From assembly GCA_964016885.1 (NCBI GenBank), contig OZ024742.1, forward strand, positions 101,060,001-101,124,000: DNA of 64,000 bases. Direction: 5' to 3'. A program made the translations under genes and the position numbers. Below, piece by piece: positions 1 to 64,000 of the stretch (position 1 is its first letter; the number at the start of each line of letters is the position of its first letter). Under the pieces are notes generated by a model that was not told the origin of the DNA, ran no database searches, and saw only the letters and a program-made list of their open reading frames with translations. This DNA comes from Eledone cirrhosa. Its lineage: Eukaryota.

Positions 1-3000
1 TCATATACACCACCACACCACAACTACTACTGTGTCATATACACAACCACACCACAACTACTACTGTGTCATATACACCACACCACAACTACTGCTGTGT
101 CATATACACCACACCACAACTACTACTATGTCATTTACACCACCACACCACAACTACTACTGTGTCATATACACCACACCACAACTACTGCTGTGTCATA
201 TACACCACACCACAACTACTACTATGCCATATACACCACCACACTACAACTACTACTGTGTCATATACACCACCACACCACAAGTTCTACTATGTCGTAT
301 ACACCACCACACCACAACTACTACTATGTCATATACACCACCACACCACAACCACTACTGTGTCATATACACCACCACACCACAACTACTACTGTGTCAT
401 ATACACCACCACAACTACTACTATGTCATACACACCACACCACAACTACTACTGTGTCATATACACCACCACACCACAACTACTACTGTGTCATATACAC
501 CACCACACCACAACTACTACTGTGTCATATACACCACCACACCACAACTACTACTGTGTCATACACACCACCACACCACAACTACTACTGTGTCATATAC
601 ACCACCACACCACAACTACTACTGTGTCATATACACCACCACACCACAACTACTACTGTGTCATATACACCACCACACCACAACTACTACTGTGTCATAT
701 ACACCACACCACAACTACTGCTGTGTCATATACACCACACCACAACTACTACTATGTCATTTACACCACCACACCACAACTACTACTGTGTCATATACAC
801 CACACCACAACTACTGCTGTGTCATATACACCACACCACAACTACTACTATGTCATATACACCACCACACTACAACTACTACTATGTCATATACACCACA
901 CCACAACTACTACTATGTCATATACACCACCACACTACAACTACTACTGTGACAAATACACCACCACACCACAACTACTACTATGTCATATACACTACAC
1001 CACAATTACTACTGTGTCATATACACTACACCACAACTACTACTGTGTCATATACACCACACCACAACTACTACTGTGTCATATACACACCACACCACAA
1101 CTACTACTGTGTCATATACACCACCACACCACAAGTTCTACTATGTCGTATACACCACCACACCACAACTACTACTATGTCATATACACCACCACACCAC
1201 AACCACTACTGTGTCATATACACCACCACACCACAACTACTACTGTGTCATATACACCACCACAACTACTACTATGTCATACACACCACACCACAACTAC
1301 TACTGTGTCATATACACCACCACACCACAACTACTACTGTGTCATATACACCACCACACCACAACTACTACTGTGTCATATACACCACCACACCACAACT
1401 ACTACTGTGTCATACACACCACCACACCACAACTACTACTGTGTCATATACACCACCACACCACAACTACTACTGTGTCATATACACCACCACACCACAA
1501 CTACTACTGTGTCATATACACCACCACACCACAACTACTACTGTGTCATATACACCACACCACAACTACTACTGTGTCATATACACCACACCACAACTAC
1601 TACTGTGTCATATACACCACCACACCACAACTACTGCTGTGTCATATACACCACACCACAACTACTACTATGTCATATACACCACACCACAACTACTACT
1701 GTGTCATATACACCACACCACAACTACTACTATGTCATATACACCACACCACAACTACTACTGTGTCATATACACCACACCACAACTACTACTGTGTCAT
1801 ATACACCACACCACAACTACTACTGTGTCATATACACCACACCACAACTACTACTGTGTCATATACACCACCACACCACAACTACTACTGTGTCATATAC
1901 ACCACCACACCACAACTACTACTGTGTCATATACACCACACCACAACTACTACTGTGTCATATACACCACACCACAACTACTACTGTGTCATATACACCA
2001 CACCACAACTACTACTATGTCATATACACAACACCACAACTACTACTGTGTCATATACACCACACCACAACTACTACTGTGTCATATACACCACACCACA
2101 ACTACTACTGTGTCATATACACCACACCACAACTACTACTGTGTCATATACACCACACCACAACTACTACTATGTCATATACACCACACCACAACTACTA
2201 CTGTGTCATATAGACCACACCACAACTACTACTGTGTCATATACACCACACCACAACTACTACTGTGTCATATTCACCACACCACAACTACTACTATGTC
2301 ATATACACCACACCACAACTACAACTGTGTCATATACACCACACCACAACTACTACTGTGTCATATACACCACACCACAACTACTACTATGTCATACACA
2401 CCACCACACCACAACTACTACTGTGTCATATACACCATACTACAACTACTACTGTGTCATATACACCACACCACAACTACTACTATGTCATATACACCAC
2501 CACACCACAACTACTACTGTGTCATATACACCACACTACAACTACTACTGTGTCATATGCACCACCACAACTACTACTATGTCATATACACCACACTACA
2601 ACTACTACTGTGACAAATACACCACCACACCACAACTACTACTATGTCATATACACTACACCACAATTACTACTGTGTCATATACACTACACCACAACTA
2701 CTACTGTGTCATATACACCACACCACAACTACTACTATGTCATATACACCACCACACCACAACTACTACTGTGTCATATATACCACCACACCACAACTAC
2801 TACTGTGTCATATACACCACCACAACTACTACTGTCTCATATACACCACCACACCACAACTACTACTATGTCATATACACCACCACAACTACTACTGTGT
2901 CATATACACCACAACACAACTACTACTGTGTCATATACACCACACCACAACTACTACTATGTCATATACACCACACCACAACTACTACTATGTCATATAC

Positions 3001-6000
3001 ACCACCACACCACAACTACTACTATGTCATATACACCACCACACCACAACTACTACTGTGTCATATACACCACACTACAACTACTACTGTGTCATATGCA
3101 CCACCACACCACAACTACTACTATGTCATATACACTACACCACAATTACTACTGTGTCATATACACTACACCACAATTACTACTGTGTCATATACACCAC
3201 CACAACTACTACTGTGTCATATACACCACACCACAACTACTACTAAGTCATATACACCACACCACAACTACTACTGTGTCATATGCACCACCACAACTAC
3301 TACTATGTCATATACACCACACTACAACTACTACTGTGACAAATACACCACCACACCACAACTACTACTATGTCATATACACTACACCACAACTACTACT
3401 GTGTCATATACACCACCACAACTACTACTGTGTCATATACACCACACCACAACTACTACTGTGTCATATACACCACCACACCACAACTACTACTGTGTCA
3501 TATACACCACCACAACTACTACTGTTTCATATACACCACCACACCACAACTACTACTGTGTCATATACACCACCACACCACAACTACTACTATGTTATAT
3601 ACACCACCACACCACAACCACTACTGTGTCATATACACCACCACACCACAACTACTACTGTGTCATATACACCACCACACTACAAGTACTACTCTTTCAT
3701 ATACACACCACACCACAACTACTACTGTGTCATATACACCACCACACCACAACTACTACTGTGTCATATACACCACCACAACAACTACTACTGTGTCATA
3801 TACACCACCACACCACAACTACAACTGTGTCATATACACCACCACACCACACCACAACTACTACTGTGTCATATACACCACACAACAACTACTACTATGT
3901 CATATACACCACACCACAACTACTACTGTGTCATATACACCACCACACCACAACTACTACTGTGTCATATACACCACCACAACAACTACTACTGTGTCAT
4001 ATACACCACCACACCACAACTACAACTGTGTCATATACACCACCACACCACACCACAACTACTACTGTGTCATATACACCACACAACAACTACTACTATG
4101 TCATATACACCACCACAACTACTACTGTGTCATATACACCACCACAACTACTACTATGTCATATACACCACACCTCAACTACTACTGTGTCATATACACC
4201 ACACAACAACTACTACTATGTCATATACACCACACCTCAACTACTACTGTGTCATATACACCACACAACAACTACTACTGTGTCATATACACCACACAAC
4301 AACTACTACTATGTCATATACACCACCACACCACAACTACTACTGTGTCATATACACCACTACAACTACTACTGTGTCATATACACCACACCACAACTAC
4401 TACTATGTCATATACACCACACCACAACTACTACTATGTCATATACACCACCACACCACAACTACTACTATGTCATATACACCACCACACCACAACCACT
4501 ACTGTGTCATATACACCACCACACCACACCACAACTACTACTCTGTCATATACACACCACACCACAACTACTACTGTGTCATATACACCACCACACCACA
4601 ACTACTACTTTGTCATATACATCACCACAACTACTACTATGTCATATACACCACACCACAACTACTACTGTGTCATATACACCACCACACCACAACTACT
4701 ACTGTGTCATATACACCACACCACAACTACTACTGTGTCATATACACCACCACACTACAACTACTACTGTGTCATATACACCACACCACAACTACTACTG
4801 TGTCATATACACCACACCACAACTACTACTGTGTCATATACACCACACCACAACTACTACTGTGTCATATACACCACACCACAACCACTACTGTGTCATA
4901 TACACCACCCCACAACTACTACTGTGTCATATACACCACCACACCACAACTACTACTGTGTCATATACCCCACACCACAACTACTACTGTGTCATATACA
5001 CCACACCACAACTACTACTGTGTCATATACACCACACCACAACTGCTACTGTGTCATACACATCACACCACAACTACTACTGTGTCATATACACCACACC
5101 ACAACTACTACTGTGTCATATACACCACCACACCACAACTACTACTGTGTCATATACACCACCATACTACAACTACTACTGTGTCATATACACCACCACA
5201 CCACAACTACTACTGTGTCATATTCACCACCACAACTACTACTATGTCATACACACCACCACACCACAACTACTACTGTGTCATACACACCACCACCCCA
5301 CAACTGCTACTATGTCATACACACCACCACACCACAACTACTACTATGTCATATACACCACACCACAACTACTACTGTGTCATACACACCACCACACCAC
5401 AACTACTACTATGTCATATACACCACCACACTACAACTACTACTGTGACACATACACCACCACACTTCAACTACTACTGTGTCATACACACCACCACACC
5501 ACAACCACTACTGTGTCATATACACCACACCACAACTACTACTGTGTCATATACACCACACCACAACTACTACTATGTCATATACACCACCACACTACAA
5601 CTACTACTATGTCATATACACCACACCACAACTACTACTATGTCATATACACCACCACACTACAACTACTACTGTGACACATACACCACCACACTTCAAC
5701 TACTACTGTGTCATACACACCACCACACCACAACCACTACTGTGTCATATACACCACACCACAACTACTGCTGTGTCATATACACCACACCACAACTACT
5801 ACTATGTCATTTACACCACCACACCACAACTACTACTGTGTCATATACACCACACCACAACTACTGCTGTGTCATATACACCACACCACAACTACTACTA
5901 TGTCATATACACCACCACACTACAACTACTACTATGTCATATACACCACACCACAACTACTACTATGTCATATACACCACCACACTACAACTACTACTGT

Positions 6001-9000
6001 GACAAATACACCACCACACCACAACTACTACTATGTCATATACACTACACCACAATTACTACTGTGTCATATACACTACACCACAACTACTACTGTGTCA
6101 TATACACCACACCACAACTACTACTGTGTCATATACACACCACACCACAACTACTACTGTGTCATATACACCACCACACCACAAGTTCTACTATGTCGTA
6201 TACACCACCACACCACAACTACTACTATGTCATATACACCACCACACCACAACCACTACTGTGTCATATACACCACCACACCACAACTACTACTGTGTCA
6301 TATACACCACCACAACTACTACTATGTCATACACACCACACCACAACTACTACTGTGTCATATACACCACCACACCACAACTACTACTGTGTCATATACA
6401 CCACCACACCACAACTACTACTGTGTCATATACACCACCACACCACAACTACTACTGTGTCATACACACCACCACACCACAACTACTACTGTGTCATATA
6501 CACCACCACACCACAACTACTACTGTGTCATATACACCACCACACCACAACTACTACTGTGTCATATACACCACCACACCACAACTACTACTGTGTCATA
6601 TACACCACACCACAACTACTGCTGTGTCATATACACCACACCACAACTACTACTATGTCATTTACACCACCACACCACAACTACTACTGTGTCATATACA
6701 CCACACCACAACTACTGCTGTGTCATATACACCACACCACAACTACTACTATGTCATATACACCACCACACTACAACTACTACTATGTCATATACACCAC
6801 ACCACAACTACTACTATGTCATATACACCACCACACTACAACTACTACTGTGACAAATACACCACCACACCACAACTACTACTATGTCATATACACTACA
6901 CCACAATTACTACTGTGTCATATACACTACACCACAACTACTACTGTGTCATATACACCACACCACAACTACTACTGTGTCATATACACACCACACCACA
7001 ACTACTACTGTGTCATATACACCACCACACCACAAGTTCTACTATGTCGTATACACCACCACACCACAACTACTACTATGTCATATACACCACCACACCA
7101 CAACCACTACTGTGTCATATACACCACCACACCACAACTACTACTGTGTCATATACACCACCACAACTACTACTATGTCATACACACCACACCACAACTA
7201 CTACTGTGTCATATACACCACCACACCACAACTACTACTGTGTCATATACACCACCACACCACAACTACTACTGTGTCATATACACCACCACACCACAAC
7301 TACTACTGTGTCATACACACCACCACACCACAACTACTACTGTGTCATATACACCACCACACCACAACTACTACTGTGTCATATACACCACCACACCACA
7401 ACTACTACTGTGTCATATACACCACCACACCACAACTACTACTGTGTCATATACACCACACCACAACTACTACTGTGTCATATACACCACACCACAACTA
7501 CTACTGTGTCATATACACCACCACACCACAACTACTGCTGTGTCATATACACCACACCACAACTACTACTATGTCATATACACCACACCACAACTACTAC
7601 TGTGTCATATACACCACACCACAACTACTACTATGTCATATACACCACACCACAACTACTACTGTGTCATATACACCACACCACAACTACTACTGTGTCA
7701 TATACACCACACCACAACTACTACTGTGTCATATACACCACACCACAACTACTACTGTGTCATATACACCACCACACCACAACTACTACTGTGTCATATA
7801 CACCACCACACCACAACTACTACTGTGTCATATACACCACACCACAACTACTACTGTGTCATATACACCACACCACAACTACTACTGTGTCATATACACC
7901 ACACCACAACTACTACTATGTCATATACACAACACCACAACTACTACTGTGTCATATACACCACACCACAACTACTACTGTGTCATATACACCACACCAC
8001 AACTACTACTGTGTCATATACACCACACCACAACTACTACTGTGTCATATACACCACACCACAACTACTACTATGTCATATACACCACACCACAACTACT
8101 ACTGTGTCATATAGACCACACCACAACTACTACTGTGTCATATACACCACACCACAACTACTACTGTGTCATATTCACCACACCACAACTACTACTATGT
8201 CATATACACCACACCACAACTACAACTGTGTCATATACACCACACCACAACTACTACTGTGTCATATACACCACACCACAACTACTACTATGTCATACAC
8301 ACCACCACACCACAACTACTACTGTGTCATATACACCATACTACAACTACTACTGTGTCATATACACCACACCACAACTACTACTATGTCATATACACCA
8401 CCACACCACAACTACTACTGTGTCATATACACCACACTACAACTACTACTGTGTCATATGCACCACCACAACTACTACTATGTCATATACACCACACTAC
8501 AACTACTACTGTGACAAATACACCACCACACCACAACTACTACTATGTCATATACACTACACCACAATTACTACTGTGTCATATACACTACACCACAACT
8601 ACTACTGTGTCATATACACCACACCACAACTACTACTATGTCATATACACCACCACACCACAACTACTACTGTGTCATATACACCACCACACCACAACTA
8701 CTACTGTGTCATATACACCACCACAACTACTACTGTCTCATATACACCACCACACCACAACTACTACTATGTCATATACACCACCACAACTACTACTGTG
8801 TCATATACACCACAACACAACTACTACTGTGTCATATACACCACACCACAACTACTACTATGTCATATACACCACACCACAACTACTACTATGTCATATA
8901 CACCACCACACCACAACTACTACTATGTCATATACACCACCACACCACAACTACTACTGTGTCATATACACCACACTACAACTACTACTGTGTCATATGC

Positions 9001-12000
9001 ACCACCACACCACAACTACTACTATGTCATATACACTACACCACAATTACTACTGTGTCATATACACTACACCACAATTACTACTGTGTCATATACACCA
9101 CCACAACTACTACTGTGTCATATACACCACACCACAACTACTACTAAGTAATATACACCACACCACAACTACTACTGTGTCATATGCACCACCACAACTA
9201 CTACTATGTCATATACACCACACTACAACTACTACTGTGACAAATACACCACCACACCACAACTACTACTATGTCATATACACTACACCACAACTACTAC
9301 TGTGTCATATACACCACCACAACTACTACTGTGTCATATACACCACACCACAACTACTACTGTGTCATATACACCACCACACCACAACTACTACTGTGTC
9401 ATATATACCACCACAACTACTACTGTTTCATATACACCACCACACCACAACTACTACTGTGTCATATACACCACCACACCACAACTACTACTATGTTATA
9501 TACACCACCACACCACAACCACTACTGTGTCATATACACCACCACACCACAACTACTACTGTGTCATATACACCACCACACTACAAGTACTACTCTTTCA
9601 TATACACACCACACCACAACTACTACTGTGTCATATACACCACCACACCACAACTACTACTGTGTCATATACACCACCACAACAACTACTACTGTGTCAT
9701 ATACACCACCACACCACAACTACAACTGTGTCATATACACCACCACACCACACCACAACTACTACTGTGTCATATACACCACACAACAACTACTACTATG
9801 TCATATACACCACACCACAACTACTACTGTGTCATATACACCACCACACCACAACTACTACTGTGTCATATACACCACCACAACAACTACTACTGTGTCA
9901 TATACACCACCACACCACAACTACAACTGTGTCATATACACCACCACACCACACCACAACTACTACTGTGTCATATACACCACACAACAACTACTACTAT
10001 GTCATATACACCACCACAACTACTACTGTGTCATATACACCACCACAACTACTACTATGTCATATACACCACACCTCAACTACTACTGTGTCATATACAC
10101 CACACAACAACTACTACTATGTCATATACACCACACCTCAACTACTACTGTGTCATATACACCACACAACAACTACTACTGTGTCATATACACCACACAA
10201 CAACTACTACTATGTCATATACACCACACCACAACTACTACTGTGTCATATACACCACCACAACTACTACTGTGTCATATACACCACCACAACTACTACT
10301 ATGTCATATACACCACCACAACTACTACTGTGTCATATACACCACCACAACTACTACTGTGTCATATACACCACACAACAACTACTACTATGTCATATAC
10401 ACCACACCACAACTACTACTGTGTCATATACACCACCACAACTACTACTATGTCATATACACCACACCTCAACTACTACTGTGTCATATACACCACACAA
10501 CAACTACTACTGTGTCATATACACCACCACACCACAACTACAACTGTGTCATATACACCACACAACAACTACTACTGTGTCATATACACCACCACACCAC
10601 AACTACAACTGTGTCATATACACCACACCACAACTACTACTGTGTCATATACACCACCACAACTACTACTGTGTCATATACACCACACCACAACTACTAC
10701 TGTGTCATATACACCACACCACAACTACTACTGTGTCATATACACCACCACACCACAACTACTACTGTGTCATATACACCACACAACAACTACTACTGTG
10801 TCATATACACCACCACACCACAACTACTACTGTGTCATATACACCACCACACCACAACTACAACTGTGTCATATACACCACACCACAACTACTACTGTGT
10901 CATATACACCACCACAACTACTACTGTGTCATATACACCACACCACAACTACTACTGTGTCATATACACCACACCACAACTACTACTGTGTCATATACAC
11001 CACCACACCACAACTACTACTGTGTCATATACACCACCACAGCACAACTACTACTGTGTCATATACACCACACCACAACTACTACTGTGTCATACACACC
11101 ACCACACCACAACTACTACTGTGTCATATACACCACCACAACTACTACTATGTCATATACACCACACCACAACTACTACTGTGTCATATACACCACCACA
11201 ACTACTACTATGTCATATACACCACCCCACAACTACTACTGTGTCATATACACCACACCACAACTACTACTGTGTCATATACACCACACCACAACTACTA
11301 CTGTGTCATATACACCACACCACAACTACTACTATGTCATATACACCACCCCACAACTACTACTGTGTCATATACACCACCACAACTACTACTATGTCAT
11401 ATACACCACCCCACAACTACTACTGTGTCATATACACCACACCACAACTACTACTATGTCATATACACCACCACACCACAACTACTACTGTGTCATATAC
11501 ACCACCACACCACAACTACTACTGTGTCATATACACCACCACACCACAATGACTACTGTGTCATATACACCACACCACAACTACTACTATGTCATATACA
11601 CCACCACACCACAACTACTACTGTGTCATATACACCACCACACCACAATGACTACTGTGTCATATACACCACACCACAACTACTACTATGTCATATACAC
11701 CACCACACCACGACTACTACTGTGTCATATACACCACCACACCACAATGACTACTGTGTCATATACACCACACCACAACTACTACTATGTCATATACACC
11801 ACCACACCACAACTACTACTGTGTCATATACACCACCACACCACAATGACTACTGTGTCATATACACCACACCACAACTACTACTATGTCATATACACCA
11901 CCACACCACAACTACTACTGTGTCATATACACCACCACACCACAATGACTACTGTGTCATATACACCACACCACAACTACTACTATGTCATATACACCAC

Positions 12001-15000
12001 CACACCACAACTACTGCTGTGTCATATACCCCACACCACAACTACTACTGTGCCATATACACCACACCACAACTACTACTGTGTCATATACACCACCACA
12101 CTACAACTACTACTGTGTCATATACACCACCACACCACAACTACTACTCTGTCATATACACCACACCACAACTACTACTGTGTCATATACACCACAACAC
12201 AACTACTACTATGTCATATACACCTCACCACAACTACTACTGTGTCATATACACCACACCACAACTACTACTGTGTCATATACACCACCACACCACAACT
12301 ACTACTGTGTCATATACACCACACCACAACTACTACTATGTCATATACACCACCACACCACAACCACTACTGTGTCATATACACCACACCACAACTACTA
12401 CTGTGTCATATACACCACACCACAACTACTACTATGTCATATACACCACCACACCACAACCACTACTGTGTCATATACACCACACCACAACTACTACTAT
12501 GTCATATACACCACCACACCACAACTACTACTGTGTCATATACACCACACCACAACTACTACTATGTCATATACACCACACCACAACTACTACTGTGTCA
12601 TATACACCACCACACCACAACTACTACTATGTCATATACACCACCACACCACAACTACTACTGTGTCATATACACCACACCACAACTACTACTATGTCAT
12701 ATACACCACCACACCACAACTACTACTGTGTCATATACACCACCACACCACAACTACTACTATGTCATATACACCACCACACCACAACTACTACTGTGTC
12801 ATATACACCACTACAACTACTACTGTGTCATATACACCACACCACAACTACTACTGTGTCATATACACCACACCACAACTACTACTATGTCATATACACC
12901 ACCACACCACAACTACTACTGTGTCATATACACCACCACACCACAACTACTACTGTGTCATATACACCACCACACCACAACTACTACTATGTCATATACA
13001 CCACCACACCACAACTACTACTGTGTCATATACACCACCACACCACAACTACTACTATGTCATATACACCACCACACCACAACTACTACTGTGTCATATA
13101 CACCACTACAACTACTACTGTGTCATATACACCACACCACAACTACTACTGTGTCATATACACCACACCACAACTACTACTATGTCATATACACCACCAC
13201 AACTACTGCTGTGTCATATACACCACCACACCACAACTACTACTGTGTCATATACACCACCACACCACAACTACTACTGTGTCATATACACCACACCACA
13301 ACTACTACTGTGTCATATACACCACCACACCACAACTACTACTGTGTCATATACACCACCACAACTACTACTGTGTCATATACACCACCACACCACAACT
13401 ACTACTGTGTCATATACACCACCACACCACAACTACTACTGTGTCATATACACCACCACACCACAACTACTACTGTGTCATATACACCACACCACAACTA
13501 CTACTGTGTCATATACACCACACCACAACTACTACTATGTCATATACACCACCACACCACAACTACTACTGTGTCATATACACCACCACACCACAACTAC
13601 TACTGTGTCATATACACCACCACAACTACTACTGTGTCATATACACCACCACACCACAACTACTACTATGTCATATACACCACCACAACTACTACTGTGT
13701 CATATACACCACCACACCACAACTACTACTGTGTCATATACACCACCACACCACAACTACTACTGTGTCATATACACCACCACACCACAACTACTACTAT
13801 GTCATATACACCACCACACCACAACTACTACTGTGTCATATACACCACTACAACTACTACTGTGTCATATACACCACACCACAACTACTACTGTGTCATA
13901 TACACCACACCACAACTACTACTATGTCATATACACCACCACAACTACTACTGTGTCATATACACCACCACACCACAACTACTACTGTGTCATATACACC
14001 ACACCACAACTACTACTGTGTCATATACACCACACCACAACTACTACTGTGTCATATACACCACACCACAACTACTACTGTGTCATACACACCACCACAA
14101 CTACTACTGTGTCATATACACCACCACACCACAACTACTACTATGTCATATACACCAACCCACAACTACTACTGTGTCATATACACACCACCACAACTAC
14201 TACTATGTCATATACACCATACTACAACTACTACTGTGTCATATACACCACCACACCACAACTACTACTATGTCATATACACCACACCACAACTACTACT
14301 GTGTCATATACACACCACCACAACTACTACTATGTCATATACACCACACCACAACTACTACTGTGTCATATACACACCACCACAACTACTACTATGTCAT
14401 ATACACCATACTACAACTACTACTGTGTCATATACACCACCACACCACAACTACTACTATGTCATATACACCAAACCACAACTACTACTATGTCATATAC
14501 CCCACCACACTACAACTACTACTGTGACACATATACCACCACACAACAACTACTACTAAGTCATATACACTACACCACAACTACTACTGTGTCATATACA
14601 CCACACCACAACTACTACTGTGTCATATACACCACACCACAACTACTACTGTGTCATATACACCACACCACAACTACTACTGTGTCATATACACCACACC
14701 ACAACTACTACTGTGTCATATACACCACCATAACTACTACTGTGTCATATACAGCACACCTCAACTACTACTGTGTCATACACACCACCACACCACAACT
14801 ACTACTATGTCATATACACCACACCACAACTACTACTGTGTCATATACACCACCACACCACAACTACTACTATGTCATATACACCACCCCACAACTAAGA
14901 CTGTGTCATATACACCACCACACCACAACTACTACTATGTCATATACACCACACCACAACTACTACTGTGTCATATACACCACCACACCACAACTACTAC

Positions 15001-16533
15001 TGTGTCATATACACCACACCACAACTACTACTGTGTCATATACACCACCACACCACAACTACTACTATGTCATATACACCACACCACAACTACTACTGTG
15101 TCATATACACCACCACACCACAACTACTACTGTGTCATATACAGCACACCACAACTACTACTGTGTCATATACACCACCACACCACAACTACTACTGTGT
15201 CATATACAGCACACCACAACTGCTACTGTGTCATACACATCACACCACAACTACTACTGTGTCATACACACCACCACACCACAACTACTACTATGCCATA
15301 TACACCACACCACAACCACTACTGGGTCATATACACCACCACACCACAACTACTACTATGTCATATACACCACCACAACTATTACTATGTCATATACATC
15401 ACCACACCACAACTAATTCTGTGTCATATACACCACACCACAACTACTACTGTGTCATATACACCACCACACCACAATTTCTACTATGTCATATACACCA
15501 CACCACACCACAACTACTACTCTGTCATATACACCACCACACCACAACTACTACTGTGTCATATACACCACCACACCACAATTTCTACTATGTCATATAC
15601 ACCACCATACCACAACTACTACTCTGTCATATACACCACCACACCACAATTTCTACTATGTCATATACACCACACCACACCACAACTGCTACTATGTCAT
15701 ATACACCACCACACCACAACTACTACTCTGTCATATACACCACCACACCACAACTACTACTGTGTCATATACACCACCACACCACAATTTCTACTATGTC
15801 ATATACACCACCACACCACAACTGCTACTATGTCATATACACCACCACACCACAACTACTACTATGTCATATACACCACCACACCACAACTACTACTCTG
15901 TCATATACACCACCACACCACAACTACTACTGTGTCATATACACCACCACACCACAATTTCTACTATGTCATATACACCACACCACACCACAACTACTAC
16001 TCTGTCATATACACCCCCACACCACAACTACTGCTGTGTCATATACACCACCACACCACAACTACTACTCTGTCATATACACCACCACACCACAACTACT
16101 ACTGTGTCATATACACCACCACACCACAATTTCTACTATGTCATATACACCACACCACACCACAACTACTACTCTGTCATATACACCACCACACCACAAC
16201 TACTGCTGTGTCATATACACACCACACCACAACTGCTACTATGTCATATACACCACCACACCACAACTACTACTCTGTCATATACACCACCACACCACAA
16301 CTACTACTGTGTCATATACACACCACACCACAACTGCTACTATGTCATACACACCACCACACCACAACTACTACTGTGTCATATACACCACCATACCACA
16401 ACTACTACTGTGTCATATACACCACACCACAACTACTACTATGTCATACACACCACACCACAACTGCTACTATGTTATATACACCACACCACAACTACTA
16501 CTATGTCATATACACCACCACACCACAACTACT
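1..16533. repeat. C/A-rich minisatellite array, unit ~TGTCATATACAC(CAC)CACACCACAACTACTACT(G/A), 29/31/34-bp variants; runs off the window start
   Basis: Unit read directly hundreds of times. Rare variants (gacaaata, caagttct, tagacc, caatgact) recur at fixed 851-, 5901- and 99-bp offsets. Confidence 0.98.
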
Positions 16534-18004
16534 GTCTCAAGCAAATGACAAAAAAGGAAGTGCTTGAATTTGAACAGTGCATAGCAACAAATCCTGACAG
16601 TAAGGTGTTCTGGAAATATATTCATTCAAAGCAGAGACCTCACCCTCCAGTTGGTCCCCTTCGCAATCTTCACACAAGCCAGATCATTGACGATCCCAAC
16701 GAATACGCAGAACTCATTGCTGAGTGCTATACAAGCATTTTTACTGTTGAAAACCAGAATGTACCATCTCCACTACCTCTAACATCAAATTCCATAACAA
16801 CTATGGAATTTACACCTGCAATGTTGCGGCGTCACCTTAAAAATAAGCGCAGCTATGCTTCCCCTGATCTTGATACTGTCTCAACAATGGTGCTACTCCG
16901 GAGCAGTGGAAAACTGCCAGTGTCATTCCCCTGTTCAAAAAGGGCGACCGCATGTCACCTGTCAACTATCGTCCAGTCAGTCTTACTAGCTGTAATGCCA
17001 ACCTGATGGAATCCTGTGTCTGAGAAACTCTTTGGAACTTCTGGAACTCTCACAGCTTCATCCGGTCCTTGCAGTTTGGATTTATCCCTAACTCCAGCTG
17101 CTGTTATCAGCTTATATAGTTCCTTGAAGACATTACCCGGATCACTGACAGTGGGTCATGGGTGGATGTTGTTTACCTTGACTTTGCGAAAGTTTTCATT
17201 TCTGTGCCACACAAAAGGCTTATGGCAAAACTCTCTGCAATGAGTGTGAGGGATGATATTTTTAACTGGTTGAAATCCTTCATTCTCAGCCGAAAAGAGG
17301 TAGTCACGGTTCTAGGACAGGATTCTTCACCATATGAGATGTCATTTGGTGTACCACAGGGATCTGTTCTTGGTCCCCTTTTGTTTGTGGCATATATTAA
17401 TGACATAAATGCCAACTTAAAGAATGCCACGGTACTGAAATATGCAGATGACATCAAGCTGTACCTTGAAATCAAAAGGACTGATCCTGAAATCTACAAC
17501 TCTTTCCTACAATCAGACCTGGTCACAATGCAGCAATGGATCACAGACTGGCAACTGAAGCTGGCTGTGGACAAGTGTACCACCATGCATTTTGGGAGGA
17601 AAAATCCAGCGTCCACATACTCCCTCCACAACACTGATATCAAGAAGTCCTCTTGTGAACGTGACTTGGGCATTACTGTCAGCAGCGATCTGTGTTGGAC
17701 AAAGCGTGTCTCTAAGATTGTCAAGAAGGACGAGGGTGTCTTGGCATCACTCAGCAGGGACCTTTGTTAGCCGCTCTCCAGCCATCTATTTAAAGCTGTA
17801 TACAGCTATGGTACGACCACACTTGGAATTCGCATCATCAGTCTGGAATCCCTATCTTGCTCAGAACATTGACCTCCTGGAAACTGTTCAGAGATGTGCA
17901 ACCAAGCGCATACCTTCCATCAGACACCTACCATACTCTGAACGCTATGCTTCCCTGGGCATGGATTCATTGAAGCTCCGACGTCTGGCAATGGACTTGG
18001 TAAA
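16534..18004 (+). mobile_element. CR1/L2-type non-LTR retrotransposon ORF2 (reverse transcriptase) fragment, frameshifted, truncated at both ends
   Basis: Translated motifs NPDSKVFWKY, WKTASVIPLFKKGD..NYRPVSLTS, DVVYLDFAKVF, GVPQGSVLGPLLF, KYADDIKLY, LYTAMVRPHLEFASSVWNPY across three frames. Confidence 0.92.
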
Positions 18005-18009
18005 TATCC

Positions 18010-18105
18010 AGTCAGTGCTGGGTGCTTTTTTTCCGTGGCGCCTACACGCCCACTTTACAGTGTGGGCTGGGTGCACCTCCACGACCACTTTGCAGTGGAA
18101 TGATA
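18010..18105 (-). mobile_element. Internal fragment of the RTE/SINE shared 3' tail
   Basis: Near-identical to 23304-23345 and 23600-23660 (gtgctgggtgctttttt..tttacagtgtgggctgggtgc..acgaccactttgcagtggaatgata). Confidence 0.8.
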
Positions 18106-18129
18106 TGTATACCACCATCGTGACATGTA

Positions 18130-32239: not shown

Positions 32240-35160
32240 GCGTCTGTGTCCAAATGTGCTCGTTTGAGTCGATCAATAGAAACCGTCTCTCAGGAACCCT
32301 TAATGTCTACAGTGAAATGTTTCTCGGAACGAGCTAATACACGGTAGGGTCCAGAGTACGGTTGTGTGAGAGGTGGTCTCACAGCATCGTTTCTCACGAA
32401 CACATGGGTCCACGAGGCAATATCCCTCGGGACTGCAGATTTTACAGTTTGCTTCCTCATATCCATCGGTGGCAGGTCCTGAAAATAAGAACGCAGACGG
32501 GATACGTGGGAAAGCGGATCCTGTGCAGAAGATCAACAGGGGCAAGCATTTTCCCAGGTAACGCTAGAGGAGCACCATATAATAATTCGGCCGGGGAGAA
32601 CCCAAGGTCCTCCTTTATTGTTGACCGAATCCCCACCAACACAATAGGGAGGTACTTGCTCCAACACGTAGAGTCAGGAGAAGTCCGTAGAGCGGCTTTT
32701 AGTTGTCGGTGGAAGCGCTCCACCATTCCATTAGATGCAGGATGATATGCAGTCGTTCGGATGCGTTTAGCGCCGATGATCTTCGTTAATTCATGGAAGA
32801 GATTCTATTCAAACTGTCTTCCACGGTCCGTGGTAATCGTGGTTGGCACTCCAAAGCGAGCAATCCATCCTGATACTAGGGCACGCGCTGTTGTTTCAGC
32901 AGTGATGTCTTTCAAGGGGATGGCTTCAGGCCATCGCGAAAAACGATCAATAACAGTCAATAGATAAGTATGACCACCACTGACTGGCCAAGGTCCCACG
33001 ATGTCCACATGAATGTGCCGTAAACGGGCGTCCGGTGTACTGAAAGTACCGAGCGGAGCCTTACGTGTTTATGGATTTTTTAATACTGGCAAGCGATGCA
33101 GGAAAGGCATCAAGCAGTAATATCGCGCTTCCTATTTGGCAAAAAGAATCTGGCTGTTATGAGCTTTACTGTGGCAGAAGATCCTGGGTGGGAAATGCTG
33201 TGTAAAGCAAGAAACACAGTACGACGATGGTTTAGCGGGACGAATGGTCTCGGTGAATCCACGGAAACGTCGCAGAGAATCTGTCCGTCTGCGGTGGGCA
33301 ATGGCAGGTATTTCAAATTACTCGTCGCAAATTCGGCTGATGTAATATCCAACGATTCCAGTGCAGGCTGGTCTGCTGCCAAGTGATTTAAATCGATGTC
33401 GTGGGATGACGCAATTGAACTGATCGGCAATCGAGACATGGCGTCAGCCGCTGTGTTCAATGAGCCTGGAATGTGTTGGATGTCGTTTGTGAATTGAGAG
33501 ATGAGGTCGAGATGTTTAGTTTCTCTGGGTGAGTATTTGTTGGCCTTTGCTCGCAAGGCGAATGTCAACGGCTTGTGGTCCGTGAAGATGGTGAACGTTC
33601 TTCCTTCAAGCATGTGCGAAAACTGCTTCACCGATAAGTATTTAGCTAACAACTCCCGTCCAAAGGTGCTGTAGCTGGTTTTGGCAGGTTTCAGCCTCCT
33701 GGAGAAAAATTCCAACGGTTGCTGTTAATCATTCCTACTTTGTTGCAAAACTGCGCCCATGGCAGTATCCGACGCATCAACACAAAGCGAAAGCTTAGCA
33801 TTGGACACTGGGTGAGCCAGCAAAGATGCATTGGCTAGAGCAATTTTCGCATTCTCAAAATCCTCGAGCTGAGTTTCATTCAAAGAAATGTCTTTATTTT
33901 TCTTTCGGCAATTTTTCAAAATTTCCGTCAAATTTGCGTCATAATTAGGCACAAACCGCCTATAAAAATTAATCAGCCCCAAGAATTGGCGCAACTGACG
34001 GAGTGAGGTTGGTGGAGGAAAATCGTCTATAGCTTTAACTCTCTCAGGAATAGATCGAATACCATCAGAGTCAATGACATGACCTAAAAAATTCAGTGAT
34101 TCCGCACCGAAAACACATTTTGTGGGATTTATTTGAACACTGTAATCCTTGAGTCGACAAAACAAAAGAATCAAATGACGTATGTGTTCTTCTCTGGAGG
34201 AATTAGCAATAAGCAGATCATTAATATAAGTGTAGACGAAGTCTAAACCACGAGTGACCTCATCCATGAACCGTTGAAAGGTGCTAACAGTATTCCTAAG
34301 TCCGAAAGGCATGGTAAGAAATTTGAATGATCCAAATGGAGTGGTAATGGCTGTTTTCGGAATATCTTCTTTCCTGACAGGAATCTGATGATAGGCTCGC
34401 ACCAAATCGAGCTTCGAGAAAATTTTACATCCCTGCAACGACGATGCAAAATCTTGCAGGTGTGGCATAGGGTATCTATCCGGGACAGTTATAGCATTTA
34501 ACTTCCTATAATCCCCAGTGTGTCTCCAGTCGCCAGAAGTCTTGGGTACCATGTGTAACGGAGAAGCCCAAGGACTCGTAGAAGGGCGCAGCATGTAGTC
34601 GAACTCGGACCGTGCTGCTTTCAATTTGTCCGCAGGCAAGCGACGAGGACGTGAGAACACTGGGGCGCCAGTTGTAGAGATAAAATGCTCCATTGTGTGA
34701 GTCGGTTCGACAACTCGAAAATTTCCCTGAGTAAGCTGTAGGAAAGAATTCAACAATGCATGATAGGGATTCCCAGCATTAGCGATGAAAAAGGTCGGGC
34801 TAACCGTTGGAAAATTAGCTTTCTGGCCACGAAGAGAAAAACCAGTAATGTCGTCTACTAGGCGTCGGCCACGGACGTCCACCATCAATGAAAAATGGTG
34901 TCGAAAATCCGCTCCCAAGATCGGGTATGGTAGATCAGCAACCGTAAAAATCAATTTGAATTCTCGTCGAAGATTTCTGAATTGCAGAGGAAGCGAGATT
35001 TGTCAAAAAGTCCGTATCGGCGAATGATTGACAGCTTGTAGATTCATTGATGACTCAGGAGGAGTTTCTTTAACACAGTTCACTGGCCAAATGCTGCAGG
35101 AGGCTCCCGTATCTACGAGGAAGGATCTTCCAGGCAGGAAGTCCTCTATGAAGAAATGTC
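32240..35160 (-). pseudogene. Gypsy pol remnants: protease, RT, RNase H, integrase
   Basis: FLVDTGASCSIWP (~35090-35125), [91 protein letters not shown]. Confidence 0.92.
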
Positions 35161-35196
35161 GGTTCTGTTGTGTCTCGCAGAGTTCACTTGCCGCCT

Positions 35197-35511
35197 TTAG
35201 TGACTCTGATCTACATTTCTCGAAGCTGAATATTTACATGGAGGCCGGCAATGTTTTGCTTTATCCGCGAAGGTGGCATGATACCAGCAAAATAATGGAT
35301 TGCTGGCGGGCGAAGTAGTATGCTGACGTGAAATCGCGAAAGAACGCGAACGACTCTTAGGCCGCCAGGAATACGGCCTATTCTCCCTGCATAACCGAGT
35401 GACTTGCTGCGTCAAAGTGTCAATAGCTTTTAACATGGCATCCTCGCGTGTCGAGACGAGCTGGTTCGAATGTGAAGAAGAAGCAGGTAAATTAGGACCA
35501 CTCATTGTCAA
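35197..35511 (-). pseudogene. Gypsy gag C-terminal remnant with CHCC zinc knuckle
   Basis: SR-rich stretch followed by CWYHATFADKAKHCRPPC. Confidence 0.82.
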
Positions 35512-35968
35512 TCTGTTTCAACTTGGACGTATAAAAGTAAGTGATATTCACGTAAAAAGAATGCAGAAATTTCTTTAGTTGTTCAGAACAACGGGAAAAC
35601 TACACAAATTTCCTTCAACATCCATGAAGAAAGAAGAAATGCAAAATCCGGAATCGACAAGTCACAATAATTCAAGGCAGAAAAATTAAATGTTTTTTTT
35701 TGTTTTTTTTTTTAATTGGAGAAGGGGATGGCATGAGATGATGTGTCTCAGCCAATCAGATGTCTGCATTTCGGAGAAGAAAGACAATTAGCGGGAAAAT
35801 TGGCGGACCAGTTAGCCATTGTGAATTTTTTTTTGTGTTAAACGAACAATTTTCAATTTCGTTATTTTCGCATAGTTGCAAGAAATAAAATATTAGTTTC
35901 GTCAAATTTTTTTTTTCTATGTTTCTCTAGAAGTTTTTAGAAGTCTTTTTTAGAAGGCTGTGTAATGC

Positions 35969-35986
35969 ATCACGTCGGGGTCACCA
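35969..35986 (-). promoter_or_regulatory. Primer-binding site complementary to the tRNA-Trp 3' end
   Basis: Plus strand atcacgtcggggtcacca matches the remembered 3' 18 nt of eukaryotic tRNA-Trp incl. CCA; it abuts the LTR. Confidence 0.88.
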
Positions 35987-35987
35987 C

Positions 35988-36236
35988 TTTAGGAGAGATG
36001 GTCTCCATTTTATTGTAGTTCCATGTTATAATTGTTGTAAACAAATATTCTCGTACATAATTAGGTATAGTCCAGATCCATGATATGTGGTCAGAGAAAA
36101 GTTAACATGCTTGTCTTCAGTGTTGTCAGTTCGAAGGAAGGCGCCAAAAGAGAGTGTATTCAGCTACTGACATCAGAACTAAGGAAAGTTAATCGACTGC
36201 CTCCAAAGTCAAAACTAGGTGGCGTGATCTATATAT
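35988..36236 (-). repeat. 5' LTR of the Gypsy element (outer end eroded into (TA)n)
   Basis: Direct repeat of 31524-31772. Confidence 0.92.
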
Positions 36237-36240
36237 ATAT

Positions 36241-36621
36241 ATCATCATCATCATCGTTTAACGTCTATCTTCCACGCTTGCATGGGTTTGGACGGGAGTT
36301 TTCCGACTTGAGGCAAGATTTGTTGTCCTGCTCGTATAGGACTGTCTGGCGGGTTTTCTACGGCTGGATGCCCTTCCTAACACCAACCACGTTTACAGTG
36401 TGGACTGGGAGGTTTTTACCGTGTTACCTACACGGCCACATTACAGTGTGGACTGTGTGTTTTTTTGTCGTGACACCTACACGTCTGGCGGGTTTTCTAC
36501 GGCTGGGTGCCCTTCCCAACACCAACCACGTTTACAGTGTGGACTGGGAGGTTTTTACCGTGTTACCTACACGGCCACATTATAGTGTGGACTGTGTGTT
36601 TTTTTGTCGTGACACCTACAC

Positions 36622-36622
<1 letters not shown>
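36241..36622 (-). mobile_element. RTE/SINE 3' tail with a 139-bp tandem duplication
   Basis: (CAT)n end; 36344-36482 repeated at 36483-36622. Confidence 0.82.
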
Positions 36623-36666
<44 letters not shown>

Positions 36667-36669
<3 letters not shown>

Positions 36670-37133
36670 ACTGGAGCAATGTGAAATAAAGTGTGTTTCC
36701 TTGAGCAAAACACTTTATTTCACAATGCTCCAGTTTACTCAGCTGTAGAAATGAGATGATAGGACTGGGGTCCCTATCATTCCACTGCAAAGTGGAGGTG
36801 CCACGGCAAAAAAGCACCCAGCCCACACTGTAAAGTGGATGTGTAGGCGCCACGGAAAAAAAAGTTAGTGCTGGGTGCTTTTTTTCCGTGGTGCCTACAC
36901 GTCCACTTTATAGTGTGGGCTGGGTGCTTTTTTGCCGTGGCACCTCCACGATCACTTTGCAGTGGAATTATAGGGACCCCAGTCCTATAATCTTATTTCT
37001 ATAGCTGAGTAAACTGGAGCAATGTGAAATAAAGTGTCTTGCTCAAGGAAACAACACATCACTCGTTCTAAGAATTGAACTCACAACCTTTCGATTGCAA
37101 GGCCAATGCTCTAACCACTAAGCCATGTACCTC
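36667..37133. mobile_element. CORE SINE rearranged by two fold-back inversions
   Basis: Minus-strand SINE 36865-37133 with tRNA head; inverted copy 36695-36864; further 28-bp inverted piece 36667-36694. Confidence 0.85.
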
Positions 37134-37296
37134 GATATATATATATAGAGAGAGAGAGAGAGAGTGTGTGTGTGTGTGTGCGTGAGAGAGAGAGAGAGTG
37201 AGAAAAAGTGATAGATAGACACATAAATTGATATCTCTTTTTCTCGTTTTCAATTTTTCTCTTGCTCTTATCTTAACACCTCAGTAAGAAATAGCT

Positions 37297-37542
37297 GGAT
37301 TATCTAGGAGTGATGGGAAGAGGCCAAATGGCCTTATCCTTTGTCCCTATGTAAGAGACAGATGTCTCATCTGGGACACCACAGTCAGTGACTCTTTTGC
37401 TCCCTCCCACATCATGGATGCTGCAGTAAATGTGAAGGTTACTGCTTCCGTAGGCGAATAGAATAAAATCCTAAAATACCGGGAACTACCAAATTACTAT
37501 TTTTTCCAGCCTGTAATGTTCGAGACGTTTAGTGGAGCAAGG
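37297..37542 (+). mobile_element. CRE-clade non-LTR restriction-like endonuclease fragment
   Basis: Manual translation GLSRSDGKRPNGLILCPY..LIWDTTVSDSFAPSH..E*NKILKYRELPNYYFFQPVMFET resembles the RPDG..WD.T..D..K..KY..P...ET RLE pattern. Confidence 0.72.
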
Positions 37543-37847
37543 TTGTTTCAGAGCCTCAGCCTCACCATCACCTTTAGTAGTGTTGCTAGCCTGTTGGGTT
37601 GCCTCAAACATTTCCATTGACCCTTGTGGTGTACTGTTGATTGTCACACTTCGTGGTGGACTGATGGTTGTTTTTGTTTGTTTTTCCCTCACTTTGATCA
37701 TATATTTTTGTGCATTATATTTGTGAGGTTCCAAACAATTATTATGTGTTTAACAGATTCTAATAAGGGAGACAATACATACAGTGCAAATTAATTCCAA
37801 GGTAGATAACTACTGCTGTCAGCTAACCAAAATTTAAAACGAAATAC

Positions 37848-38032
37848 TAATAATTGTTTCTACTTTTGGCACAAGGCCAGCAATTACACAGTGCATTACT
37901 GGTACTCTATTTTATCGACCCCGTAAGGATGAAAGGCAAAGTTAACCTCGGTGGGATTTGAACTCAGAATCGCAAGGGCCGTAACTCTATGCGCCAAAGC
38001 ATGATATCCGACCCTCTACCGATACTGCCAAT
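37848..38032 (-). mobile_element. tRNA-derived SINE family 2 (ttctgagttcaaatccc..gcctttcatcc..gtcgataaaat..gtaccag..gaaacaatt)
   Basis: Reverse complement of 51421-51610; partial copies at 29815-29900, 39625-39725, 50155-50243 and 63285-63545. Confidence 0.78.
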
Positions 38033-38409
38033 ACTAATAATATAATTACGACGGCTAATTTTGTAAGTAAACTTTTACCGCTGTGGATAACATCAGATCA
38101 TGTTATTTGCGGTATAAAATAAATATAATTTCATGGTGATTATACAATTGATAAAATAAATACTAGGTTTGAACATAAAAATACATATTAACTCAAAATA
38201 AAATTTCATAATAGAATTTATCATTTCTACATTTCTACATTTGATATAAAATTAGAGTAACCTTATAATAAAAAGAGGGGAAGTGAGAGAGAGAGAGAGA
38301 GAGATGGAGAAAGAGAGATCGCTTTTCTCTCGTTTTACAAAATGATAAAAAAAAATTTCTAATTGAATTATGTTAAATACTTCAATATTATAATAAATTT
38401 AAGGGAACT

Positions 38410-39590
38410 TAGGTGACAGGTATACATGGAACGAAAAGAGGCTAAAAGGAGGTTTGCCAATGTCGTGCAACATGAAAATCAAAGATGGGAGGATGCCCAA
38501 AAGAAAGAGGCCTGGAAATGTTACTATGATAGGTAAATGAATGTGGAGAATGAATAGGAGGAAGGAAAAGACTACCCCAATTGACCCAACAGAGGGACCA
38601 ACAATCAAAATTGACAGTTTTAGAGTCAAAGAAGCAATCAAGGAGATGAAAAATGGTAAAGTCCTCAAACCATCTGAGATTATAGTGGAGATGCTAAAAG
38701 CATCTGTGGAATTAAAATTTGAACTAATCATCTGCAGAGTCAATCAGGTAATACAGGACAGGGTCATACCTACTGATTGGTGCAGATGCATAATCATTAA
38801 TTGCTACAAGGGAAAAGGTGATGCTCTAGAAAGGAACAACTATAGAGGCATAAAAGTAATGGATCAAATTATGAAAGGGGCAAAAAGAGTTCTAGCACAA
38901 TTGATTAGGGAAAGAGTCAAATTGGATGAGATGCAGTTCAGTTTCATGTCAGGGAAGAGCACCACAGATGCCCTCTTTTTAGTAAGACAACTACAAGAAA
39001 AGTTCTTAGCTAAAAGTAAGTTTCTATCATATATCAAAATGTTGTTGATCTAGAGAAAGCTTTTGACAGAGTACTCCAATCAATCATCTTGTGCTCCTTA
39101 AGGAAAGTAGGTGTAGAAAAGTGTAGAAAACTGGATGTAAGAGCAGTGAAAATCATATATGAAGTAGCTGTAAGTAAAGTGAGAATAAGAAGTGCATTCA
39201 GTGAGAAATTCAAGGTATTGGTAGGAATACATCATGGTTTAATTCTTGGCCTGCTTCTGTTTATCCAAGTCATTCAGGCCATAACAGGAGAGTTTAAGAC
39301 TGGTTGTCCTTGAGAATTTCTGTATGCTGATGATCTGGTCCTCATAGCTGAATTTGTGGAAGAACTAGAAAATAAATTCCAGTCAAAAGGGTTGAGAGCA
39401 AACTTAGCAAAAAACCAAAATGTTAATAAGTAGGAAAGAAGAAATAGCACTGATGTCATCAAGGAAGTGGCCATGCCTGATATGTAGAAAAGGAGTAGGC
39501 AAATCTTGGGTACACAAGTGATGTTGTGGGATAACAGGTAGACTAACAGGAAAGTAAGGTTAGTATGTAGTAGGTGTTCAGGAGTCAACT
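38410..39590 (+). mobile_element. RTE (BovB-like) LINE RT fragment
   Basis: IPTDW..CYKGKGDALERNNYRGIK..QFSFMSGKSTTDALF, DLEKAFD, LYADDLVL; homologous to 40722-42590. Confidence 0.88.
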
Positions 39591-39782
39591 AATAGTAAGA
39601 GTGCTAATAACAATAATAAAATAAATAATAGTTTCTACTATTGGCACAAGGCCAGAAATTACCCAGTACATTACTGGTACTTTATTTTATCGACCCCGAA
39701 AGGATGAAAGGCAAAGTTAACCTCGAAAATAAATAATATTAACCTTTTGCAATCCCAAGAATCATCCATAGAAGTGGCTATA

Positions 39783-39831
<49 letters not shown>

Positions 39832-39833
<2 letters not shown>

Positions 39834-40370
39834 TCATTCTTCTCATGTTTTTTATATATATTTTCCCCAACTGCGTTTGTCTGTTTCTCTCTTACTGCTT
39901 CCTCCCTCTCTCTGTTTCTCTCACCTTCTTTCGCCCCCTCTGTCAGTTACACTTTCTCTCGACTGGCCTCTTCCTCGCACTTCCACTCACTCACTCTCTG
40001 CTTCTCCCTTTCTCACTTCCTCCCGTTTGGCCTGAAGTGGGGTCCTTTCTTGCTCACACCTCACTCGCGTTGCACGGTCTGTTGTCTCTCGCCCATGAAA
40101 TCCACACAGCTTAAGCTGGTCGGACTGCCATGTGCTTGTTTTTTCCTATCTTTGCGTTGCTATCCTTCTATGTTTGTTTACTTGTCTCGCTCGCTTTACG
40201 CGATTTACTTGTCCCAATAGCTTTATTTAGCTATTGCTCGCACCAACTGGAGGTATATGATTTTTAAAGTGATGAAATACCAATGAAGGTTGGAAAATCA
40301 CTGATGAAGGACTATTTTTATCATATGTAACCTATGTGCAACCACACAGTATTCATTCTTCTCATGTTTT
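39832..40370 (+). mobile_element. Unclassified element bounded by 20-bp direct repeats, with hammerhead-core remnants (possibly Penelope-like)
   Basis: attcattcttctcatgtttt at 39832 and 40351; CTGATGA at 40301; flanked by (TA)n. Confidence 0.4.
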
Positions 40371-40387
40371 ATATATATATATATATT

Positions 40388-42590
40388 ATCATCATCATCA
40401 TCATCACCGTTTTACGTCTATTCTTCCACGCTAGCATGGGTTAGACGGGTTGTCCTGTTGTGGGCAGTGTCCAGTCGGCTGATCTTGTCTTGCTCATACG
40501 GGAACTGATTCTGGCTTGATTTCTACAGCTGGATGCCCTTCTTCACACTAACCTCATTTACAGTGAATGCTGGGTGCTTTTTTTCTGTGGTGCGTACATG
40601 TTCACTTTACAGTGTGGGCTGGGTGCTTTTTTGCCGTAGCACCTCCATGACCACTTTGCAGTGGGAGGGAGTGGGATCATATTGCCTATATGCTTCAGCT
40701 TCGGCTTGTACCCGTGGGAAGTCAGGTCTTCTGTATTACTGCGTGACGCCAGAGGTCACCGTCATGTGTCATCGCCCTTGAGAGGTGCAATTGGGTAAGG
40801 TCGGCTTTTATCACCTCATCCCAGGTCTTCTTGGGTCTCTCCGCTCCATGGTTTCCATTGACTTCTAGTGCTCTGCACCTTTTTATGCAGCTGTCATCCT
40901 TCATACGCATCACATGTTTAAACCAAGGCAACCTCCTCTCCTGCATGCAGCATTTGATTCCTCTTATGCTCAGTCTCTCTCTCAATTCGTTTATGCTTTG
41001 CTGTTCGCGTATATTATTATTACACATCCATTGGAGCATGCAGGCTTCGTTTCTTTCTAATCTACATAAGTCTTCCACCTTCAGCGCCCAGGTCTCACTA
41101 CCATGCAACATTGCTGTTCGTATACACGTATCATACAGTCTGCCTTTCATTTTGAGGGAAAAGCCTTTTGCAGCTAGCAGTGGTAGTAGTTCCCTGAACT
41201 TCTTTCATCCCGTTCTTACCCTAGTTATTGTACTTTCCAAACACCCACCTTTGCTGCTAATTCGCTCACCTAGGTAACAGAAGCTGTCTACTATTTCTAC
41301 AGAGCCCTCCCAGAGTTTGGTGGTACTTGTTTCCTGTGGTCGTTTGCTGCTTGCTGTCCTGGTGCAGCTGCTACATATAAAGTCTACATTCTTAGTTAAG
41401 CTTCCTGAGATCCCACTACATCTCTTGTGCACCCATTGTTTGCATTTGGGGCAGAGGATGGAGTTCCTACCTACACCTTTCCTACATACTGAGCAAGGCC
41501 ATTTCCCTGGGGGGATCTGGGTTCTGTTTTCTCGTCTACTTACAAGGACCTTAGTCTTTGTCAGGTTGACTTTGAGACCCTTTCTTTCTAGTCCCTGCTT
41601 CCATGTTTGAAATTTCTTCTCTAATTCCAGCATAGATTCAGCTTTAAGTGCGTGATCATCTGCATATAGGAGTTCCCAAGGGCATCCGGTCTTAACTCCT
41701 CCATTATTGCCTGCAAAACTATAATGAACAGGAAAGGGCTAAGAACATAGCCCTGGTGGACACCGACCTGTATGCTAAATTCCTCGTTATAGTCATTGCT
41801 AACCCTAACTTTGCTGGCTGCTCCTCTATACATGGCTTGTACAGCTTTCACAAGCCATTCATCTACTCCTAATTTTCTAAGAGCCAACCAGATTATAGCA
41901 CTAGGCACTCTGTTGAAGGCTTTTTCCAGATCGACGAATGCCAGGTAGAGCGGCTTACTTTTAGCTAGGTACTTTTCCTGTCACTGCCTCACAAGAAAGA
42001 GGGCATCAGTGGTGCCCTTTCCTGGTACAAACCCAAATTGCATCTCATCTAGTTTTACCCGGTCCCTAATCAACTGTGTTATAACTCTTTATGGTCCATT
42101 AGCTTTATACCTCCATAGTTTCCTCTATCTAGTGCATCACCTTTACCCTTGTAGCAGTTGACAATGATGCTGCTGCACCAATCCTTTGATATGACACCTT
42201 CTAGTATTACCTGGTTAACAATACGTGTGGTTATGGTGTGACCTACTGACCCAGATGCATTCAGCATCTCAGCAGCTATACTCGATGGACCGGTTGCCTT
42301 CCCGTCTTCATATCTTTGATTGCCTTACTTACTACGCTGCTGCTGACTTGTACTGCTGGTCCCTCTATAGGGTCCACTTGGGGTAGGGTCTCTTTTTCCC
42401 ATGCATTCTCCTCATTTAATAATCTTTCATAATTGCTCTTCCACGCATCTTTTTTCCCAGCACTTGTGAGAGCAAGGTCACCTTTATCCTTCCAGATACA
42501 CTTCTCTCCAATGACATCACAATTCTCTCTGACACACTGCCTCGCAATCTGGAACACCTCCTGTTTCTGGTCCTCACGTTGCAAAACATG
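40388..42590 (-). mobile_element. RTE LINE, 5'-truncated and frameshifted, with its 3' UTR and (ATG)n tail
   Basis: ORF pieces DWCSSIIVNCYKGKGDALDRGNY, GVHQGYVLSPFLF, a PHD-like finger, DSFCYLG, MLHGSETW..RRLPWFKHVMR..RPKKTW, then a tail shared with the SINEs. Confidence 0.92.
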
Positions 42591-42624
42591 CTTGAATTAT
42601 ATATGTGAATATATATATATATAT

Positions 42625-42790
42625 ATCATCATCATCATCATCATCATCATCTTCGTTTAACGTCCATCTTCCATGCTAGCATGGGTTAGACTTGAGGTAA
42701 GGCTGGTCGGGTGGCCGTGTCTTGCTCATATAGGACTATCTGGCAGGTTTTCTACAGCTGGATGCCCTTCCTAACTCCAACACACTCCTC
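42625..42790 (-). mobile_element. RTE/SINE 3' tail fragment
   Basis: (CAT)n-gtttaacgtccatcttccatgctagcatgggttag..ctggatgcccttcc. Confidence 0.78.
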
Positions 42791-42836
42791 CTTATATATA
42801 TATGTATGTATAAATATATATATGTATGTATATATA

Positions 42837-42875
<39 letters not shown>

Positions 42876-42942
42876 ACGTACATACATATATGTATACAGT
42901 GCGCTATCAATAAAATAGGGAAAAAAAAACACTGACTAAGGA

Positions 42943-42985
42943 ACGATGAACTAGTTTCTAGCTTATTAGCTGTCATCAGCACTGT
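42943..42985 (-). ncRNA. Minimal hammerhead ribozyme motif, slightly degenerate
   Basis: Minus strand acagtg-CTGATGA-cagct aata agcta-GAAA-ctag-TT-catcgt; one mismatch each in stems I and II. Confidence 0.5.
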
Positions 42986-43020
42986 ATACCTTCCTGTCAG
43001 TCGATTGAACGTTTGAAAGT

Positions 43021-43516
43021 ATATACTTTCCTTATGCATATTAACGGCTGAGTAGCTAAATTTACATATCGAGTGAGTTAGTCAGCCGGGTGTACCGAAA
43101 ACGATAAATTGAAAAAATGAAATTTCATTTCTCACTCTTAGTACGGCTGATACCTAAATATAAGTATGTATACGTACATACATATATGTGTACAGACATA
43201 CACTAGTATGTATATACATACATGCACATATATATATATATATGTACGTATGGGTTTACCATTATAATAAATGTTCGGTAAACCCATACATACATATATA
43301 TGTGTGTGCATGTATGTATGTATATACACACTAGTGTATGTCTGTACACATATATGTATGTACGTATACATACTTATATTTAAGTATCAGCCGTACTAAG
43401 AGTGAGAAATGAAATTTCATTTTTTCCATTTATCGTTTTCGGTACGTCCGACCGACTAACTCATTCGGTATGCAAATTAGGCTGCTCAGCCGTTAATATG
43501 CATAAGGAAAGTATAT
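43021..43516. repeat. Long inverted repeat, ~240-bp arms, 16-nt spacer
   Basis: 43021-43260 is the imperfect reverse complement of 43277-43516. Confidence 0.92.
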
Positions 43517-43575
43517 ATATAAAATCTATCACAGAAAAGCTTGAACCGTTAAGGTATCTTTTCTTGGTTATGTCA

Positions 43576-43676
43576 ATATTTATAAAACAAACTTTGTATT
43601 TTATCTGATGAGAGCATACCAAAGTTTTGGTACCCTTGAAATATATATAATAGAATAAATATGGTTTTATAAATAT
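43576..43676 (+). ncRNA. Minimal type I hammerhead ribozyme (Penelope/retrozyme-type)
   Basis: Stem I tattttat/atagaata plus a distal 13-bp arm; CTGATGA 43605; stem II taccaaa/tttggta; GAAA 43638; 2-bp stem III with palindromic ATAT loop; predicted cleavage after 43649. Confidence 0.65.
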
Positions 43677-44012
43677 AGTTTCCATTTATTTAATATCATC
43701 GTCTATATATATATATATATTATTTTATTTATTAATTCATCATTGAGCCACATCGTGAATGGTTGCCAAAACATATATATATGTGACTTTGTCTAGTTTG
43801 TGTATATGTAAATCTTTATATTTGATAATCTCCCATAAGGTTGAGATGCAATTTAGGCAATATTGGGCTGCGCTTTCTAGCAACCAGACCACTCGCTGTA
43901 AGGCACCAATTACATTCTTTCTGACTTGACCACTGCCACGTTACAGTTCTTAGCCATTTTGAATTCGTTTCAGGCGGGGATCATTTAAGAAAAATCTTTG
44001 TCCAAGTGAGTT

Positions 44013-44096
44013 TGTTTCCTGATGAGTTCGAAGCTCGAGAATTTATCCTTGATAGGATATTTCCGAAAGCGAATGAAACCCTAAAGGGTAGAAACA
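44013..44096 (+). ncRNA. Type I hammerhead ribozyme, complete fold
   Basis: Stem I tgtttc/gaaaca; CTGATGA 44019; stem II gttcg/cgaat with inner hairpin tatcct/aggata; GAAA 44075; stem III accct-aa-agggt; GUA cleavage after 44090. Confidence 0.8.
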
Positions 44097-44388
44097 TAAT
44101 CCTGGTATGTGTATATGTATTATTTCTTCTAACTTTCATTTTATACCTAATTATGTATGGTTGACAGTATATTTAATCGATTTCCACGTGCTATTGAAAT
44201 GTTGGGTAAATATTCTATGCCGGTTGATCGCGAATAGATGGCTGTCATTTATTTATCTACTATTTCTTCATAGGTGCCTGTTAATCTTATAGCCTGGTTT
44301 AATTGGTTTTTTGTGTGGTTGATTATGCTAATTGGGAGAGGAAATGGTATATATATATTATCAAATGATTCTATGGACATACTTTATA

Positions 44389-44440
<52 letters not shown>

Positions 44441-44799
44441 CACGATAAATTAACGGAGCCATAGGCCCTTGCTATTCCCTGTAAATAATGTGCTCAAAGG
44501 AGAAGAAATCCTGAGCTCTTTAAAATACAATATGTTGGAAAGGTAACAATAATCCATTTCTTTCAACAAATTACTGGTGAAACATATCTTAGGATTGGTA
44601 TCTTTGGATTTGTACATGTGTTATATAGTTATAAAGGTATTTATTTACGCTTTAATTTATATTTTTAATTATCGTGTCTATAGTCTGCCTTTCATAGGTT
44701 ATAGATTCCATGCACCAGTGTTTTTTTTTCCCTATTTTATTGATAGCGCACTGTATGTATATCTCTCTCTGGTGTGTTACCTTTCCAACATATTGTATG

Positions 44800-44974
<175 letters not shown>

Positions 44975-45200
44975 AGATAAATCTACCAAAATATATGGTA
45001 GTGTCCAATCCATATGAGGACAGCATGTATATGTGAAGGTAAGTATATTTCCTCTGATAATTTGATAATTTGTAATATTTTTACATAGGTCTATATGATA
45101 TACATACCAGCACACATATAGATCCGTGAAACGATCGTAAAATGATGAATTTTTTAATATAAAGAACTTGTTCTTTGTGTTTATTTCGTTGTTTTTGTTC

Positions 45201-45242
<42 letters not shown>

Positions 45243-45245
<3 letters not shown>

Positions 45246-45916
45246 AATGAAAAAACAATGATGTCTTTGATTGAGATGAAGCAAAAGTGTATCTGAATAT
45301 ATATATAAAAATAAGAAAACTCATCACTACAACAGCTGCTAAATGCTGTCAAAGACAGTGATGGGCAAAAATGCCTCAGAGGACAGAAACCAGCGGCCGG
45401 CCACCGATCAACAGAGAGACAATCCACAAGGTGGGTGACAGGCAGATGAAATATAGAAAAGATTGAGAAAGGAGGACAAGGAGAAGTGTGTTGGTACATA
45501 AAAGTAACTGGAAGAAGGAAACAAAGAAAGGCAATATACAAGACAAGTTTACACACACACACATACATCTTCACCCTCATGAGCTCTCAAACCAGCAAAA
45601 TGGTTTCGCACCATTTAATTGAGAGTATCATTTTAAAATGCTGGATTGTGCAGAGGAAAACTATATCTTTCTGCTGGTATGGTGTGTGTGTGATAAAACA
45701 AACAGCACAGATAGAAGGACGAAAGAAAACTAAAAATAATGAGATAGTGGTGTCTGTCCTAAATACACCACTATGAGAAAGTTAAATGAAAAAACAATAT
45801 TGTTTCTGATTGAGACGAAGCGAGAGTGTATTTGTATACATATAAAAATAGGAAAACTCATCTCTAGAACAGCCGTCAAAACAGCCAAATGCCAACAGAG
45901 AGACAACTAACAATGG
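45243..45916. repeat. Diverged direct repeats 539 bp apart flanking a unique spacer
   Basis: ttaaatgaaaaaacaat..gattgaga.gaagc..gtgtat..aaaata.gaaaactcatc.cta.aacagc..caacagagagacaa at 45243 and 45782. Confidence 0.7.
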
Positions 45917-46257
45917 TCATGTTCATGACATGACAAAGAGCACCCAGTCCACCCTGTAAAGTGTTTGTGCTGGTGATATAACAAATAAGCACCCAGTCCA
46001 CCCTGAGGTGCTCATGTTAGTAACACATCAAAAAGCACCCAGTCCACCCTGTAAAGTGGTCAAATTTGTGATACTGCAAAAAGCACCTTGTCCACCCAGT
46101 CTATTGGTCATTTTAGTGTCATGATAAAAAGCATAGTGTAAATGTGGTTGGAATTAAGAAGGGCATCCAGTTATAGAAACCAAGCTAGAAACAGTTAGAT
46201 GTTAAATTAGATGTTAAATGATGGTGATGATGATGGTGGTGATGATAATGATGATGA
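45917..46257 (+). mobile_element. RTE/SINE 3' tail with degenerate ~50-bp repeats
   Basis: agcacccagtccaccctgtaaagtg x3-4, aagggcatccag, (ATG)n end; similar tails at 49450-49700, 51880-52250, 57148-57410, 59175-59430 and 60895-61170. Confidence 0.72.
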
Positions 46258-46651
46258 AAATAACTATTTTGTTGTCTATCAACCACTTTACCCATGCTAT
46301 TACTTTACCTATAAATTTAACCATGATTTAGCCCTAAATGTTACCAACAATACAACATGATTTTGCCCACTAATTTATGCATGATTTTACTGATGATTCA
46401 TAATTTTACCATTTTACCAACAATACATTTTACCCACAATCCACTCATCTACCCACCTTTGATCCCACCCTCCCCACCAATTTATCTATGATACATGATT
46501 TTACCCACCATTATACCCATGATTTTGCCTACACTCCACTATATTATCAACGACAATAATTTACCTACCAATTTGTCCATGATACAGGATTTTACCCACA
46601 AACCACCAAATTACCCATTATTTTTCCCAGGATTCCACTATTTTACCCATA

Positions 46652-47280
46652 ATATAATATAATGAAATTATTGTTTACAGTGCTCAGATGCACTACAACT
46701 CATCAAAGGTGCATGTATAGTACATAGAATAATGTACAAATGTCAGGAAAGTGAACAGTGTATGAGTCATGATATACATGTGCACGTGTGTTTGGAGGGG
46801 GTATATCAGGTGTAGTGTTGGCGAATCTCAGGAAGCATGGAAGTTTTAAAGGATGCAGATCTTGGCAGCTAACAACTGATACAGGTAGTTTTTTCCATGC
46901 TTCAGCAACTCTGAGGGTGAAAAAATGTTTCTGAAAGTCATGGGAGCTGTGCTCTTTTCTGACTTTGTAGGCATGCCCACGTGGAATGCCCACATGGAAT
47001 TCAAAAGAGTGCTCAGGGTTGTTGTTGGCAAGATGGTTAATAATTTTATGGGTGTTTACCAAGTCAGTTGCCAGATGTCAGAGCTTCAATGTATCCATGC
47101 CCTGGGAAGCAAGGCATTCAGAGTATGGGAGATGCCTGATGGAGGGTATTCGCTTAGTTGCATGTCTCTGAACAGTTTCCAGGAGGTCAATGGTCTGAGC
47201 AAGATAGGAGTTCCAGACTGGTGATGCAAATTCTAAGTGTGGCCGCAGCATAGCTATATACAGCTTTAAATAGATAGCTA
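46652..47280 (-). mobile_element. CR1-type LINE 3' end, same family as 16534-18004, inserted in a degenerate tttacccatga repeat region
   Basis: Reverse complement matches 17785-18003 and continues with RGHAYKV..HFFTLRVAEAWKKLP and an (ATTAT)n tail. Confidence 0.85.
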
Positions 47281-48148
47281 TCTCACTAATTTACCCAGAG
47301 TTTTACCCAGCAATTTACCTATGATTATATTTACCAGTTTACCCACTTCTTTATCCCCATATCACCATTTTACTCTCAGTTTGATCAACAATCAACTATA
47401 TTACCTACCATTTTCCCACAATTCCAACCACAATCCACTATTCTATCTACCAATTTACTCATGATTTTAACCACAGTTTACTAACAGTGATTTTACTCAC
47501 AATTCACTATTTTACCCATCAATTCACCCACAATCCACTTCATAATAAATCTTCACAAAATTTAGCAGAGATCCAGATCCATAGAATAATCCATGAATAA
47601 AAAATCTAGCCTCAATCCAAACTTGGGTTATTCATGGAAGGAAATGGAGAAAGACAGAAAGTTCTAATGAAATGGGAGTGGGAAAGTTGAAGAGGAGTGT
47701 TTTAATATAGAACAAAATGGCAAACTAAAATATAATGCTTTTCTATTGTAAAATAGAAGTCATCTTTTTCCCTAAAATCACTTTTATCTTTTTATCTTTT
47801 ACTCTCTCAATCCTTTTTCCCTCTCACACACAGATTCCTAACTCATCTTTGTATTTGTATGTGTATGTACATATTTGAATAGATTTGTATATGTGCATAA
47901 TGTGTTAGTGCCTCTGTGTGCATGTGTGTGTGCATGTATGTGTACATGCATATATAAATTCATATATGTATTTATATCAGATGACTATACTAAACATGCA
48001 GAATGGTACTGGAGAATGGTAGTATGTTCCACACCAATATATACATTAAGGAACTAACTACAGCAATAAGGTGAAATATACTCAACAACAGGTAGAGATA
48101 TGGATTTAGGAATTCTTTACAATGTTGTAGATCTTTCTCTTTCTCACC

Positions 48149-48216
<68 letters not shown>

Positions 48217-48966
48217 ATATATATATATATATTATAAAACTCTCTGTCTGTTTGTCTATCTATCTCCACCATAGATTTATAACTTATATCAGAATTACTA
48301 CTACCAACAATAACACTACTGCCACTGCTGGCACCACCACCACTGCCACACCTACCAGCACCATCATCACCACAATTGTCATTACTGACAAAACCACTAC
48401 CCCCACCATCACAACCTCCACCACCACCACCACCAGAAACGCTAGCCAAATGAAATCCCTTCAGGATGAAAAACAGCAATGATAAAATAGTTTTTGTGAC
48501 GTGAGGCAGAAATATCAGCCAAAGCCAATGATATAATTATGAAACCCATCCTCTCATCTTTAAATGGCAACTATGTTTAATTAGGTTCTTCCACTTCCAT
48601 CTAATGCTGTTTAGCAAACATTCAACACCACCACCACCACCACCACCATTATCACTTCTCTATTCATTAATACCTTAATTGTTGTATTAATTACCCTATA
48701 ATTAACATTGTTTTTCTATGTAACAGATACCATATTAGAATTAAAATCTTTGTCAATGTATAATTTATACAAAATTGTGAGGTTGTTCCCTTTATCTAAA
48801 TAGTAATGATATTATTGGTGTCAACTATTAAATGTGTCATTGAAGAACCATTTATTAGAAAACTTCCAAAATCTGAAAGTTTTCTATATCATCAGGATAA
48901 TTATCATAATGGCATGTGTGTTTTAGACTTTTGTCAGTTCCAATGAGAAGTGTACTAGTTGTTTAA

Positions 48967-49174
48967 CCCTTTAGCATTTACATTACTCTATATTTACTAT
49001 TGTATTTTCGTGGTAAAGGCTTTATCTCACATAATATCAAATTTATGAGATTTTGGTATTATTTATTTTGAGAACAATACCTTAACATCAATATGAATGG
49101 CTAGTTACAGCTGGTTTGAACAGAAAAAGGTGAGAGAATTCTGGCCAGATATGGCCAGTTTAAATGCTAAAGGG
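48967..49174. mobile_element. piggyBac-like MITE, complete
   Basis: TTAA|ccctttagcattta ... taaatgctaaaggg|TTAA perfect 14-bp TIR. Confidence 0.85.
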
Positions 49175-49754
49175 TTAACCAATGAAACAGCCTGCACATG
49201 AAATTAATGTGTGAGTGATTGAGCATTCCACTGACATATGTATCTTTAACACAGTTCTGAGTGAGAATCAGTATAACACAATGTATGACAAGGCTGACCC
49301 TTTGAATTCAGGTACAGCTCAATTTTGCCAGCTGAGAAGACTGGAGCAACATGAAATAAAGTGTGTCCCTCAAGGTCACAAGTAGTTCGGATAAAGGATT
49401 CTCTACCTTTACTTGTGTGTAACTTAACCTAGTCTTGGTGCTTATTGACCTAGTACTGATGTCATGTAAAATGCCCCCAGTAAATTGTAAAATAATAGTG
49501 CTGATGCCACAATAAAATGCTCCCAGCTCACACTGTAAAGCGGAAGTGCCGGCACCATAATAGAATGCACCCAGTACACTTTGTAAAGTAGAAGTGTTGG
49601 TTCCACAATAAAATGCACAGAGTAAAGTGATTGGCATTAGGAAGGGCATCCAACCACAGAAACTATGCTAAAAGGGAATATAAGAGCAAGGCAGGGTTCT
49701 CTGGCCTGTCCAGTCTCAGACCGTGACTATTCAGGAATGGTAATGGTTATCCAG

Positions 49755-50020
49755 TAAGATGGCAACGATGAACAGAGAATTGTGGTGGACACCATGTCAC
49801 ATTCATTGACAACCTAAAACAGGATATTGGCCTGGAATCTACCCAAGATCTGAAGCTGGCAATGATGAACAGAGAAGTGTGATGGATGTCAGGTCACATA
49901 CATAAACAAGCTAAAGTAGAATACTAGCCTAGAATCTATCCAGGAATTGAAGATGGGAATGGTGGAGAGAGAAATGTGGAATAGGGCCATTGTTACCTTG
50001 GCCCATGAGGGAGCCCATCC
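49755..50020 (+). mobile_element. Tandemly repeated RTE C-terminal fragments
   Basis: TFIDNLKQDIGLESTQDLKLAMMNREV and two partial repeats of ggcaa.gatgaacagaga. Confidence 0.55.
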
Positions 50021-50334
50021 TAAGTAACTAAATATTTTTGTAGATGATATGAATCATTTTAGAGGAAGTTTATTAATTGGCAGAATACCTTAATGGTGTC
50101 CAAGAACTTGTAGAATACAGCAATAAGATAGAGAAAAATGAGATAACACTTTCAATAATTGTTTCTACTTTAGGCACAAGGCCAGCAATTACCCAGTGTA
50201 TTACTGGTACTTTATTTTATCGACTCCGTAAGGATGAAAGGCAACAGTCCTAAGCTACTCTTCATACTATGTTTCCAGCCTTCCAAAACTAACAACATTA
50301 AAGTGATTATACTTGAATTCAAACCTTTCTTTAA

Positions 50335-50530
50335 CCCTTTAGTATATTCATTACTCTATATGTACTATTATATTTTCACAGTAAAGGCTTTCCCTCACGT
50401 AATTATTTCACATATCGAATCTATGAGATTTGGATATTATTTAATTTGAGAACAATACCTTAACATCAGTATGAGTGGCCAGTTACAGCCGGTTTGAACA
50501 GAAAGACATGAGATAATTCTGGCCGGATTA
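50335..50530. mobile_element. piggyBac-like MITE, one end truncated
   Basis: TTAA|ccctttagtatatt..; body matches 48967-49174. Confidence 0.75.
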
Positions 50531-51014
50531 AATCATATTACTACATAAATACTGACAGATTGGTAAAAGTTCCATCCAAACAGAAAGACTGTGTATTCCA
50601 GTGATCTCCAACCTATGTTCATACAAACACAAATGGTTCACTAAATTACTTTAGAGTGATATGTCAGGAAAGTTGGGCAGTTCTCCATGACATTCTAAAG
50701 CTTTTGCTTTAATTTGATATATCATTTTAAAATGAAAAGACATTTTGTTTTTAATAAAACAAAATAATTAAGTGTTAACATATATATTCTTTCTATTATC
50801 AAGATAAAGGTGTTTTTTTTAAATATAAATCTCTCAGTAATATATAAGGTTTGTATCATGAATAGAAGTTAGAAACCACAGGTCTATTTTAGTTAGAATC
50901 AAATTACGTTGGAGTTGGTAGTTATGATAGATGTCATACTGGTATTGCAATAAATAACCAACCTTTGAAGTATTTGGAACTGTGTTTGTTTGGAACACTG
51001 AATTATTATTATTA

Positions 51015-51802
51015 CTCAATACAAATTCCAGCCTTTTACATTCTGAGTTCTAATCTTGCAGAGGTCAATTTTGCTTTTCATCCTTCTAGGGTCACTAAAA
51101 TAAAGTACCAATCAAGCATTGGGGGTTGATATAATTGTTTTTCCCCTTCTCCCAAATTGATGGTTTTGTGCCAATGTTAAAAATAATTATCATTTAATAC
51201 AATGATGGCAGTGGATTGGCAGAATCATTAGAGCATAGGAGAAAATGTTTTGTGGTATTTGTTGACCCTTTACATTCTGAGTTCAAATTCCACCAATGTC
51301 AGTTTGCCTTTCATTCTTTCAGGGTTGATAAAATAAAGTATCAGTAAATCATTGGAGTCAATATAATTGACTTACCCTTTCCCATAAATAGTTAGCCTTA
51401 AGCCAAAATTAGAAACCATTGGTGGATTGACCGTATCGGTAGAGGGTCAGACACCATGCTTTGACGCATAGAGTTACGGCCCTTGGCATTCTGAGTTCAA
51501 ATCCCGCCGAGGTTAACTTTGCCTTTCATCTTTACGGGGGTCGAAAAAATAAAGTACCAGTAATGCACTGGGTAATTGCTAGCTTTGTGCCAAAAGTAGA
51601 AACAATTATTACTCAATACAAGAGTGATTTATTGACAGAATCATTAAAGTATCAGACAAAGTGCTCCAATTCTTTACTATCTTGGTTCAAATCCCTGCTT
51701 TTCATCCTTCCAGAGTCGATAAAATAAAGTAAGGGTCGATAGAATTGTCTTTCCCCATCCTTCAAATTGCAGTCCTTGTGCCTCTATTAGAAACCATTAT
51801 TA
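51015..51802 (+). mobile_element. Head-to-tail cluster of four SINE family-2 copies
   Basis: Copies at ~51015, ~51205, 51421 and ~51615, each with tttcat(c/t)ctt..ggtc.ataaaataaagta and ending in an ..aa(c/t)(c/a)att(att) tail. Confidence 0.78.
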
Positions 51803-52449
51803 CCCAGCACAGACTGTATAAGTTAAGAAAATATGAGGCTAGTTTTAAATTTCTGAAGATTGATAAGGTCAAATAACTATCATCATCCTTTAACGTCCAT
51901 TTTCCATGCTAGCAAGGGTTAGACAAGTTGTTACATCATGAGGTAAGTCAGGTCCAGACACCACATCTTGCTCATACAGATCTGTATTTTGGCTTGGTCT
52001 TTACAGCTGGATGCCTTTCCTAACACTAACCACATTACAGAGAGGACTGTGCGCATTTTATCATGGTTCTGAAATGACCACCTTACAGGGTAAACTGGGC
52101 ACTTTTTGTTGTGTCACCAACACAAGCACTTTACAGTGTGGACTGTGTGTTTTTTGTCATGTCACCAGTATGACCACCTTACAGTGTGAACCAGGTGCTT
52201 TTGTTAAGTCACCAGTGTGGACTGGGTGTTCTTGTTGTGGCGCCAGATCAGCATACTAATTAAATATTTAGCAACTATTGGATCAAACAGTGTCTAATAA
52301 AACTGTCAACTTAATCTCAACCTCATTGGTCAGTTCTGAAAATATGACTGTCTAAAAGCATTGTTACTTCATGTGTAGCAGTTTCTACCTATCATAGATA
52401 TTCACAAAATGTGATACTTTATATTACACACACACATATTTATTATTTA

Positions 52450-54700
52450 TCGATTTAAATGTTTGGGTAGAGCTGGCAGCCCATGTCAGAGTGAAAGAGA
52501 GAGAAGGCAAAAGAAACAACAGTATAAAGTAATTAAATGTTTCTGTTGTTGAATCTTTTCATAGTCTCCATCTATGTAATGGAAGACCTTATTTAGGTTG
52601 GTAGATTCTCAACAATATACATTACCTCTAATCTTGCTAGTTCTTTTAAGACCAGTTTTAAAATGTCCCCTCTCTCTCTCTCTCAGACTAGTAGTTTTTA
52701 CACTGGGACAAATAATTCATAGTTTCTGGATAGTATTCATAGGAATAGATAGACAATTCTATACAGCCTGTTCTTGATAAAATGTAGTTTATGGGTATAC
52801 TATACCCGATCCTGTTTGAAACCAATAAAGTTCACTTTATTCTTGTCTGATACATTTTAAACCTTGACAGACCTAGCTGAGATAATGGAGGACTGAAAGT
52901 TAATAGTTATCACTAGATTCTTCCCAAAATGTCTCCCACCCTTGACTAATTACATTTTTGCTGATTGATTTGGATTAGGAATGTAGTCTATATCTATTAT
53001 TTCCCTTTGTGCTCCCTCTTTTGTTAATTAATCTTTCCTATATCTATATGGCCTGCTATCCAAATCATTGTTACTTTTTTATGTATTCTAATAGATAATT
53101 ATATATTTTTGGCAGAATACTTTTAACTGTTCTAACCTGACATCTATTTCTTGATTGAAATAATTCTAGATTCGATAAGTTATCAGTAAATAGAAAGGTT
53201 TTTCTCCGTTGCCTTTTTTTAGTCTAACTTGATATGATTTTTCACTACTCTGCATCAAAAATTGTAAAGTCCTGGTGTAATCTGAAGCTTGTAGCTGTAT
53301 GTTTTCCTTTCTGTTTAAACTGAGGAGTTAGCAATTTACACTTCCTGGATTCTTCTAAGTGAGTAGGGGTTAACCCTGCTTCATGAAAACTAGTAATTTT
53401 GGGGGTAATCTTACACAACTCAATATAGTTTTCCTCTATTTGAGTACAAACATTTTCAAAGGCTTGAAGATAGCTAATGCTCATATCTTCCCATACTCAA
53501 TTTCCATAAAACAATTGAGCATTGATAACTTCCTTATATAATTTCAAGTGTCTATATGTTAAACAGTAGTATTTCTTTGATAGAACTCCATGTGAGCCTT
53601 ACTAGGTCAGAAATCATTTTTGGCTTGTTTTATTGTTTGTTTTTTTAATGACCCCCACCATGCTTATTATCAATGTTATCTTTATCACTGTTTATTATCA
53701 ATGTTATCTTTATTACTGTTACTGTTTATATTTGGATTAACCTAAGTAATATGAACTTTCCCAGTAATTGTGTGAAAGTTTCCTAAAGAGTGTCACATCC
53801 CGTGGACCATCAAGTATAAGTAGTGAAAGATTCACTTGCTGGGAAGAAAAACTTAACCACCTCCCATCTGTAACAACAATGGAGCTAAAGGCAAGCGAAG
53901 TACTGCCCCCCAGAGCAAATACAAATTATGCAGTGTGGAAATGCCCAGATCTGGTGTTGGTCGTGCAAAAGCCAATCTGGAAAAATAGGGATATTTAAAG
54001 GATGGGGACGTTGTGTGCGACTGTGGCATCGAACTGCAGACTACGCAGTACCTCCTTATATGCCCCCTGCTGGAACACCCCTGTACAGCATTGAATTTGG
54101 CAGAGTTTAATGAGAAAGGACAGCAATGTGTTCAGCTATGGTGGAACCACATCTAGCCAAACTTTGTAGCCAACACTCTAGTAGACATGATTAGAAGTAA
54201 TTGTGTATTGTATTTTAATAAATATTTGTAGACTTATTTTTAGTTTTTCAGTTGATTGGATATTGATAAATTTGTTGGGGTAATAAGTTTTGAAATAATT
54301 AGTAAACTTAATCCAGTCAGTTATCTGAAATTGATATTTCCACACTTTAGTCTTTTTTTTTTACTTGTTTGGCTATTATTAGTATTCTTATTAGTTAAAC
54401 TGATTGTAATATTAAAAGTACTGGTGGCATGATCCAAACCTAAACCAATTTTATGGTCAATTTCTAGTCTATGAAAGAAGAAGCTAATAGGGAAGACCAT
54501 AAATGAGCTATTATTGAGGTTCTGTCGTTAAAATATCTGTAGATTGGGGCGTTTGTTACTGTATGTAAAATAAAGTTATGTTTATTCATAATTTCTGTGA
54601 GATTTTCTCCTTCTTTTCTACTTTTTTTTATGTTGGTATTCCAAAATGGATGCTGTGCATTAAAATCCATTGTTCTCTCTGTTGCCATACTCTTCATTCT
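52450..54700 (-). mobile_element. Highly degenerate I/Jockey-group LINE (AP endonuclease at 54400-54700; C-terminal remnants toward 52700)
   Basis: DFNAQHPFW..EGENL..NAP...SII...SS..GLDH; downstream HEAGL.P and WETFW..ET...L.QCKNY..ER remnants. Confidence 0.6.
53774..54195 (+). mobile_element. 5'-truncated Ingi/Vingi-like LINE with an 11-bp TSD, nested in the older LINE
   Basis: TSD agtaattgtgt at 53763-53773 and 54196-54206; translation SGVGRAKANLEK..CDCGIELQTTQYLLICP. Confidence 0.72.
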
Positions 54701-55430
54701 GTGCTTTCAATGATCCCTCCATATATCTCTTCCATCTTTCTTTAATTCCAGTCAAGTCTACAACAATTTCTCCCACTTCACCCTTCAAGCACTTCATCCC
54801 TTTCTCTCTCTCTCTGGCCAACTGCCTGCAGTCCTAAACATTTCTCTCTGAAACCATTTATTCTCTAATTCTTCTTCTATGTAGCTCTTGCCACTTCATC
54901 ATCCCACCACATTTCCAAGCATCTTGGTGGTCATTTTGTCCCTTTACACACATCACCAATAGCTCCTAACATGCTATCTTTCAAATACTTCCAAGCACTC
55001 ATTCATCCATATCATCTTCTGACATTTTCAGTTTCTCTTTTAGAGCCTCCTTCATTATTGCTTCTTTTAAACTGCACATCTCCAACTTTAGTTGGCATTT
55101 CCTTCACTCAGCTCTGCTCCCACCTTTCACGCTCGGGTTATAGACAACTAGATGGTGTTCTGTAACAACCTCCTCTCTTGTGATTACCTTTGCATCATGA
55201 AGTTTCTTCCTATCTTGCTCATGTCATCAGATAGTTGACAGTTGACAATGACCCACCTGATGTGAACATGAGTTTGTAGTTTTCTTTCTGGAATTGGGCG
55301 TTACAGATTGATATCTCAGCTCCATCAGCAAAAGCCATAACACTTTCATCCTCTTCATTCCAATAACCCCTCAGTGACTCCCTCAAAATCATCAATACTC
55401 CTTCCCACATGTCTATCCAAATCCCTTCCC
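54700..55430 (-). mobile_element. RTE LINE endonuclease-region fragment
   Basis: NEEDESVMAFA..ICNAQFQK..TSGGSLSTVNYL resembles the RTE APE N.EG..L.FA..I.NT.F.K..SG..S.IDY motif. Confidence 0.62.
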
Positions 55431-55499
55431 TTACATAACACACATATATTTAAAAAAAAACAGTTGAAAACCTCAATTATTTCCATTTTTTTTTTTCAT

Positions 55500-64000: not shown

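Follow-up and report, generated by a model that had tools for sequence, protein, structure and literature searches.

Positions 42897 to 44753 of the window (the whole 64,000-nucleotide stretch of Eledone cirrhosa DNA analyzed here) carry hammerhead ribozyme motifs on both strands, a long palindrome and a perfect pair of inverted repeats, set among TA microsatellites. The longest stop-free stretch in this unit spans 82 codons, in agreement with the first-pass annotation, which had reported no ORF. That annotation offered two readings of the unit: an undescribed ribozyme-bearing composite element with Tc1-like terminal inverted repeats (TIRs), or nested insertions into TA tracts. Elsewhere the window contains a 16.5-kb satellite in which 31- and 34-bp units alternate (1-16539), a 4.4-kb ACC-rich array of 8-bp units with extreme strand skew (18131-22496), broken minus-strand frames presumably derived from a Ty3/Gypsy pol gene, judging from their motifs (32457-35517), and minus-strand fragments presumably of RTE LINE type (40722-42790). 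The RTE-like fragments are followed, directly left of the TA tract, by an (ATC)n-tailed repeat that has 26 matches in the 400-kb background set described below.

Reading from left to right, the locus begins in a (TA)n-type microsatellite (42793..42865), likely part of the original target tract, and continues on the minus strand with the 3' end of a repeat family termed A (42866..42899), which lies outside the unit of the first-pass annotation and matches the common end of the family. A 28-nt piece of family D sequence (42900..42927, minus strand) precedes the body of A (42928..43260, minus strand; unit and tandem period ~425 bp), which contains the left palindrome arm. Next comes an inverted, head-to-head arm of A (A'; 43277..43517, plus strand) that ends before its hammerhead. 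Family B (43526..43699, plus strand) is 5'-truncated and stops at its common end in (TA)7, and family C (43719..44389, plus strand) comprises nearly one full unit (period ~682 bp) and ends in (TA)n. A further (TA)n stretch (44390..44437) separates the 3' ends of C and D. Family D (unit and tandem period ~554 bp) is present as an inverted arm on the minus strand (44438..44548) and a plus-strand body (44549..44795) that is 5'-truncated inside its hammerhead and holds the right-hand 'TIR' (44716-44753) internally. A (TA)n microsatellite (44796..44970) forms the right flank.

The unit was searched as a whole and in parts against the source assembly, a 3.0-Gb animal genome. The whole 1857-bp query returned one full-length match, namely itself, and many partial matches. 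By this search and by patterns spanning the junctions, the composite is present once, as are the junctions from D to A and from A to B. Module-wise searches, which are samples in that the best 40 of 1424 to 13305 candidates were scored per search, gave each module its own many relatives at 92-98% identity (best relatives of A to D at 95-98%), with matches that stop at the module borders: 42928-43517 for A, 43526-43699 for B, 43719-44389 for C and 44438-44795 for D. At the level of sequence comparison, these searches show the locus to be four unrelated high-copy hammerhead repeat families, side by side in one TA microsatellite. Positions 42897..44753 are not one ribozyme-carrying DNA transposon, and the Tc1/MITE reading fails: the supposed composite is a single copy built from four separate families, and its 38-bp repeat is internal to one of them.

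Each family was then characterized across its other loci. Adjacent partial tandem copies accompany A at 25/29 loci, C at 18/29 and D at 8/27 (two overlapping D loci were dropped), and B at 0/29, where the query was the 176-bp piece from the window. Adjacent inverted copies occur at 15/29 A, 8/29 B, 2/29 C and 13/27 D loci. An end in a microsatellite was found for C in 19/30 cases, for B in 24/42 and for D, at one end, in 14/30, and most of the others run on in the family. B and D each use two alternative ends ~90 nt apart. These end tallies are uneven in quality, with 18/36 D inner ends unclassified and the tallies for A noisy because its anchor is of low complexity. Exact word counts give at least 277 copies in the assembly for a C 21-mer from the third hammerhead and at least 704 for a D 24-mer. 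The families may already be catalogued in repeat libraries or paper supplements. Two B loci share a long upstream block, and the one examined contained only LINE-type frames.

The long hairpin reported earlier was recovered, with arms of 241 nt (43020-43260 and 43277-43517) at 91% identity, and from its sequence we identify the palindrome as the inverted arm of family A. The arms differ at 10/41 positions within one patch (43053-43093 and 43444-43484) and are nearly identical elsewhere. Over that patch, 3-7 changes separate each arm from typical copies, and at other loci the inverted arms show 0-5 differences.

A descriptor scan placed the three hammerhead motifs of the first-pass annotation, one on the minus strand and two on the plus strand, where it had put them. 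Hammerhead 1 (42943..42985, minus strand) is of minimal type I with a palindromic helix III; its core C3 is at 42979, its predicted cleavage base at 42949 (GUU), and the 3' strand of stem I ends at 42943, 9 nt inside the left repeat. It carries one stem I mismatch where most A copies pair. The common A form near this copy has the GUU triplet, and more diverged relatives have GUA. Hammerhead 2 (43597..43657, plus strand; type I, 8-bp stem I, palindromic helix III) has its core at 43605 and is predicted to cleave after 43649 (AUA). Hammerhead 3 (44013..44096, plus strand; type I, extended stem II) has its core at 44019 and is predicted to cleave after 44090 (GUA). The segment between the last two predicted sites (43650-44090) does measure 441 nt, the length earlier given for a released RNA, yet such an RNA would join the end of B to the start of C and by its sequence corresponds to the unit-length monomer of no family. 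A fourth hammerhead, belonging to family D and overlooked in the first pass, lies 5'-truncated at 44550-44620; it retains GAAA (44579-44582) and the cleavage base (44614), has no CUGAUGA, and is interrupted inside stem II by D's own inversion. The locus holds at most one complete hammerhead per family; tandem copies with two motifs are found elsewhere (L017, L022, L032).

The first-pass annotation had regarded separate origins of the motifs as a sign against a composite, and each motif does map to a separate family. The core is kept in 27/31 A, 48/62 B-like and 24/34 D sequences, C copies elsewhere also carry the motif, and the palindromic helix III of B-like motifs varies among TATATA, TATGTA and TGCGCA. 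Motifs 1-3 are, on this comparison of copies, not chance matches, since each appears as a conserved member of a high-copy family. Rfam, which the first pass had proposed as a check, reports no hammerhead at this locus whether matches are cut at the gathering threshold or by E-value, nor any at the gathering threshold in the whole window or in four background stretches rich in motifs; its 104 weak matches in 42700-44900 are hairpin noise, none of them a hammerhead. Folded in isolation, only hammerhead 3 forms a hammerhead (z -2.5; 1/200 shuffles as good), and hammerheads 1 and 2 do not (z -0.3 and -0.2). The stem I prediction within 700 nt of surrounding sequence is ~0.03 for hammerhead 2 and 0.13 for hammerhead 3. 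Judging from its sequence, the GUU-triplet A hammerhead may be impaired as a ribozyme, although its family nevertheless spread. Minimal hammerheads of Penelope-like elements (PLEs) are described as cleaving poorly or needing protein (PMC11167929, PMC4209133), and 8/9 predicted frog retrozymes are reported not to have cleaved (bioRxiv 10.64898/2026.07.22.740005).

The inverted pair was examined from both sides. Tc1/mariner-derived MITEs have no ORF, are flanked by TA and carry short inverted repeats that begin with CAGTG. At the locus, 42897-42934 and 44716-44753 form an exact inverted pair (38/38), three further bases match outward and TA lies outside both, so that the earlier description of exact 38-bp repeats with TA flanks holds for the match itself; unlike the ends of MITEs, however, these repeats are not termini but lie inside a retroposon family, and the unit is single-copy. 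On the right, the 38-mer is internal to family D: 52/56 distinct sites keep D flank beyond the 'end', and the copy at the locus runs on outward in D to ~44795. On the left, positions 42866-42899 belong to family A, and a 32-base word from there (42868-42899, 29 bases of it outside the 'TIR') recurs in 27/29 A loci. The TA on either side of the pair belongs to A and D sequence in other copies. We rejected the repeats as element termini because homology continues beyond both ends (D on the right, A on the left), and likewise rejected Tc1/mariner MITE copies with the same ends in other flanks, as the unit and its junctions are single-copy in the assembly. All relatives seen of the 38-mer are family D. 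Convergent pairs of the motif do occur at 15/35 D loci (one place counted twice), where the two motifs belong to inverted insertions of D itself and enclose no A, B or C sequence.

Inspection of the left repeat reveals how it is put together. All 40 other A matches scored (94-96% identity) begin at 42928, seven bases inside the 'TIR', and of the 38 bases in the left copy 7 come from family A itself. Here 28 nt of D replaces ~155 nt of A between two microhomologies common to A and D copies, ATACAG (6 nt; 42894-42899) and AACACTG (7 nt; 42928-42934), which with the piece make up the left repeat; the junction is unique in the assembly. The piece carries a rare T allele, found at 6 other exact sites versus 704 with C, and the run-on into AACACTG is found in 0 intact D copies among 50 sites, one rearranged site having it. 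Because of the rare T allele and the AACACTG run-on, the donor would be this locus's own D copy, or the template of that copy.

Microhomology-mediated template switching copies a short nearby stretch in inverted orientation, replaces a longer stretch with it and leaves microhomology at both ends. The left piece differs from a plain templated insertion in that it lies 34 nt from the 3' end of a retroposon, where copying by the element's own reverse transcriptase (RT) is no less likely than copying by a repair polymerase.

The anatomy of the four families was compared with that of known ribozyme-bearing retroelements. The families share a conserved type I core, tandems (A, C and D), inverted neighbours, alternative ends (B and D), and AT-rich or microsatellite targets, features by which retrozymes and PLEs are recognized. 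Published descriptions of PLEs include partial tandems, an inverted 5'-truncated copy, an optional tail and (TA)n or AT-rich targets (PMC8557442, PMC3846280, PMC11167929), and PLE minimal hammerheads are described as having a palindromic helix III and often forming opposite-strand pairs (PMC4209133). Several traits of the locus match the pLTRs of EN+ PLEs with minimal hammerheads as portrayed in these four sources: copies are truncated at the 5' end, repeated in partial tandem and accompanied by an inverted neighbour, a tail at one end is optional, the targets are AT-rich or (TA)n, helix III is palindromic, and motif pairs on opposite strands lie 100-700 bp apart. The locus differs from that portrayal in having no ORF, in an optional extension of ~90 nt in B and D versus 30-40, and in the abutting of four families.

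Non-LTR retrozymes are non-coding tandem hammerhead units (PMC7229834) and have been argued to be non-autonomous PLE derivatives (bioRxiv 10.64898/2026.07.22.740005). Families A-D are like these retrozymes in their type I hammerhead, their non-coding AT-rich unit of a few hundred bases and their monomers, dimers and partial tandems. In contrast to those retrozymes, A-D occur for the most part as scattered single insertions that have inverted arms and end on TA tracts, the A and B hammerheads are minimal, not canonical, and two GIY-YIG families yielded no autonomous element with A-D repeats. Across 60 loci of these GIY-YIG families (30 each), A-D turned up only as neighbours, and no terminal repeat was shared. 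We consider A-D likely to be non-autonomous Penelope-like retroposons, where 'Penelope-like' rests on anatomy because no autonomous partner with A-D repeats was found.

A candidate for an active element type was found elsewhere in the assembly. At L229:1805-5980, an intact 1240-aa ORF lies between direct repeats with a minimal hammerhead, and many copies exist at 97-98% identity. The element ends on (TA)n at two sites ~70 nt apart, and an Asn-rich stretch in it resembles those reported for rotifer Penelopes. By eye, the ORF shows motifs of RT and of GIY-YIG; as a whole it has no match in Pfam or PDB, and Pfam searches with fragments gave weak GIY-YIG and RVT_1 matches, below cut-off, on 3/5. 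Its sequence makes this element a recently active candidate type, with repeats that do not match A-D.

Taken together, we read the locus as separate insertions of likely non-autonomous Penelope-like retroposons of families A-D into one TA tract, and the 38-bp pair as the likely result of a template switch, guided by microhomology, that copied a D piece from close by into A, and assign this combined reading a probability of roughly 0.85. Of the two earlier proposals, it is the nested insertions into TA tracts that the data support, with four families and ends on TA tracts. A Penelope-type RT/GIY-YIG protein acting in trans would nick AT-rich DNA and reverse-transcribe each RNA, beginning at a set internal position and in many cases using both DNA ends. 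Priming from both ends would yield partial tandems and head-to-head arms, such as the palindrome and D's inversion. The likely order is D first, then A into the adjacent TA tract, and B and C in between later. If D came first with A beside it, the donor would have lain ~300 bp from the nick, and a nascent strand could have switched to it and then returned; template switching during later repair would look the same as a switch during A insertion. The hammerheads would act in the tandem transcripts of their own families to give monomers of ~425, 554 and 682 nt, and the B/C fragment of 441 nt could at most arise by accident. Several observations weigh against this account. The two GIY-YIG families searched supplied no matching autonomous partner, and no listed contig or read bridges the junctions. 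Four families in a row are an unusual draw for separate insertions, since co-location of A-D at the 3-kb scale is not significant (Fisher p 0.14, 1.0, 0.14 and 0.49) and 0/29 B loci held another of the four families. Simple nesting also leaves the A' arm stopping where 31/33 other A copies run on, which needs a deletion.

The principal alternative is one retrotransposition episode with mixed templates, in which the RT would have hopped from A to D and back to A, perhaps also from C through B to A', and some or all of the mosaic would have gone in together. The D piece is oriented as a cDNA of D RNA would be, A', B and C are co-oriented, and A' is without its usual 3' end. Template jumps have been proposed for Penelope elements (PMC3846280). 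Ten close cross-family junctions, drawn from 12 loci picked for having neighbours, bear on both sides of the question. Two are direct junctions that lack a microsatellite, one joining D to A head to head at L067:1264-1556 and the other joining co-directional B and C at L002:2227-2403. The other eight contain a TA or AT-rich spacer, and at the locus B, C and D each terminate where their families usually do, in a TA run, as expected of independent target-primed insertions; C and D stand tail to tail across (TA)n. Copying from neighbouring DNA explains the private alleles equally well, and on balance we regard a single mixed-template episode as unlikely.

Far less probable is that the left 28-nt piece, or the mosaic as a whole, reflects an assembly or consensus error between AT-rich tracts. 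The left and right copies are identical over 41 nt where modules differ by 2-6% from their relatives, and no listed contig or read at 99% covers 42890-42913, the contigs and RAD reads giving a family-level signal; the available runs, however, are fragmented by repeats, share about half of the words and may come from another individual, identity over so few bases is not improbable, and clean microhomologies border both ends of the piece. Least probable, to the point of being negligible, is a Tc1-like MITE or composite moving as DNA between its 38-bp repeats with ribozymes as cargo, for although the pair is exact, ends in CAGTG and has TA on both sides, and a transposase could in principle use a chance end pair, the single-copy unit is refuted as a family in this assembly, both TAs and the sequence beyond them are A or D, the same motif lies inside hundreds of D copies (704 exact), and there is no ORF.

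To place the locus in its genomic context, the descriptor was applied to a background of 40 arbitrary 10-kb stretches (L129-L168), taken at round-number places on 12 large contigs and not a random draw. These 400 kb contained 25 type I hammerhead matches (one double count) versus 0, 1, 0, 0 and 1 in shuffles, representing ~16 insertions in 12/40 stretches and at least nine sequence families. Extrapolation gives ~190,000 motifs per genome, with a Poisson range of 120,000-280,000 that is too narrow because motifs come in pairs, and suggests that the genome holds on the order of 10^5 hammerhead motifs. Published counts, obtained with other descriptors, are ~9,000 in Xenopus, 5,000-6,000 in mussel and coral and at most 120,000 in the 28-Gb axolotl genome. 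A literature search found no report on hammerheads in cephalopod genomes, and the main text of a 2026 octopus repeat annotation contains no occurrence of 'ribozyme' or 'hammerhead'.

Hammerhead clusters like this one are ordinary in this genome. One arbitrary stretch (L143:1290-3330) contains three hammerhead families, each as a head-to-head pair, with six motifs in ~2 kb. Where a neighbouring A-D family is present it tends to abut, 8/14 lying within 150 bp (p ~5e-5 under a crude uniform null). The sequences of the direct cross-family junctions hint at template switching. A broader proposition would be that, during insertion, Penelope-type RTs of this genome combine templates from unrelated ribozyme families (A-D-A at this locus, D-A in L067, B-C in L002) and so generate perfect pseudo-TIRs and chimeric ribozyme retroposons de novo, the genome having on the order of 10^5 hammerheads from at least nine families, a density above the published cases cited here; we hold this only tentatively and think it more apt to be wrong than right.

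A ribozyme-carrying DNA transposon would have been a surprise, if true, and that reading fails. What the locus illustrates is that Penelope-like anatomy, together with a short and probably local copy, can pass for a Tc1 MITE and lead annotation astray. The direct cross-family junctions offer a handle on the later steps of PLE integration, which are poorly known, and the intact 1240-aa element is on hand to test those steps.
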